64,000 nucleotides of DNA, taken from assembly GCF_017348835.2 (NCBI RefSeq), contig NZ_CP071375.1; one strand, given 5' to 3'. The notes beneath the pieces were generated by a model. It searched no databases and was not told the DNA's origin. It worked only from the letters and a program-made list of their open reading frames with translations. This DNA comes from Escherichia coli. GTDB lineage: Bacteria; Pseudomonadota; Gammaproteobacteria; Enterobacterales; Enterobacteriaceae. Numbering within the stretch: position 1 is the stretch's first letter; each line of letters begins with the position of its first letter. Shown here piece by piece: positions 1-64,000 of the stretch. The position numbers and the translations under genes are program-made.

Positions 1-1107
1 AGAGAGTTTATAATTTTCTAGTCGTGCAGTATAGTTACCATTAAAATTGATTTCATGATTTCCAGCCAGAACGATGACATTTTTATTAATACAGCTATCT
101 TTATTACCCTCCATATTTCGCATAGAATTTAGCAAAGTAAGGATATATTTATCACCAAAAATAGTACTAAATCTATCGCCTGTATGATCCCCAAGGAAGA
201 TACAAGGGGTTATCGCATCGTCCTTTAAAAAAACATGTTGATGCAACTCATTCAATATCATGTCTCTCGTATTTAATAAATTGTAGAGCAATTTATTATT
301 TTTATGTATGTATGCAGATGAAGCCATGTCTTCGTGTTTTAATAATTCACATAATAAACTCCAACCCTTTTCCCTGATGCCTATATGCCCTGAAACGAGC
401 AATGCATAAAGTACAGCGCCTACTCTTCCATCTGTATCGCCAAAATAAGCCGTGTTGGCATTTTGTGGGTTAATCACACCACACTGTTTATAAAAGTCTA
501 TTTTAGAAAACACAGATTTAACATAGCTATCAAACTTATCCTTAGGAAACGTCTCTTTAGAGACATCCCAACGCCAGTCAGCTTTAAAATTACCGCTAAG
601 AAGAGTAAAGAAATTTTCAGGTATGATAGAAAGCCCATTAACTTTATAAATTATGTCTGATTTATAAATTATGTCTGATTTATCTCCGGAGAAATTAATA
701 AAATAATAACCATCCTTACACTCAATCTTAACTGTAATGGGAGACGATAATTTTATCACATGGTTATTGTCTGGTATAATTGTAAAGATAAACGTGTTAG
801 TAGTATTATCGGCGAAACTATTATATTCTTGAATATCTATAGATGGCTCACTATTGTAAAACCATATTTTCTCCATCTGAAGACTATGTTCATTTACCCT
901 CCAGTGACCATGTTGCAGGAAATAGATGATATTCAGGCCTAAATCGTTATCTATTTGCGAAAAGTCATTCAGCATATTAACTTCAACTGTGTTTGATCGA
1001 TATTTTTTATCAACCTTGCCATGGTGTTGATGACTGTTAACTTTATCTGAATGCTTATCTTGATGGCTTGAAGAGATGTGCTTAAATATATTTTGAAATA
1101 CTTTCAT
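1..1107 (-). CDS. yhiL: YhiL/YhiJ-family protein of unknown function; its 3' end runs off the window and the distal part carries metallophosphoesterase-like motifs
   Basis: It is absent from the ORF track because no stop lies in the window. Manual reverse-strand translation from the ATG (complement of 1105-1107) gives MKVFQNIFKHISSSHQDKHSDKVNSHQHHGKVDKKYRSNTVEVNMLNDF... and stays open for 369 codons to position 1. It lies divergent from yhiM as in K-12, so the symbol is assigned by synteny only. Confidence 0.7.
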   Translation of the reverse strand, partial: MKVFQNIFKHISSSHQDKHSDKVNSHQHHGKVDKKYRSNTVEVNMLNDFSQIDNDLGLNIIYFLQHGHWRVNEHSLQMEKIWFYNSEPSIDIQEYNSFADNTTNTFIFTIIPDNNHVIKLSSPITVKIECKDGYYFINFSGDKSDIIYKSDIIYKVNGLSIIPENFFTLLSGNFKADWRWDVSKETFPKDKFDSYVKSVFSKIDFYKQCGVINPQNANTAYFGDTDGRVGAVLYALLVSGHIGIREKGWSLLCELLKHEDMASSAYIHKNNKLLYNLLNTRDMILNELHQHVFLKDDAITPCIFLGDHTGDRFSTIFGDKYILTLLNSMRNMEGNKDSCINKNVIVLAGNHEINFNGNYTARLENYKLS

Positions 1108-1489
1108 AAATAACCTGCAATATTTATAACTTGTTAGTAACAAAATAAATGATACATGTCTGAAAGACATATTTACGACGATACAAAGTAATAATACTTA
1201 TATATTCGATGATTTTACGCACCGAGACTATCCGGTCTTTTACTAAATAAAGGAAAACAATCCATCCCTGGAAGATAATTGTAAAAAAAAACAGAATAAG
1301 AATTAATCTTAGGATAAATATTTATTTATCATGGCCTTTTAACCGCTAAAAAATGGCACTCGGCACAGTAAACCCCGCTATAGTTATGCTATGCATTTGT
1401 CTTTAATGATATCTCGTCGTTATATTAATAGGCTGAAATTATCATTAATGCACATTTCAATATTAGCAGGGATACCTGAGGAGTTTAAA

Positions 1490-2542
1490 GTGAACATATA
1501 TATCGGGTGGCTTTTCAAATTAATCCCTTTGATTATGGGCTTAATTTGTATCGCTTTAGGTGGCTTTGTGCTGGAAAGTTCAGGGCAAAGCGAGTATTTC
1601 GTCGCGGGTCATGTGCTGATTTCTCTGGCAGCCATATGCCTGGCATTATTCACTACCGCATTTATTATCATTTCGCAGCTCACGCGCGGCGTTAATACGT
1701 TTTACAATACATTGTTCCCCATTATTGGCTATGCGGGGTCAATTATCACCATGATATGGGGTTGGGCACTGTTAGCAGGCAATGATGTGATGGCAGACGA
1801 GTTTGTCGCCGGCCATGTTATTTTCGGCGTTGGTATGATTGCCGCCTGTGTATCGACGGTGGCAGCATCATCCGGTCACTTTCTGCTCATTCCCAAAAAT
1901 GCAGCGGGGAGCAAGAGCGATGGAACGCCGGTACAGGCTTATTCTTCATTAATCGGTAATTGCCTCATTGCCGTTCCCGTTTTACTCACCCTGCTCGGTT
2001 TCATTTGGTCTATTACGCTGTTACGTAGTGCTGACATAACTCCGCATTATGTCGCGGGTCACGTATTGCTTGGGTTAACCGCAATCTGTGCCTGTCTAAT
2101 TGGCCTTGTTGCCACAATTGTCCATCAAACACGTAATACGTTTTCAACTAAAGAACACTGGCTGTGGTGTTATTGGGTTATTTTTCTCGGCTCAGTCACG
2201 GTGCTGCAGGGGATATACGTCTTAGTCAGTTCCGATGCAAGCGCCCGACTGGCTCCCGGTATTATCCTCATTTGCTTGGGAATGATCTGTTACAGCATAT
2301 TCTCAAAAGTCTGGCTACTGGCACTGGTCTGGAGACGTACCTGTTCGTTAGCCAACAGAATACCGATGATACCGGTATTTACCTGTCTGTTTTGCCTTTT
2401 CCTGGCATCGTTTCTTGCGGAAATGGCGCAGACCGACATGGGATATTTTATTCCTTCGCGGGTTTTGGTCGGTTTGGGAGCGGTATGCTTTACGTTGTTC
2501 TCAATCGTTTCAATATTAGAAGCGGGTTCTGCTAAAAAATAA
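1490..2542 (+). CDS. yhiM: polytopic inner-membrane protein YhiM
   Basis: Taken from ORF 1391..2542. I place the start at GTG 1490 (GAGGAG lies 7 nt upstream), giving 350 aa beginning (M)NIYIGWLFKLIPLIMGLICIALGG, which I recognise as E. coli YhiM. The protein is very hydrophobic with a repeated xVAGHV motif. Confidence 0.9.
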   Translation: MNIYIGWLFKLIPLIMGLICIALGGFVLESSGQSEYFVAGHVLISLAAICLALFTTAFIIISQLTRGVNTFYNTLFPIIGYAGSIITMIWGWALLAGNDVMADEFVAGHVIFGVGMIAACVSTVAASSGHFLLIPKNAAGSKSDGTPVQAYSSLIGNCLIAVPVLLTLLGFIWSITLLRSADITPHYVAGHVLLGLTAICACLIGLVATIVHQTRNTFSTKEHWLWCYWVIFLGSVTVLQGIYVLVSSDASARLAPGIILICLGMICYSIFSKVWLLALVWRRTCSLANRIPMIPVFTCLFCLFLASFLAEMAQTDMGYFIPSRVLVGLGAVCFTLFSIVSILEAGSAKK

Positions 2543-2560
2543 TTGCAACGTACCGGATAA

Positions 2561-2596
2561 AACCAGCGTTGACCATTTGCGTAACGCTGGTTTTTC
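2561..2596 (+). terminator. rho-independent terminator after yhiM
   Basis: AACCAGCGTT (2561-2570) pairs with AACGCTGGTT (2583-2592) and is followed by TTTTCTC. Confidence 0.7.
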
Positions 2597-2857
2597 TCAG
2601 GTATCATGAAATGATGCAGCATTAATGCATAGTGGTTAAGGATAAAAAAACAACAAAGTTACTGTCTTTTTCAGCCTGTTCATATTTTATAAAGATCTGG
2701 CCACTGGGTGAGTTTTCAATCACCTTTCCTTCCACCTTATATTAAGCCTGGAGGGTTTCAGTTCACGGGCTCATTAGAAAATAATCACAAGATAGCCACT
2801 ATCAAAATTAGCTCATTTTTAATGCGGCTCTAATAATTTTCATCTTTAGGTAACAGG

Positions 2858-4060
2858 TCAGGACGACTTCGCTGCAATCAAATCCTGCGCACAAGCCCAT
2901 GCACTCGACCACGCCCACTGGAAGTTATAGCCCCCCAGCCAGCCGGTGACGTCCATCACTTCGCCGATGAAGTACAGCCCAGGCACTTTGCGCGCTTCCA
3001 TCGTCCGTGAAGAGAGTTCGTTGGTGTCCACGCCGCCGAGCGTCACTTCGGCAGTGCGATAGCCTTCAGTGCCGTTGGGTTGTACGCGCCAGTCGGTCAA
3101 TGTGCTAATCAGTGCCTGTTGGTCACGCACGTTGAGCTGTTTTAGCGAAACATCCGGGATTTGCCCGAGTTGCTGTAAGCGTTCAACCAACCGCTTCGGT
3201 AGATGAACCGCCAGTGTGTTTTTCAGGCTCTGATTCGGATGTGCGTTACGCTGCTCATTCAGGAAGGTTTCGAGGTCCACATCCGGTAGCAGATTGATAC
3301 TGACAAATTCACCCGGTTGCCAGTAGCTGGAAATCTGCAACACCGCCGGTCCAGATAAGCCGCGGTGGGTGAAGAGTAAGTTCTCTCGGAAAACGGTGCC
3401 GTTTTCAGCGGTAATCACGGAAAGCACCGCCACGCCCGCCAGCACCTGTAACTCTTCGAGCAACGGTTTATGCAGAGTGAATGGCACCAGACCCGCGCGG
3501 GTCGGCAGCACGTTGAGACCAAATTGTTCGGCAATCTTATAACCAAACGGCGACGCGCCCAGCCCCGGCATTGACAGCCCACCGGTCGCGATGACCAGCT
3601 TTTCGCAACCGACAGTCATGCCGTTCAGTTCAAGCGTGAAGCCTGTATCATCCTTCTCCACGCTCAGCACTTCGCTACGCAATCTGAAGGTCACATTGCC
3701 CTTCTCGCACTCATCCACCAGCATGTCGACAATCTGCTGCGCGGAGTCATCGCAGAAGAGTTGTCCTAACGTTTTCTCGTGCCAGGCGATGCCGTGTTTA
3801 TTGACCAGATCAATGAAATCCCACTGGGTAAAACGCGCAAGTGCAGACTTACAAAAATGCGGATTCTGGCTCAGATAAGCGCCCGGTTCGACATAAAGGT
3901 TGGTAAAGTTGCAGCGCCCACCGCCAGACATGAGGATTTTGCGCCCTGGTTTTTTACCATTATCGATCAGCAGAACCCGGCGTCCTGCCTGACCTGCCAG
4001 CGCAGAACAGAACATACCCGCCGCACCAGCGCCTATAATAATGGCATCAAACCTTTCCAC
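2858..4060 (-). CDS. yhiN: FAD/NAD(P)-binding flavoprotein YhiN (HI0933-like family)
   Basis: A 400-aa ORF with an N-terminal Rossmann motif DAIIIGAGAAGMFCS. The sequence and position match E. coli YhiN. Confidence 0.92.
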   Translation of the reverse strand: MERFDAIIIGAGAAGMFCSALAGQAGRRVLLIDNGKKPGRKILMSGGGRCNFTNLYVEPGAYLSQNPHFCKSALARFTQWDFIDLVNKHGIAWHEKTLGQLFCDDSAQQIVDMLVDECEKGNVTFRLRSEVLSVEKDDTGFTLELNGMTVGCEKLVIATGGLSMPGLGASPFGYKIAEQFGLNVLPTRAGLVPFTLHKPLLEELQVLAGVAVLSVITAENGTVFRENLLFTHRGLSGPAVLQISSYWQPGEFVSINLLPDVDLETFLNEQRNAHPNQSLKNTLAVHLPKRLVERLQQLGQIPDVSLKQLNVRDQQALISTLTDWRVQPNGTEGYRTAEVTLGGVDTNELSSRTMEARKVPGLYFIGEVMDVTGWLGGYNFQWAWSSAWACAQDLIAAKSS

Positions 4061-4291
4061 GTTGCGCTCCTCTTAGAAAAAACGGGCGTGAATTGTAAAG
4101 ATTCCTCAGTGGTCGCACCAGCATCAATATTACTAAAAGGAAGTATTTGCCTGAATTATATAAGATAATTATTTTTTGAGTGAAATCCATACAGGAGGCA
4201 AATCAAAAAAAGTCTATATTTCACTTTGCCCGCGCCGCGAAAGTCACTGATAATGCGCCGCGTTCATGTCCTCAAAATGGCGTAACGTCCT

Positions 4292-5791
4292 ATGCTACAT
4301 TTGTTTGCTGGCCTGGATTTGCATACCGGGCTGTTATTATTGCTTGCACTGGCTTTTGTGCTGTTCTACGAAGCCATCAATGGTTTCCATGACACAGCCA
4401 ACGCCGTGGCAACCGTTATCTATACCCGCGCGATGCGTTCTCAGCTCGCCGTGGTTATGGCAGCGGTGTTCAACTTTTTGGGTGTTTTGCTGGGTGGTCT
4501 GAGTGTTGCCTATGCCATTGTGCATATGCTGCCGACGGATCTGCTGCTTAATATGGGATCGTCTCATGGCCTTGCCATGGTGTTCTCTATGTTGCTGGCG
4601 GCGATTATCTGGAACCTGGGTACCTGGTACTTTGGTTTGCCTGCATCCAGCTCTCATACGCTGATTGGCGCGATCATCGGGATTGGTTTAACCAATGCGT
4701 TGATGACCGGGACGTCAGTGGTGGATGCACTCAATATCCCGAAAGTATTAAGTATTTTCGGTTCTCTGATCGTTTCCCCTATTGTCGGCCTGGTGTTTGC
4801 TGGCGGTCTGATTTTCTTGCTGCGTCGCTACTGGAGCGGCACCAAGAAACGCGCCCGTATCCACCTGACCCCAGCGGAGCGTGAAAAGAAAGACGGCAAG
4901 AAAAAGCCGCCGTTCTGGACGCGTATCGCGCTGATCCTTTCCGCTATCGGCGTGGCGTTTTCGCACGGCGCGAACGATGGTCAGAAAGGCATTGGTCTGG
5001 TTATGTTGGTATTGATTGGTGTCGCACCAGCAGGCTTCGTGGTGAACATGAATGCCACTGGCTACGAAATCACCCGTACCCGTGATGCCATCAACAACGT
5101 CGAAGCTTACTTTGAGCAGCATCCTGCGCTGCTGAAACAAGCTACCGGTGCTGATCAGTTAGTACCGGCTCCGGAAGCTGGCGCAACGCAACCTGCGGAG
5201 TTCCATTGCCATCCGTCGAATACCATTAACGCGCTCAACCGCCTGAAAGGCATGTTGACTACCGATGTGGAAAGCTACGACAAGCTGTCGCTTGATCAAC
5301 GTAGCCAGATGCGCCGCATTATGCTGTGCGTTTCTGACACCATCGACAAAGTGGTGAAATTGCCTGGCGTAAATGCTGACGATCAGCGTCTGTTGAAGAA
5401 ACTGAAGTCCGATATGCTAAGTACCATCGAGTATGCTCCGGTGTGGATCATCATGGCGGTCGCGTTGGCGTTAGGTATCGGTACGATGATTGGCTGGCGT
5501 CGTGTGGCAACGACTATCGGTGAGAAAATCGGTAAGAAAGGCATGACCTACGCTCAGGGGATGTCTGCCCAGATGACGGCGGCAGTGTCTATCGGCCTGG
5601 CGAGTTATACCGGGATGCCGGTTTCCACTACTCACGTACTCTCCTCTTCTGTCGCGGGGACAATGGTGGTAGATGGTGGCGGCTTACAGCGTAAAACCGT
5701 GACCAGCATTCTGATGGCCTGGGTGTTTACCCTTCCGGCTGCGGTACTGCTTTCCGGCGGGCTGTACTGGCTCTCCTTGCAGTTCCTGTAA
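4292..5791 (+). CDS. pitA: low-affinity inorganic phosphate transporter PitA
   Basis: A 499-aa polytopic ORF with the two PiT-family GANDGQKG / GANDxxN-type signatures ([11 protein letters not shown]). I recognise it as E. coli PitA. Confidence 0.95.
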
Positions 5792-5859
5792 TCGTACGCA
5801 CCAAAACGAGCGGGTCAGCTGGCCCGCTTCAGATTGTTGACATAGTGCGCTTTGTTCAT

Positions 5860-5957
5860 GCCGGATGCGGCGTGAACGCCTTATCCGGCCTACAAAAACA
5901 TGCAAATTCAATAGATTGCAGAGATTATGTAGGCCTGATAAGCGTAGCGCATCAGGC
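5860..5957. repeat. REP/BIME element (two oppositely oriented palindromic units)
   Basis: GCCGGATGCGGCGTGAACGCCTTATCCGGCCTAC and GTAGGCCTGATAAGCGTAGCGCATCAGGC are classic E. coli REP consensus units. Confidence 0.9.
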
Positions 5958-5981
5958 AATTTTGCGTTTGCAATCAGTCTC

Positions 5982-6011
5982 GAGCGGGTCAGTTTACTGG
6001 CCCGCTTTTTT
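5982..6011 (+). terminator. strong rho-independent terminator downstream of pitA and convergent with uspB
   Basis: GCGGGTCAG-TTTA-CTGGCCCGC forms a 9-bp stem followed by a T run of 6. A weaker paralogous hairpin lies at 5808-5830. Confidence 0.75.
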
Positions 6012-6034
6012 ATGCGTTATTATTGCTGAAGTGC

Positions 6035-6370
6035 TTAATGCCAAATCATCAATGCAATCAGGCTGACCACCACCAGACCACACAATGCGCTGGTCAGAAT
6101 AAACTGCCGACGCACCCGCTCACAGCGGCGAATAAATTCATCATCGTGATGATCGCGATAACGTTGGGCATAGATATACCAAACGAGACGCACCTGTTTG
6201 TTGGGTTGGCCATGTGAGGTAAAAAAGCCCCCTCCATCAACATATTGATAGAGCAATGGATCGCAGTTACGCAGTACCACTAACAACGCGCGTAGTGATG
6301 AGAAATAGCGCGCCATGTTAACAATGCAAACGACACATAAAGCCCAAAATAATGCGACGGTGCTTATCAT
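6035..6370 (-). CDS. uspB: universal stress protein B
   Basis: A 111-aa [33 protein letters not shown]..., recognised as UspB. It is divergent from uspA. Confidence 0.95.
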
Positions 6371-6760
6371 ACCTCCTCCCCGGCGACCTGCCCGCGGAGT
6401 TCCACCCCGGGGCTACCGCTCCCGATACGCTGCCAATCAGTTAACACCAGGTCCTGGAGAAACCGCTTTTGTGGTGACCAACATCCGAGCGGCTCTATAG
6501 ATAGTGTAGGAGATCAGGTTGTTTTTTTTCCAGAAGGTTAACCACTATCAATATATTCATGTCGAAAATTTGTTTATCTAACGGGTAAGCAAGGCGGATT
6601 GACGGATCATCCGGGTCGCTATAAGGTAAGGATGGTCTTAACACTGAATCTTTACGGCTGGGTTAGCCCCGCGCACGTAGTTCGCAGGACGCGGGTGACG
6701 TAACGGCACAAGAAACGCTAGCTGGCCAGTCATCGACAACTTTATGGAAGGAGTAACACT

Positions 6761-7195
6761 ATGGCTTATAAACACATTCTCATCGCGGTCGATCTCTCCC
6801 CGGAAAGCAAAGTTCTGGTAGAGAAAGCAGTCTCTATGGCTCGCCCCTACAATGCGAAAGTTTCTCTGATCCACGTAGATGTAAACTACTCTGACCTATA
6901 CACCGGGCTTATTGATGTGAATCTGGGTGATATGCAGAAACGCATCTCTGAAGAGACACATCATGCGCTGACCGAGCTTTCCACTAATGCAGGCTACCCA
7001 ATCACTGAAACCCTGAGCGGCAGCGGCGACCTGGGCCAGGTTCTGGTCGATGCAATCAAGAAATACGATATGGATCTGGTGGTTTGTGGTCACCACCAGG
7101 ACTTCTGGAGCAAACTGATGTCTTCCGCACGTCAGCTGATCAACACCGTTCACGTTGATATGCTGATTGTTCCGCTGCGCGACGAAGAAGAATAA
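6761..7195 (+). CDS. uspA: universal stress protein A
   Basis: A 144-aa [43 protein letters not shown]..., recognised as UspA. GGAGTAAC precedes the ATG. Confidence 0.97.
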
Positions 7196-7219
7196 TCTTC
7201 CCTCCACGACGTGTTCCTG

Positions 7220-7250
7220 AACGCCCGCATATGCGGGCGTTTTGCTTTTT
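7220..7250 (+). terminator. rho-independent terminator after uspA
   Basis: AACGCCCGCAT pairs with ATGCGGGCGTT as a perfect palindrome, followed by TTGCTTTTT. Confidence 0.85.
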
Positions 7251-7512
7251 GGCGCGCCTTGTTACCTGATGCAGCATAAACACCTTATCTGGCCTACGAT
7301 CTGCGCACGCAATCAAAATCCCCTGCCAATACAACATTTAACACCATTATATTTTCCATCATTAGTGTGATCGGCTGGTTATTTTCTGTTGTAATAGTGT
7401 ATTAATCTATTCGCCGCATCAATATTAAGAATCTCTGACAGATGTAAACTTTTTCGCGCGTTATCCCTTACGCGTTCATACTTTTCAGGATGGTATTGGA
7501 AGGTTAATAAAT

Positions 7513-8982
7513 ATGAATACAACAACACCCATGGGGATGCTGCAGCAACCTCGCCCATTTTTCATGATCTTTTTTGTCGAGTTATGGGAGCGATTCGGCT
7601 ACTACGGCGTGCAGGGCGTACTGGCGGTTTTCTTCGTTAAACAGCTTGGATTCTCGCAAGAGCAGGCTTTTGTCACTTTTGGTGCTTTTGCTGCGCTGGT
7701 CTATGGCCTCATTTCCATTGGCGGCTATGTCGGCGACCACCTGCTGGGGACCAAACGCACCATCGTTCTTGGAGCACTTGTGCTGGCGATTGGCTACTTC
7801 ATGACCGGCATGTCGCTACTTAAGCCTGACCTGATTTTCATCGCCCTGGGGACTATCGCTGTCGGTAACGGCCTGTTTAAAGCTAACCCAGCCAGCTTGC
7901 TTTCGAAGTGCTATCCGCCGAAAGATCCGCGCCTTGATGGCGCATTCACCCTGTTCTATATGTCGATCAACATCGGCTCGTTGATAGCGTTATCGCTGGC
8001 CCCTGTGATCGCTGATAGATTCGGTTATTCAGTCACCTACAACCTGTGCGGGGCGGGGTTAATTATCGCATTACTGGTTTACATCGCCTGTCGTGGAATG
8101 GTGAAAAACATTGGTTCTGAGCCCGACTTCCGGCCAATGAGCTTCAGCAAACTGTTGTACGTATTACTTGGCAGCGTGGTGATGATCTTCGTCTGCGCCT
8201 GGCTGATGCACAACGTAGAAGTCGCCAATCTGGTGCTGATTGTTCTCTCCATCGTCGTCACCATCATCTTCTTTCGTCAGGCATTCAAGCTGGATAAAAC
8301 CGGGCGCAATAAAATGTTTGTCGCCTTTGTCCTGATGCTCGAAGCGGTGGTGTTTTACATTCTCTACGCCCAGATGCCAACGTCGCTGAACTTCTTTGCC
8401 ATCAACAACGTGCATCATGAAATTCTCGGCTTTTCCATCAACCCGGTCAGCTTCCAGGCGCTTAACCCGTTCTGGGTGGTACTCGCCAGCCCAATACTGG
8501 CAGGCATTTACACGCATCTGGGTAACAAAGGCAAAGACCTCTCGATGCCGATGAAATTTACTCTCGGCATGTTTATGTGCTCACTGGGCTTTTTGACGGC
8601 GGCAGCTGCGGGAATGTGGTTTGCGGATGCACAAGGGCTGACATCGCCATGGTTTATCGTGCTGGTGTACTTATTCCAGAGCTTAGGTGAACTGTTTATT
8701 AGCGCCCTTGGCCTGGCGATGATTGCTGCCCTGGTGCCGCAGCATTTGATGGGCTTTATTCTCGGGATGTGGTTCCTGACGCAGGCTGCCGCGTTCTTGC
8801 TGGGCGGCTATGTGGCAACATTTACCGCGGTGCCGGACAACATTACCGATCCGCTTGAGACGTTGCCCGTCTATACCAACGTGTTTGGTAAGATTGGTCT
8901 GGTCACGCTGGGCGTTGCAGTAGTGATGCTGTTGATGGTGCCGTGGCTGAAACGCATGATTGCGACGCCGGAAAGCCATTAA
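7513..8982 (+). CDS. dtpB: proton-dependent di/tripeptide permease DtpB (POT/PTR2 family)
   Basis: A 489-aa ORF carrying the POT signature [19 protein letters not shown]. It is recognised as YhiP/DtpB. Confidence 0.93.
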
Positions 8983-8995
8983 TTATTCTTGCAGA

Positions 8996-9030
8996 AAGCA
9001 GGGTAGCGTTATCGCTACCCTGCTTTACTT
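8996..9030. terminator. bidirectional hairpin between convergent dtpB and rsmJ
   Basis: AAGCAGGGTAGCG-TTAT-CGCTACCCTGCTT forms a 13-bp stem, followed by a T-rich tract on the + strand. Confidence 0.7.
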
Positions 9031-9783
9031 TTACACTGGCGTACCTGCATAAATATCAAACCTATGCCCTTTAGTGACAACCGCGTTTGGCGTGGCGACA
9101 TTCGCTAGCGGTGGCGCGTAGTCCGGGCGCTTTACCACCACGCGTTTGGTCGCCAGCAAGCGTGCAGGCTCCAGCAACCCATCCGCGTCGAGATCCGGCC
9201 CCACCAGCGACTGAAAGACACGCATCTCTTTTTTCACCAGCGCGCTTTTCTGCTTATGCGGGAACATCGGATCGAGATAAACCACCTGCGGGCGCGGGGT
9301 AATATCGGTCAGCGCCGTCAGGCTGGAGGCGTGAATTAACTGCAAACGCTCCTGCAACCAGCCGCCGATTTCCGCATCCGCATAACCACGCGCCAGGCCG
9401 TCGTCGAGCAATGCGGCAACGACTGGATTACGCTCCAGCATCCGCACGCGGCAGCCGACTGAAGCCAGCACAAAGGCATCGCGCCCCAGCCCTGCGGTGG
9501 CATCCACCACATCCGGCAAATAATCGCCTTTAATGCCCACCGCTTTCGCCACCGCCTCACCGCGACCACCGCCGAATTTGCGTCGGTGCGCCATCGCTCC
9601 GCCAACAAAATCAACAAAGATGCCGCCAAGTTTTGGCTCATCACGCTTGCGCAATTCCAGATGTTCCGGCGTTAACACCAGCGCCATCAGGTTGTCTTCA
9701 TCGTGCTCCAGCCCCCAGCGGGCCGCCAGAACAGATAAGGCACCGTCTCCGGTGCCTGTTTCATCAATTAAGCAGATTTTCAC
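9031..9783 (-). CDS. rsmJ: 16S rRNA m2G1516 methyltransferase RsmJ
   Basis: The ORF track extends to 9888. I use GTG 9783, giving 250 aa, (M)[28 protein letters not shown]..., the E. coli YhiQ/RsmJ sequence. It carries the SAM-binding motif [13 protein letters not shown]. Confidence 0.9.
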
Positions 9784-9790
9784 TGAATGA

Positions 9791-11833
9791 TCAGCCCTTA
9801 ATGCCGTAATGCTCCAGCATCGCATCCAGCTGCGGTTCACGACCACGGAAGCGTTTGAACAGATCCATCGGCTCTTCTGAACCGCCACGGCTCAGAATGT
9901 TGTCGAGGAACGACTGCCCGGTTTCACGGTTGAAAATGCCCTCTTCCTCAAAGCGCGAGAAAGCATCTGCCGCCAGCACATCGGCCCACAGGTAGCTGTA
10001 GTAACCTGCGGCATAACCACCGGCGAAAATATGGCTGAAAGCGTGCGGGAAACGGCCCCAGGATGGAGACGGTACTACGGCAACCAGTTTCTTGATTTCT
10101 GCCAGAGTTTCGAGGATTTTCGCTCCCTGATCCGGGCGGAACTCGGCATGGAGGCGGAAATCGAACAGGCCGAACTCCAGCTGGCGCAGAATAAACAGCG
10201 CCGCCTGGTAGTTCTTCGCTGCCAGCATTTTATCCAGCAACTCTTTCGGCAGCGGTTCGCCGGTTTCATAGTGACCGGAGATAAACGCCAGCGCCTCCGG
10301 CTCCCAGCACCAGTTTTCCATAAACTGGCTCGGCAGTTCGACCGCATCCCACGGCACCCCGCTGATACCAGACACACCAGCGGTTTCAATGCGGGTAAGC
10401 ATATGATGCAGGCCATGACCGAACTCATGGAACAGAGTGATCACTTCGTCGTGAGTGAACAGCGCCGGTTTACCATTCACCGGGCGGTTGAAGTTACAGG
10501 TCAAATACGCGACCGGTTTTTGCAGCGAACCGTCGGCTTTACGCATCTGGCCTACGCAGTCATCCATCCACGCCCCGCCGCGCTTGTTTTCACGGGCATA
10601 CAGGTCGAGGTAGAAGCTACCGCGCAGTTCGTTGTTCTCGTCATACAGTTCGAAGAAACGTACATCCGGATGCCAGACATCAACATCTTTACGCTCTTTA
10701 GCGGTGATGCCGTAAATACGTTTCACCACTTCAAACAGGCCGTTAACCGCTTTGTTTTCCGGGAAGTACGGACGCAGCTGTTCGTCACTGATGCTGTAGA
10801 GGTGCTGTTTTTGTTTTTCGCTGTAGTACGCGATATCCCACGGCTGCAACTCATCGACGCCAAATTCGGCTTTGGCGAAGGAACGCAGTTGTGCCAGCTC
10901 TTTTTCGCCTTGCGGACGTGCGCGTTTTGCCAGATCGGTTAAGAAATCAAGCACCTGCTGCGGGTTTTCTGCCATTTTAGTGGCAAGGGATTTAAAGGCG
11001 TAGTTTTCAAAGCCCAGCAGTTGCGCCAGTTCGTGACGCAGCGCGAGGATCTCTTCCATCACCTTGCTGTTGTCCCACTTACCGGCGTTCGGACCTTGAT
11101 CGGAAGCGCGAGTGCTGTAAGCACGATACATCTCTTCGCGCAGAGCCTGGTTGTCGCAATAGGTCATTACCGGCAGGTAGCTTGGGATATCCAGCGTCAG
11201 CAAATAACCTTCCAGCTCTTTCGCTTCGGCCTGGGCTTTTGCCGCAGCCAGCGCGCTTTCTGGCATCCCCGCCAGCTCCGCTTCGTCGGTAACGAGTTTG
11301 GTCCAGCCCATTGTCGCATCGAGGACGTTGTTGCTGTACTGGTTTCCCAGCTCGGAAAGACGAGTGGCAATCTCACCGTAGCGTTGCTGTTTCTCTTTTG
11401 GCAGACCGATGCCAGAGAGTTCAAAGTCGCGCAGTGCGTTATCAACCGCTTTCTTCTGCGCCGTGTTCAGCGTGGCGTAATGATCGCCATCGCGCAGGTC
11501 GCGATACGCTTTATACAGCCCTTCATGTTGCCCTACCCAGGTGCTGTATTCCGACAGCAGCGGCAGGGTTTGCTCGTAGGCTTCACGCAGTTCCGGGCTA
11601 TTTTTCACCGAGTTCAGGTGGCTGACCGGGGAGAAGATACGCCCCAACACATCGTCCACTTCCGCCAGCGGCTGGCAGAGATTTTCCCAGGTGTACGGTG
11701 CCCCTTGCGCTACTACGCGCTCCACATTTTCCCGGCAGTCGTTCAGCGCCTGAGTCACGGCTGGAACGACATGTTCCGGGAGAATTTTAGAAAACGGAGG
11801 CAATTCAAAGGGAGTCAGTAACGGATTCGTCAT
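9791..11833 (-). CDS. prlC: oligopeptidase A (M3 zinc metallopeptidase)
   Basis: Taken from ORF 9791..11872. The ATG at 11833 gives 680 aa beginning [17 protein letters not shown]. The HEFGH zinc motif is present. Recognised as PrlC/OpdA. Confidence 0.95.
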
Positions 11834-12035
11834 TAGCGCAGTCCTGGTTAAAGAGGTTAAAGAAGCGCTCAACAGGCGCTTTACATAATGTTTGTAGCAT
11901 GGGGTTAAGTGTAGTGAATTTCAATGAGAAACGTTACGCTTTCGCGGCGGCGGCCTCTTTTCGGTATACTGTCCTGATAGGCTTTTGTGCGCCCCGAATA
12001 CGGGCCGATTTTTACTTACCGGAACACCTTTACCC

Positions 12036-12878
12036 ATGCTCAGTTATCGCCACAGCTTTCACGCTGGCAACCACGCCGACGTCCTTAAACATACCGTTCA
12101 GAGCCTGATCATCGAGTCGCTGAAAGAGAAAGATAAACCGTTTCTCTATCTCGACACCCACGCAGGGGCCGGGCGTTATCAGTTAGGCAGCGAACATGCC
12201 GAGCGTACCGGCGAATATCTCGAAGGTATCGCCCGTATCTGGCAGCAGGACGATTTGCCCGCAGAACTGGAGGCGTACATCAATGTGGTAAAACACTTCA
12301 ACCGTAGCGGTCAGTTGCGTTACTACCCCGGTTCGCCGTTGATTGCTCGCCAGCTACTGCGCGAACAAGACAGCCTGCAACTGACCGAACTGCACCCGAG
12401 CGATTACCCGTTGCTGCGTTCTGAATTTCAGAAAGATAGCCGTGCGCGCGTTGAAAAAGCCGACGGTTTCCAGCAGCTTAAGGCCAAACTGCCGCCGGTT
12501 TCCCGCCGTGGTTTAATCCTTATCGACCCGCCGTATGAAATGAAAACCGACTATCAAGCGGTGGTCAGCGGGATAGCAGAAGGTTACAAACGTTTCGCCA
12601 CTGGTACATACGCACTGTGGTATCCGGTGGTGCTGCGTCAGCAAATTAAGCGCATGATCCACGATCTGGAAGCGACCGGTATTCGCAAAATTCTGCAAAT
12701 TGAACTGGCGGTACTGCCAGACAGCGATCGCCGTGGCATGACCGCTTCCGGCATGATTGTGATTAACCCGCCGTGGAAGCTGGAACAGCAGATGAATAAC
12801 GTGCTGCCATGGCTGCACAGCAAACTGGTTCCGGCAGGTACCGGGCACGCCACCGTAAGCTGGATCGTGCCGGAGTAA
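12036..12878 (+). CDS. rlmJ: 23S rRNA m6A2030 methyltransferase RlmJ
   Basis: Taken from ORF 11985..12878. The ATG at 12036 gives 280 aa beginning MLSYRHSFHAGNHADVLKH, with the DPPY catalytic motif (LILIDPPYE). Recognised as YhiR/RlmJ. Confidence 0.92.
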   Translation: MLSYRHSFHAGNHADVLKHTVQSLIIESLKEKDKPFLYLDTHAGAGRYQLGSEHAERTGEYLEGIARIWQQDDLPAELEAYINVVKHFNRSGQLRYYPGSPLIARQLLREQDSLQLTELHPSDYPLLRSEFQKDSRARVEKADGFQQLKAKLPPVSRRGLILIDPPYEMKTDYQAVVSGIAEGYKRFATGTYALWYPVVLRQQIKRMIHDLEATGIRKILQIELAVLPDSDRRGMTASGMIVINPPWKLEQQMNNVLPWLHSKLVPAGTGHATVSWIVPE

Positions 12879-12949
12879 TTGCAGCCATCGCTGGCACCTA
12901 TTACGTCTCGCGCTACAATCGCGGTAATCAACGATAAGGACACTCTGTC

Positions 12950-14302
12950 ATGACTAAACACTATGATTACATCGCCATCGGCGGCGGCAGCGGCGGTATC
13001 GCCTCCATCAACCGCGCGGCTATGTACGGCCAGAAATGCGCGCTGATTGAAGCCAAAGAGCTGGGCGGCACCTGCGTGAATGTTGGCTGCGTGCCGAAAA
13101 AAGTGATGTGGCACGCGGCGCAAATCCGTGAAGCGATCCATATGTACGGCCCGGATTATGGTTTTGATACCACTATCAATAAATTCAACTGGGAAACGTT
13201 GATCGCCAGCCGTACCGCCTATATCGACCGTATTCATACTTCCTATGAAAACGTGCTCGGTAAAAATAACGTTGATGTAATCAAAGGCTTTGCCCGCTTC
13301 GTTGATGCCAAAACGCTGGAGGTAAACGGCGAAACCATCACGGCCGATCATATTCTGATCGCCACAGGCGGTCGCCCGAGCCACCCGGATATTCCGGGCG
13401 TGGAATACGGTATTGATTCCGATGGTTTCTTTGCCCTTCCTGCTTTGCCAGAGCGCGTGGCGGTTGTTGGTGCGGGTTACATCGCCGTTGAACTGGCGGG
13501 CGTGATTAACGGCCTCGGCGCGAAAACGCATCTGTTTGTGCGTAAACATGCGCCGCTGCGCAGCTTCGACCCGATGATCTCTGAAACGCTGGTCGAAGTG
13601 ATGAACGCCGAAGGCCCGCAGTTGCACACCAACGCCATCCCGAAAGCGGTAGTGAAAAATGCCGATGGTAGCCTGACGCTGGAGCTGGAAGATGGTCGCG
13701 GTGAAACGGTGGATTGCCTGATTTGGGCGATTGGTCGCGAGCCTGCCAATGACAACATCAACCTCGAAGCCGCTGGCGTTAAAACCAACGAAAAAGGCTA
13801 TATCGTCGTCGATAAATATCAAAACACCAACGTTGAAGGTATTTACGCAGTGGGTGATAACACGGGTGCAGTGGAACTGACACCGGTAGCAGTTGCAGCG
13901 GGTCGCCGTCTCTCTGAACGCCTGTTTAATAACAAGCCGGATGAGCATCTGGATTACAGCAACATTCCGACCGTGGTCTTCAGCCATCCGCCGATTGGTA
14001 CTGTTGGTTTAACGGAACCGCAGGCGCGCGAGCAGTACGGCGACGATCAGGTGAAAGTGTATAAATCCTCTTTCACCGCGATGTATACCGCCGTCACCAC
14101 TCACCGCCAGCCGTGCCGCATGAAGCTGGTATGCGTTGGACCGGAAGAGAAGATTGTCGGTATTCACGGCATTGGCTTTGGTATGGACGAAATGTTGCAG
14201 GGCTTCGCGGTGGCGCTGAAGATGGGTGCAACCAAAAAAGACTTCGACAATACCGTCGCCATTCACCCAACGGCGGCAGAAGAGTTCGTGACAATGCGTT
14301 AA
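12950..14302 (+). CDS. gor: glutathione reductase
   Basis: A 450-aa ORF with the FAD motif IGGGSGG and the redox-active disulfide [13 protein letters not shown]. Recognised as Gor. Confidence 0.97.
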
Positions 14303-14308
14303 ATGTTA

Positions 14309-14339
14309 AAGGGCTAAGAGTAGTGTGCTCTTAGCCCTT
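14309..14339. terminator. hairpin shared by convergent gor and dinQ
   Basis: AAGGGCTAAGAG-TAGTGTG-CTCTTAGCCCTT forms a 12-bp perfect stem between the gor stop (14302) and the dinQ stop (14356). Confidence 0.75.
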
Positions 14340-14355
14340 AATTACGTTTCCGCTA

Positions 14356-14439
14356 TCAGTTCAGAAGCTGAAGCAGAAAGCGGATCAGTTCCAGCAGCGC
14401 AATTAACGCCCCAAGAACGATGATTGCTTTATCAATCAC
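14356..14439 (-). CDS. dinQ: DinQ, SOS-inducible 27-aa single-TM toxic peptide (type I toxin)
   Basis: It is too short for the ORF track. Reverse-strand translation from GTG (complement of 14437-14439) gives (M)IDKAIIVLGALIALLELIRFLLQLLN*, which I recognise as DinQ. A LexA box lies upstream and the agr repeats lie nearby. Confidence 0.85.
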   Translation of the reverse strand: MIDKAIIVLGALIALLELIRFLLQLLN

Positions 14440-14632
14440 CCGTTTTCTCCATGCGATGGAGTGAGAATGCATCCGCTTACTCATCCACTGCCTGTCACGG
14501 CGCATGTCTCATTGTTAGATAAGAACTCTCTCACTCCGGCCAGAGCATCAGTTAACGGCACCACCCGTACTTCTGACCAGGACTTTGAAAGCGTTTATGC
14601 GCATTACCAGAGTGAAAATGCCTCAGAGCTAA

Positions 14633-14648
14633 CTGGATAATCATACAG
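14633..14648. promoter_or_regulatory. LexA (SOS) box of the dinQ promoter
   Basis: CTGGATAATCATACAG fits CTG-N10-CAG. The 20-mer AACTGGATAATCATACAGTA matches the consensus TACTGTATATATATACAGTA at about 15 of 20 positions. A TATGAT -10-like hexamer on the minus strand overlaps it. Confidence 0.75.
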
Positions 14649-14677
14649 TACATTCAGGTTATAAAACCAGCATGTCC

Positions 14678-15773
14678 TGTGTAAGTTCACAGAGATATTG
14701 CAATTGCCTCCGGATAAGTAAGGGGAGATTGCACTATGCAAATGCAGCATCTGATGGTTGGCTATCCTAAGTACTACCAAACGGCCGATTATGCGTTGAG
14801 GCTTTCAGTGATGGCTGATATAGCAACAATGAGAATGAAGGCTCTGCACTTCTGGGATAAACACGGTATTTCTGCAGCTTCTGAAGCCTTTGGCGTGTCC
14901 TGCCGCACGCTTTACTGGTGGCGTCAGTTACTGAACAAGGAAGGACCTGAGGGGCTAATCCCGCACAGTAAGGCACCTCTGGTGCGACGAAAAAAACACT
15001 GGCATCCCGATGTGCTGAAAGAGATTCGACGCCTCAGGACAGAGCTGCCGAACCTCGGTAAAGAGCAGATTTTTGTTCGCCTGAAGCCCTGGTGCGAACA
15101 GCGCTATCTGGCCTGTCCGAGTGTTTCCACCATCGGCAGAATGATCGCTGCCGCACATGATAAAATGCGGATGATACCTGTGCGTCTGGGATCGCGGGGG
15201 AAGGCACTGCTTGTCAAAAAGCGGTCTGCCAAACCCCGCAGGCCAAAGCACTACCGCCCGGTAAAGACAGGTGAGCTCATTGGGATGGACGCCATTGAGC
15301 TCAGAATGGGCGAACTGCGTCGCTATGTCATCACCATGATCGACGAATGCAGCAATTACGCGCTGGCGCTGGCTGTGCCGTCACTCAACAGTGATATCGT
15401 CAATCACTTCTTCAGCCGCGCAGCCCGGTTGTTCCCGGTCGGTATCAGCCAGATAATCACAGATAACGGAAAAGAGTTCCTGGGAAACTTCGACAAAACG
15501 CTGCAGGAAGCCGCTATCAAACACCTCTGGACCTATCCCTACACGCCAAAAATGAACGCTATCTGTGAACGTTTTAACCGGACGTTAAGAGAGCAGTTTA
15601 TTGAATTTAATGAGATTTTACTCTTTGAAGATCTGGCGCTATTTAACCAGAAGCTGGCGGAATATCTGGTGCTGTATAACAGCAAAAGACCCCACAAGGC
15701 GCTCGCACTAATGACGCCCGTGGAATATATTTTAAAAGAGAATAAAAATTGCAATATGTGGTGGACCCATACA
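14678..15773 (+). mobile_element. insertion sequence with single-ORF IS481-like architecture (about 1.1 kb)
   Basis: It has imperfect terminal inverted repeats. The left end is TGTGTAAGTTCACAGAGATATTGCAATT, and the right end reverse-complemented is TGTATGGGTCCACCACATATTGCAATT. The termini are TGT...ACA. A flanking direct repeat TGTCC lies at 14673-14677 and 15774-15778. The element contains one DDE transposase ORF. The exact ends are uncertain by 2-3 nt. Confidence 0.75.
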
Positions 15774-15818
15774 TGTCCTTGCAATAGTTTCAGTATGGTA
15801 TTAGCATTGATGCGTTAG
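14736..15818 (+). CDS. DDE (rve/integrase-core) transposase with N-terminal HTH
   Basis: A 360-aa ORF with AAGGGGA 9 nt upstream of the ATG and an HTH-like segment FGVSCRTLYWWRQ. The catalytic triad candidates are GMDAIE, ITDNGKEF and, 35 residues later, CERFNRTLRE. The ORF runs through the right IR and stops 45 nt outside the element. Confidence 0.85.
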   Translation: MQMQHLMVGYPKYYQTADYALRLSVMADIATMRMKALHFWDKHGISAASEAFGVSCRTLYWWRQLLNKEGPEGLIPHSKAPLVRRKKHWHPDVLKEIRRLRTELPNLGKEQIFVRLKPWCEQRYLACPSVSTIGRMIAAAHDKMRMIPVRLGSRGKALLVKKRSAKPRRPKHYRPVKTGELIGMDAIELRMGELRRYVITMIDECSNYALALAVPSLNSDIVNHFFSRAARLFPVGISQIITDNGKEFLGNFDKTLQEAAIKHLWTYPYTPKMNAICERFNRTLREQFIEFNEILLFEDLALFNQKLAEYLVLYNSKRPHKALALMTPVEYILKENKNCNMWWTHTCPCNSFSMVLALMR

Positions 15819-15897
15819 ATGATGGCATTCTCACTCCAGCCAGAGCCACCAACTCTGGGCTGCAAAGTAAAAAACCGACGCAAAGTCGGTTTTTTTA
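15814..15897 (+). ncRNA. agrA: AgrA small RNA (dinQ-related repeat, weak antisense match)
   Basis: The promoter has TTGCAA (15779-15784), a 17-nt spacer and TAGCAT (15802-15807). The body begins GTTAGATGATGGCATTCTCACTCCAGCCAGAGC and ends in the terminator AAAAACCGACGCAAAGTCGGTTTTTTT. It is a paralogue of the agrB copy. The ends are estimated. Confidence 0.7.
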
Positions 15898-16044
15898 CAT
15901 CCGGATTCGGACAAGGCTTAATATGACGATGACCCAGTGAAAGTATATAAATCGTCACTGCGATATATACCGAAGTGCCCCCTCCGCCAGCTGAAGAAAT
16001 CGCTAATTCTTGCAATGTTAGCCACTGGCTAATAGTATTGAGCT

Positions 16045-16127
16045 GTTAGATAAGAGCTCTCTCACTCCAGCCAGAGCCACCAACTCAGGGCTGGAAAGTA
16101 AAAAACCGACGCAAAGTCGGTTTTTTT
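16045..16127 (+). ncRNA. agrB: AgrB small RNA (trans-antisense antitoxin of dinQ)
   Basis: The promoter has TTGCAA (16010-16015), a 17-nt spacer and TAGTAT (16033-16038). Positions 16045-16077 match the dinQ-region copy 14514-14546 at 31 of 33 positions, making it complementary to the minus-strand dinQ mRNA. It has the same terminator as agrA. The ends are estimated. Confidence 0.75.
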
Positions 16128-16200
16128 ACGTCCTGATTCAGACCTCCTTTCAAATGAATAGCCAACTCAAAATTCACACCTATTACCTTCCTCTGCACCT

Positions 16201-16241
16201 ACGCATTCGTTAAACCATATATGTTTTTGACTTATCCGCTT
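16201..16241 (+). promoter_or_regulatory. remnant of the ars promoter with the ArsR operator (-35 retained, downstream part deleted)
   Basis: ACGCATTCGTTAAACCATATATGTTTTTGACTTATCCGCTT closely resembles the ars operator and promoter as I recall it from R773 and chromosomal ars operons (..CATTCGTTAAGTCATATATGTTTTTGACTTATCCGCTT..). The similarity stops at about 16241. Confidence 0.6.
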
Positions 16242-16292
16242 TGGTTTGTAACGCTGGCTGCGCTGGCGCTACGTCTCTCTTTCACTTTGTAA
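16242..16292 (+). pseudogene. arsB: arsB 3'-terminal remnant (last 16 codons plus stop)
   Basis: TGG TTT GTA ACG CTG GCT GCG CTG GCG CTA CGT CTC TCT TTC ACT TTG TAA encodes WFVTLAALALRLSFTL*, a hydrophobic C-terminus ending 12 nt before the arsC ATG, as arsB does in intact operons. No arsR or arsB body is present upstream. Confidence 0.6.
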
Positions 16293-16304
16293 TGAGATAC
16301 TGAT

Positions 16305-16730
16305 ATGAGCAACATTACCATTTATCACAACCCAGCCTGCGGCACATCGCGTAATACGCTGGAGATGATCCGCAACAGCGGTACAGAACCGACCATTATC
16401 CATTATCTGGAAACACCACCAACGCGCGATGAACTGGTAAAACTCATTGCCGATATGGGGATTACCGTACGCGCGCTGCTGCGTAAAAACGTCGAGCCGT
16501 ATGAGGAACTGGGCCTTGCGGAAGATAAATTTACTGACGAGCGGTTAATCGACTTTATGCTTCAGCACCCGATTCTGATTAACCGTCCGATTGTGGTGAC
16601 GCCGCTGGGAACTCGCCTATGCCGCCCCTCGGAAGTGGTGCTGGAAATTCTGCCAGATGCGCAAAAAGGCGCGTTCTCCAAGGAAGATGGCGAGAAAGTG
16701 GTTGATGAAGCGGGTAAGCGGTTGAAATAA
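16305..16730 (+). CDS. arsC: arsenate reductase (glutaredoxin-coupled ArsC family)
   Basis: A 141-aa ORF, MSNITIYHNPACGTSRNTLEMIRNSG..., with the catalytic Cys12 context HNPACGTSRN. Recognised as E. coli ArsC. Confidence 0.95.
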   Translation: MSNITIYHNPACGTSRNTLEMIRNSGTEPTIIHYLETPPTRDELVKLIADMGITVRALLRKNVEPYEELGLAEDKFTDERLIDFMLQHPILINRPIVVTPLGTRLCRPSEVVLEILPDAQKGAFSKEDGEKVVDEAGKRLK

Positions 16731-16779
16731 AGCGGCTATATCCCCCCCACAGGTTGTTAGAAAAGTGCGCTTTATTTAT

Positions 16780-16880
16780 GTCGGATGCGACGCTGGCGCG
16801 TCTTATCCGACCTACAAGGTTATGAAAATTCGATGAATTGTATGTTATTTGTAGGCCTGACAGGCGTAGCGCATCAGGCG
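16780..16880. repeat. REP/BIME element
   Basis: GTCGGATGCGACGCTGGCGCGTCTTATCCGACCTAC and GTAGGCCTGACAGGCGTAGCGCATCAGGCG are inverted REP units downstream of arsC. Confidence 0.9.
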
Positions 16881-17356
16881 ATTTTGCTATTTACACATTA
16901 CTCCCTGCGTGAGATTCCAATTATCGCGTCCAGCATGGTGTATCAGTGATCTGCTTAGTGATCAGCGATACAGTGCAGCAGTTTAAAGACGTACTGGATT
17001 ATGATTTATCAGTGCTTTACACAACAAATTATTCAATAATTATAAGATACCTTAACCCATTTTATTATTACACATCTAAAACATCACAAAAATATCATTT
17101 CACACACTATCGGAGAACATCATAACTTTTTAAAATGAGCGCTTTTTGATAGTTGTTAACGTTTTCTTTTACGATACTATCAATGCCCTTTTTTATACAC
17201 AAATATTACCGGGTGGAGATAAAAGGGAAGTCAAAGGTAATTATATCAGGAAGATATGACGCATGATATTTATTGTGCGTAGAAGAAAATCCATTCCTGC
17301 TCTAATTATCCAATTTAAAAATCTTAGCATAAAACAGATAATGAATAAGGAATGTT

Positions 17357-18472
17357 ATGTCAATTGACTTTACCCCAGGTGTGATAAATACATATCACGG
17401 CGATATTTATAACCGCACAACAGATACCGACAATGTTAAAACACCAGACACACCGATGTGGCCTTGTGATAATCGGGAAGAACAACAACCCATTAATTCC
17501 ACATTCTCTGGAGAAGGATACAACCCTGAACAATATGATTTAGCGCGGCAACACCTCCCACAAATTTATGCGTGCCGCACGAACACCAAATATACAGATG
17601 CAGACTACTCAAAAGTTGTGGCTCAACTTGTAAGTCTTATTACTAACATTGAATCGATAAGTTCGACACCACTTACGCGGCAGGCACAGGAAATACTTAA
17701 TCAAATTAATAACATTAGATACGAAAAGAACAAAAGTGCTGAATGTCGAATCATTGTTGTCGCTAATCCTAAACCCGACAAGGCAATCATAACTAAAATT
17801 AGCGTAGAAGAGGGAATACCAGTAAGATTCAGTGTCCAAACCATGTTTTCAGATACTAATTTTATTGCTGAACAACGAGCTGACTTACCGACTAATATAA
17901 AAGATATTCAAATCCTGTATCAAAAAATGACGAAGTTATATATTGAACACAGTGAAAATAAAAACAGGATGAAAGTCTTTGCCGGAACCAACTTTATTGA
18001 TTTCAATATGACAGGACAGAACCTGTCCGGGTTCGTTCTAACTTTGTCAAGGTTTTATTTCGAAGATCTACTTAATATAAATTTCACTGACGCAAATTTA
18101 GGTGACACTATTTTTTCACATAAAGAACACCCTACCCCCAAATTATATAAAGACGAACAATATCTTGACAAACAAATCGAAGGTTTATTTTCAACATTAT
18201 TAACCATTAATGACAACTTTTTACGAGCAAAAGCGGAAATTGCTTCGACAATAATTAAATTCTTAGAGGCCAGGATAACCAATCTTTCATACAATGACAT
18301 ATTAAAATATCAGCAAGAATTCCAAAAACAATGTTATAAGCAAGTTAAAGCCTTTACGACACTCTCCCGATACAATAAAATTCAAACATGGGCAGAAATG
18401 TCTGAATATCAATTCGAAGTATTTCAATACGAGACGCTTAACCCAAAAAAATGTCACGTACGCCTTATTTAA
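17357..18472 (+). CDS. yhiS: uncharacterised YhiS-like protein with a central pentapeptide-repeat segment
   Basis: A 371-aa ORF in a markedly AT-rich stretch with AAGGAA 6 nt upstream of the ATG. It occupies the arsC-slp position that yhiS holds in K-12. Residues 211-255 show nine consecutive 5-residue units with a central F/L/M. The symbol is assigned by synteny. Confidence 0.65.
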
Positions 18473-18826
18473 AGAGGCCACTTCCTAATGAAAAAGATAT
18501 ATATTATGGGGTGGAAATAGAAATACCATCTGGCAAAAGAATTCGCTTATCAAATCATTATCAGAATATAATACCATAATATTGATTATTAGCACTTTAT
18601 AATTATTGAATAAAAATATATTTTATGTAATTTTAAAACAAAGGATTATATTATGGGGCGATGGATACTCATGTCACGCCCCAAAATCAATGGAATTGAA
18701 CTAAACAGAAGGGATATAAACATCAGACAGGTTTACGTTACTATCAGGCATATCGCCTCAGAATCAGATGAAAACTATAAAGAAATATCTATTATGGTTT
18801 TAATATTTGTTGATAAGGATAGTAAC

Positions 18827-19393
18827 ATGAACATGACAAAAGGTGCACTCATCCTCAGCCTTTCATTTTTGCTTGCCGCATGTAGTTCAATTCCGCAAAA
18901 TATCAAAGGCAATAACCAACCTGATATTCAAAAAAGTTTTGTTGCTGTTCATAACCAGCCGGGGTTATATGTTGGTCAACAAGCGCGCTTTGGCGGGAAG
19001 GTTATCAACGTTATCAATGGCAAAACGGATACGTTGTTAGAAATCGCTGTATTACCGTTGGATAGCTATGCGAAACCTGATATTGAAGCCAACTATCAGG
19101 GCCGACTGCTCGCCAGACAAAGCGGCTTCCTTGATCCAGTGAACTATCGTAATCACTTTGTTACCATCCTCGGTACCATTCAGGGTGAACAACCCGGCTT
19201 TATCAATAAAGTCCCGTATAACTTCCTGGAAGTGAATATGCAGGGCATCCAGGTGTGGCATTTGAGAGAAGTGGTTAATACCACCTATAACCTGTGGGAT
19301 TACGGCTATGGTGCATTCTGGCCGGAACCGGGCTGGGGTGCGCCTTACTACACCAATGCGGTGAGTCAGGTAACACCTGAGCTGGTCAAATAA
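18827..19393 (+). CDS. slp: outer-membrane lipoprotein Slp (starvation/acid-induced)
   Basis: The ORF track starts at 18653. The ATG at 18827 gives 188 aa beginning MNMTKGALILSLSFLLAACSS (lipobox LAAC). Recognised as Slp. Confidence 0.93.
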   Translation: MNMTKGALILSLSFLLAACSSIPQNIKGNNQPDIQKSFVAVHNQPGLYVGQQARFGGKVINVINGKTDTLLEIAVLPLDSYAKPDIEANYQGRLLARQSGFLDPVNYRNHFVTILGTIQGEQPGFINKVPYNFLEVNMQGIQVWHLREVVNTTYNLWDYGYGAFWPEPGWGAPYYTNAVSQVTPELVK

Positions 19394-19548
19394 CACCACC
19401 GAAAGATGCAGATGCTTTCTCAGCATCTGCATCGTGCATTACATCAAATTAATACACAGCAAGCTAACTATTATTACTATAAGCCCTGTCCTGTTAATTA
19501 CCTTTGGCAAACTGATTATAAAGTTAATGTCCGCACCAGGAGTCGGTT

Positions 19549-20079
19549 ATGTTTCTTATAATTACCAGGGATACGATGTTCTTCACCGCGATGAAAAACA
19601 TTCTGAGTAAAGGTAATGTCGTTCATATACAGAACGAAGAAGAGATCGACGTAATGTTGCATCAGAATGCCTTCGTCATTATTGATACATTAATGAATAA
19701 TGTATTTCATTCTAATTTTCTCACTCAAATTGAACGATTAAAACCTGTCCATGTCATTATTTTCTCCCCCTTTAATATTAAACGCTGCCTGGGGAAAGTG
19801 CCGGTGACCTTTGTTCCGCGGACTATCACTATCATTGATTTTGTCGCACTCATCAATGGCAGTTACTGCTCTGTGCCTGAAGCGAATGTGTCACTTTCGC
19901 GCAAGCAACATCAGGTTCTGAGCTGCATTGCGAATCAAATGACAACGGAAGATATTCTGGAGAAACTGAAAATATCGCTAAAAACGTTCTACTGCCATAA
20001 ACACAATATCATGATGATCCTCAATCTTAAGCGGATCAATGAGCTGGTACGCCATCAGCATATTGATTATCTGGTATGA
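19549..20079 (+). CDS. dctR: LuxR-family transcriptional regulator DctR (YhiF)
   Basis: A 176-aa ORF with a C-terminal LuxR HTH (LSRKQHQVLSCIANQMTTEDILEKLKISLKTFYCHKHNIM). Recognised as YhiF/DctR. Confidence 0.9.
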   Translation: MFLIITRDTMFFTAMKNILSKGNVVHIQNEEEIDVMLHQNAFVIIDTLMNNVFHSNFLTQIERLKPVHVIIFSPFNIKRCLGKVPVTFVPRTITIIDFVALINGSYCSVPEANVSLSRKQHQVLSCIANQMTTEDILEKLKISLKTFYCHKHNIMMILNLKRINELVRHQHIDYLV

Positions 20080-20139
20080 ACGATTGATCAATATAAAGAG
20101 GCCCAGCAATAAATAGCCAGACCTCCCGTTAATTATACG

Positions 20140-21168
20140 TTATGCAGCAACGCCTTCCGGTATCAGCGAAGCAATTTGCTTACGCCATTGCGCTTGCTCC
20201 TGTTCGCCTTCTGTACGTTGACCATAAAGTTGCGCTATCTGCGTACCATCATGGGCAAACAATTCCAGACTGGTTACGTAGCCATCGCTGGTCGGTTTAC
20301 GGGTAACCCAGGCTTCAGCAATGCTCTCTTCTAATAGATGAAGAGTAAACGTCGGGTTGAAAATATTCAGCCAACCTTTCATTGGCACCACTTTTTCTAC
20401 CACACCGGTGAAAATCTGTACGCAGCCACGGTTGCCAACAAACACCATGATTTCATTACCATCCTGCTGTGCAGATTCAAGAATTTGCGCCAACGCACTG
20501 TTGGATACTTTGCAGGCCAAATCGTCCGCCACCAGATTGAACGCCTGTTGGCGCGTCAGGTTGTGGCGCTTGAGCAACGTAAAAAACTGATGAACGTCGG
20601 TCATCGCCCGCCACTCTTGCTCGACCACACTGGCATCGACTCGCGTTTGAACAACTGGCGCATCAACGGCTTTTAACTCAAGCGGCGTATTCTCATCGGT
20701 GATAAACCGTGCCAGAAGCTCACTCCATGCCGCCATATCGGTATTGTCGGTGGCATAAACTTTTAGTAATGCATCGCCCTGATGATCAAAGAACTGAATA
20801 CTTTGGCGTTCGCCACGAGCCGTGTTTTCTTTGATGTGGAAAACACTGGCCCATTGATTGAGAAACAGACGTAAATCCAGCGCGCGTGGATTGAGGATCA
20901 ATCCGGCATGTCCGTTCAAATGCTGGTTTGTGAACGCACCAACTTGCTCATGGACTGCATATTCATTACGGCAAATACATTTGGTCTCGCCAACACTTTC
21001 GAGCGCCGCCAGAATTTCACGGATATCGCCGCGCATCCGCCACGCATCGTGCGTGACGCGTGCAAATGCCAGTTCTGCTTCTCTAATATTCATTAACCCT
21101 GCGATGTCACGCGCGTACTTTCCGGGATTTTGTTCTTTTAACTCAAGCCAGCGTGTGTAGTGGTTCAT
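20140..21168 (-). CDS. chuS: cytoplasmic heme-degrading / heme-trafficking protein ChuS
   Basis: A 342-aa ORF, MNHYTRWLELKEQNPGKYARDIAGLMNIREAELAFARV..., recognised as ChuS/ShuS. Confidence 0.93.
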   Translation of the reverse strand: MNHYTRWLELKEQNPGKYARDIAGLMNIREAELAFARVTHDAWRMRGDIREILAALESVGETKCICRNEYAVHEQVGAFTNQHLNGHAGLILNPRALDLRLFLNQWASVFHIKENTARGERQSIQFFDHQGDALLKVYATDNTDMAAWSELLARFITDENTPLELKAVDAPVVQTRVDASVVEQEWRAMTDVHQFFTLLKRHNLTRQQAFNLVADDLACKVSNSALAQILESAQQDGNEIMVFVGNRGCVQIFTGVVEKVVPMKGWLNIFNPTFTLHLLEESIAEAWVTRKPTSDGYVTSLELFAHDGTQIAQLYGQRTEGEQEQAQWRKQIASLIPEGVAA

Positions 21169-21216
21169 TGTCTCTCTTCCTTCCAGATAAATGCCCCTAA
21201 ATATCGGGGCAGATGA

Positions 21217-23199
21217 TTACCATTGATAACTCACGAAAATTTTTCCGTTACGACCATCCTGTGGGATGCCTTGCGGCGACCAGTACTCTTTGTCGAAAGC
21301 GTTACCCAACACCAAAGTAGTGGTCATACCTTTGAGCGCCTGTTGTCCTTGATAACTGACGTAGAAATCATTCACGCCATAGCCTGGTTGTTTGCTGTAA
21401 CTGCTGCTGATATGTGTTGAGCGATCGGCAAACGTACCAACCCACCCAACAGAGAAGCCACTGTGAGCGATCGGAATATTCAGGGTGCTGGTAACGGTAT
21501 CCGGGTTAATGCTGGAGATGTATTCGCCGGTATCGGTGTCTTTGCCGCGGGTACGGTTATAGGCCACATCAAGGCTAAACAGATCAGTGGTATATTTCGT
21601 CATCACATCCCAGCCCCAGATTTTGGCGTTCGGGACGTTATACGACATAGTCGTCGCCGCCGCGAAATCGACGGTCGTGGAGATGTAATCCTTCGCTTTG
21701 GTATCAAAGTAGCTGGCTTTAAATTCCAGAGCATCATTGGACAACATCAGGTCATCAAAACGCAGCCCAAAACCGTACTCCTGAGTTTCGTTAGTTTCCG
21801 GACGTAAGTTCGGGTTTGACACCCAATAGTTGGTATAGAAGCGACCAATCGAGAAGTGCTTAGAATCGTTATACATTTCGCCCATCGTCGGGGCGCGGAA
21901 TGCCTGGGCATATGAGCCAAATAACATCAGCCAGTTAGTCGGATTGATAGTCATCCCCGCACGAGATGACCATTTGTCGGCATCAACATCTTTGTAACCG
22001 TCACTGCTACCGCGATAACTGTCATAGCGGGTTCCGCCAAGCAGGGTAATCGGCAGATCGCGTAAGGTGATCTCATCCTGTAGCCAGCCGGAGCTAAAAT
22101 CGATTTTTGCTTGCGGGAAGCCCGTCGTCGCGCCGCCCGGATGTTGTTCCTGACGATAATACTCACCGCCATATGTCAGTAAGTGAGAAGCGAAACTGTC
22201 GGCAAAGAGAGTGGAACGGTTCTCCAGCCTGGCTCCTTTTGTTATCTGTTCACGATACTCGCCGGAACTCCCCGTGTTTTGCGCATTAATACGGACTTCC
22301 GACCAATAAATTTTTGCATCTGCATTTAACCAGTCGTTGCCCTGCGGGGCGAGTTTATAAGAAAGCTGCGCATCGCGTTGAATTGTTGAACGATCAACCA
22401 TCGGGTTGCTGCTTTCAGAAGCCTCAACGGTCTGCGGATTTTTTGGTTCACGCGCGTCGTTGTTGTAGTAACGCACTAAACCGCTCAGAGACTGGGCTGA
22501 ATCAATTTGCCAGGTCCCTTTCGCCAGCATGTTATTAATGGACTCGTCATTCGGCGCGGTTTCACCATTGCTCTGGCGTAAATCACCCCGATCGCGACTG
22601 GACCAGGCCACAATACCATCCAGATTTTCAGTTCGCCCAAACGCGCTCGCGCCTAATCCCAGGCTATGGTCCCCCGTGCCGCCAGTACCAAAGACACGAA
22701 AACCACTGCTTTGTCCTTCCTGCAATAAATCTTTTGCATCGACCGTATCGTAGGAGATCACTCCACCCAGCGCGCCACTGCCATACAGTAATGCTGAAGG
22801 TCCGCGAACAATCTCAACACGCTTGATCAGCGCCGGATCGAGAAAAGTGCCATTCAGGTGTCCGGTATCCGTTCCCTGGCGAACACCATCGATAAGAACC
22901 AGCACGCCGCGATGATCATAGCCACGCATATTTACATCCTGACCGTTGGTTCGTCCGGTACCATCCAGAGTAATTCCAGGAACATGACGCAGCAGATCGG
23001 TGGCTGAAGTAGCCGTTTGATTTTCAGGAGCGGAAGTGTCGATGACGCTGACCATCATAGGCGCTTCGAAGGAACTACGGGCATTCCCCGTTGCCGTAAC
23101 GGTCATGGTTTCAGTAGCAAAAGCAAACGTTGGCAAGGTGGCAGAAACAGCCAAGGCCAATAAACTCAAACGCAACGAGGTAAATTGCGGACGTGACAT
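21217..23199 (-). CDS. chuA: TonB-dependent outer-membrane heme/hemoglobin receptor ChuA
   Basis: A 660-aa ORF with a signal peptide, a TonB box-like ETMTVTA and a C-terminal ...KIFVSYQW ending in an aromatic residue. Recognised as ChuA/ShuA. Confidence 0.95.
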   Translation of the reverse strand: MSRPQFTSLRLSLLALAVSATLPTFAFATETMTVTATGNARSSFEAPMMVSVIDTSAPENQTATSATDLLRHVPGITLDGTGRTNGQDVNMRGYDHRGVLVLIDGVRQGTDTGHLNGTFLDPALIKRVEIVRGPSALLYGSGALGGVISYDTVDAKDLLQEGQSSGFRVFGTGGTGDHSLGLGASAFGRTENLDGIVAWSSRDRGDLRQSNGETAPNDESINNMLAKGTWQIDSAQSLSGLVRYYNNDAREPKNPQTVEASESSNPMVDRSTIQRDAQLSYKLAPQGNDWLNADAKIYWSEVRINAQNTGSSGEYREQITKGARLENRSTLFADSFASHLLTYGGEYYRQEQHPGGATTGFPQAKIDFSSGWLQDEITLRDLPITLLGGTRYDSYRGSSDGYKDVDADKWSSRAGMTINPTNWLMLFGSYAQAFRAPTMGEMYNDSKHFSIGRFYTNYWVSNPNLRPETNETQEYGFGLRFDDLMLSNDALEFKASYFDTKAKDYISTTVDFAAATTMSYNVPNAKIWGWDVMTKYTTDLFSLDVAYNRTRGKDTDTGEYISSINPDTVTSTLNIPIAHSGFSVGWVGTFADRSTHISSSYSKQPGYGVNDFYVSYQGQQALKGMTTTLVLGNAFDKEYWSPQGIPQDGRNGKIFVSYQW

Positions 23200-23204
23200 A
23201 GCGA

Positions 23205-23220
23205 TTCTCCATGAGGAAAA
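23205..23220 (-). promoter_or_regulatory. FourU-type RNA thermometer hairpin occluding the chuA Shine-Dalgarno
   Basis: The minus-strand RNA reads UUUUCC-UCAU-GGAGAA, with the GGAGAA SD 5 nt upstream of the chuA AUG. Six pairs form, including U-G. This matches the published shuA/chuA FourU thermometer concept. Confidence 0.6.
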
Positions 23221-23488
23221 TAAAAAATGCTGGCTGCCTGGGTTAATACCGGGGTGGCTGGCGAAAAATAAATTTATTTAAAATTCAGAGCGATAATATT
23301 CGCCGGGTGAGTTTACAGGCGTTTATATCCCATGAAATTGCCTGATAACTCGGCAATTACGCAAAAGCACGCCCTCTTTGTCAGGCAAAACGATATGCCC
23401 CATCAGGAGTGAAGAGAGCTGTGCGTTATCCCTTGCAAATGCTATGGTTTTGTTATCCATATGGTCGTGTTTTGTTAAATGCAAACGT

Positions 23489-23507
23489 GATAATGAGAAT
23501 TATTATC
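23489..23507. promoter_or_regulatory. Fur box (chuA promoter)
   Basis: GATAATGAGAATTATTATC matches the Fur consensus GATAATGATAATCATTATC at 17 of 19 positions. It lies about 290 nt upstream of the chuA ATG, which implies a long leader. Confidence 0.8.
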
Positions 23508-23833
23508 GATCAATTTTTTATGATCAAGTTTTTTTTTAACCACCATTAACACAATAAACAGGGGGTTATGAAACCTATCCTGCGCCCTGTAAACCACCTT
23601 GTTTTTATGGTTATCCCCCCATGCCTCATCACTAAATTTTGTCGTTAACAGTGATAATTTTTTCTTCTCTTTGCTCTGCAAGCCTCGATATCTCTGGGTT
23701 CTCAGCTTTTTCCTGCGATGAAATTTAGTCGGTAACAAGAACGTTAGCTGACGAAGCATCTTGATAAAAATCAAAAATAAATACGCTTGTAACGCCTTGC
23801 GTATTGAATCGACGGTTGTATTTCATATATAAC

Positions 23834-23856
23834 TCAAATGATAATCATGATCATTC
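23834..23856. promoter_or_regulatory. Fur box (chuTWXYUV promoter)
   Basis: TCAAATGATAATCATGATCATTC contains the 11-nt core ATGATAATCAT and matches the consensus at about 15 of 19 positions. It lies just upstream of the chuT ATG at 23882. Confidence 0.75.
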
Positions 23857-23881
23857 TCAATTTGATAAGAGTTCTCATATT

Positions 23882-24796
23882 ATGCCAAGGATCATCACCA
23901 GGCCGTTTCTTTTTTCCCCACTGACGTTATGTATTTCAGCCGTGGCCTCTGCCGCGAAGAGCACGGTAAAACGAAAAAAATTGTTTACGGCAGTACTGGC
24001 TCTTAGCTGGGCTTTTAGCGTAACGGCTGCCGAACGTATCGTGGTCGCAGGAGGATCGCTGACGGAGCTAATCTACGCGATGGGCGCTGGCGAACGCGTG
24101 GTTGGTGTCGATGAAACGACATCTTATCCACCAGAAACCGCCAAACTGCCGCATATTGGCTACTGGAAACAACTCAGCAGCGAAGGCATTTTGTCACTTC
24201 GCCCGGATAGCGTAATTACCTGGCAGGATGCTGGACCGCAAATTGTGCTCGACCAACTACGGGCGCAGAAAGTCAACGTCGTTACCCTGCCGCGTGTGCC
24301 TGCCACCCTTGAGCAGATGTACGCCAACATTCGCCAACTGGCAAAAACGTTACAGGTTCCTGAACAAGGGGACGCGCTGGTGATACAGATCAACCAACGC
24401 CTGGAGCGAGTACAGCAAAACGTGGCAGCCAAAAAAGCCCCGGTTAAAGCCATGTTTATTCTCTCCGCAGGCGGAAGTGCGCCACAAGTTGCCGGTAAAG
24501 GCAGCGTCGCGGACGCCATTCTTTCGCTTGCCGGAGCAGAAAACGTCGCTACCCACCAGCAGTACAAAAGCTACAGTGCAGAATCACTGATTGCGGCTAA
24601 CCCTGAAGTGATTGTCATAACCTCACAAATGGTCGATGGCGATATTAATCGGCTACGTTCTATTGCTGGAATTACCCACACTGCCGCATGGAAAAACCAG
24701 CGCATTATCACCGTTGATCAAAACCTGATTCTGGGAATGGGTCCGCGTATTGCTGATGTCGTTGAGTCTTTACACCAGCAGCTTTGGCCGCAATAA
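23882..24796 (+). CDS. chuT: periplasmic heme-binding protein ChuT (ABC substrate-binding, class III)
   Basis: The ORF track starts at 23804, but that start lies upstream of and across the Fur box. I use the ATG at 23882. An in-frame GTG at 23942 would give a more canonical signal peptide (..KRKKLFTAVLALSWAFSVTA/AE). The mature part is recognised as ChuT/ShuT. Confidence 0.85.
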   Translation: MPRIITRPFLFSPLTLCISAVASAAKSTVKRKKLFTAVLALSWAFSVTAAERIVVAGGSLTELIYAMGAGERVVGVDETTSYPPETAKLPHIGYWKQLSSEGILSLRPDSVITWQDAGPQIVLDQLRAQKVNVVTLPRVPATLEQMYANIRQLAKTLQVPEQGDALVIQINQRLERVQQNVAAKKAPVKAMFILSAGGSAPQVAGKGSVADAILSLAGAENVATHQQYKSYSAESLIAANPEVIVITSQMVDGDINRLRSIAGITHTAAWKNQRIITVDQNLILGMGPRIADVVESLHQQLWPQ

Positions 24797-24815
24797 ATGG
24801 ATTTAAATCAGACGA

Positions 24816-26153
24816 ATGAACGCAAATAACACCCTGGATCTCACGCCACATTTTGCTTTAGACGGTGATCAGCCATTTAAAGACAGGCGCGCCATGATGC
24901 CGTTTCGTGGAGCCATTCCGGTTGCCAAAGAGCAACTGGCACAGACCTGGCAAGAGATGATCAATCAAACGGTATCACCACGTAAGCGACTGGTTTACCT
25001 ACACATTCCTTTTTGTGCGACACACTGCACGTTTTGTGGCTTTTATCAGAACCGTTTTAATGAAGATGCGTGTGCTGATTATACCGACGCCCTGATTCGT
25101 GAAATAGAAATGGAAGCGGACAGCGTATTGCATCAGTCTGCCCCCATCCACGCGGTCTATTTCGGTGGCGGCACGCCTTCCGCGCTTTCGGCACACGATT
25201 TGGCCAGAATTATCAACACATTACGAGAAAAGCTGCCACTGGCCCCTGATTGTGAAATCACTATCGAAGGCCGGGTACTGAATTTTGACGCTGAGCGAAT
25301 CGATGCTTGTCTTGATGCAGGAGCAAACCGCTTCTCAATTGGTATCCAGTCGTTTAACAGCAAAATCCGCAAGAAAATGGCCCGCACCTCGGATGGCCCA
25401 ACCGCCATTGCGTTTATGGAAAGCCTGGTCAAACGTGACCGTGCTGCGGTGGTCTGTGACCTGCTGTTTGGCCTGCCGGGTCAGGATGCGCAAACCTGGG
25501 GAGAAGATCTGGCTATTGCCCGCGATATCGGTCTCGATGGCGTCGATCTCTATGCGCTCAATGTCCTGCCCAATACACCGCTGGGCAAAGCCGTGGAAAA
25601 TGGGCGTACTACCGTGCCCTCTCCGGCAGAACGTCGCGATCTTTATCTGCAAGGGTGTGACTTCATGGACGAAGCCGGTTGGCGCTGTATTAGTAACAGC
25701 CACTGGGGCCGTACCACACGCGAACGCAATCTCTATAACCTGCTGATAAAACAAGGTGCCGATTGTCTGGCCTTTGGTTCCGGAGCCGGCGGTTCGATTA
25801 ATGGTTACTCCTGGATGAACGAACGCAATCTTCAGACCTGGCATGAATCCGTCGCGGCAGGCAAAAAACCGCTGATAATGATCATGCGTAACGCCGAACG
25901 TAATGCGCAATGGCGTCATACCTTGCAGTCAGGTGTTGAAACAGCGCGTGTACCGCTGGATGAACTTACGCCACATGCCGAAAAACTCGCGCCGTTACTG
26001 GCTCAATGGCACCAAAAAGGCTTAAGTCGCGATGCTTCAACTTGCCTGCGGCTGACTAATGAAGGTCGTTTCTGGGCAAGCAATATTTTGCAGTCTCTTA
26101 ATGAACTAATTCAGGTACTTAATGCGCCAGCGATTGTGCGTGAAAAACCATAA
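24816..26153 (+). CDS. chuW: radical SAM anaerobic heme-degrading methyltransferase ChuW (HemN-like)
   Basis: A 445-aa ORF with the CxxxCxxC cluster motif (PFCATHCTFCGF). Recognised as ChuW/HutW. Confidence 0.92.
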   Translation: MNANNTLDLTPHFALDGDQPFKDRRAMMPFRGAIPVAKEQLAQTWQEMINQTVSPRKRLVYLHIPFCATHCTFCGFYQNRFNEDACADYTDALIREIEMEADSVLHQSAPIHAVYFGGGTPSALSAHDLARIINTLREKLPLAPDCEITIEGRVLNFDAERIDACLDAGANRFSIGIQSFNSKIRKKMARTSDGPTAIAFMESLVKRDRAAVVCDLLFGLPGQDAQTWGEDLAIARDIGLDGVDLYALNVLPNTPLGKAVENGRTTVPSPAERRDLYLQGCDFMDEAGWRCISNSHWGRTTRERNLYNLLIKQGADCLAFGSGAGGSINGYSWMNERNLQTWHESVAAGKKPLIMIMRNAERNAQWRHTLQSGVETARVPLDELTPHAEKLAPLLAQWHQKGLSRDASTCLRLTNEGRFWASNILQSLNELIQVLNAPAIVREKP

Positions 26154-26165
26154 CAGGAGTGATTT

Positions 26166-26660
26166 ATGAGCCATGTCTCGTTACAAGAATTTTTGAAAAC
26201 GGAGCCGGACGGTACGCTGGAGGTGGTAGCCGAACAATACAACACCACACTGCTGGAGGTAGTGAGAAATCTACCCTCCTCTACCGTAGTGCCAGGCGAT
26301 AAATTCGATACTGTCTGGGATACCGTCTGCGAATGGGGCAACGTCACCACGTTAGTACATACTGCCGATGTAATCCTCGAATTTAGCGGCGAACTGCCTT
26401 CGGGTTTCCATCGCCACGGCTATTTCAACCTACGCGGAAAGCACGGCATGTCCGGGCATATCAAAGCAGAAAACTGCACGCATATTGCCTTAATCGAACG
26501 TAAATTTATGGGCATGGACACCGCGTCCATTCTCTTTTTCAACAAAGAAGGCAGCGCCATGCTGAAAATCTTCCTCGGCAGGGATGACCATCGTCAGCTC
26601 CTGAGCGAACAAGTCAGCGCCTTCCATACTCTGGCGGCATCGTTAAAGGAACACGCCTGA
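26166..26660 (+). CDS. chuX: heme-binding protein ChuX
   Basis: A 164-aa ORF recognised as ChuX/ShuX (HutX family). Confidence 0.9.
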   Translation: MSHVSLQEFLKTEPDGTLEVVAEQYNTTLLEVVRNLPSSTVVPGDKFDTVWDTVCEWGNVTTLVHTADVILEFSGELPSGFHRHGYFNLRGKHGMSGHIKAENCTHIALIERKFMGMDTASILFFNKEGSAMLKIFLGRDDHRQLLSEQVSAFHTLAASLKEHA

Positions 26661-27283
26661 TGACGCCGTGGCTACTCTTTGGCGCAGGCGGAAAAGGTGT
26701 GGGTGCCAGAACGCTTGAACTGGCACTGGCGGAACAACGTCCGGTCGTTGCTGTCATTCGTCATGCCGATGCCGCCACGAAACTGGCGCAACAAGGCGTA
26801 CAGGTTTTTACAGGCGACGCCTGTGATGCCAGCGTAGTCGCGGCTGCTTGCCGCGCAGCTGGCCCGGATGCGCTTATCATCTCAACAATGGGAGGAGCTC
26901 AGGATTATCTGGCGCACAGAACAGTGATTGATGAGGCCGAAAAGGCAGGCATCAGTCGCATGATTCTGGTGACTTCTTTGGGATGCGGCGATAGTTGGCC
27001 GTTCTTATCGGATCGGGCAAAAGCCGCGTTTGGTCAGGCGGTGCGCGAAAAGACACTGGCGGAAAGCTGGCTGCAAACCAGCCAGCTAGACTACGCCATT
27101 CTCCGCCCTGGTGGTCTGCTTGACGGCGCAGCAACAGGCAAAGCACAACGGGTACAAAATCAGGAGTGTCATGGTTTTGTCCGCCGTGCCGATGTCGCTG
27201 CACACATTCATGAACTGGCAAACGCGCCAGCACTCAACAAGCAGATCTACAGTCTGATTGAACCTGACCTGAAACCGGCGTAA
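26660..27283 (+). CDS. chuY: NAD(P)H-dependent anaerobilin reductase ChuY
   Basis: A 207-aa ORF with an N-terminal Rossmann-like LLFGAGGKGVGAR. Its start overlaps the chuX stop (TGATG). Recognised as ChuY. Confidence 0.9.
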   Translation: MTPWLLFGAGGKGVGARTLELALAEQRPVVAVIRHADAATKLAQQGVQVFTGDACDASVVAAACRAAGPDALIISTMGGAQDYLAHRTVIDEAEKAGISRMILVTSLGCGDSWPFLSDRAKAAFGQAVREKTLAESWLQTSQLDYAILRPGGLLDGAATGKAQRVQNQECHGFVRRADVAAHIHELANAPALNKQIYSLIEPDLKPA

Positions 27284-27333
27284 TCCCATGCGGCGCAGAC
27301 TCTCCGCGCCGCAACGTCATAACGGAGTTTTGC

Positions 27334-28326
27334 GTGCTCAAGGATTCATTTTCATCCGCCAGGGTCTTTATGGGGCTATCACTATTATTGCTTGCCCTGG
27401 TGCTGTTCGGTGCCAGTCAGGGAGCGTTAAAGATCAGTTTTGATGCCCTTTTTGATGAGGAATACCGCGATATCTGGCTCAATATTCGTCTACCACGGGT
27501 TTTGCTGGCGGTGCTGGTAGGTGCAGCGTTGGCAACCGCAGGGGTAATTATGCAGGGGCTTTTTCGTAACCCAATGGCTGACCCAGGATTACTTGGCGTC
27601 AGTAGCGGTTCTGCATTAATGGTTGGCGTTGCTATTGTGCTGCCCTTCTCCTTCCCAGTGGTTCTGGTGCTCTATGAGCAAATGGTGTTTGCCATTGCCG
27701 GAAGTTTAGTAGTCTGCACCATCATTTTTCTCATCACGCAGCGCCATCGCGATGGCAGCATGATGCAATTATTACTCGCCGGTATCGCCATCAATGCCCT
27801 GTGCGGCGCAGCGATCGGCATCCTGAGCTATATCGGCGATGAGCAGCAGCTACGACAACTCACATTGTGGATGATGGGCAATCTTGGACAGGCGCAATGG
27901 CCGACGTTATTGGTTGCCAGTTCATTCATCCTACCGGCCATTATCGCAACAACTTGTCTCGCCGGAACGCTGAATTTACTGCAGCTCGGTGATGAAGAAG
28001 CCCATTACCTCGGCGTGAACGTTAAGCGTAAACGCCAGCAATTACTGTTAGTGAGCTCACTGCTCGTTGGTGCTGCCGTATCGGTAAGCGGCATTATCGG
28101 CTTTATTGGCCTGGTGATCCCGCATCTGATTCGCATGACTACCGGAGCAAATCACCGCTGGCTAATCCCTTGTTCCGCCCTCGCCGGGGCCTGTTTATTG
28201 CTGATGGCTGACACGCTTGCCCGCACGCTGGTACAGCCAGCAGAAATGCCCGTGGGATTATTAACCAGCCTGCTTGGTGGCCCTTATTTTATGTGGTTGA
28301 TTCTGCGAAATCGGAGGATCACATGA
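27334..28326 (+). CDS. chuU: heme ABC transporter permease ChuU (FecCD family)
   Basis: A 330-aa polytopic ORF with a GTG start. Recognised as ChuU/ShuU. Confidence 0.9.
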
Positions 28327-29093
28327 TCAGCGCCCAGAATCTGGTTTATAGCCTTCAGGGGCGGCGTCTGACTGATAATGTCTCGCTGACTTTTCCCGGT
28401 GGGGAAATTGTTGCCATTCTCGGCCCTAATGGTGCGGGAAAATCTACGCTGCTTCGCCAGTTAACCGGCTATCTTCAACCTGATAGCGGCGAATGTCGGT
28501 TGTTTAATAAGCCATTAAATGAGTGGTCGATTACTGAACTGGCGAAACACCGGGCCGTGATGCGTCAAAATAGCCACATGGCGTTTCCATTCAGCGTACA
28601 AGAAGTTATCCAGATGGGTCGGCATCCGCATCGTACTGGTAATCAGGATAATGAAACAGCACAAATAATGGCGTTATGTGACTGTCAGGCGTTAGCAAAC
28701 CGCGACTATCGGCAATTATCCGGTGGTGAACAACAGCGCGTGCAATTAGCGCGCCTGCTGGTGCAACTCTGGGAACCTACTCCCTCACCGAAATGGTTAT
28801 TTCTTGATGAACCAACTTCGGCGCTGGATATTCACCATCAGCAGCACTTGTTCCGTTTATTACGCCAGTTAGTTCACGAACGGCAGTTCAATGTTTGCTG
28901 CGTATTGCACGATCTAAATCTTGCCGCGCGTTATGCAGACCGTATTGTATTAATGCAAAAAGGAAAGGTTATCGCAAATGGTAAACCGCAGGACGTATTG
29001 ACACAGCAGGCGCTGACAATGCTCTACGGCGCGGATATTACCGTACTTAAAGATCCTGCCAACCATTCACCACTGATCGTCCTCGATCATTAA
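28323..29093 (+). CDS. chuV: heme ABC transporter ATPase ChuV (HmuV)
   Basis: The ORF track starts at 28293. The ATG at 28323 overlaps the chuU stop (ATGA), giving 256 aa beginning [11 protein letters not shown]. It carries Walker [10 protein letters not shown], the signature LSGGEQQR and Walker B LFLDEP. Confidence 0.92.
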
Positions 29094-29099
29094 AAGCAA

Positions 29100-29124
29100 C
29101 AGGAGTACCGCACTGGTACTCCTG
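29100..29124. terminator. hairpin between convergent chuV and yhiD
   Basis: CAGGAGTACC-GCACT-GGTACTCCTG forms a 10-bp perfect stem immediately after the chuV stop. Confidence 0.6.
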
Positions 29125-29144
29125 CGAATAAATAACTATACAGA

Positions 29145-29792
29145 TTAGCTAATTGAAACGCCTTTCACCCCTGCCATACCTTTTAATAATCGCAACAGAT
29201 CTTCTATCGACGTTGTGGCATGAAGCTGGATATCAATGGCGACCACTTCATGATCTTCATTTTCCTGCAACGAAACTAAATCAGTTTTTATTTTTTGCTG
29301 CTTAAACCAGTCGAGCATTGATACCGTATTACCGTTCACTAATGTCAGCTGTAAATGGTAATTTTTGTTCATCAGGCGGAAGGTTAATTGATGGAAGACT
29401 TCCAGCACCAGCAAGGTCATCACTGAACCATAAATACCCAGTTCGTACATACCACTGCCAATAACCATACCTATGGCGGCGGTCACCCAGATATCCGCTG
29501 CCGTCGTCAAACCTACAATATTTTGGTTACGAACGAGAATGTTACCTGCACCGATAAACCCGACGCCCGTCACCACCTGAGCAGCAATACGGCTGGGGTC
29601 CAGTCCGACGTGATCTAAAGACAGTACGTCAGCAAAACCATATTTCGAAACAATCATAAACAGGGCGCTTCCCATGCCAATTAATACATGTGTGCGTAAC
29701 CCTGCTCCTTTGCCGCGCATTTGCCTTTCCATGCCAATAGCGCCACAGGCAATTGCCGCGAGTATAAGACGTATAATAAATTCTGCTGTCAT
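29145..29792 (-). CDS. yhiD: MgtC-family inner-membrane protein YhiD
   Basis: Taken from ORF 29145..29804. The ATG at 29792 gives 215 aa beginning MTAEFIIRLILAAIACGAIGMERQ. Recognised as YhiD. Confidence 0.92.
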   Translation of the reverse strand: MTAEFIIRLILAAIACGAIGMERQMRGKGAGLRTHVLIGMGSALFMIVSKYGFADVLSLDHVGLDPSRIAAQVVTGVGFIGAGNILVRNQNIVGLTTAADIWVTAAIGMVIGSGMYELGIYGSVMTLLVLEVFHQLTFRLMNKNYHLQLTLVNGNTVSMLDWFKQQKIKTDLVSLQENEDHEVVAIDIQLHATTSIEDLLRLLKGMAGVKGVSIS

Positions 29793-29855
29793 ATAAAAAT
29801 GCAAAAAGGAGCAGCAAGATGGCTCAACTTGCTACTCCTTTTTACTTGTACCTCA

Positions 29856-30182
29856 TTAATTCGGCAAGTCATTAGATGCTTGATTTTTGAAGGTATACAA
29901 ATTTTTCTGCGGGTTTTTCTTGCAGTATTCGATCACTTTAGGAATTTGAGTGAGATCGGTTTCATTTAAAGTAACGGTATCGCCACCTTTATATACTGTT
30001 TCTTCATGCAGCATCCACCATGCAACCGGGGTCATTGCTTTTGGATTCAGATCAATAAATTCCTGGCAGGTCATATCTTTAGCGGATTCATTGGCTGCCA
30101 GCGCAGATTGTGCGTTCACCAGTGACAAAGCCGCTACAGCGCCCATAAAAATAAACGCTTTACGGAGAGATGAAATATTCAT
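29856..30182 (-). CDS. hdeB: periplasmic acid-stress chaperone HdeB
   Basis: Taken from ORF 29856..30194. The ATG at 30182 gives 108 aa beginning MNISSLRKAFIFMGAVAALSLVNAQSALA. Recognised as HdeB. Confidence 0.95.
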   Translation of the reverse strand: MNISSLRKAFIFMGAVAALSLVNAQSALAANESAKDMTCQEFIDLNPKAMTPVAWWMLHEETVYKGGDTVTLNETDLTQIPKVIEYCKKNPQKNLYTFKNQASNDLPN

Positions 30183-30297
30183 TTTGTAACCCATTCAATA
30201 TAGAGATTATATATGAACAGGAGGAATAGCTGCTTTTAAAGAAGATATTCCGGCCTGTTCAATATGCAAGGAAGTACGATGTAACGCATTCCCGGAA

Positions 30298-30630
30298 TTA
30301 CATATCTTTCTTAATTTTGTCCCATTCGCCTTTAACTTTATCTTTAAAGTTGGCTTGTTTATCCTGAGTACAAGCCTGAACGATAGCTGGGGTTACGGTT
30401 GCAATACCCTGAACATCTAAAACCGCATCTTCTGGTTTATCTTTGTTGTTCAGCGCTTCAGCAAAACCAACTGCAGTTGGCTGGAAGGATTCGTCCACAG
30501 CCAGGAAATCTTCACAGGTCCAGGAGTTGACCGGTTTTTTGTTATCAGCTGCTTTTTGCGCATCCGCTGCATTGCTCACAACTGGCAGAAGAAGCAGACC
30601 ACCAAGAATAACGCCTAATACTTTTTTCAT
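30298..30630 (-). CDS. hdeA: periplasmic acid-stress chaperone HdeA
   Basis: A 110-aa ORF, MKKVLGVILGGLLLLPVVSNAADAQKAADNKKPVNSWTCEDF..., recognised as HdeA. Confidence 0.97.
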   Translation of the reverse strand: MKKVLGVILGGLLLLPVVSNAADAQKAADNKKPVNSWTCEDFLAVDESFQPTAVGFAEALNNKDKPEDAVLDVQGIATVTPAIVQACTQDKQANFKDKVKGEWDKIKKDM

Positions 30631-30788
30631 CGTAATATCCTCAACTATAAAGTGAAAGAGCCGTCACGAATCAATTTCGACACTGAGGTTATAACCTGGT
30701 TTTCTGTATATGTCATGTTGATGGAAAATATCAAAATCAGATATTTTTATTTCAATACAATGAGTTACAGATGCATCAGATACTGCAA

Positions 30789-30808
30789 TTAGGAAATTTT
30801 TATTAAAT
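30789..30808. promoter_or_regulatory. possible GadE-binding (GAD box-like) site in the hdeAB / hdeD divergent region
   Basis: TTAGGAAATTTTTATTAAAT matches the GAD box TTAGGATTTTGTTATTTAAA at about 15 of 20 positions. The background is AT-rich, so a chance match is possible. Confidence 0.4.
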
Positions 30809-30884
30809 CGACTGCATTCTTAGACGCGTTTTTGGCATAGATTGATAGCAGGGGATTTTCTTCTTAATTTTATAGGGTGGTTCT

Positions 30885-31457
30885 ATGTTATATATAGATA
30901 AGGCAACAATTTTGAAGTTTGATCTGGAGATGCTGAAAAAGCATCGCAGAGCAATCCAGTTTATTGCCGTGCTGCTGTTTATCGTCGGGTTGCTGTGTAT
31001 CAGTTTCCCGTTCGTCTCTGGCGATATTTTAAGCACAGTAGTGGGTGCATTATTAATCTGCTCGGGTATTGCGCTTATTGTCGGGTTATTCAGCAACCGC
31101 AGTCATAATTTCTGGCCGGTATTATCTGGTTTCCTCGTCGCAGTCGCCTATTTATTGATCGGCTATTTCTTCATCCGCGCACCGGAGCTGGGCATTTTTG
31201 CCATTGCGGCATTTATTGCCGGTTTGTTCTGTGTTGCAGGGGTTATTCGCCTGATGAGTTGGTATCGTCAGCGTTCAATGAAAGGCAGCTGGCTACAGCT
31301 CGTTATTGGTGTGCTGGATATCGTCATTGCCTGGATATTCCTTGGTGCAACGCCGATGGTATCTGTAACGCTGGTTTCCACACTGGTGGGAATTGAACTG
31401 ATATTTAGCGCCGCCAGCCTGTTCAGCTTCGCCAGTTTGTTCGTTAAGCAGCAATAA
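30885..31457 (+). CDS. hdeD: acid-resistance membrane protein HdeD
   Basis: A 190-aa polytopic ORF, MLYIDKATILKFDLEMLKKHRRAIQFIAVLLFIVG..., recognised as HdeD. Confidence 0.95.
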   Translation: MLYIDKATILKFDLEMLKKHRRAIQFIAVLLFIVGLLCISFPFVSGDILSTVVGALLICSGIALIVGLFSNRSHNFWPVLSGFLVAVAYLLIGYFFIRAPELGIFAIAAFIAGLFCVAGVIRLMSWYRQRSMKGSWLQLVIGVLDIVIAWIFLGATPMVSVTLVSTLVGIELIFSAASLFSFASLFVKQQ

Positions 31458-31475
31458 TTATCCCGGTTGTCACCC

Positions 31476-31506
31476 GGATCATAGTCACTTGATGTGACTA
31501 TGATCC
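31476..31506 (+). terminator. hairpin after hdeD (no clear U tract)
   Basis: GGATCATAGTCAC-TTGAT-GTGACTATGATCC forms a 13-bp perfect stem 19 nt after the hdeD stop. Confidence 0.5.
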
Positions 31507-31872
31507 GATTAATACTCTCTCCGCTACGCAGTGTTGTAGATCAATTGCGCACTATCATTGAAATAATTACCTGCTAGTGATTATTTCAACCTACTGAATT
31601 TCATCTAATTTTTTTCACTCCATGGCAAATTAGCCATTTCAAACATTATCATGGCTGATATTTTCCGTAGTCAGGTTTAATGTTTTAAAAGTGCTGTGGG
31701 AAAGTGAACAAAGAGTTCCGTAAGCGTTGATGCTATGGGCGGTTAAATAAGTAATCCGGGTTCATTTTTTTGCAACTGGCGTTGATTACATTGCATAAAT
31801 ATCCGTGTCTCCAGACGCTATATAAAAACCTGAAGACATGAATGCGTTATTTACTCAGGTAATTTCAATGCG

Positions 31873-31942
31873 TTAAAAGAAAGCTGGCAATCCAATTGCC
31901 AGCTTAAGTCGAAACAAGGAGACTCGATATTTAAATCGGATT
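31873..31942 (-). ncRNA. arrS: probable ArrS antisense sRNA within the gadE upstream/leader region
   Basis: A minus-strand intrinsic terminator is present: AAGCTGGCAAT-TGG-ATTGCCAGCTT followed by TCTTTTAA (plus-strand coordinates 31873-31905). This lies about 310-380 nt upstream of the gadE ATG, where I recall arrS in K-12. The 5' end is estimated. Confidence 0.5.
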
Positions 31943-32255
31943 ACATTTTAACTTTAGTAATATTCTTCAGAGATCACAAACTGGTTATTGATAACTTATT
32001 CTTGGGCAGTAATCCGCAAACGTTAACTTTTTGTTTACTATTTACAATCTGATAACAACCAGGAATATTACTTAGGATCAATATATGGAGTGCGTGATGG
32101 ATAAATCTGAAGTATTGATTAGTGTTAATAGACGTATTAGTTCACGAAGGGCAAAGTTCTTATAGGCGTTTACTATATTGAACAACGATTCGGACAAGGA
32201 TGTAAATAATGAAAAGGATGACATGTTCGAAACGATAACGGCTAAGGAGCAAGTT

Positions 32256-32783
32256 ATGATTTTTCTCATGACGAAAGATTCTTTTCTTTTACAGGGCTTT
32301 TGGCAGTTGAAAGATAATCACGAAATGATAAAAATCAATTCCCTGTCAGAGATCAAAAAAGTAGGCAATAAACCCTTCAAGGTTATCATTGATACCTATC
32401 ACAATCATATCCTTGATGAAGAAGCGATTAAATTTCTGGAGAAATTAGATGCCGAGAGAATTATTGTTTTGGCACCTTATCACATCAGTAAACTAAAAGC
32501 TAAAGCGCCTATTTATTTTGTTAGCCGCAAAGAAAGTATCAAAAATCTTCTTGAGATTACTTATGGTAAACACTTGCCCCATAAGAATTCACAATTATGT
32601 TTTTCACATAATCAGTTCAAAATTATGCAACTGATTCTGAAAAATAAAAATGAAAGCAATATCACGTCGACGCTCAATATTTCGCAACAAACATTAAAGA
32701 TTCAGAAATTCAACATTATGTACAAGCTGAAACTAAGACGTATGAGCGACATCGTCACCCTGGGTATCACATCTTATTTTTAG
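32256..32783 (+). CDS. gadE: LuxR-family acid-resistance master activator GadE
   Basis: The ORF track starts at 32178. The ATG at 32256 gives 175 aa beginning MIFLMTKDSFLLQGFWQLKDNHEMIKINSL. Recognised as GadE (YhiE). Confidence 0.95.
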   Translation: MIFLMTKDSFLLQGFWQLKDNHEMIKINSLSEIKKVGNKPFKVIIDTYHNHILDEEAIKFLEKLDAERIIVLAPYHISKLKAKAPIYFVSRKESIKNLLEITYGKHLPHKNSQLCFSHNQFKIMQLILKNKNESNITSTLNISQQTLKIQKFNIMYKLKLRRMSDIVTLGITSYF

Positions 32784-33121
32784 TCAGGACATAAGCAACT
32801 GAAATTGATGGCTGGCATGACGAGGGATGCAGATGCTGATTTCATTACCCCCGGTGATTACTAAAGGAGAGGCTAAAACGACTTTATTCCCCTGGTATGT
32901 GTATCCACCAGTAGAACCCTTCGTTGCCCGAATGCTGGCAGGAACTGTTGGCAGAACGGCAACATTTTTTTTGTCGTTGACCTCACCATGTCGATCACTA
33001 TGCCTGTATCCCACCTTACTGGCTGACAACCCCACTATGCCGCTGGTCTGTAAATCCCTCATATCTCTCCTCGCGCGCAATTTAAAGAACCGTTATTTCT
33101 CAAGAATTTTCAGGGACTAAA

Positions 33122-34279
33122 ATGAACAGAAGAAGAAAGCTGTTAATACCGTTGTTATTCTGCGGCGCGATGCTCACCGCCTGCGATGACAAATCGGCGG
33201 AAAACGCCGCCGCCATGACGCCTGAGGTCGGTGTCGTCACACTCTCCCCTGGCTCGGTCAATGTGTTGAGCGAATTGCCCGGTAGAACCGTTCCTTATGA
33301 AGTTGCCGAGATACGTCCCCAGGTGGGCGGTATTATCATTAAACGCAACTTTATCGAAGGCGATAAAGTGAACCAGGGCGATTCGCTGTATCAGATTGAT
33401 CCTGCACCTTTACAGGCCGAGCTAAACTCCGCCAAAGGCTCGCTGGCGAAAGCACTCTCTACCGCCAGCAATGCCCGCATCACCTTTAACCGCCAGGCAT
33501 CGTTGCTGAAGACCAACTACGTTAGCCGTCAGGATTACGACACCGCGCGCACCCAGTTGAATGAAGCAGAAGCCAATGTCACCGTCGCCAAAGCGGCTGT
33601 TGAACAGGCGACGATCAATCTGCAATACGCGAATGTCACCTCGCCGATTACGGGCGTCAGCGGGAAATCGTCGGTGACCGTCGGCGCACTCGTTACCGCT
33701 AATCAGGCAGATTCGCTGGTTACCATACAACGTCTGGACCCGATTTATGTCGATCTCACGCAGTCGGTGCAAGATTTCTTACGCATGAAAGAAGAGGTCG
33801 CCAGTGGGCAAATCAAACAGGTTCAGGGCAGTACGCCAGTACAGCTCAATCTGGAAAATGGTAAACGTTACAGCCAGACCGGCACGCTGAAATTCTCCGA
33901 CCCGACGGTTGATGAAACCACGGGCTCCGTGACGTTACGGGCGATTTTCCCCAACCCAAATGGTGACTTGCTGCCTGGCATGTATGTCACGGCATTAGTG
34001 GATGAAGGTAGCCGCCAGAATGTATTACTGGTGCCGCAGGAAGGCGTCACCCACAACGCCCAGGGTAAAGCAACGGCGCTCATTCTGGATAAAGACGATG
34101 TCGTGCAGCTACGCGAAATTGAAGCCAGCAAAGCCATCGGCGACCAGTGGGTCGTCACCTCTGGCTTGCAGGCTGGCGATCGGGTGATCGTTTCCGGTTT
34201 GCAACGCATTCGTCCGGGTATCAAAGCACTAGCAATTTCCTCCAGCCAGGAAAACGCCAGCACCGAATCGAAACAATAA
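33122..34279 (+). CDS. mdtE: RND efflux periplasmic adaptor (membrane fusion lipoprotein) MdtE
   Basis: A 385-aa ORF with lipobox LTAC. Recognised as MdtE/YhiU. Confidence 0.95.
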   Translation: MNRRRKLLIPLLFCGAMLTACDDKSAENAAAMTPEVGVVTLSPGSVNVLSELPGRTVPYEVAEIRPQVGGIIIKRNFIEGDKVNQGDSLYQIDPAPLQAELNSAKGSLAKALSTASNARITFNRQASLLKTNYVSRQDYDTARTQLNEAEANVTVAKAAVEQATINLQYANVTSPITGVSGKSSVTVGALVTANQADSLVTIQRLDPIYVDLTQSVQDFLRMKEEVASGQIKQVQGSTPVQLNLENGKRYSQTGTLKFSDPTVDETTGSVTLRAIFPNPNGDLLPGMYVTALVDEGSRQNVLLVPQEGVTHNAQGKATALILDKDDVVQLREIEASKAIGDQWVVTSGLQAGDRVIVSGLQRIRPGIKALAISSSQENASTESKQ

Positions 34280-34303
34280 CGTTGCAGGCTTAAGGGGACT
34301 TTC

Positions 34304-37300
34304 ATGGCTAACTATTTTATTGATCGCCCGGTTTTTGCCTGGGTACTTGCCATTATTATGATGCTTGCAGGTGGTCTGGCGATCATGAACTTACCGGTTG
34401 CGCAGTATCCGCAGATTGCGCCACCGACCATTACCGTCAGCGCTACCTATCCGGGTGCCGATGCGCAAACGGTAGAAGACTCGGTCACTCAGGTGATTGA
34501 GCAAAATATGAATGGGCTTGATGGCCTGATGTACATGTCTTCAACCAGTGATGCGGCGGGTAATGCCTCTATCACTCTGACCTTCGAGACTGGGACATCT
34601 CCTGATATCGCACAGGTTCAGGTGCAAAATAAACTGCAACTCGCTATGCCTTCATTACCTGAAGCAGTGCAGCAGCAGGGGATTAGCGTCGATAAATCGA
34701 GCAGTAATATCCTGATGGTAGCGGCGTTTATTTCTGATAACGGCAGCCTAAACCAGTACGATATCGCGGACTATGTAGCGTCTAATATCAAAGACCCGCT
34801 AAGCCGTACCGCGGGCGTTGGTAGCGTACAGCTCTTTGGTTCCGAGTACGCCATGCGTATCTGGCTGGACCCGCAAAAACTCAATAAATATAACCTTGTA
34901 CCTTCCGATGTTATTTCCCAGATTAAGGTGCAAAACAACCAGATTTCCGGTGGTCAACTGGGTGGCATGCCACAGGCGGCAGACCAGCAGCTAAACGCCT
35001 CGATCATTGTGCAGACGCGTCTGCAAACGCCGGAAGAATTTGGCAAAATCCTGTTGAAAGTTCAGCAAGATGGTTCGCAAGTGCTGCTGCGTGATGTCGC
35101 CCGCGTCGAACTTGGGGCGGAAGATTATTCCACCGTGGCGCGCTATAACGGCAAACCTGCTGCCGGGATCGCCATCAAACTGGCTGCCGGAGCAAACGCC
35201 CTGGATACCTCGCGGGCAGTCAAAGAGGAACTGAACCGCTTATCAGCCTATTTCCCGGCAAGTCTGAAGACGGTTTATCCTTACGACACCACGCCGTTTA
35301 TCGAAATTTCTATTCAGGAAGTTTTCAAAACACTGGTTGAGGCTATCATCCTCGTCTTCCTGGTCATGTATCTGTTTTTGCAGAATTTCCGTGCCACAAT
35401 CATCCCGACGATTGCCGTACCGGTGGTTATTCTCGGGACGTTTGCGATCTTGTCGGCGGTCGGTTTCACCATCAACACGTTAACTATGTTCGGGATGGTG
35501 CTGGCGATAGGGTTACTGGTGGATGACGCCATCGTAGTGGTGGAGAACGTCGAGCGTGTCATTGCGGAAGATAAGCTACCGCCGAAGGAAGCGACGCATA
35601 AATCGATGGGGCAGATCCAACGTGCGCTGGTCGGTATTGCCGTTGTTCTTTCCGCAGTGTTTATGCCGATGGCCTTTATGAGCGGTGCAACCGGGGAGAT
35701 CTACCGCCAGTTCTCCATCACGCTGATCTCCTCCATGCTGCTTTCAGTATTTGTGGCAATGAGCCTGACCCCTGCCCTGTGCGCCACCATTCTGAAAGCC
35801 GCGCCGGAAGGCGGTCACAAACCTAACGCCCTGTTCGCACGCTTCAACACGCTGTTTGAAAAATCAACTCAGCACTATACCGATAGCACCCGCTCGCTGT
35901 TGCGTTGTACCGGTCGCTACATGGTGGTCTACCTGCTGATTTGCGCCGGGATGGCGGTGCTGTTCCTGCGCACGCCGACCTCTTTCTTACCAGAAGAGGA
36001 TCAGGGGGTATTTATGACCACCGCGCAGTTACCTTCCGGTGCCACCATGGTTAACACCACGAAAGTGCTGCAACAGGTGACGGATTATTATCTTACAAAA
36101 GAGAAAGATAATGTTCAGTCGGTGTTTACCGTTGGCGGCTTTGGCTTCAGCGGCCAGGGGCAAAACAACGGTCTGGCGTTTATCAGTCTCAAGCCGTGGT
36201 CTGAACGTGTCGGTGAGGAAAACTCGGTTACCGCGATCATTCAGCGGGCAATGATTGCGCTAAGCAGTATCAATAAAGCCGTCGTCTTCCCGTTCAACTT
36301 ACCCGCGGTGGCTGAACTGGGTACCGCGTCAGGTTTTGATATGGAACTGCTGGACAACGGTAACCTGGGGCACGAAAAACTAACCCAGGCACGAAACGAG
36401 CTGTTATCACTAGCAGCGCAATCACCGAATCAGGTCACCGGGGTACGCCCGAACGGCCTGGAAGATACGCCGATGTTCAAAGTGAACGTCAACGCCGCGA
36501 AAGCTGAGGCAATGGGTGTGGCGCTGTCTGATATCAACCAGACAATTTCCACCGCCTTCGGCAGCAGCTACGTGAACGACTTCCTCAACCAGGGGCGGGT
36601 GAAAAAAGTGTATGTCCAGGCAGGCACGCCGTTCCGTATGTTGCCGGATAACATCAATCAATGGTATGTACGCAACGCCTCTGGCACGATGGCACCGCTT
36701 TCTGCCTACTCGTCTACCGAATGGACCTATGGTTCACCGCGACTGGAACGCTACAACGGCATCCCGTCAATGGAGATTTTAGGTGAAGCGGCGGCCGGGA
36801 AAAGTACCGGTGACGCAATGAAATTTATGGCAGACCTGGTCGCTAAACTTCCGGCAGGCGTCGGCTACTCATGGACCGGACTGTCGTATCAGGAAGCGTT
36901 ATCCTCAAATCAGGCTCCTGCGCTGTATGCGATTTCACTGGTCGTGGTGTTCCTCGCCCTCGCCGCACTTTATGAGAGCTGGTCAATTCCATTCTCGGTG
37001 ATGTTGGTTGTTCCGTTAGGCGTCGTTGGCGCATTACTGGCCACCGATCTGCGCGGCTTAAGTAATGACGTCTACTTCCAGGTTGGTTTGCTGACCACCA
37101 TCGGGCTTTCCGCCAAAAACGCCATCCTGATTGTCGAATTTGCCGTTGAGATGATGCAGAAAGAAGGGAAAACGCCGATAGAGGCAATCATCGAAGCGGC
37201 GCGGATGCGTTTACGCCCAATCCTGATGACCTCTCTGGCCTTTATTCTCGGCGTGCTGCCGCTGGTTATCAGTCATGGTGCCGGTTCTGGCGCGCAAAAC

Positions 37301-37417
37301 GCGGTAGGTACCGGCGTGATGGGCGGGATGTTTGCCGCAACAGTGCTGGCAATTTACTTTGTTCCGGTCTTTTTCGTTGTAGTGGAACATCTCTTTACCC
37401 GCTTTAAAAAAGCGTAA
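34304..37417 (+). CDS. mdtF: RND multidrug efflux transporter MdtF
   Basis: A 1037-aa [30 protein letters not shown]..., an AcrB paralogue recognised as MdtF/YhiV. Confidence 0.96.
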
Positions 37418-37427
37418 CGTGTAAATG

Positions 37428-37466
37428 AGAGTAAGGTTGAACGTGAAGGTTCAGCCTTACTCTTTC
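37428..37466 (+). terminator. rho-independent terminator after mdtF
   Basis: AGAGTAAGGTTGAAC-GTGAAG-GTTCAGCCTTACTCT forms a 15-bp stem (one G-U pair), followed by TTCC. Confidence 0.7.
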
Positions 37467-37779
37467 CTGCTAACCATTCACCACTCAACAACCAGCTAAC
37501 CGTCAGGAATACCAGGCTTAGTACACAGCACTGAAAGTAGAAACCACTCCAGCCATTCGTCATCAATTTGAACAACACAATACTGACCCACATTCCCGTA
37601 ATCGTATGAATTGTCAGCTTAATAATCCCAAACATGCCGAGTCTTTTCCTCCTGAAAATACCTATACCGCCTGGCAAACTGCGAAAGAGAACTAGCCGGT
37701 AGCCCGGCAGAAATCATCAGGGAAGAGTTTCACATGAAGCAGGTGTGAGATCCTGACCAATATTCAAATGCAAAATATG

Positions 37780-38508
37780 TCAGGAAAAGGTACCTGGCGA
37801 ATGTTGCGCAAACTGATGTGGCGTTACACCATAATATTGTCGAAATGTGTTTATAAAGTACGACGTACTGCTATAGCCACATTTTTCTGCAATAGTATGC
37901 AGAGGAATTTGACGTAACTCGAGTAATCGTCTGGCCATCGACATCCTGGAAGCGAGTAATATTTTACTGAAACAGGTATTTTCATCCTGCAACTTTTTTT
38001 TGATTAGACTCTCGCTGGTATACATTCTTTCCGCAATATCGCGCAGATACCAACGTTTGGCGATATCAAAGCTAATAAGGCGTTCAACTTTTCCTGAAAC
38101 AGTACTGATACTATTGAAAAGTAAGGGGATCAGTTCTTTCTTATGAGAAAACATCGATAAACAGGAAAGATAGAGCATTTTGCTCAGTATCGGCGAATTT
38201 ACCCCGGAGTCATTGAAACTATCAAAAATCGCCGTCACCAGCGGCATGGGGGGTGACTGGTTAATTAACAGACGGTCTTTGCTATGTAACCCTAAATTGC
38301 GTGGTAGCTGACGAATATTTTGTAAGTAATGGCAAACTGTCAGCTCATCGATATCCAGCCGTCGCGTATCCGGTGAACAAAACGCAAAATCGTCTGCCAA
38401 ATTTTTATCCAGCAGCAGGATACTCTCGTTATGCAGCGATATTTTTTGCTGTTCATGATAAATATCGAATGAACGACGAATGAGGATCACCGAGCAGACA
38501 TGAGTCAT
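37780..38508 (-). CDS. gadW: AraC-family regulator GadW
   Basis: A 242-aa ORF with a C-terminal AraC HTH. Recognised as GadW (YhiW). Confidence 0.95.
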   Translation of the reverse strand: MTHVCSVILIRRSFDIYHEQQKISLHNESILLLDKNLADDFAFCSPDTRRLDIDELTVCHYLQNIRQLPRNLGLHSKDRLLINQSPPMPLVTAIFDSFNDSGVNSPILSKMLYLSCLSMFSHKKELIPLLFNSISTVSGKVERLISFDIAKRWYLRDIAERMYTSESLIKKKLQDENTCFSKILLASRMSMARRLLELRQIPLHTIAEKCGYSSTSYFINTFRQYYGVTPHQFAQHSPGTFS

Positions 38509-38753
38509 GATTATCCCTTATATTTCATACTGCGATTATTTCAATTTCAGTATACTAATGAAATGATGCCAGACTGTTTCTTAGCGCAAAAACTGCCAGA
38601 TTTGGTAGGACCAAAATTTATCCACAAAGTAGTTTTGCATAACAGTTAATTGATAATAAGTAAATGCAACACGAATATATTTTCGCACAGCGTATAGCTT
38701 ATGTTTATAAAAAAATGGCTGATCTTATTTCCAGTAAAAGTTATATTTAACTT

Positions 38754-38859
38754 ACTGAGAGCACAAAGTTTCCCGTGCCAACAGGGAGTGTTATAACGGT
38801 TTATTAGTCTGGAGACGGCAGACTATCCTCTTCCCGGTCCCCTATGCCGGGTTTTTTTT
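38754..38859 (+). ncRNA. gadY: GadY small RNA (antisense to the gadX 3' UTR)
   Basis: ACTGAGAGCACAAAGTTTCCCGTGCCAACAGGGAGTGTTATAACGGTTTATTAGTCTGGAGACGGCAGACTATCCTCTTCCCGGTCCCCTATGCCGGGTTTTTTTT matches the GadY sequence as I recall it. It ends in a hairpin plus a T run, 17 nt from the gadX stop on the opposite strand. Confidence 0.85.
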
Positions 38860-38875
38860 ATGTCTGAGTAAAATT

Positions 38876-39700
38876 CTATAATCTTATTCCTTCCGCAGAA
38901 CAGTCAGTGCCGTAAAAATTCCCTTGCGCAACAATACTTGCCGCCGAGTCACGGTTCGACAATCTCTGCGCCGATCGCTCCTGATACTCTGTGGGCGTCA
39001 TCCCATAATAATTTCGAAAGACGTAAATGAAATACGACACGCTGTGATATCCACAGGATACTGCAACTCGCTTAATTGAAAAACCATGTATAACAATAAG
39101 TTGCAAAGCACGTTGCATTCTACACTCAGTAAGCAACTGTGAATATGATGTCTCTTCTTCGCGCAATTTTTTCTTTAACAGACTTGGACTCATCAACAGC
39201 TCGCTGGCGATTCGGGCTAGTGTCCACTCATGGGCGATATTATTATTGATAACCGTACAAACTCGTGTTCGCATGTTCGGTTGTAAAACGTTCAGAAGCA
39301 GCGGTATAAAGTGCTCATCCTCAAGAAAAACAGATAACAACGCAAAGATTAATGCTCTTTTACGTAGCATTTCTGCATAGCGAAGATTCTTATTCTGCGA
39401 TAGTTGCGCAACTTCCTGAAAAACAGGAATATCTCTGCTACAGTGATGAACGAGTAATGAAGAAACTTTTTTATGTGCATGAAGATTTAATGCCTCCTCC
39501 TTGAGCATCGGGAGAAATAATGAAAGTGTGTCCCTTGACACAAATACAAAATTTTCAACACACTTATCTACTCGAATTTGGCTTGCATCCGCAAAAACCA
39601 AGTCACCGCCATTAAAATAGCGATATTCACCATTAACCATGGTGAGAATATATTTATGTCTTGCGTACGCAATTAGACAATTCCCATGTAGTGATTGCAT
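38876..39700 (-). CDS. gadX: AraC-family regulator GadX
   Basis: A 274-aa ORF, MQSLHGNCLIAYARHKYILTMVNGEYRYFNGGDLVFADASQIRV..., recognised as GadX (YhiX). Confidence 0.95.
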   Translation of the reverse strand: MQSLHGNCLIAYARHKYILTMVNGEYRYFNGGDLVFADASQIRVDKCVENFVFVSRDTLSLFLPMLKEEALNLHAHKKVSSLLVHHCSRDIPVFQEVAQLSQNKNLRYAEMLRKRALIFALLSVFLEDEHFIPLLLNVLQPNMRTRVCTVINNNIAHEWTLARIASELLMSPSLLKKKLREEETSYSQLLTECRMQRALQLIVIHGFSIKRVAVSCGYHSVSYFIYVFRNYYGMTPTEYQERSAQRLSNRDSAASIVAQGNFYGTDCSAEGIRL

Positions 39701-40009
39701 AGTTGGCTTAATATTACATAAACATATTACTGTTTATTAATGTAGCACGCCGCCCTCTTAAGTCAAATTGATTGATAAATAAATTTAAACGAAGCGGGAG
39801 AACAGGATGATAATGTGTGATGTTCTACGGGCAGGATGACTGGATTTATAATACAAATACGTGTTTAAGAACGCAGGGAAATTAATAGTAAGCAAATAAT
39901 CCCTTTTCGTGACATTAAAGGCAATCGCTACATTTAATAAACATTCATATAACATATATCTTATCAACACGATGAATAGACAGCCAATATATTATTGCGA
40001 TTAATAAGC

Positions 40010-40056
40010 AACCGAATGCCCAGCTGTTTTTTTAAAGGCTGGGCATTCGGTTTTTA
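40010..40056. terminator. large hairpin downstream of gadA
   Basis: AACCGAATGCCCAGC pairs with GCTGGGCATTCGGTT as a 15-bp perfect stem around a T-rich loop. A T run follows on the + strand. Confidence 0.6.
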
Positions 40057-40069
40057 CAACGTTATGTTA

Positions 40070-41470
40070 TCAGGTGTGTTTAAAGCTGTTCTGCTGGGCA
40101 ATACCCTGCAGTTTCGGGTGATCGCTGAGATATTTCAGGGAGGCTTTGTAGTCTTCCAGCAACAGTTCAGCAAAGTCCATTTCGAAGCCGCGACGACACA
40201 TAATGCGCATCACCACGATGTCGGTGGCTTCACCGCCGAGAGTGAAGGCCGGAACCTGCCAGCCGCGCAGACGCAGACGTTCAGAGAGGTCGTACAGGGT
40301 GTATCCCGGATCTTCACCATCTTTCAGTTTGAAGCAAACCGCCGGGATGCCTTCGTCCGGGCGACCCGTACAGATGAACTCATACGGCCCCAGTTTGGCG
40401 ATTTCATCCGCCAGATAGGCAGCGACCTGGTAGGAAGCATTCTGTACTTTGGTATAGCCTTCACGACCAAGGCGCAGGAATTCATAGTACTGTGCAATCA
40501 CCTGACCTGCCGGGCGGGAGAAGTTGATGGCGAAAGTACCAATCTGACCCCCCAGGTAGTCAACGTTGAACACCAGTTCCTGCGGCAGCGCTTCTTCGTC
40601 ACGCCAGATAACCCAGCCGCAGCCCAGAGGAGCCAGACCGAATTTATGGCCTGAAGCACTGATCGATTTCACACGCGGCAGGCGGAAGTCCCAGACGATA
40701 TCCGGGGCGACGAACGGTGCCAGAAAGCCACCGCTGGCGGCGTCGATGTGCATGTCGATGTCGATACCGGTGTCGGCCTGGAATTTATCCAGCGCATCGT
40801 GCAGCGGTTGCGGGAACTCATAGTTACCGGTGTAGGTCACGCCGAAAGTCGGCACCACGCCGATGGTGTTTTCGTCGCAGGCTTCAATCATGCGTTTCGG
40901 GTCCATAAACAACTGACCGGGGCGCATAGGGATCTCACGCAGCTCCACATCCCAGTAGCGGGCGAATTTATGCCAGCAGATTTGTACCGGACCGCACACC
41001 AGGTTTGGTTTATCCGTTGGTTTGCCTGCAGCTTCCATACGCTTGCGCCAACGCCATTTCATCGCCATCCCGCCGAGCATACAGGCCTCGGAAGAACCAA
41101 TGGTGTTGGTGCCAACGGCCTGACCATTTTTCGGCGCAGGCGCATGCCACAGATCGGCAACCATGTTTACGCAACGCAGGTCGATGGCTGCGGATTGCGG
41201 ATATTCTTCTTTGTCGATCCAGTTTTTATTGATCGACAAATCCATCAATTTATGGACGTTTTCGTCGTCCCAGGTCTGGCAGAAAGTGGCCAGGTTCTGA
41301 CGAGCGTTGCCATCAAGATATAATTCATCATTGATAATCTGGAATGCGACATCATCGCGCATTTCGTGCAGCGGAAATCGTTTTGACTCCGCGATAGTAG
41401 AAATGGCCTTTGCGCCAAAACGTGAATCGAGTAGTTCTGAGCGGAAATCCGTTAACAGCTTCTGGTCCAT
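40070..41470 (-). CDS. gadA: glutamate decarboxylase alpha (PLP-dependent)
   Basis: The ORF track extends to 41533. The ATG at 41470 gives 466 aa beginning [40 protein letters not shown]. The PLP lysine context [10 protein letters not shown] is present. Linkage to gadX supports gadA rather than gadB. Confidence 0.95.
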
Positions 41471-41549
41471 TTCGAACTCCTTAAATTTATTTGAAGGCAA
41501 TAAAAAAGTAGGATTTATCCGCAATGGAAGCAAGGCATTACAGGCTTAA

Positions 41550-41569
41550 TTTAAATAACAAAATCCTAA
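41550..41569 (-). promoter_or_regulatory. GAD box (GadE/GadX-GadW responsive element) of the gadA promoter
   Basis: The reverse complement reads TTAGGATTTTGTTATTTAAA, an exact match to the 20-bp GAD box consensus as I recall it. It lies about 80-100 nt upstream of the gadA ATG. Confidence 0.85.
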
Positions 41570-41680
41570 GCAGAAAAACTACTTTTTATAATATAAACAT
41601 TTAACATGATAATATTAAAAACAGACTTTATTATCGTAATAAAAATCGCCCAAACATTCCTGTTCGGGCGATCAAATTAA

Positions 41681-43078
41681 TTATTGTTTATCCTGCATAT
41701 ACGGCGTGTACACCCCGTTCAGACTGTGCAGGAAAGCTACGATATCATCCACATCCTCCTGCGGCAGCTCTTTGCCTACCTGATAGCGCAACATCAGTTT
41801 CACCGCCCCGTCCAGCGTCGGCACGTCACCGCGATGGAAGTACGGTGCCGTTAAAGCAACGTTACGTAAACCGGGTACTTTCTGACGCAATTTATCACGC
41901 TCTTCTTTAGTCACATTCATACGACCAATATCCGCCGCCGTAATTTCCCCAAAGTTAAAGTCTTTTTTCAGCCCCAACGGTTCAAAGGAACGTCCGCCGA
42001 GAATAATTCCACCATGACAAGTTGCACATTTATTATCTTTAAATAATTGATAGCCTTTTTTCTGTTGCGCCGTCAGCGCATTCTCATCTCCACGCAACCA
42101 TTTATCAAATGGGGAATCCGGCGTAATTAATGTTTTCTCAAATTCAGCAATGGCATCAGTAATATTTTCGCCACTGAAACCTTGCGGATAGACGTCGAGG
42201 AACTGCGCTTTAAGCTGCGGATCTTTTTCCAGCTTAGCAATAATTTCGTCCCAGGATTTTGACGCCATTTCAATCGGGTTCAACGGCGGTCCACCAGCCT
42301 GATCCTGCAATGTTGCCGCACGACCATCCCAGAACTGCTCAACGTTAAATACTGAATTAAATACCGTCGGCGCGTTAATCGGCCCAACTGCGCCACCAAC
42401 ACCAATCGATGTTTTTCTGCCATCGACGCCCCCCGCATTCAACGCATGGCAATGAGCGCATGAAATGGTGTTATCTGCCGATAAACGGGGATCGTGATAC
42501 AGCGCAAAGCCCAACGCCACTTTTTGCGCATCGGTAGGCAGTTTTTGCGGGATGGGCTGCACCGGTTCATTGCGATGCTCCGGAGCAGTATCATTACTGG
42601 CGTAATATTCTGCGCGCTGTTTTGCAATCCAGGCCAGTATTTCCGCCCGCTCTTCATCACTCACCTTACCCGCCCAGTGAAGCGCGGTATAACGCGTTGG
42701 CGGCATAGTTTCATACTGCATCACCCATTCAATCTTATTCAGATCGCTTTGCGAAACGGGTTTATCAGCCAGCAGAGCAGCACGCACGGCCTCGAGGTTA
42801 AAAGATTTATATCCAAGCTTAATGTCGTAATCCATCAACTGTTTCGCGCCAGGAATATAATAATAGGCGGGTAATTCTGCCGAAGGCGTGTGGCAATAGT
42901 CGCATCCTTTTTCGCGGAGAAAGCCTAAAACCTTATTATTTTCACTGACAGCAGATGCCTGAACATCGGCCTGTTTACTGCGTTTATTATCGTGGTACCA
43001 CACATAACCAGATAACCCTAAATAGCAAATCGCGACGCCAGCCAGGCCGATCGCGGTAATACGTGAGACCATTTTCAT
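41681..43078 (-). CDS. yhjA: membrane-anchored tri-heme cytochrome c peroxidase YhjA (Ccp)
   Basis: A 465-aa ORF with an N-terminal TM anchor and three CxxCH motifs (CDYCH, CAHCH, CATCH). Recognised as YhjA. Confidence 0.93.
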   Translation of the reverse strand: MKMVSRITAIGLAGVAICYLGLSGYVWYHDNKRSKQADVQASAVSENNKVLGFLREKGCDYCHTPSAELPAYYYIPGAKQLMDYDIKLGYKSFNLEAVRAALLADKPVSQSDLNKIEWVMQYETMPPTRYTALHWAGKVSDEERAEILAWIAKQRAEYYASNDTAPEHRNEPVQPIPQKLPTDAQKVALGFALYHDPRLSADNTISCAHCHALNAGGVDGRKTSIGVGGAVGPINAPTVFNSVFNVEQFWDGRAATLQDQAGGPPLNPIEMASKSWDEIIAKLEKDPQLKAQFLDVYPQGFSGENITDAIAEFEKTLITPDSPFDKWLRGDENALTAQQKKGYQLFKDNKCATCHGGIILGGRSFEPLGLKKDFNFGEITAADIGRMNVTKEERDKLRQKVPGLRNVALTAPYFHRGDVPTLDGAVKLMLRYQVGKELPQEDVDDIVAFLHSLNGVYTPYMQDKQ

Positions 43079-43185
43079 TATTCTTCCCTCACGGTGGTGA
43101 GTTATTGTGACCCAGAAAATTTTCCAGAATGCTGCAAACGTCTCTGCGAGACAAAGCCATCATAAAAAACAGGGAGATACACTTT

Positions 43186-43199
43186 TTGATAGGAATCAA
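43186..43199. promoter_or_regulatory. FNR binding site upstream of yhjA
   Basis: TTGATAGGAATCAA is a perfect match to TTGAT-N4-ATCAA. It is centred about 114 nt upstream of the yhjA ATG. yhjA is known to be FNR/OxyR controlled. Confidence 0.75.
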
Positions 43200-43451
43200 T
43201 CAATTACATGAATATAAACTATCAATAAGATAGCCTGTGCCTATTACCCAGATCAGGAATGGCATATCATGATTGCGGCGAGAGCAGGATTGAATGTTCT
43301 GAAAATGAAAAACAACACGAAATCTGTATTTTTATAAATTCCATTGATATTAGTGCGTTATATTTTTTGACAGGTTAATAAACGTGATCCACCGCACGCT
43401 TTGTCGCCCACCAGGCGGAGCGAATGACTACCCTTAAAGAAAAGCCGATAA

Positions 43452-45131
<1,680 letters not shown>

Positions 45132-45181
45132 TATTTTTACAGCCAGCCGCTAACTTCCTGCTGGCTGTAAAATTATCCTCT

Positions 45182-45784
45182 TCAGGAGGAGATATTTAAC
45201 ATCATTGCCGCCTGGGTGCGATTTTTCACTTCCAGACGGCGATACAGGGATTCCAGATGCGCTTTTACCGTTCCGGTACTGATATTCAGCGCTCTGCCGA
45301 TCTCCTTATTTGATTCGCCCGCCGCTAACATGGTTAAAATCTCCCGCTGGCGGGCGCTTAACGATTTGAGATCTTTAATGTCCTTTTCCGGCGTCGTCCG
45401 CCAGTCTCCAGGCAGAAACATCATCCCCATCGCCGCACTATTTACCGCCAACGCAAATGTCTCGACGGTTGAATCACGAGGCACAATGGCCAGCACATTA
45501 AAATGGATAACTTCCTGTAACCACCGTTTATTGCAATCCGTCGCCGTAATTAACACCTTAACCTCAGGAAATTGCACCACGGTTTTTTGCAGCAACCAGT
45601 AGCAAAACTCACCATCCTGATCGCCATCGAGCATAACTAAGGCTTCAGGGTAACTTTCCAGCTTTTGCCATAACTCGTCTGCCTGACTGGCCCCCTGAAT
45701 ACTCACTCCTGGAATACGCTGCTGTAAACTGATTTTCATTCCATGAATAAATATTGACTGCCTGTCAAACATGACTATTTGCAT
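45182..45784 (-). CDS. yhjB: orphan LuxR/NarL-type response-regulator-like protein YhjB
   Basis: A 200-aa ORF with a receiver-like N-terminus and a C-terminal LuxR HTH (LSARQREILTMLAAGESNKEIGRALNISTGTVKAHL). Recognised as YhjB. Confidence 0.9.
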   Translation of the reverse strand: MQIVMFDRQSIFIHGMKISLQQRIPGVSIQGASQADELWQKLESYPEALVMLDGDQDGEFCYWLLQKTVVQFPEVKVLITATDCNKRWLQEVIHFNVLAIVPRDSTVETFALAVNSAAMGMMFLPGDWRTTPEKDIKDLKSLSARQREILTMLAAGESNKEIGRALNISTGTVKAHLESLYRRLEVKNRTQAAMMLNISS

Positions 45785-46303
45785 AACTGAATCTCCACCT
45801 GAATACGTTAAAAAGACTTAAGTAGTGGAAGGGTATTACCTGCGAGAAAAAATAAGAATTCGCCATTTGGCGGTGGCCATTCTACAGAGATGACGCGTAG
45901 AAAATAGTTACCGATATAAATAGTTACAGCTAAACGCCTGAAATTACATGTCGAGGGCACTATTTAAAATAATTTTGAGGATTTCCTTATATTGATGGTT
46001 AGTACGCATGCAATTAAAAATGAAATTCCGCGACCACAAGCCAAAATAACAAACGGCAATGAGACAAAAATAAGCACAAATAGCCAATACGTCCTCTATT
46101 CACTTTAAAGGGAATCGCTGAAAAATACGCTCTGTTTAAGGGGATTCACCTTTCTCAGAAAGCTATTCCGCCCTTTTCCTGCTGAGAAATCGCCACATTC
46201 GTCATGACAACATTGTGAAACCCGGCATTAGATGTTAGAAAAAACAATAAACAATGCGATATGCGCGTTACTGTTTCGCTGTGAACAACAATCGGTCAAA
46301 GAA

Positions 46304-47203
46304 ATGGATAAAATTCACGCAATGCAGTTGTTCATCAAAGTCGCGGAGCTGGAAAGTTTTTCCCGCGCGGCGGATTTCTTTGCTTTGCCAAAGGGAAGTG
46401 TTTCGCGCCAGATACAGGCACTGGAACATCAACTTGGCACCCAGCTTCTCCAGCGCACCACGCGACGGGTCAAACTCACGCCAGAAGGCATGACCTATTA
46501 TCAACGGGCAAAAGATGTGTTGAGTAATCTCAGCGAACTGGACGGTCTGTTTCAACAGGATGCCACCAGTATCAGCGGTAAATTACGCATCGACATCCCG
46601 CCAGGAATCGCGAAAAGCCTGTTACTGCCGCGCCTGTCGGAATTTCTCTATCAGCATCCGGGAATTGAGCTGGAACTGAGTAGCCATGACCGTCCGGTAG
46701 ATATTCTTCATGATGGTTTTGATTGCGTGATACGCACTGGCGCGTTACCGGAAGATGGCGTTATCGCCCGTCCCCTCGGCAAACTGACCATGGTCAACTG
46801 TGCCAGTCCGCACTATCTGACGCGCTTTGGTTATCCGCAAAGCCCCGATGATCTGACTTCACACGCAATAGTGCGTTATACACCGCACCTGGGTGTACAT
46901 CCGTTAGGTTTTGAGGTTGCCAGCGTTAATGGCGTCCAGTGGTTTAAGTCTGGCGGCATGTTGACGGTAAACAGTAGCGAAAACTATCTCGCCGCCGGTC
47001 TTGCCGGTCTGGGGATTATTCAGATCCCGCGCATTGCCGTGCGCGAAGCCCTGCGTGCCGGGCGGCTTATTGAAGTGTTGCCAGGCTACCGTGCCGAGCC
47101 GCTCTCCCTTTCGCTGGTTTATCCGCAGCGTCGGGAGCTTTCCCGGCGTGTAAACCTGTTTATGCAGTGGCTGGCTGGCGTAATGAAAGAGTACCTGGAC
47201 TGA
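46304..47203 (+). CDS. yhjC: LysR-family transcriptional regulator YhjC
   Basis: The ORF track starts at 46232. The ATG at 46304 gives 299 aa beginning MDKIHAMQLFIKVAELESFSRAADFFALPKGSVSRQIQALE (LysR HTH). Recognised as YhjC. Confidence 0.9.
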   Translation: MDKIHAMQLFIKVAELESFSRAADFFALPKGSVSRQIQALEHQLGTQLLQRTTRRVKLTPEGMTYYQRAKDVLSNLSELDGLFQQDATSISGKLRIDIPPGIAKSLLLPRLSEFLYQHPGIELELSSHDRPVDILHDGFDCVIRTGALPEDGVIARPLGKLTMVNCASPHYLTRFGYPQSPDDLTSHAIVRYTPHLGVHPLGFEVASVNGVQWFKSGGMLTVNSSENYLAAGLAGLGIIQIPRIAVREALRAGRLIEVLPGYRAEPLSLSLVYPQRRELSRRVNLFMQWLAGVMKEYLD

Positions 47204-47251
47204 CCGACTATACTTTTTAAGAATGACCACGACAGAAGGACAAAAGAGCGG

Positions 47252-48265
47252 ATGACGCAGGAAAACGAGATCAAACGTCCCACCCAGGATCTGGAGCACG
47301 AGCCGATTAAGCCGTTGGATAATAGCGAGAAAGGCGGCAAAGTTAGCCAGGCGCTGGAAACCGTCACCACCACTGCCGAAAAAGTCCAACGCCAACCAAT
47401 TATTGCGCACCTTATTCGCGCGACAGAACGCTTTAACGATCGGCTGGGTAACCAGTTTGGTGCGGCTATCACCTATTTCTCATTTTTGTCGATGATCCCG
47501 ATTTTGATGGTGTCGTTTGCCGCAGGGGGCTTTGTACTGGCCTCCCATCCGATGTTGCTACAGGATATCTTCGACAAAATTCTGCAAAACATCAGCGATC
47601 CGACGCTAGCCGCCACGTTGAAAAACACCATCAACACCGCCGTTCAGCAGCGTACGACTGTAGGGCTTGTCGGCCTGGCGGTGGCGCTTTATTCCGGCAT
47701 CAACTGGATGGGTAACCTGCGTGAAGCGATTCGCGCCCAGTCGCGCGATGTCTGGGAACGCTCGCCGCAAGATCAGGAGAAGTTCTGGGTAAAATATCTG
47801 CGTGATTTTATTTCGCTGATTGGTTTGTTGATTGCGCTGATTGTGACGCTTTCGATCACCTCGGTTGCCGGTTCGGCGCAGCAAATGATTATTAGCGCCC
47901 TGCACCTGAACAGCATTGAGTGGCTGAAACCGACGTGGCGGTTGATTGGCCTGGCGATTTCCATCTTCGCCAACTATCTGCTTTTCTTCTGGATCTTCTG
48001 GCGGTTGCCGCGCCACCGTCCGCGCAGAAAAGCCCTGATTCGCGGAACATTTCTGGCTGCTATTGGTTTTGAAGTGATTAAAATCGTGATGACCTACACC
48101 TTGCCATCGTTGATGAAATCCCCCTCTGGCGCAGCATTTGGTTCCGTGCTGGGGCTGATGGCATTTTTCTACTTCTTCGCCCGTTTGACGCTGTTTTGCG
48201 CGGCGTGGATTGCCACCGCCGAATATAAAGACGACCCGCGAATGCCGGGGAAAACGCAGCCTTAA
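47252..48265 (+). CDS. yhjD: inner-membrane protein YhjD (YihY/BrkB family)
   Basis: A 337-aa polytopic ORF recognised as YhjD. Confidence 0.9.
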   Translation: MTQENEIKRPTQDLEHEPIKPLDNSEKGGKVSQALETVTTTAEKVQRQPIIAHLIRATERFNDRLGNQFGAAITYFSFLSMIPILMVSFAAGGFVLASHPMLLQDIFDKILQNISDPTLAATLKNTINTAVQQRTTVGLVGLAVALYSGINWMGNLREAIRAQSRDVWERSPQDQEKFWVKYLRDFISLIGLLIALIVTLSITSVAGSAQQMIISALHLNSIEWLKPTWRLIGLAISIFANYLLFFWIFWRLPRHRPRRKALIRGTFLAAIGFEVIKIVMTYTLPSLMKSPSGAAFGSVLGLMAFFYFFARLTLFCAAWIATAEYKDDPRMPGKTQP

Positions 48266-48268
48266 AAT

Positions 48269-48346
48269 AGGCCGGATGCGGCGTACGAATTTATTCGGCC
48301 TGGCTCCCCGTAGGCCGGATAAGATGCGCCAGCATCGCATCCGGCT
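48269..48346. repeat. REP element pair
   Basis: AGGCCGGATGCGGCGTACGAATTTATTCGGCCTG and GTAGGCCGGATAAGATGCGCCAGCATCGCATCCGGC follow the yhjD stop. Confidence 0.85.
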
Positions 48347-48657
48347 ATAATGCGCACATAACCTCTTGAAACTCTTCCCCAGAGCCTCTTCAGCCATCTA
48401 TTTGGGAGCAAACAATTTCATGCCAACTCATAACCCCAGCATATAAATCCAGTTGGTAACTTTTATTTAACCTGAAACCAGTTTTATCCACCATTTATAA
48501 AATTATGTGAAGCATTTCATAGAAGAAAAATCACTGGCCTAAACATTATCCCCTTTTTGCCTTATTTTTGACCATTTCCGCGATTTGTTACACATTGAAA
48601 TATCACTTTTGCTGTGCGTAATATGGCTATTCGTTAGCCAAAAAATAAGAAAAGATT

Positions 48658-49980
48658 ATGCAAGCAACAGCCACAACACTCGACCACGAGCAAGAATACA
48701 CGCCGATCAACTCGCGTAATAAAGTCCTTGTCGCCTCTCTCATTGGCACGGCCATTGAGTTCTTCGACTTTTACATTTACGCCACTGCGGCCGTTATTGT
48801 GTTTCCGCATATCTTCTTCCCGCAGGGCGATCCTACGGCAGCAACGCTACAGTCGCTCGCCACCTTCGCCATCGCCTTCGTCGCGCGCCCCATTGGCTCT
48901 GCCGTATTTGGTCATTTTGGCGATCGCGTTGGGCGTAAAGCGACGCTGGTCGCCTCGTTGCTAACGATGGGGATTTCGACCGTGGTGATTGGTCTGCTGC
49001 CGGGCTATGCCACGATTGGTATTTTCGCCCCGCTGCTGCTGGCGCTGGCTCGATTTGGTCAGGGTCTGGGCTTAGGCGGTGAATGGGGCGGCGCGGCGCT
49101 GCTGGCGACTGAAAACGCCCCACCGCGCAAACGTGCACTGTATGGCTCCTTCCCACAGCTGGGCGCACCGATTGGCTTCTTCTTTGCCAACGGCACTTTC
49201 TTGCTGCTTTCCTGGCTACTGACCGATGAGCAGTTTATGAGCTGGGGCTGGCGTGTGCCATTTATCTTCTCGGCGGTGCTGGTCATTATCGGCCTGTATG
49301 TTCGCGTGTCGCTGCATGAGTCGCCGGTGTTTGAGAAAGTCGCTAAAGCGAAAAAACAGGTGAAGATCCCGCTGGGTACGCTGCTGACCAAACATGTTCG
49401 CGTAACCGTACTGGGTACGTTCATTATGCTGGCAACCTATACGCTGTTTTACATCATGACGGTCTACTCTATGACCTTCAGTACCGCCGCCGCGCCAGTT
49501 GGGCTTGGCCTGCCGCGTAACGAAGTGTTGTGGATGCTGATGATGGCAGTTATTGGTTTTGGCGTGATGGTGCCAGTCGCCGGATTACTGGCTGATGCCT
49601 TTGGTCGCCGTAAAAGCATGGTAATTATCACCACGCTGATCATTCTGTTCGCGCTGTTCGCCTTTAACCCGCTGCTCGGTTCTGGCAACCCGATTCTGGT
49701 TTTTGCCTTCCTGCTGCTGGGGTTAAGTCTGATGGGTCTGACCTTCGGGCCAATGGGTGCGCTGTTACCAGAGCTGTTTCCGACAGAAGTGCGTTACACC
49801 GGAGCATCGTTCTCTTACAACGTAGCGTCGATTCTCGGGGCTTCCGTTGCGCCGTATATCGCAGCCTGGTTGCAGACTAACTACGGGTTAGGTGCGGTGG
49901 GGTTATATCTGGCGGCGATGGCTGGCTTGACGTTAATCGCCCTGCTGCTGACCCATGAGACGCGACATCAGTCGTTGTAA
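48658..49980 (+). CDS. yhjE: MFS metabolite:H+ symporter-family transporter YhjE
   Basis: A 440-aa ORF with 12 predicted TM segments and the MFS motif GHFGDRVGRK. Recognised as YhjE. Confidence 0.92.
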   Translation: MQATATTLDHEQEYTPINSRNKVLVASLIGTAIEFFDFYIYATAAVIVFPHIFFPQGDPTAATLQSLATFAIAFVARPIGSAVFGHFGDRVGRKATLVASLLTMGISTVVIGLLPGYATIGIFAPLLLALARFGQGLGLGGEWGGAALLATENAPPRKRALYGSFPQLGAPIGFFFANGTFLLLSWLLTDEQFMSWGWRVPFIFSAVLVIIGLYVRVSLHESPVFEKVAKAKKQVKIPLGTLLTKHVRVTVLGTFIMLATYTLFYIMTVYSMTFSTAAAPVGLGLPRNEVLWMLMMAVIGFGVMVPVAGLLADAFGRRKSMVIITTLIILFALFAFNPLLGSGNPILVFAFLLLGLSLMGLTFGPMGALLPELFPTEVRYTGASFSYNVASILGASVAPYIAAWLQTNYGLGAVGLYLAAMAGLTLIALLLTHETRHQSL

Positions 49981-49992
49981 TAAGAGTGAAAA

Positions 49993-50092
49993 GCCTGATG
50001 CGCTACGTTTATCAGGCCTGAATTTCCATACAATATATTGAATTCGCAAGGATTTGTAGGCCGGATAAGGCGTTCACGCCGCATCCGGCATG
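49993..50092. repeat. REP/BIME element
   Basis: GCCTGATGCGCTACGTTTATCAGGCCTG and GTAGGCCGGATAAGGCGTTCACGCCGCATCCGGCA are REP units. Confidence 0.9.
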
Positions 50093-50128
50093 AACAAAGC
50101 ACACTTTGCCAACAATCTAAATCTGTTT

Positions 50129-50157
50129 AATTGCCGGATGTCAGACATCCGGCAATT
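50129..50157. terminator. palindromic hairpin between convergent yhjE and yhjG
   Basis: AATTGCCGGATGTC-A-GACATCCGGCAATT is a near-perfect 14-bp palindrome. It has no clear U tract on either strand. Confidence 0.4.
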
Positions 50158-50161
50158 ATCA

Positions 50162-52222
50162 TCACTTCTTCATCTGCGACAAAATTGTCCGACACTGATT
50201 AGCCTCCCCTTCGGAAGGTGAGATCAGCGCCAGTAACGCCGCCGCCGGTGTTACCAGCGTTGCCAGTGCCGCAGCAACAGCACCACGGGCAATCAGCGGT
50301 CCGGCTTTCACTCCAGCCTGCGGATTTTTAAACGTCCCACGCACATACAGCGGCGAACGCAGTGTGATAATCCGAATTCCTTTACTCTCCGGATCAATAG
50401 TCAAATCCAGCTGTTCCGAAGCAAAACTTGCCGTGCCGGTAACGTTAATCAACGCGTTCTCAGTATCGAAAGCAAAAATCTGCGGGCGCGCCACGCCGTT
50501 GGCAATATTCAGATTCGCCGCCGCGCAGTTCACCCGCACCTCATCGTCACCAAATATCGCACCGACAATGTAGTTGCCGACATTCAGCCCAACAATCTCC
50601 ATCAGGTTGCGGCTCACCAGCCCGTCATTCATCAACAGTTTCAGGTTGCCGTTACTGTTGCCTAAAAGCGCCGCCACCGAGTTACCGCTACCGCGTAGTT
50701 CCGCGTCACCGTTCATTTCCCCCAGCGTCTTCTGCATCAGTTCCACATCGGGCATCAGTTCTTTCAGTTTCAGTCGACGAGCCTGAATATCTGCCCGCCC
50801 CTGCATCGGCTTTTTATCGCCTTCCAGATGAATATTCGCCGCAATGCTGCCGCCCGCCATGCCAAATTTCAGCGGTTGCAGGCGCAGGTCAGCATTTTTG
50901 AGGATGATATGAGTAGAAAGATCGCTAATCGGCAGGCTACTGCCATGCTCAATGCGCCGCCCTTTGAAGCGAACATCGGCATCCATGACATCCCATTTAT
51001 CGGTTTCGAAGCGGTCATAAGGCAGCACTTTGCCCGCAGGCTGAACGCTTTTTTCGCCCTTCTTCTGTTCAGACCGTTTCGACTTGTCTGCCCCTTTCCC
51101 GGAATCAACGCCAATCAACGGTCCCAGGTCCGCCAGCCGCAATTGCCGCGACTCGACATCACCTTCCAGTTTTGGTCGTGGCTTGCCGGTGGTGTAGACC
51201 AGAGAACCGTGGATATCGCTATCGCCAATTCGCCCATTAAAGCCGCGATAATCAAAGACCGACGATTTTTCAGTGTCGATTTTCGCTACCAGCCGACCAT
51301 CCGTTTCAAACGGCGGGGTATCGGGCAGCAGAACGCCCGTCAGTTCATAGAGATCACCCAGTGAATCGCCAGAAAATTTAAGCCGTAAATCGACACCGCC
51401 CATCTTCATTGGGTCATTCACGACGCCATCAAAAGCAACACGGGTATTACCTGAACGGAAATCAGCCTGTACCGGAAACGGCGTCCCTTCGCCACGCAGC
51501 GCCAGCATACCGCCTATTTTTCCCGTACCAGTGAGCGGTTCACCGTTATAACGTCCCTGCGCCTTCAGGCCAAAAACGTAATCGCCCACCTTTTCTTTAT
51601 CCGCTTTACCTTTCGATCCAGTAACTTCGCTGAACGGCAGCGGCTTGCCTAAGGGATCAACAAAAATCTCCAGATCCGCTTTGCTTACTTTGTCATCAAT
51701 GGCGATCCGCCCTTGATCGAAAAGAATATTATCCAGCCGAAACGACCATGCCGACGGCTTTGCATTCGCGTCTTTGTTATCATCGTTGGCGAGATTAAAC
51801 GTCCAGTTATTGTTCTTTTCAGAGAGGCGAATCAGGCGCGCGTCGGGCTTTTCGAGCTTGATCCACGGCAGCCAGACCGTTTTGGTCAGCAGCGCCAGCG
51901 GGGCCAGCGTTGCTTCTACGCGTGGCAAATGCACCATCGTGACTTCGGGAATATCCGGTGGATTGCCAAGAATGATGTCTTCCGCGTGTACATGGGGCCA
52001 CGGCACCCAGCTGCGCCAGCCAGTTTCTTGTTTTTGCCGCTCCCACACCACGCCCAGATCGCCACGGATAGCGAACGGACGATTCAACTCCACAGAGACT
52101 TTCTGGTTGATGGTCGGTTTGAGTCGATTCCAGTCAAAAGTTGCAATCAAAATGATCGCCACGACAATCAACAACAAGAAAGCCCCTGAAATCGCAGCGG
52201 TTATTTTGCCTGCCTTGCTCAT
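50162..52222 (-). CDS. yhjG: AsmA-family protein YhjG
   Basis: The ORF track extends to 52237. The ATG at 52222 gives 686 aa beginning MSKAGKITAAISGAFLLLIVVAIILIATFDWNRLKP. Recognised as YhjG. Confidence 0.92.
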   Translation of the reverse strand: MSKAGKITAAISGAFLLLIVVAIILIATFDWNRLKPTINQKVSVELNRPFAIRGDLGVVWERQKQETGWRSWVPWPHVHAEDIILGNPPDIPEVTMVHLPRVEATLAPLALLTKTVWLPWIKLEKPDARLIRLSEKNNNWTFNLANDDNKDANAKPSAWSFRLDNILFDQGRIAIDDKVSKADLEIFVDPLGKPLPFSEVTGSKGKADKEKVGDYVFGLKAQGRYNGEPLTGTGKIGGMLALRGEGTPFPVQADFRSGNTRVAFDGVVNDPMKMGGVDLRLKFSGDSLGDLYELTGVLLPDTPPFETDGRLVAKIDTEKSSVFDYRGFNGRIGDSDIHGSLVYTTGKPRPKLEGDVESRQLRLADLGPLIGVDSGKGADKSKRSEQKKGEKSVQPAGKVLPYDRFETDKWDVMDADVRFKGRRIEHGSSLPISDLSTHIILKNADLRLQPLKFGMAGGSIAANIHLEGDKKPMQGRADIQARRLKLKELMPDVELMQKTLGEMNGDAELRGSGNSVAALLGNSNGNLKLLMNDGLVSRNLMEIVGLNVGNYIVGAIFGDDEVRVNCAAANLNIANGVARPQIFAFDTENALINVTGTASFASEQLDLTIDPESKGIRIITLRSPLYVRGTFKNPQAGVKAGPLIARGAVAAALATLVTPAAALLALISPSEGEANQCRTILSQMKK

Positions 52223-52291
52223 CGTTCGCTTCCTCATATTCTTCCTGTGCCAGTCCTAAAGATAGTCCAGCCAGGCGGAAAATGAGGCAGC

Positions 52292-53059
52292 TTATAGCGC
52301 CAGAACCGCCGTATTCAGCGTTTCTATCGGTGCCGGGCGTGAAAGAAACCAGCCTTGTGCGGCGAATGCGGGCGAGTTCTGAACATCACGCCACTCTTCC
52401 GGCGTTTCTACGCCCTCGACAATCACCCCGCGACAATAGCGATTCATTAGATGTAAAAGCTGAGAAAAGAGTGTGCGTCCTTCCGGCGACTGACGCAGCA
52501 TCACAAACAGTTCTCGCGCGATTTTGATGTAGTCATAACGCACTTCACTTAGTGCAGAGAAATTTGCCATCCCGGTACCAAAATCATCCAGCCACAGCGG
52601 GCCAAATTCACACATCGAGGCAAAGGTTGAATCTTTCGGCAGACGGATATGCTCCACCAGTTCGAAACGCAGCCAGGGAAGACGCTCAATCTGGCACAGG
52701 ATTTTTGGTTGCTGACGCAGGGCGATGAGCGTAGGGCCATCAATATTGACCGATGCCAGCAGGCCGTGCTCTACAAAGAAGTCGGCTTTTTGCGCCAGCA
52801 AATCAATCTGCTCTTTCACAACCTCCATCCGATGGCTAACGGTGATTTCAGTAAAATAGCGATCCGGCGGCAGGCGTTGCGAAGGGTTCAAGGGATGCGT
52901 GACCGCAGTTAATAGCTCCACGGCCATTAACCGCCCGCATGTTTGATAGATCGGCTGCCAGGTGTAAGCACGCTCACACTGCAACCAAAAACGCCGTTCC
53001 TGCAAGCTCTCGATGCTTGCTTCAGGGTTGCTTATTCGCTGGATAACCTGCCTTATCAT
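52292..53059 (-). CDS. pdeH: c-di-GMP phosphodiesterase PdeH (EAL domain; flagellar class 3 gene)
   Basis: The ORF track extends to 53104. The ATG at 53059 gives 255 aa beginning MIRQVIQRISNPEASIESLQERRFWLQCERAY. Recognised as YhjH/PdeH. Confidence 0.93.
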   Translation of the reverse strand: MIRQVIQRISNPEASIESLQERRFWLQCERAYTWQPIYQTCGRLMAVELLTAVTHPLNPSQRLPPDRYFTEITVSHRMEVVKEQIDLLAQKADFFVEHGLLASVNIDGPTLIALRQQPKILCQIERLPWLRFELVEHIRLPKDSTFASMCEFGPLWLDDFGTGMANFSALSEVRYDYIKIARELFVMLRQSPEGRTLFSQLLHLMNRYCRGVIVEGVETPEEWRDVQNSPAFAAQGWFLSRPAPIETLNTAVLAL

Positions 53060-53107
53060 CAAAGATGTCCTGTGTTTAAAAGTGATGCAGCCCGGACTCG
53101 ACAAAGA

Positions 53108-53134
53108 TTATCGGCGCGCAAGGGCAGAACTTTA
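53108..53134 (-). promoter_or_regulatory. sigma-28 (FliA) promoter of pdeH
   Basis: The minus strand reads TAAA-GTTCTGCCCTTGCGC-GCCGATAA, a perfect TAAA-N15-GCCGATAA. It lies about 50 nt upstream of the pdeH ATG. Confidence 0.85.
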
Positions 53135-53205
53135 CCGCCTGGCCGGGGTAAATTTCCCCACTCCACAACGGAATCTTTCAGGAATACGTTCTGGCTCAAA
53201 AAAAT

Positions 53206-53224
53206 AATGGAACACTGTTTTAAT
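53206..53224. promoter_or_regulatory. probable KdgR operator upstream of kdgK
   Basis: AATGGAACACTGTTTTAAT matches the KdgR palindrome AATGAAACANTGTTTCATT at about 16 of 19 positions. It lies about 70 nt upstream of the kdgK ATG. Confidence 0.6.
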
Positions 53225-53290
53225 ATGGTTGACCAGCAAACCACCACAGCGCAAACTAACGCTAATTTTTTACAGATCAGGTTCACGACT

Positions 53291-54220
53291 ATGTCCAAAA
53301 AGATTGCCGTGATTGGCGAATGCATGATTGAGCTTTCCGAGAAAGGCGCGGACGTTAAGCGCGGTTTCGGCGGCGATACCCTGAACACTTCCGTCTATAT
53401 CGCCCGTCAGGTCGATCCTGCGGCATTAACCGTTCATTACGTAACGGCGCTGGGAACGGACAGTTTTAGCCAGCAAATGCTGGACGCCTGGCACGGCGAG
53501 AACGTTGATACTTCCCTGACCCAACGGATGGAAAACCGTCTGCCGGGCCTTTACTACATTGAAACCGACAGCACCGGTGAACGTACGTTCTACTACTGGC
53601 GTAACGAAGCCGCTGCCAAATTCTGGCTGGAGAGCGAGCAGTCTGCGGCGATTTGTGCAGAGCTGGCGAATTTCGATTATCTCTACCTGAGCGGGATTAG
53701 CCTGGCGATCTTAAGCCCGACCAGCCGCGAAAAGCTGCTTTCCCTGCTGCGCGAATGCCGCGCCAACGGCGGAAAAGTGATTTTCGACAATAACTATCGT
53801 CCGCGCCTGTGGGCCAGCAAAGAAGAGACACAGCAGGTGTACCAACAAATGCTGGAATGCACGGATATCGCCTTCCTGACGCTGGACGATGAAGACGCGC
53901 TGTGGGGTCAACAGCCGGTGGAAGACGTCATTGCGCGCACCCATAACGCGGGCGTGAAAGAAGTGGTGGTGAAACGCGGGGCGGATTCTTGCCTGGTGTC
54001 CATTGCTGGCGAAGGGTTAGTGGATGTTCCGGCGGTGAAACTGCCGAAAGAAAAAGTGATCGATACCACCGCAGCTGGCGACTCTTTCAGTGCCGGTTAT
54101 CTGGCGGTACGTTTGACGGGCGGCAGTGCGGAAGACGCGGCGAAACGCGGGCACCTGACCGCAAGTACCGTTATTCAGTATCGCGGCGCGATTATCCCGC
54201 GTGAGGCGATGCCAGCGTAA
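53291..54220 (+). CDS. kdgK: 2-dehydro-3-deoxygluconokinase (PfkB family)
   Basis: The ORF track starts at 52943, overlapping pdeH and both promoters. The ATG at 53291 gives 309 aa beginning MSKKIAVIGECMIELSEKGADVKRGFGGDTLNTSVY, with the PfkB motif DTTAAGDSF. Recognised as KdgK. Confidence 0.94.
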   Translation: MSKKIAVIGECMIELSEKGADVKRGFGGDTLNTSVYIARQVDPAALTVHYVTALGTDSFSQQMLDAWHGENVDTSLTQRMENRLPGLYYIETDSTGERTFYYWRNEAAAKFWLESEQSAAICAELANFDYLYLSGISLAILSPTSREKLLSLLRECRANGGKVIFDNNYRPRLWASKEETQQVYQQMLECTDIAFLTLDDEDALWGQQPVEDVIARTHNAGVKEVVVKRGADSCLVSIAGEGLVDVPAVKLPKEKVIDTTAAGDSFSAGYLAVRLTGGSAEDAAKRGHLTASTVIQYRGAIIPREAMPA

Positions 54221-54315
54221 ACGCAGCATATGCAAAAGGCTGGATAAAGTGTTACCCCTCTATCCAGCTCATCCATAAATACCTGATGGTTGTGCTAACT
54301 CATCACCATTAGGCA

Positions 54316-55812
54316 TTACTGTGCAGGTGGAATATCCGTCACTTCAGGATGTACGTCATCCGTGGCGACAGAGGTGGTCGCAGCGGCGGTAGATGGGGCC
54401 ATGATTTGATCCCAGGCCGCCTGCAACGCTTTCATGTTAAATTCCGGCTCGCCTTTCGGCTGCAGCAGTATTAACGCCATATCATTCGACAACTGCTGAC
54501 GCAGATCCTGATTTAACATCTCCACAGTCAGGCTGTTAAGGAAATCCTGCCGCAGTTTCTGATACTGCTCCGGCGCGATATCGACGACCTGATTTTGCAA
54601 CGAACGCATCCGCTGACCCATCAAAATATCGGTATCAGCTCGTGCATAGGCGGCAAACAGTTTCTGCAGCTCCAGTTTCTTTTGCGCCACTAACGCATTG
54701 AACTCTTCTTCCGGCAGACCTTTATCGCGAACCTTCGCCAGTTCACGCGCCACCAGATTAAGGTTGCTGTTCAGCTTGTCGTTTGGTGATTCGATGTTGA
54801 TGGCACACTGCGCACGCAGATACAGCACACGACAGTCAAATCCAAGACCGATGTCTTTGCTGTTACTGGCGCTTAACGCTTGCTGAACATGCCAGAACAG
54901 CGCCTCACGGGCCAGGTCCGCACGCCAGTAGCGCAGCAGTGCGGCTGATTCACGAATCGGCTGCCACGGCGTATCCCACATGATAGATAACCGGTCCTGA
55001 CGCACCGCGTCAGTCATAATACTCACCGCTTCCGCACGCAGCGGAGAAAGCGTCGGCACCGGAGCCGGTGTTTCACGTTTGCCTTTCAGTTCGCCAAACG
55101 TTTTGTTGATTTGGTCGACAACCGAGCGCGCATCCACGTTTCCCACCACCAGCAGCGTCATTGCATCCGGGGTGTACCATTTCTGATAGAAATCTTTAAT
55201 CTTTTCCGCTTCAACGGGTTGTTTCAGCGGATCGGCAGGATCGTGACCTAACAGGGTTGATCCTTTCAGACGATAACGCCACCAGCCCTCTTTAGTATCG
55301 GCAGGCCAGGTTGCCACCATGTCCTGACTTTGCAGCGCGTGGTTGATGGTTTCTGGTGTGATGGTCAGTTTGCCAGTGGCATTTGCCAGATAAGAGAGCG
55401 CTTCTTTCAGCAAGTCGTTACGGTTATTGGGCAAACTCAGATTAAACAGCGTAGTGTCATAAGAAACAATTACCGGCGGCATCGGGCGTTTAGGGTCGAT
55501 CCCCTGCTGCCACAATGAACGCGCCTGTGCTGCGTCAAGGCCACCGCTTTGCGTTAGCGCAATACGAGGGATGGCGTGACTGTAACCGCTCTGTTGTGTA
55601 CTTTCGGCGAGCGAACCGGTATTAACCAGCAGGCGAATTTCAACACGATCGCTGGGACGCTGGGGGGTGGTCAGCACTTGCCACTGTAAACCGTTGGAAA
55701 GCGTCCCCTGTTGCCATGCTGGATCAGGCTGGAGCGCATCTGCCTGCACATAGCCAGCAGTGGCCATCATCAGCAAACCGCCCGCTAAAAGTCGAATTTT
55801 TGTGCCCTGCAT
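54316..55812 (-). CDS. yhjJ: periplasmic M16-family peptidase-like protein YhjJ
   Basis: A 498-aa ORF with a signal peptide (MQGTKIRLLAGGLLMMATAGYVQA). Recognised as YhjJ. Confidence 0.9.
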   Translation of the reverse strand: MQGTKIRLLAGGLLMMATAGYVQADALQPDPAWQQGTLSNGLQWQVLTTPQRPSDRVEIRLLVNTGSLAESTQQSGYSHAIPRIALTQSGGLDAAQARSLWQQGIDPKRPMPPVIVSYDTTLFNLSLPNNRNDLLKEALSYLANATGKLTITPETINHALQSQDMVATWPADTKEGWWRYRLKGSTLLGHDPADPLKQPVEAEKIKDFYQKWYTPDAMTLLVVGNVDARSVVDQINKTFGELKGKRETPAPVPTLSPLRAEAVSIMTDAVRQDRLSIMWDTPWQPIRESAALLRYWRADLAREALFWHVQQALSASNSKDIGLGFDCRVLYLRAQCAINIESPNDKLNSNLNLVARELAKVRDKGLPEEEFNALVAQKKLELQKLFAAYARADTDILMGQRMRSLQNQVVDIAPEQYQKLRQDFLNSLTVEMLNQDLRQQLSNDMALILLQPKGEPEFNMKALQAAWDQIMAPSTAAATTSVATDDVHPEVTDIPPAQ

Positions 55813-55992
55813 GTGAACCCCTGATCAACTATCCTGGTAATAAAAAAACTGCCCGTTGTCGGTCAGTCTAAATGACGTTAAAAACACTTCGTGTTAGACC
55901 GCAAGAACATGAAAATGTCACGGAAGAAGTGAAATAAACCTGAACTCACCCAGGTGGTAAGTTCAGGCACAGGGGTCAATTATGCGCAAACA

Positions 55993-56018
55993 CCCGCACT
56001 CGGGGAAGGGAGTGCGGG
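55993..56018 (-). terminator. hairpin terminator after dctA
   Basis: CCCGCACT pairs with AGTGCGGG around a 10-nt loop, 15 nt beyond the dctA stop. The minus-strand tail is TGTTTGCGC. Confidence 0.5.
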
Positions 56019-56032
56019 CATAAGTGATGAGA

Positions 56033-57355
<1,323 letters not shown>

Positions 57356-57501
57356 TTATGGGGTACCTGCGGCCTTAAAATAACACCCAGACAACATCAC
57401 AGAAATGTACCTGGATCATAATTGAAACAAAAAGGTTAAAAAGTTTGAGCTGGCTCGCACAAACCAGCACTTTTTAAAGTTTTGTAATCAGTTTGGGGTA
57501 G

Positions 57502-59490
57502 CTACTTTTCTTCCAGGTAACTCTCTTCGAAGATTTCAATAGGGAGTGGGCGAGCAAAAAGGAAGCCCTGGGCAATACCAACGCCCGCTTTTGCCAGCCA
57601 GTCGCGTTGTGCTTCAGTCTCCACGCCTTCGGCAATCATTTGTAAGTTCAGGCTCTGCGCCAGCATGATAATTGCAGCAATCATGCTGCTATCTTCCGGC
57701 AAGCCTTCAACAAACATTTTGTCGATTTTCAGTACGTCGATTGGCAACGATTTCATATGCTGCAGCTGACGCAGCCCTGCGTAGCCCATGCCGAAATCAT
57801 CCAGCGCCACCCGAACTCCGGCATTGCGCAGCGGACGGAGGATTGCCACCGCAGCATGAGGGTCGTCAATACGTCGGCTTTCTGTCACTTCCAGAATCAG
57901 TGTTCCCGGCTGAATGCGATAGCGGGTTAACAGTTCCAGCATATCCGCCACCATATTTGGGTGCATCAGTTGCAGCGCTGAGAGGTTTACCGACAAGGGC
58001 AGCATAATGCCGCGCTCTTGCCAGGCAGCCAACAGTCGACAGGACTCTTCCAGCACCCAGTGACCGACGGTAACCATCAGCCCACAGCACTCAATGCGAT
58101 CAATTAAGCCATCCGGCAGGTCCCAACTGCCATCCGGTTGCTGGATACGCAGTAACACTTCCGCACTGACCAGTTTACCGCTGGTCATCTCGACCTGTGG
58201 CTGTAACCAAATAGCAAACTGATGATTTTCCAGTGCATTAAGGATATCGCTCTCTTCCGTCAACCGCTTCTGGGCGGCTTCCATCTGCTGCGGATCAAAG
58301 AACTGAATCTGATTCTTGCCTTTATGGCGAGCGGTAAATGCCGCAGAAATAGCGCGACTGTAAAGCTGTTCGGCGGTGAGATCGCCGTAGAACATCGCCA
58401 CGCCAATGCTACAGTGCGGACGGAGTTGAATACGTTCAATCGGCAGGCGCTCGCTCATGATAGTGAGCACTTGCTGACCCAAAGTGATTGCGTGCCACGG
58501 TTCCTGTACACCGTTGGCAATGACAGCAAAGTCATAACCGCTAATCTGCGCGAGGATCATACGTGGCGACAGTACCGATTTGAGTTTTTCCACCAGCGTC
58601 AGCAGCAGAATTTCTCGTTGCGCCTCTTTCAGCACACCCGCAGTATCACGCAGGGTTTCACAGGTGATGATCATCAGCGCGGTGGTTTGTTTACGCGCGA
58701 CAACCTGCTCCAGCATCTCCATCAGCAAGGCTTTGTTCGGCAAATCCGACACCGGGAAGCGCATCGCATTTTCGTTCTGTTCTTCATAATGGCGCTGCAG
58801 CAATTGCTGGTTGAGGTTGTAACTGCGCACCAACATACCGATTTCATCGTCCTGATGCAGACGCGGTAATGCCAGTTGGTGACCAACAAGCTCCTGGGCT
58901 GGGATGGCGTTAAGTTCGCGAGCAATATTGCGTAACGGATGCAAAATCAGGCGGTTAATGCACCAGCTAATCGCCACCGTCAATATTAATGACAAAAGTA
59001 AGTAAATGGTCACTAACGTTGAGAGGGTGCTCATCACGAACTTATACATACGGAAGGAATCCGCCTGTAGCACCAGATAGGCAATTGGCTGCGGATTTGC
59101 CGGACGTTCGAGCGAGTAAACGCCCAGCGAGATTTGAACCGGTAGCTCAAACAGGCGAGTAACCATTACCGGCACCGGACGCTCTGGAATAAAACTTTTA
59201 CGCAGCGCCTGGAACTGGTTGGGCAGCACTACATCGGCACGGCTGACCACGCCTGCCGGTTTAATGCTGGCAAGAATAGCTTCCGCTTCGGGAATATCGC
59301 CTTTCAAAATGGCTGAAGATAAGGGTTCGCGGACAGAGCGAGCAATGCTTTCCAGTTGCGTAGCCGTGTTATAGCGATTCTGCTGGACCAGATGGAACAG
59401 CAAAACGGTGCAAAAAATAAAAACGAACACCAGGACAACGGCTGCCACCATTGCCATCTGCTTGATTGTTAACGAGCGACTTACGCGCAA
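57502..59490 (-). CDS. pdeK: c-di-GMP phosphodiesterase PdeK (TM-HAMP-degenerate GGDEF-EAL)
   Basis: A 662-aa ORF with a TTG start at 59490 as in the track, so the start is uncertain. The EAL region is present (AEVLLR...; [13 protein letters not shown]). Recognised as YhjK/PdeK. Confidence 0.9.
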
Positions 59491-59571
59491 ATTGTCTCCC
59501 CCCGGAAATCCCAGATTGCCGCCCGAGTATACCCGATCGCAGCGGCATTAAGAGAGGCGCTATCTGAAAAC

Positions 59572-62500
59572 TTACCAGTCGGCGTAAGGTATCAGCGGCT
59601 GCGGCGGTAAATCCATGTCACCCTGCCATCCGGCGGCGGAATAACGTACGTAGAGCAGGAAATGGCTGGGTGCGTAATCTTTCGCCTGCTGGATATCAAT
59701 TGCCGTGCCGACAAACCAGTTGGAAGTAACACGTCGTTCAAGTAATGCCCGCGCCGTATAGCCGAAGCCCTGACTGCTGCCGCCATCGTTGGATTGCCGC
59801 GCAGCTTCTTCCTGCCAGTCAGTCGGGATCAGATTCATCAGCGGATAACGCGGCATGGTTTTGGTGCGTGAATGCGACCACGAGCCAGACGCCCCCAGCT
59901 CCCACGACCAGTTTTCCGTGCGCTCCCGCCACATCACCGGTATGGCAAACGACAGGTATTCCTGCGGACTGTAGTAACCGCCCTGACCGAGTGAGTAGCC
60001 ACTCAGGTCTTTGTCGTAATGCCAGATCATGTTGTTCAGGCCGATTGTGACGCGGCGATTGTTCTGGTTGATGACCTTATAGTAATAGCCCGTCATCCAG
60101 CGCACACGCCAGTTATCTTCGACATTTTTACCGGTTAACTGATCACCGCTAAGCGATGCCCAGACGCCGTTTGCTTCACCTTTATCGTAGCTCAGACTTA
60201 GCCCCACGCCGTCGGCACGCACGCCGCCCCATTTTTTCCCGGTATTGCTCGGGGAGTCTTTTTGCCCACCAAAGGCCAGCAAAGAACTGGAGATGGGCCG
60301 ACGGTGGGCGTTAACGGTGTAACCCAGCGGCCCGATATCATCGCTGTAACTGATGCCGCCGACCACATCCACCACGTTGAAGCCCATCGGCGTGGTGCCG
60401 ATATCCCAGCTCCAGACGTCATTTCGCCAGCCGACCGCCACGCTGGCACCGGAATCCGACTGGCTGCGGTTGCCGCTACAGTCCTGTAATGTACAGGTGC
60501 CCCAGTTATCATCCCATTTACCATCGGCATTAGTGGAGAAACTGCCGACGTTCATATTGACGAAATCACTGCGAAAGAACATCCGCCCGTCAGAATACGG
60601 CGCGTCCACCTGCAACATAGTGGTGTGCGCTTTCAGATCGGAGTAACCACCGGTGCCGCTCGATCCCCAATAATCATGCTCAAGGGTGACGTTAAGATCC
60701 TGCTGGCGATAGAGGTCCGCCGCATCGCTGCGCACGCCGCGTTTCAGCCAGTCATCTTTCTCGTCGTTACGGGTCAGTCGGGTAAAGGTGTCGTTATCCT
60801 GCGGACGCGTCGTAGTCACACCGGATGCGACCATGGCGTCTTTGTAGGTTTCCAGCGCCTGCTTTGGATCGCCCGCCTGCGCTTCAAACTTCGCACCGTC
60901 GCGCAGCACCATCGCGCTTTCCATCGACGGTGGCTGAGATTTTGCCTGCGGGATCAACTTATTAAACGTCTGCTGCGCCGCTGCGGTATCGCCAAGCTGC
61001 GCCTGCGCCAGCGCCACGCGCCGCTGTGTGTTCAGCGAGGCGTTATCGGTAGCGGGCAGTTTCGCCAGCTGGCTACGTGCCGCCGCTGTGTCACCGGCAG
61101 CAATATCCACTTCCGTCAGCCCCAGAATGGCATCGGCGTTAGTTGGCTCCCGCGTCAGGACATTCTGATATGCAGCGCGGGCGGCGGTGTAATCACGTCG
61201 CTGCTGCGCCCAGTCAGCCAGCGTGAGGTCAATACGCGAGGAAGGCGGTTGCTGGCGCAGCATCGCTTCCGCTTCAGCTTCTTTGCCGCTTTCTCGCAGG
61301 CGATTAGCGGTTTCCAGCACCTGATCGCTTTGCAGTCGATTAACCAGCTCCTGAATATTGCTGCTCCACTGCGCACGCGGCAGGCTGTTGATATGCGCCA
61401 GCGCCGCTCTGTCCTGGTCATGACCAGAGAGGTACAGCCCGTAAGCGTAAACCTGCTCCGGGTCGTTCGGCTTCTGCTGCGCCAGATTGCGCATTAACGT
61501 ATCGGCCTGGCTGCGTTGTCCGGCCTGCCAGAGATCCTGCGAAAGTCGGTAAGTAATCCATACGCTGCCGGGGTCCAGCGCCAGTCGTTGCCGCTGAAGT
61601 GCTGCCGCCTGCGCCCATTTGCCCTGGTTTTCCAGTGCCTCTGCCTGCTGTGCCAGACGGTCGTTTTGCAGGCTGCGTTCGATATCATCAATGCTACGTC
61701 GCTGACTGGCAGAGAGCGAGGCGATAAACGCTTCAGCTTTTTCTGGCGATTGCTGGCGGTAAATATTTGCCAGCCCGCGCACGGCGTTAGTGTTGCCGCT
61801 GTCCATACGCAAGGTCTGCTGATAATAACGTTCGGCGGCGGGATAATCTTTTCGCGCCATCGCCACATCGCCCAGCCCCAGCACTGCATAACTGTCGGTG
61901 TTATCGACATTACGCGCCTGCTGGAACAGGCGTTCTGCCCGGTCAGGATTATTGGCTTTCAGCGCAGCATCGCCCTGCTGGATCGCCAGCCAGTAGCGGT
62001 TTACTTTCAGCAGACTGTTCCATTTGTCGTTGTTGCTGCTGTGCGGGTCCAGTGCGAGGGCTTTTTCCAGATTCGCCACTGCATTGGCGCGATCGCCTTT
62101 CTGTGAATATGCCTGGCCCAGCGCCCCCAGAGCCTCACTGTCTTTCGGGTTCGCCCGCACTGCCTGTTGTAGTTCGGGAATGGCTTTACCCGCCATACCA
62201 GAGTCCACCGCCGCTAAACCTTGCGCACGAGCGCGGAAAGCAGGATCGGCCAGCTGTTTTTGCTGTTCTGCCAATTGCGATTGCGCAGCCGCCACGCTAT
62301 CGCCATCACTAAAGATCGAAAGATATTTTTTCAGCGCCGACACACTGGCATCACTGACGGGCATGTCTTTAATCTGCCCGTACCAGATTTTAGAGGCCCC
62401 TTCGCGCCCGGCGTTCGATTTCGCCATCTGTTCCAGGACGGCAAAACCTTCGTCACGGCGATCGCTACTAAACAGCAATAGCGCCAGATTGTTTTGCAGG

Positions 62501-63045
62501 CCCGTATTGCCCGGTGCATCCGCATTGATGCGTTTTAACTGATTAATCGCTTCGCCACGGCGAGCCGGAATTTTCGCCACCGTACTCCAGTACTCGACAG
62601 CAATGTCACCTTCCGGCGGCGCACCGTTGAACAGTTTGTTGTAACTCGCCACAGCTTCTTCCGCATGACCGGTAGTCGCCTGCAATCTTGCCTGTTGCAG
62701 TGCCTGACGACCATCCGGCGTGGAAAGTAGCATCGTAGTCCGCGACGATTTATACGCATTTGAACTCGGCGCTAACTGCGACAGCCGATCGAGCTGTTTT
62801 TGCGCGCCATCAATATCGCCCTGACGTAACAAAGAACGGAAACGGGCGGCAACGACGTCCGGGTTATTCGGATCAATAAGTTCCAGCCGATACAACGACT
62901 GCTGTACCAGGTCTTCACGATGGGTCGCTTCGCCTAACCGAACTTGCTCCAGCAACTGTTGCTGAGCGGTTGGTGCTGCCTCGACCATCGGCATGACGGC
63001 CAGACCGAGGGAAAGCGTGAATATGTTTAGTGTGAATTTGCGCAT
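59572..63045 (-). CDS. bcsC: cellulose synthase operon protein BcsC (periplasmic TPR plus outer-membrane beta-barrel)
   Basis: A 1157-aa ORF with a signal peptide, many TPR-like repeats and a C-terminal barrel ending ...PLIPYADW. Recognised as BcsC. Confidence 0.95.
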
Positions 63046-64000
63046 TCCTGGCCCCAGTCAGGTAATAACTCACCTTTTGTCGAGAAGCGGAAACGGTGTT
63101 GATCCCAGCCTTGTCCAAACAGGGTCAGCACATAGTTGTAATAGGCATCGCTGCCGGGAAAGTTATCGGCCACGCGCTGGCGCTGAACGGCCTGCGCATC
63201 GCGGTTTTGTAAAAAGGGCAGCATGGCGGCAGAAAAACCGACTGGTCCTTTACCCTGCGCTTTCCCCGTAGCCACATCCACTTTTTCCGGCGGATAACCG
63301 TTTTTCTCAGTGAATGTCGCCATCGGTTTAAACCGGTTGAGCATCCGCGCTTTCTGCGGATCGCTGTCAGGCATCATGCCTACCCACATATAAACGCGGA
63401 TAGCGTCGTAGCTGCTGATCAATGTTTTTTCGGCTTTTAGCTGCCAGCCTTTGTCTTTCTCATAGCGCACCCAGTCTGGCGAAAAGCCTTTCGGGGCGGT
63501 TTCCAGCAATAAACGTTGATTGGTTTCGCGCAGCGTAGTCCACGGCGCGCCAAAGCGGGTGAAATACTGCGCCAGCGTCGGCGGCAGGTAGCTGGGGTTA
63601 AAACGCCAGCTGTTATCCTCAGCAAAACCCACTTTGCCCGGTAACAACATGGAACCCAGCCCAGGCACCGTCACCACTTCCTCCCGCGCAATACGTTTTA
63701 GCAACGCGCTGCCGATGTCGGTATAACGCTGCTCTTTCCACAAACGCCCCGCCTCCAGCAACGACCAGGCCATCCAGACATCACCATCGGAGGCCGAATT
63801 GCTGTCCAGCACTTCCCACTTACTGTTCTCTTTCTTGCCCCACAGCCAGGCGGGCAAACGTTCTTTTAAAGAACCCTGAGCGAGATTGTTCTGCGTCCAG
63901 TCGAGAATATTATCGAAAGCTGCACGGTCGTTAGCCGCCAGGGCAAAGAACATGCCGTAACTTTGCCCTTCGGAGGTGGTGATTTTGCGCGCGTCGCTGG
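63027..64000 (-). CDS. bcsZ: endo-1,4-beta-glucanase BcsZ (GH8); 5' end lies outside the window
   Basis: The reading frame is open from the window edge to the stop at 63027, and it overlaps the bcsC start by 19 nt. The visible sequence ...[30 protein letters not shown]... is recognised as BcsZ. Confidence 0.93.

Follow-up and report, generated by a model that had tools for sequence, protein, structure and literature searches.

A common IS481-family insertion sequence beside the agrA promoter of Escherichia coli, its promoter-like target and its borrowed stop codon

The 1,096-bp segment between the divergent dinQ and agrA promoters of the E. coli DNA studied here (64,000 nucleotides of contig NZ_CP071375.1, hereafter the window) is very likely one copy of a common IS481-family element, distinct from ISKpn28, which landed in its usual promoter-like target, generated a 5-bp duplication and borrowed the stop codon of its transposase gene from the neighbouring DNA. 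Comparison of the insertion sites suggests that this target is one in which the right end of the element comes to lie 5 bp upstream of TTG(A/C)NN, usually with TAnnnT 17 bp later, i.e. the layout of a sigma-70 promoter. Both the element and its family were already known and the copy is routinely annotated. In the open-access literature we found no description of IS481-family elements targeting promoters or -35 boxes, of this element at dinQ or hok, or of its borrowed stop codon.

The element and the dinQ-agrA locus

The features of the locus, in the coordinates of the window, are as follows.

12950-14302: gor
14356-14439, minus strand: dinQ coding sequence, intact, encoding the 27-aa DinQ toxin (RefSeq WP_001295215.1 at the identical PE164 locus)
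14633-14648, no strand: CTG-N10-CAG core of the LexA operator in the dinQ promoter, with 29 nt between it and the element
14673-14677, no strand: left copy of the TGTCC target-site duplication, from the sequence (CGTCC on both sides in IAL7255)
14678-15773, plus strand: IS481-family insertion sequence, 1,096 bp, relative of ISKpn28 (75.4 % identity)
14678-14705, plus strand: left inverted repeat TGTGTAAGTTCACAGAGATATTGCAATT, from the sequence, holding the palindrome ATTGCAAT
14736-15818, plus strand: transposase ORF, 360 aa, with 346 codons in the element (...NMWWTHT), then 14 codons (CPCNSFSMVLALMR) and the stop in the flank
15747-15773, plus strand: right inverted repeat ...AATTGCAATATGTGGTGGACCCATACA, doubling as coding sequence for the conserved transposase C-terminus
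15774-15778, no strand: right copy of the TGTCC target-site duplication, from the sequence
15779-15807, plus strand: agrA promoter, with -35 TTGCAA (15779-15784), a 17-nt spacer and -10 TAGCAT (15802-15807)
15815-15898, plus strand: agrA sRNA (Rfam AgrB RF02891, 100.3 bits), with a hairpin (15869-15879/15885-15895) and a T run at its end
16010-16129, plus strand: agrB promoter (TTGCAA-17-TAGTAT, 16010-16038) and agrB sRNA (16046-16129; Rfam AgrB, 108.1 bits), intact

The block starts with TGTGTAAG and finishes with CCCATACA, i.e. it has TGT...ACA termini. When the left end is aligned by hand with the reverse complement of the right end, 21 of 28 columns match with one 1-nt gap, and the repeats share a perfect 11-nt core (ATATTGCAATT / AATTGCAATAT, at 14695-14705 and 15747-15757). 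TTGCAA is present in both inverted repeats, with the palindrome about 20 bp in from each tip. The TGTCC direct repeat on the two sides represents a 5-bp target-site duplication, the length of which is fixed by strain IAL7255, where CGTCC stands on both sides of the element at the same site.

The transposase gene is the sole long ORF of the block. Its product carries the Pfam domains HTH_28, HTH_32 and HTH_23 N-terminal to rve and rve_3, and its catalytic triad is D185, D243 and E278 (spacing D-58-D-35-E). The top NCBIfam model is transpos_IS481 (E value 1.7e-65) with 221.4 bits, i.e. 2.6 bits short of the curated cut-off of 224, while the second-ranked model, IS3, scores far below it with 98 bits; in RefSeq, the identical protein WP_001178364.1 is listed as ‘IS481 family transposase’. 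Members of the IS481 family are about 1-1.3 kb long, with imperfect terminal inverted repeats starting with TGT and short direct repeats. In the window, we find a single ORF without programmed frameshift, an N-terminal helix-turn-helix (HTH) region, a length of 1,096 bp, TGT ends and a 5-bp duplication. An earlier note, made from the sequence alone, had described an IS481-like element of this length with these termini, repeats and duplication, encoding a single HTH plus DDE (D..D-35-E) transposase; all of these values hold, and the protein domains and the triad agree with the description. [quoted passage not shown] In total the element occupies 1,927 places in these genomes, and some strains show recent expansions, such as IAL7255 with 37-38 copies.

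An assignment to ISKpn28, as the same IS or an isoform, was rejected. By the convention of ISfinder, isoforms share more than about 95 % nucleotide identity; with 75.4 % over the full length, the element is therefore a different IS. It nevertheless resembles ISKpn28 in its length of 1,096 bp, in the 5-bp duplication, in an ORF that leaves the right end and in having copies at hok/sok sites. The tips are closer than the whole, i.e. the left one shows a single difference within the first 31 nt and the right one, including the last 24 nt, is identical. The internal repeat quoted for ISKpn28 (PMC6101004) is the same 11-nt core as that of the element in the window. In one E. coli paper, ISErsp1 was the sole IS481-family hit, with no link to the sequence of the present element.

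The surroundings are those of the dinQ-agrAB type I toxin-antitoxin locus, i.e. dinQ, contained in a 49-aa ORF (14356-14505), a LexA core, two sRNAs of the AgrB family, gor upstream and arsC downstream; in a comparison of 2 kb with PE164, the window showed no difference. The calls for the agrA promoter and for the agrA and agrB terminators rest on the Rfam matches, the hairpin and published work (PMC3567139), while a simple promoter scan left the agrA promoter (8/12 matches) and both terminators uncalled. Weel-Sneve et al. (2013) described two LexA operators that overlap the -10 and -35 elements of dinQ, as well as consensus-like -10 and -35 elements and a mapped start for agrA (PMC3567139). 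Besides the strong LexA core, CAGGTTATAAAACCAG at 14655-14670 may be a second, weaker operator, which would end a few bases from the insertion. On the other side, the -35 hexamer TTGCAA directly adjoins the right TGTCC copy, which places the right end of the element 5 bp upstream of the agrA promoter. The position claimed earlier, between the two divergent promoters, 29 nt from the LexA box and 5 nt from TTGCAA, thus agrees with the coordinates.

Target sites and the transposase reading frame

When the element is removed and the flanks are joined (400-nt query), the resulting sequence is contiguous in 4,593 of the 5,426 complete E. coli genomes, and the empty site of strain CP8-3 reads ...AACCAGCACGTCCTTGCAATAG; the empty-site comparison proposed in the earlier note was thereby borne out. 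The insertion at the dinQ/agrA site is present in only seven of the 5,426 genomes. Their right junctions and flanks are 96-100 % identical, while the ars and agr contexts vary. IAL7255 has a CGTCC duplication on either side of the element, while the window and four other genomes have TGTCC on either side, which mirrors a C/T polymorphism of the empty sites. Therefore, at least two independent insertions have occurred at the same base pair of the agrA site. The homologous position is also occupied at a paralogous dinQ-like/agr-like locus of E2348/69, where the agr-like sRNA (Rfam AgrB, 53.6 bits) is again the neighbour. By contrast, the agrB promoter, which has the same TTGCAA-17-TAnnnT layout, carries the element in none of the 5,426 E. 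coli genomes, so that either the use of a site cannot be predicted from hexamer and spacing alone, or selection removes such insertions.

Further sites were compiled by scanning for the 24-mer or an 18-mer of the right end, which gave 120 loci in metagenome contigs, 41 in viral contigs and seven in species-representative genomes. After addition of the E. coli loci, removal of duplicate right flanks and clustering at 60 % identity, 58 non-homologous clusters remained; most sites came from the metagenome and viral scans, and all are survivors in natural genomes, in which selection and target choice are inseparable. TTG stands at exactly +6 to +8 from the tip, i.e. tip-N5-TTG, in 27 of the 58 right-flank clusters (1.7 % expected, p about 1e-32), while every other offset of TTG was seen in at most five of the first 54 clusters scanned. 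Within the 27 TTG clusters, 17 have TAnnnT at a spacer of 16-18 nt, 13 of them at 17 nt (p about 1e-13, against a background of 7 % at the non-ORF TTG sites of the window). With the sok-like and agr-like homologues collapsed, TAnnnT is still found in 13 of 23 families (p about 8e-10).

The rule is tighter where the insertion is simple. Of the 16 unique simple insertions whose 5-bp duplication is intact, 15 have TTG, and the element type of the window itself has it at 13 of 14 distinct sites, the exception reading TTTACT-17-TATAAT. Duplication and hexamer are TGTCC/TTGCAA in the window, GCTGT/TTGAAT in E2348/69, CTGTG/TTGATT next to hokA and CTGAG/TTGCCA on a plasmid. TTG is absent from +6 to +8 in roughly half of the clusters. 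Many of these are without a duplication and look rearranged, and some may be genuine exceptions to the rule. A symmetric target, CAA-N5-TTG, was rejected, as none of 11 simple insertions has a mirror CAA left of its duplication. With the landmark always on the side of the right end and no mirror CAA, the target is one-sided and the transposase gene points in the same direction as the promoter. The sites with TTG share a fixed distance and a fixed orientation relative to this landmark, and one site has received independent insertions, which are features of site-directed insertion sequences. The fourth base of the hexamer is C as often as A, in which the targets resemble the repeat motif of the element more than typical -35 boxes.

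Apart from agrA and the agr-like sRNA, the target loci include STnc100, the upstream regions of manA and a MarR-family gene, and a number of hok loci, i.e. hokA, hokD, a hok gene close to cysH and hok genes carried on plasmids. One copy lies within an adhesin gene, and even there the junction reads ATCTC/TTGACT-17-TAACAT. At the hok sites the duplication is TCTCC or CCTCC and is complementary to the Shine-Dalgarno sequence of hok; the element sits on this sequence and parts hok from its leader. The rightward promoters at these loci are presumably the sok promoters, given the known antisense organisation of hok/sok; the Rfam ‘sok’ matches lie on the hok-sense strand and are hence not the basis for this call. 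Elements of the E. coli type and of the ISKpn28 type, which are 75 % identical, both occur at sok-like sites. Relatives from Ca. Spongiihabitans, a sponge symbiont, are about 67 % identical but have the same last 24 nt as the element in the window, and most of them also abut TTGnnn-17-TAnnnT.

The same junction determines where the transposase ends. In the window, the last 14 codons and the TAG (15816-15818) extend over the agrA promoter and just into agrA itself, the stop lying inside the AgrB-family match. The earlier note had the frame passing through the right inverted repeat (NCNMWWTHT) and stopping at this TAG within the start of agrA, in agreement with the ORF coordinates. It had also proposed to look for a stop codon inside the inverted repeat of other copies, which would mean that the ends had been misplaced; no copy has one, and the ends are not misplaced. 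Other copies of the element, 100 % identical to it, differ in where the ORF ends outside the right tip, giving proteins of 348, 356, 357, 362 and 360 aa, with annotated ends 9, 33, 36 or 51 nt past the tip. Likewise, one cluster of transposases at 90 % identity has 2,164 members, and the full-length proteins among those listed measure 348, 354, 355, 357, 360, 368, 370 and 372 aa.

Across the right tip, the reading frame is ACA-NNN-NNT-TGN. A hexamer beginning with TTGA, as in the consensus TTGACA, therefore supplies a TGA two codons beyond the tip and yields a transposase of 348 aa, and this tail is the commonest among the compiled sites. The hexamer of the window begins with TTGC and provides a cysteine codon instead of TGA, so that the ORF runs on for 14 codons to the TAG at 15816-15818. 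Since the element supplies no stop codon for its ORF, the C-terminus differs from site to site, and annotation pipelines often take intact copies for pseudogenes ‘missing C-terminus’; some of the copies found here are annotated in this way.

Promoter association and possible effects at dinQ

It is conceivable, if somewhat short of an even chance, that the IS481-family clade comprising the E. coli element, ISKpn28 and the sponge-symbiont relatives seeks sigma-70 promoters, by way of either the -35/-10 layout or RNA polymerase-bound DNA, inserts in a single orientation, 5 bp before the -35 hexamer, and takes its stop codon from the TTGA of the -35 box. If true, this would explain the recurrence at the promoters of antitoxin sRNAs, i.e. 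agrA and the inferred sok promoters; the open-access papers searched gave no description of such a target class for bacterial insertion sequences. As for the mechanism behind the target rule, the N-terminal HTH region of the transposase presumably reads the ATTGCAAT motif in both ends and probably also the TTG(C/A) hexamer, which resembles this motif and lies to one side of the target; with the motif in both repeats and TTGC at half of the targets, it probably reads the hexamer directly. Real promoters would then be preferred because their DNA is a better substrate, either through the RNA polymerase on it or through intrinsic bending or unwinding, a contribution to which we give about an even chance.

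A simpler reading is that the transposase recognizes only the short motif N5-TTG(A/C), the link to promoters being due to the survival of harmless insertions, which we regard as possible but less likely than not. The presence of TTGCAA in both inverted repeats, the equal frequency of TTGC and TTGA among the targets and the vacant agrB promoter with its same hexamers are in line with it. The same is true of the origin of all sites from natural genomes, and of the behaviour of ISKpn28 in K. pneumoniae, where 59 % (distinct sites) to 81 % (all sites) of the sites are intergenic (PMC5343135), as a selection filter would produce, while insertions inside mgrB and hlyA, genes under selection, have been reported (PMC6101004, PMC7841143). 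Against this reading, however, other intergenic positions should be just as harmless, TAnnnT follows at 16-18 nt in 17 of 27 TTG clusters compared with 7 % of the non-ORF TTG sites, and the layout recurs both within the adhesin gene and in the distant host of the sponge-symbiont relatives. As the -10 enrichment is too strong for motif recognition with neutral survivorship, and extends to the in-gene site, promoter DNA or RNA polymerase probably contributes to the choice of target.

At dinQ itself, two other explanations have to be weighed. That a single ancestral insertion was spread by homologous recombination, with no hot spot involved, would fit the IS copies, which are identical in five of the six genomes compared and differ at one or two positions in the other two copies, and flanking DNA is frequently exchanged by recombination in E. 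coli. This is nevertheless very improbable, as the CGTCC and TGTCC duplications match the C/T polymorphism of the empty sites and require at least two insertions, and as the paralogous locus of E2348/69 is occupied at the homologous position. It is also unlikely, if less so, that the insertion was selected for altered expression of dinQ or agrA, through loss of the upstream sequences or read-through into agrA. Consistent with such an adaptation are the occupation of the same site in seven genomes of differing backgrounds by at least two events, the many other copies at type I toxin-antitoxin loci and the overlap of the transposase ORF with the -35 and -10 elements and the first bases of agrA. 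In contrast, the same 5-bp offset and orientation are found upstream of manA, at the MarR-family gene, at STnc100 and at the in-gene site, and only seven of 5,426 genomes carry the insertion. Moreover, the dinQ coding sequence, the strong LexA box, the -35 and -10 elements of agrA and all of agrB were left untouched, and a deletion of agrA has no UV or growth phenotype (PMC3567139). Since the same generic target is used 5 bp upstream of unrelated promoters, the location of the element needs no selection on dinQ regulation.

Returning to the insertion as one landing in the usual target, its position does not look dinQ-specific, and the dinQ locus of the window has likely received a near-neutral insertion at a hot spot. 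The toxicity of DinQ is counteracted only by agrB, while agrA looks degenerate and non-functional (PMC3567139). With the core elements and agrB intact and agrA reported as degenerate, near-neutrality is what would be expected, and any effect on the balance of toxin and antitoxin, as proposed in the earlier note, is probably small. The arrangement of the junction makes it reasonable to expect that transposase transcripts and the ribosomes on them run across the agrA promoter; the main product would be a transposase mRNA that continues through agrA as far as the agrA terminator hairpin. Inspection by eye of both sides for outward or junction promoters starting from the TTGCAA of the repeats gave no convincing -10 element at 16-18 nt.

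Comparison with other insertion sequences

The founders of the family, IS481 and IS1002 of Bordetella, have a single-ORF DDE transposase related to OrfB of the IS3 family, TGT...ACA ends and short duplications, and are known to affect the expression of adjacent genes. While IS481 is reported to use the palindromic 6-bp target NCTAGN, the target of the element in the window is one-sided, lies outside the duplication and has a promoter layout.

For ISAjo2 and other elements of the IS1202 family, the XerC side of dif/pdif sites is the landmark, and they insert 5 bp away from it (PMC10132070). They share with the present element the specific orientation, the fixed distance of 5 bp from a short protein-binding site and a harmless landing place, but their transposase belongs to another family and their landmark is a site bound by a recombinase, not a -35 hexamer or promoter. 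Insertion sequences that target REPs (PMC1525189), such as ISPpu9 (PMC12288879), likewise do not insert at random but choose an intergenic landmark that recurs. In contrast to the element described here, they use palindromic repeats, some of them are non-DDE elements and none uses a promoter layout. If the rule found here holds in transposition, promoters would join dif sites, REPs and attTn7 as landmarks of site-directed transposable elements, and the element would be a natural scaffold for promoter-directed insertion tools.

The target rule also offers a mechanistic reason for the build-up of the element at type I toxin-antitoxin loci. An association of insertion sequences with chromosomal hok loci is said to have been described by Pedersen and Gerdes in 1999, with IS150 and IS186 reportedly adjoining the hok loci of E. 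coli K-12 downstream of hok. The elements resemble each other in their recurrent association with chromosomal hok/sok loci, but the type found in the window sits on the Shine-Dalgarno sequence of hok, 5 bp upstream of the inferred sok -35 hexamer, and follows its rule outside hok as well. The consequences differ accordingly between its two kinds of toxin-antitoxin target, i.e. at the hok loci the toxin gene is cut off from its leader, while at dinQ the system is left intact.

Transposase stop codon and annotation

The RefSeq copies of the element that lack a nearby stop codon, such as those at comparison loci L014 and L188, are labelled as pseudogenes ('incomplete; missing C-terminus'), although in copies of this kind the element itself appears intact. 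The pseudogene label is an annotation artefact of an insertion sequence without a stop codon of its own. In circular intermediates of IS3-like elements, the two ends are joined with a spacer between them. If the ends of the window element (14678-14685 and 15771-15773) were joined in the same way via a 5-bp spacer, the frame would read ACA-NNN-NNT-GTG-TAA and stop at the TAA of the left repeat, which would give the element a defined stop in that form only.

The agr promoters and copies with mixed flanks

The agrB promoter (window 16010-16038) reads AATTC followed directly by TTGCAA-17-TAGTAT. It shares this layout with the agrA promoter, which the element occupies, and the element was found at the agrB promoter in none of the 5,426 complete E. 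coli genomes searched. At the dinQ/agrA site of E. coli Z1323CEC0015 (L180), the junctions carry small deletions, of around 5 nt on the left and 4 nt on the right, and the transposase is frameshifted; this is a decayed copy, which is probably immobile. In several further copies (L046, L069, L093, L150 and L175), the left flank belongs to one of the known sites, e.g. hokA or hokD, and the right flank to a different promoter site; these copies are without a matching duplication, suggesting recombination between copies of the element.

Distant relatives and sok-related matches

IS481-family relatives were present in Ca. Spongiihabitans metagenome-assembled genomes (MAGs; L007, L008, L009 and L012), where the 3' portions at these four loci share only about 66-76 % identity with the window element. 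The right-terminal 24 nt of the window element are found in these relatives, identical in five of six copies and with one mismatch in the sixth, while in an unclassified gammaproteobacterial MAG (L013) the match is confined to the last 29 nt. A promoter-like TTGnnn-17-TAnnnT adjoins most copies among these five loci, and the L007 copy shows a 5-bp duplication, AAGGT.

The Rfam 'sok' model RF01794 matches the comparison loci L005 (2591-2735) and L034 (9788-9958) on the hok-mRNA strand and not on the strand of the rightward promoter from which Sok should be transcribed. The model for this family may have been built in the hok-sense orientation. A 566-bp contig labelled Streptomyces malaysiensis (L010) consists of an ISKpn28-type right end and a sok-like flank typical of enterobacteria, and probably represents contamination of that assembly.

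The ars region downstream of agrB

Compared with strain CP8-3, around 1.69 kb comprising arsR and most of arsB (L002, the CP8-3 locus, 3842-5527) is absent from the window at 16241-16305, and arsC (16305-16730) comes almost directly after agrB. Among other genomes with the insertion sequence at agrA, arsRB is retained in some and missing from some. Just 3' of arsC, window 16779-16811 gives a weak partial match to naRNA4, at 31 bits where the gathering score is 59.5; the matching segment is probably a REP-like repeat.

Follow-up and report, generated by a model that had tools for sequence, protein, structure and literature searches.

An arsC gene that stands in an E. coli chromosome with neither arsR nor arsB beside it raises two questions: how this arrangement came about, and whether the remaining gene is decaying or is maintained for another reason. 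The case treated here lies in a stretch of DNA of 64,000 nucleotides (the window), whose ars locus is an arsRB deletion with arsC left in place. The window is a segment of E. coli chromosome with 99.99% identity to the pig isolate PE164 in the parts compared (11820-20799 and 16520-64000; 1 mismatch and 2 gap openings across 47.5 kb). Its gene order is prlC-rlmJ-gor-dinQ, an IS481-family element, agrA, agrB, arsC, a yhiS-like ORF, slp, dctR, the chu heme genes and the gad/hde acid island.

Related to this, B2 isolates with arsC alone between gor and slp have been reported by Sütterlin et al. 2018 (AAC 62:e00209-18, PMC5923176), and the absence of arsR and arsB was explained there as loss, not gain. 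In the same study phylogroup E isolates had either the B1 or the B2 ars gene order, some of them being thus arsC-only; every isolate devoid of arsRB showed an arsenite MIC below 128 mg/L; plasmid-borne ars operons were present in none of the isolates; ST69 strains carried arsRDABC; and arsC was found in every isolate, the authors asking if it has another function (PMC5923176). In a study from Bangladesh, ST131 lacked arsR and arsB and had the lowest As(III) MIC (PMC9731454). The window agrees with the published arsC-only allele, arsC being the only ars gene between gor/dinQ/agrAB and yhiS/slp, with the same junction. The arsRB deletion is an already published, common allele, and its detection in an earlier note, made on this DNA from the sequence alone, is a correct rediscovery. 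The present analysis adds a base-exact map of the blunt junction, arguments for a single origin, the lack of a second arsB on the chromosomes of the nearest relatives, and evidence that the orphan arsC is not decaying. On sequence evidence it is very probable that the window carries this widespread, already described delta-arsRB allele, produced by a single old deletion, in which arsC is maintained by purifying selection and probably expressed at a low level.

The deletion junction and the remnants of arsR and arsB

The window was aligned to the K-12 locus (arsR 2353-2706, arsB 2760-4049, arsC 4062-4487 in L003, the reference used here) and to the intact operons of O157:H7, strain 142 and strain 64.1. 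Its left side is collinear with the region upstream of arsR as far as K-12 position 2316, and its right side matches arsB from K-12 position 4001, corresponding to window position 16244, where BLAST independently begins its arsB match. Exactly 1684 bp are missing with respect to K-12: the -10 element, arsR, the arsR-arsB spacer, arsB codons 1-413 and two nucleotides of codon 414. The ends are joined bluntly, and neither of them shows a repeat, microhomology or a recognisable site. The loss is regarded as clean because strains HH45 and HH97 (CCGCTTCG/GTTTGTGAC) carry the exact join of K-12 2316 to 4001, free of filler. Next to the junction the window has two point changes, T16242 in place of the C and A16250 in place of the G of intact operons; a filler of 2 nt or a GCT microhomology, both considered for the junction, are ruled out by the clean blunt join in HH45.

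The tail aligns to the 3' end of arsB and the upstream segment to the arsR promoter, the two alignments on which the deletion model of the earlier note depended, and the comparison with intact arsRBC operons maps the junction and yields no microhomology. The positions given in that note are all correct: ACGCATTCG...CCGCTT at 16201-16241, TTGACT at 16227-16232, AACGCT at 16250-16255, the tail with its stop at 16242-16292 and arsC at 16305-16730. The fusion of the ars operator and -35 to the end of arsB is likewise real according to the K-12 alignment; however, only 15 native codons (16245-16289) plus the stop are retained instead of the 16 codons proposed. The first apparent codon of the tail, TGG, is a hybrid: two of its bases, T16242 and G16243, derive from the promoter side, and the third, G16244, is what is left of arsB codon 414, namely its final base. 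The features of the locus are collected in Table 1.

Table 1. Features of the ars locus and of the adjoining small RNA genes (positions of the window).
Feature	Position	Strand	Basis
agrA, second AgrB-family copy	15815-15898		Rfam, 100.3 bits
agrB small RNA, antisense regulator of dinQ	16046-16129	+	Rfam RF02891 AgrB, 108.1 bits (gathering score 40)
arsR upstream remnant, kept to the middle of the promoter spacer	16130-16243	+	collinear with K-12 (L003) to 2316 and with O157, 142 and 64.1
ArsR operator-like motif CCAT-N7-TTTG	16215-16229	+	sequence inspection
-35 hexamer TTGACT	16227-16232	+	sequence inspection
Deletion junction, K-12 2316 joined to 4001	16243/16244	+	base-by-base alignment; unmutated form in HH45
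Candidate replacement -10, TGT-AACGCT	16247-16255	+	within the arsB relic
arsB 3' relic: last base of codon 414, codons 415-429 (FVTLAALALRLSFTL), stop TAA at 16290-16292	16244-16292	+	tblastn, alignment
Native arsB-arsC spacer with the arsC ribosome-binding region (TGAGATACTGAT)	16293-16304	+	identical to K-12
arsC, glutaredoxin-dependent arsenate reductase, 141 aa, full length, intact	16305-16730	+	NCBIfam and residues

The arsB relic is non-functional. A tblastn search of the 64-kb window with ArsB matches this tail only (residues 415-429 of 429), and the same search with ArsR gives no match (best E = 0.035, a spurious match of 26 aa), the arsR position lying inside the 1684-bp gap. The alignment and tblastn of the window therefore bear out the claim that this locus has lost its repressor, its native -10 and its pump. 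No complete arsRBC operon is present, since arsR, arsB and the full ArsR-controlled promoter are all lacking. The arsB-arsC spacer has a single variable position among eight junction-bearing strains (16299, C to A, in three of them). A 23-codon ORF runs through operator and relic (ATG at 16221 to the stop at 16292); it lacks a ribosome-binding site, is placed upstream of the one plausible promoter and is therefore judged a chance ORF.

Compared with K-12 arsRBC, the window shares the locus gor-dinQ-agrAB-ars-yhiS-slp, the upstream region through the -35, the 3' end of arsB and the spacer, but it lacks the 1684 bp and with them the repressor and the pump. The upstream neighbour of the ars locus is agrB, whose 3' end consists of a hairpin followed by a T-run. 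A scan of 14000-17500 against Rfam gave only the two AgrB-family small RNAs and a sub-threshold naRNA4 match, with no RNA element within 16201-16304, and folding of 16085-16320 (z = -1.4) revealed nothing apart from the agrB terminator and one small hairpin within the arsB relic.

Distribution and origin of the allele

Two junction-spanning probes of 191 and 74 nt, each required to be at least 80% covered, were used to survey 5426 complete E. coli genomes. The identical junction was found in 1111 of them, about a fifth, so that the configuration, whose possible lineage specificity the earlier note wanted surveyed, is a widespread allele and one already published (PMC5923176). A K-12 arsRB probe was covered to at least 80% in 4122 of the 5426 genomes, which were taken as having intact arsRB. 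About 1050 carriers have the strongly diverged phylogroup B2 form, for example ST131, UPEC 536 and APEC O2:K1:H7; Nissle 1917 retains, of arsRB, the arsB tail only. The other carriers, about 60, belong to other backgrounds and are less diverged; among them are many O145:H28 STEC, a Combat11I9-like group and the group of the window itself, with isolates from pig, calf, baboon, otter and water. The string CCGCTTTGGTTTGTAAC at the junction is common to the window, 536, ST131, APEC O2:K1 and O145:H28 and could serve as a simple lineage marker; a scan of one genome per bacterial species gave 0 matches to the junction pattern.

The window and the B2 arsC-only locus are alike in the endpoints of the deletion, the two changes adjacent to the junction, the order gor-arsC-slp and the chu/shu heme genes downstream. 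Nevertheless, the window does not belong to B2: the distance of its gor and arsC from those of B2 is as large as that of the K-12 genes (dS 0.11-0.19), it has an IS481-family element upstream of agrA, unlike the B2 locus, and its relic and promoter remnant are far less mutated, the tail differing from the intact alleles of K-12 and O157 at 1 of 49 positions whereas that of B2 strain 536 differs from K-12 at 8 of 49.

Both T16242 and A16250 are found in 1109 of the 1111 carriers, and in all sampled carriers except HH45. The relic mutations are nested: HH45 has none; the window and PapRG have 2 (counting T16242); Combat11I9, O145:H28 and 23S01245 have 4; ST131 follows; and then come 536 and APEC with 8 of 49 relative to K-12. 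A single origin is supported because the changes next to the junction are nearly universal and the relic mutations nested, and the pattern fits one ancestral deletion followed by descent and recombination. According to this scheme, an old illegitimate deletion of 1684 bp, blunt and free of homology, fused the arsR operator and the -35 to the 15 terminal codons of arsB; the allele became fixed in phylogroup B2 and is found in a few other lineages, including the PE164-like one, which it would have reached by descent or by homologous recombination.

The presence of the allele in B2, in O145:H28 and in other backgrounds could also be due to recurrence, if a site-directed mechanism deleted the same endpoints more than once in unrelated phylogroups. 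HH45 and HH97 would agree with this, as they have the same endpoints with neither point change and a K-12-like left flank (gor dS 0.003 against K-12). However, the junction is blunt and lacks any repeat, microhomology or recognisable site, 1109 of 1111 carriers have both point changes with relic mutations nested as by descent, and HH45 is visibly recombinant across the locus; recurrence is thus considered extremely improbable. The single ancestral deletion is consequently the reading followed below.

The two exceptional strains deserve a description of their own. In HH45 (L013 3560-3660) and HH97 the bases to the left and to the right of the junction are unmutated; the left flank of both strains is K-12-like, and the right one, with its degenerate chu cluster, is not. 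Their state represents either the ancestral junction or conversion that reached the border of the heterology from each side.

Promoter remnant, probable arsC expression and a possible arsenite exit

The operator, -35 and -10 of the ars promoter are assigned here on the basis of the ars promoter literature and of inspection of the sequence, the -10 of K-12 being a presumed one. In the window this ArsR-controlled promoter is incomplete: the operator-like motif and the -35 are present, but the deletion has removed the native -10 (GACACT in K-12) and put the arsB-derived AACGCT in its place, as the earlier note had stated for the retained TTGACT and for the hexamer at the expected -10 position. 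The text of PMC9134189 contains no printed definition of the K-12 ars promoter hexamers. The CCAT of the operator, TCAT in K-12, was rejected as a sign of decay, since the intact operons of O157, 142 and 64.1 also have CCAT.

A hybrid promoter candidate is formed by TTGACT, a 17-bp spacer ending in TGT, which resembles the TG motif of extended -10 elements, and a weak AACGCT that keeps A2 and T6. All sampled alleles agree in the -35 hexamer and in the TGT-AAC of the candidate -10. In B2 the core of this hybrid promoter has diverged by 4-6.5% versus 13-17% in its flanks, a difference that is not significant (p = 0.06-0.12). A scan of 15750-16900 for consensus promoters and terminators gave no matches, but it says little because its rule of at least 4 of 6 positions per hexamer would probably also miss the presumed -10 of K-12, GACACT (3 of 6). 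A literature search on the expression of orphan arsC (UPEC, CFT073, Nissle) returned papers on the paralogue YffB or unrelated papers, and no transcript data. From the sequence, orphan arsC would probably be transcribed constitutively and at a low level, with no induction by arsenic, from the hybrid promoter, by read-through from agrB, or both.

The chromosomal arsenite pump, reported missing by the earlier note, is indeed represented in the window by the tail only. A chimeric probe made of window 14300-16243 and a 651-nt core of K-12 arsB found 6 places on the chromosome of PE164 and 9 on that of F2_81, and a control probe devoid of arsB also found 6 and 9; the extra places are presumably other IS copies. 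At blastn sensitivity there is thus no detectable second ArsB-type gene on the chromosomes of these two near-identical relatives. The search for a second ars operon suggested in the earlier note is answered to that extent, for ArsB-type genes on these two chromosomes.

The loss of the pump could be compensated by another ars operon or arsenite exporter (on a plasmid, on an island or of Acr3 type), so that arsC would belong to a complete pathway. Queries with the arsB tail and arsC do find 2-3 places in some carriers, such as Combat11I9 and 2018-05-2CC, and the arsRDABC of the ST69 strains is a precedent (PMC5923176). Nevertheless, queries containing arsC find a single place in PE164 and F2_81, none is gained by adding the arsB core, and both the absence of plasmid-borne ars operons and the low MIC of all isolates devoid of arsRB (PMC5923176) speak against compensation, which is considered very unlikely. 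The preferred reading remains that of a cell devoid of ArsB efflux of arsenite and antimonite and of ArsR control.

Aquaglyceroporins are permeable to arsenite in both directions. Arsenite produced by ArsC could therefore leave passively, down its gradient, through the aquaglyceroporin GlpF, by analogy with ArsC and AqpS of S. meliloti, where AqpS replaces ArsB and lets internally made arsenite out (PMC6138428). The statement of the earlier note that arsenite would have no dedicated exit holds as far as ArsB is concerned, but an exit of this kind is still conceivable. The two systems are alike in having ArsC with neither an ArsB nor an Acr3 pump (PMC6138428); they differ in that the S. meliloti channel is encoded in the operon and regulated by ArsR, whereas the putative GlpF route of delta-arsRB E. 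coli would be unlinked and not regulated by arsenic. ArsC with GlpF could operate in the manner of the S. meliloti system, for arsenate only.

Retention of arsC and its genomic surroundings

The sequence assigns the arsC of the window to the glutaredoxin-dependent arsenate reductases of the R773/E. coli type. The protein lies above the curated cut-offs of NF007456 (304.9 bits, cut-off 242, full length 1-141) and TIGR00014 (137 bits, cut-off 106), is 98.6% identical to K-12 ArsC and retains C12, R60, R94 and R107, as well as H8 and S15. Cys12 and the arginine triad Arg60/Arg94/Arg107 are taken to be the catalytic residues, following the literature on R773 ArsC.

Among ten sampled junction-bearing genomes, arsC is full-length in all ten, with nine distinct sequences (that of PE164 equals the window) in at least five allele classes. 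Nei-Gojobori dN/dS between arsC alleles of such genomes is mostly 0.05-0.2 pairwise, and 0.05-0.11 among the more diverged alleles of intact operons; the window and 536 differ by 16 synonymous and 7 nonsynonymous substitutions (omega 0.13). The arsC alleles are mosaic and common to intact and deleted backgrounds (K-12 and Combat11I9, for example, have a dS of 0.04), and for that reason part of the low dN/dS may come from intact operons via recombination. A separate count was made of the changes confined to B2, which very probably postdate the deletion. They affect 5 of 49 relic sites, 5 of about 103 synonymous arsC sites and 5 of about 320 nonsynonymous arsC sites; the relic has thus changed about 6 times faster than the nonsynonymous sites of arsC (Fisher p = 0.005). 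The dN/dS of B2-only arsC changes is about 0.32, with wide uncertainty given 5 nonsynonymous and 5 synonymous changes. Three arsC changes are fixed and specific to B2, two of them nonsynonymous (D78H, R80Q), and three further replacements, T18A, L101Q and L113P, occur within three B2 strains, because of which some relaxation of selection is possible.

It could be argued that the gene is a neutral leftover that has not yet been inactivated, its low dN/dS being inherited from its past in an intact operon and from recombination with arsRBC strains. The mosaic alleles, some of them in deleted strains nearly identical to those of intact strains, would agree with this, as would the replacements in B2 (two of only three fixed changes, and three more within B2) and the failure to detect a strong promoter. 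The intact state of all ten sampled genes, catalytic residues included, tells against it, although the gene is short, and so do the contrast between the 5 of 49 relic sites and the 5 of about 320 nonsynonymous sites (p = 0.005) and the presence of arsC in every isolate of Sütterlin et al. (PMC5923176). A neutral leftover is unlikely. The earlier note had offered decay and maintenance as the two options, and the intact copies, the dN/dS values and the faster change of the relic favour maintenance; on balance, orphan arsC would be under continuing purifying selection, possibly somewhat relaxed.

The question of why arsC stays with no pump is already in the literature and becomes sharper here, because the adjacent arsB relic decays while arsC does not. 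A more specific answer is put forward only tentatively, as one that is possible but doubtful: arsC may have long been kept by selection, in about a fifth of E. coli, for a job independent of ArsB and ArsR. This job could be a pump-free detoxification of arsenate via GlpF, arsenate entering the cell as a phosphate analogue, or that of a glutaredoxin-coupled reductase independent of arsenic; in either case arsC would be driven by the constitutive hybrid promoter made by the deletion (-35 TTGACT and a weak, TG-extended -10), itself conserved. The allele accounts for the arsenite sensitivity of B2 pathogens (ST131, ST73, ST95 and similar) and of some animal-associated lineages. It is relevant to the design of ArsR-based biosensors or to arsenic selection in carrier hosts, its practical value being limited.

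Several features of the surroundings vary between strains. Synonymous divergence is higher in arsC (dS up to 0.25-0.29) than in the neighbouring gor (12950-14302; 0.06-0.19), and alleles are mosaic across phylogroups; the ars/agr/yhiS interval seems to be a hotspot in which old polymorphism and recombination are concentrated. Two AgrB-family copies are present in the window and in K-12, and apparently one in PapRG-06-5 (L007, about 3354-3494), whose alignment collapses the repeat. The IS481-family element (14679-15771; transposase ORF 14736-15818, + strand; NF033577 221 bits, just below the cut-off of 224 bits) has inserted in the dinQ-agrA interval, some 43 nt upstream of agrA, and shows a duplication of 8 bp (CATGTCCT). 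A few other genomes have this site occupied too, including Z1323CEC0015 and O103:H2 FWSEC0007, both with intact arsRB, and a diverged copy (89.7%) adjoins dinQ in the O127:H6 EPEC strain E2348/69. The insertion may alter the expression of agrA and hence the control of the DinQ toxin.

Downstream of arsC, the yhiS-like ORF (17357-18472, + strand) is intact in the window (371 aa, no NCBIfam match) and in O145:H28, and the annotation of O157:H7 E32511 shows no defect, only the start of the ORF lying in the stretch compared. PE164, PapRG, Combat11I9 and 23S01245 have it annotated with a frameshift, HH45 and the three sampled B2 strains have a truncated form, and in K-12 it is split by IS5, so that the gene appears to have decayed repeatedly across E. 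coli. In strains 142 (L004 3357-4098) and 64.1 (L006 3469-4097), whose arsRBC is intact, yhiS is replaced downstream of arsC by a divergent regulator of the ArsR/SmtB family and a permease, which look like a second, uncharacterised metalloregulatory module at the ars locus; a fragment of this regulator is retained in HH45. Finally, at the gadA position a 465-aa ORF (41681-43078, - strand) is open in the window and gadA is annotated as frameshifted in PE164, a difference that may be an assembly indel in either one.
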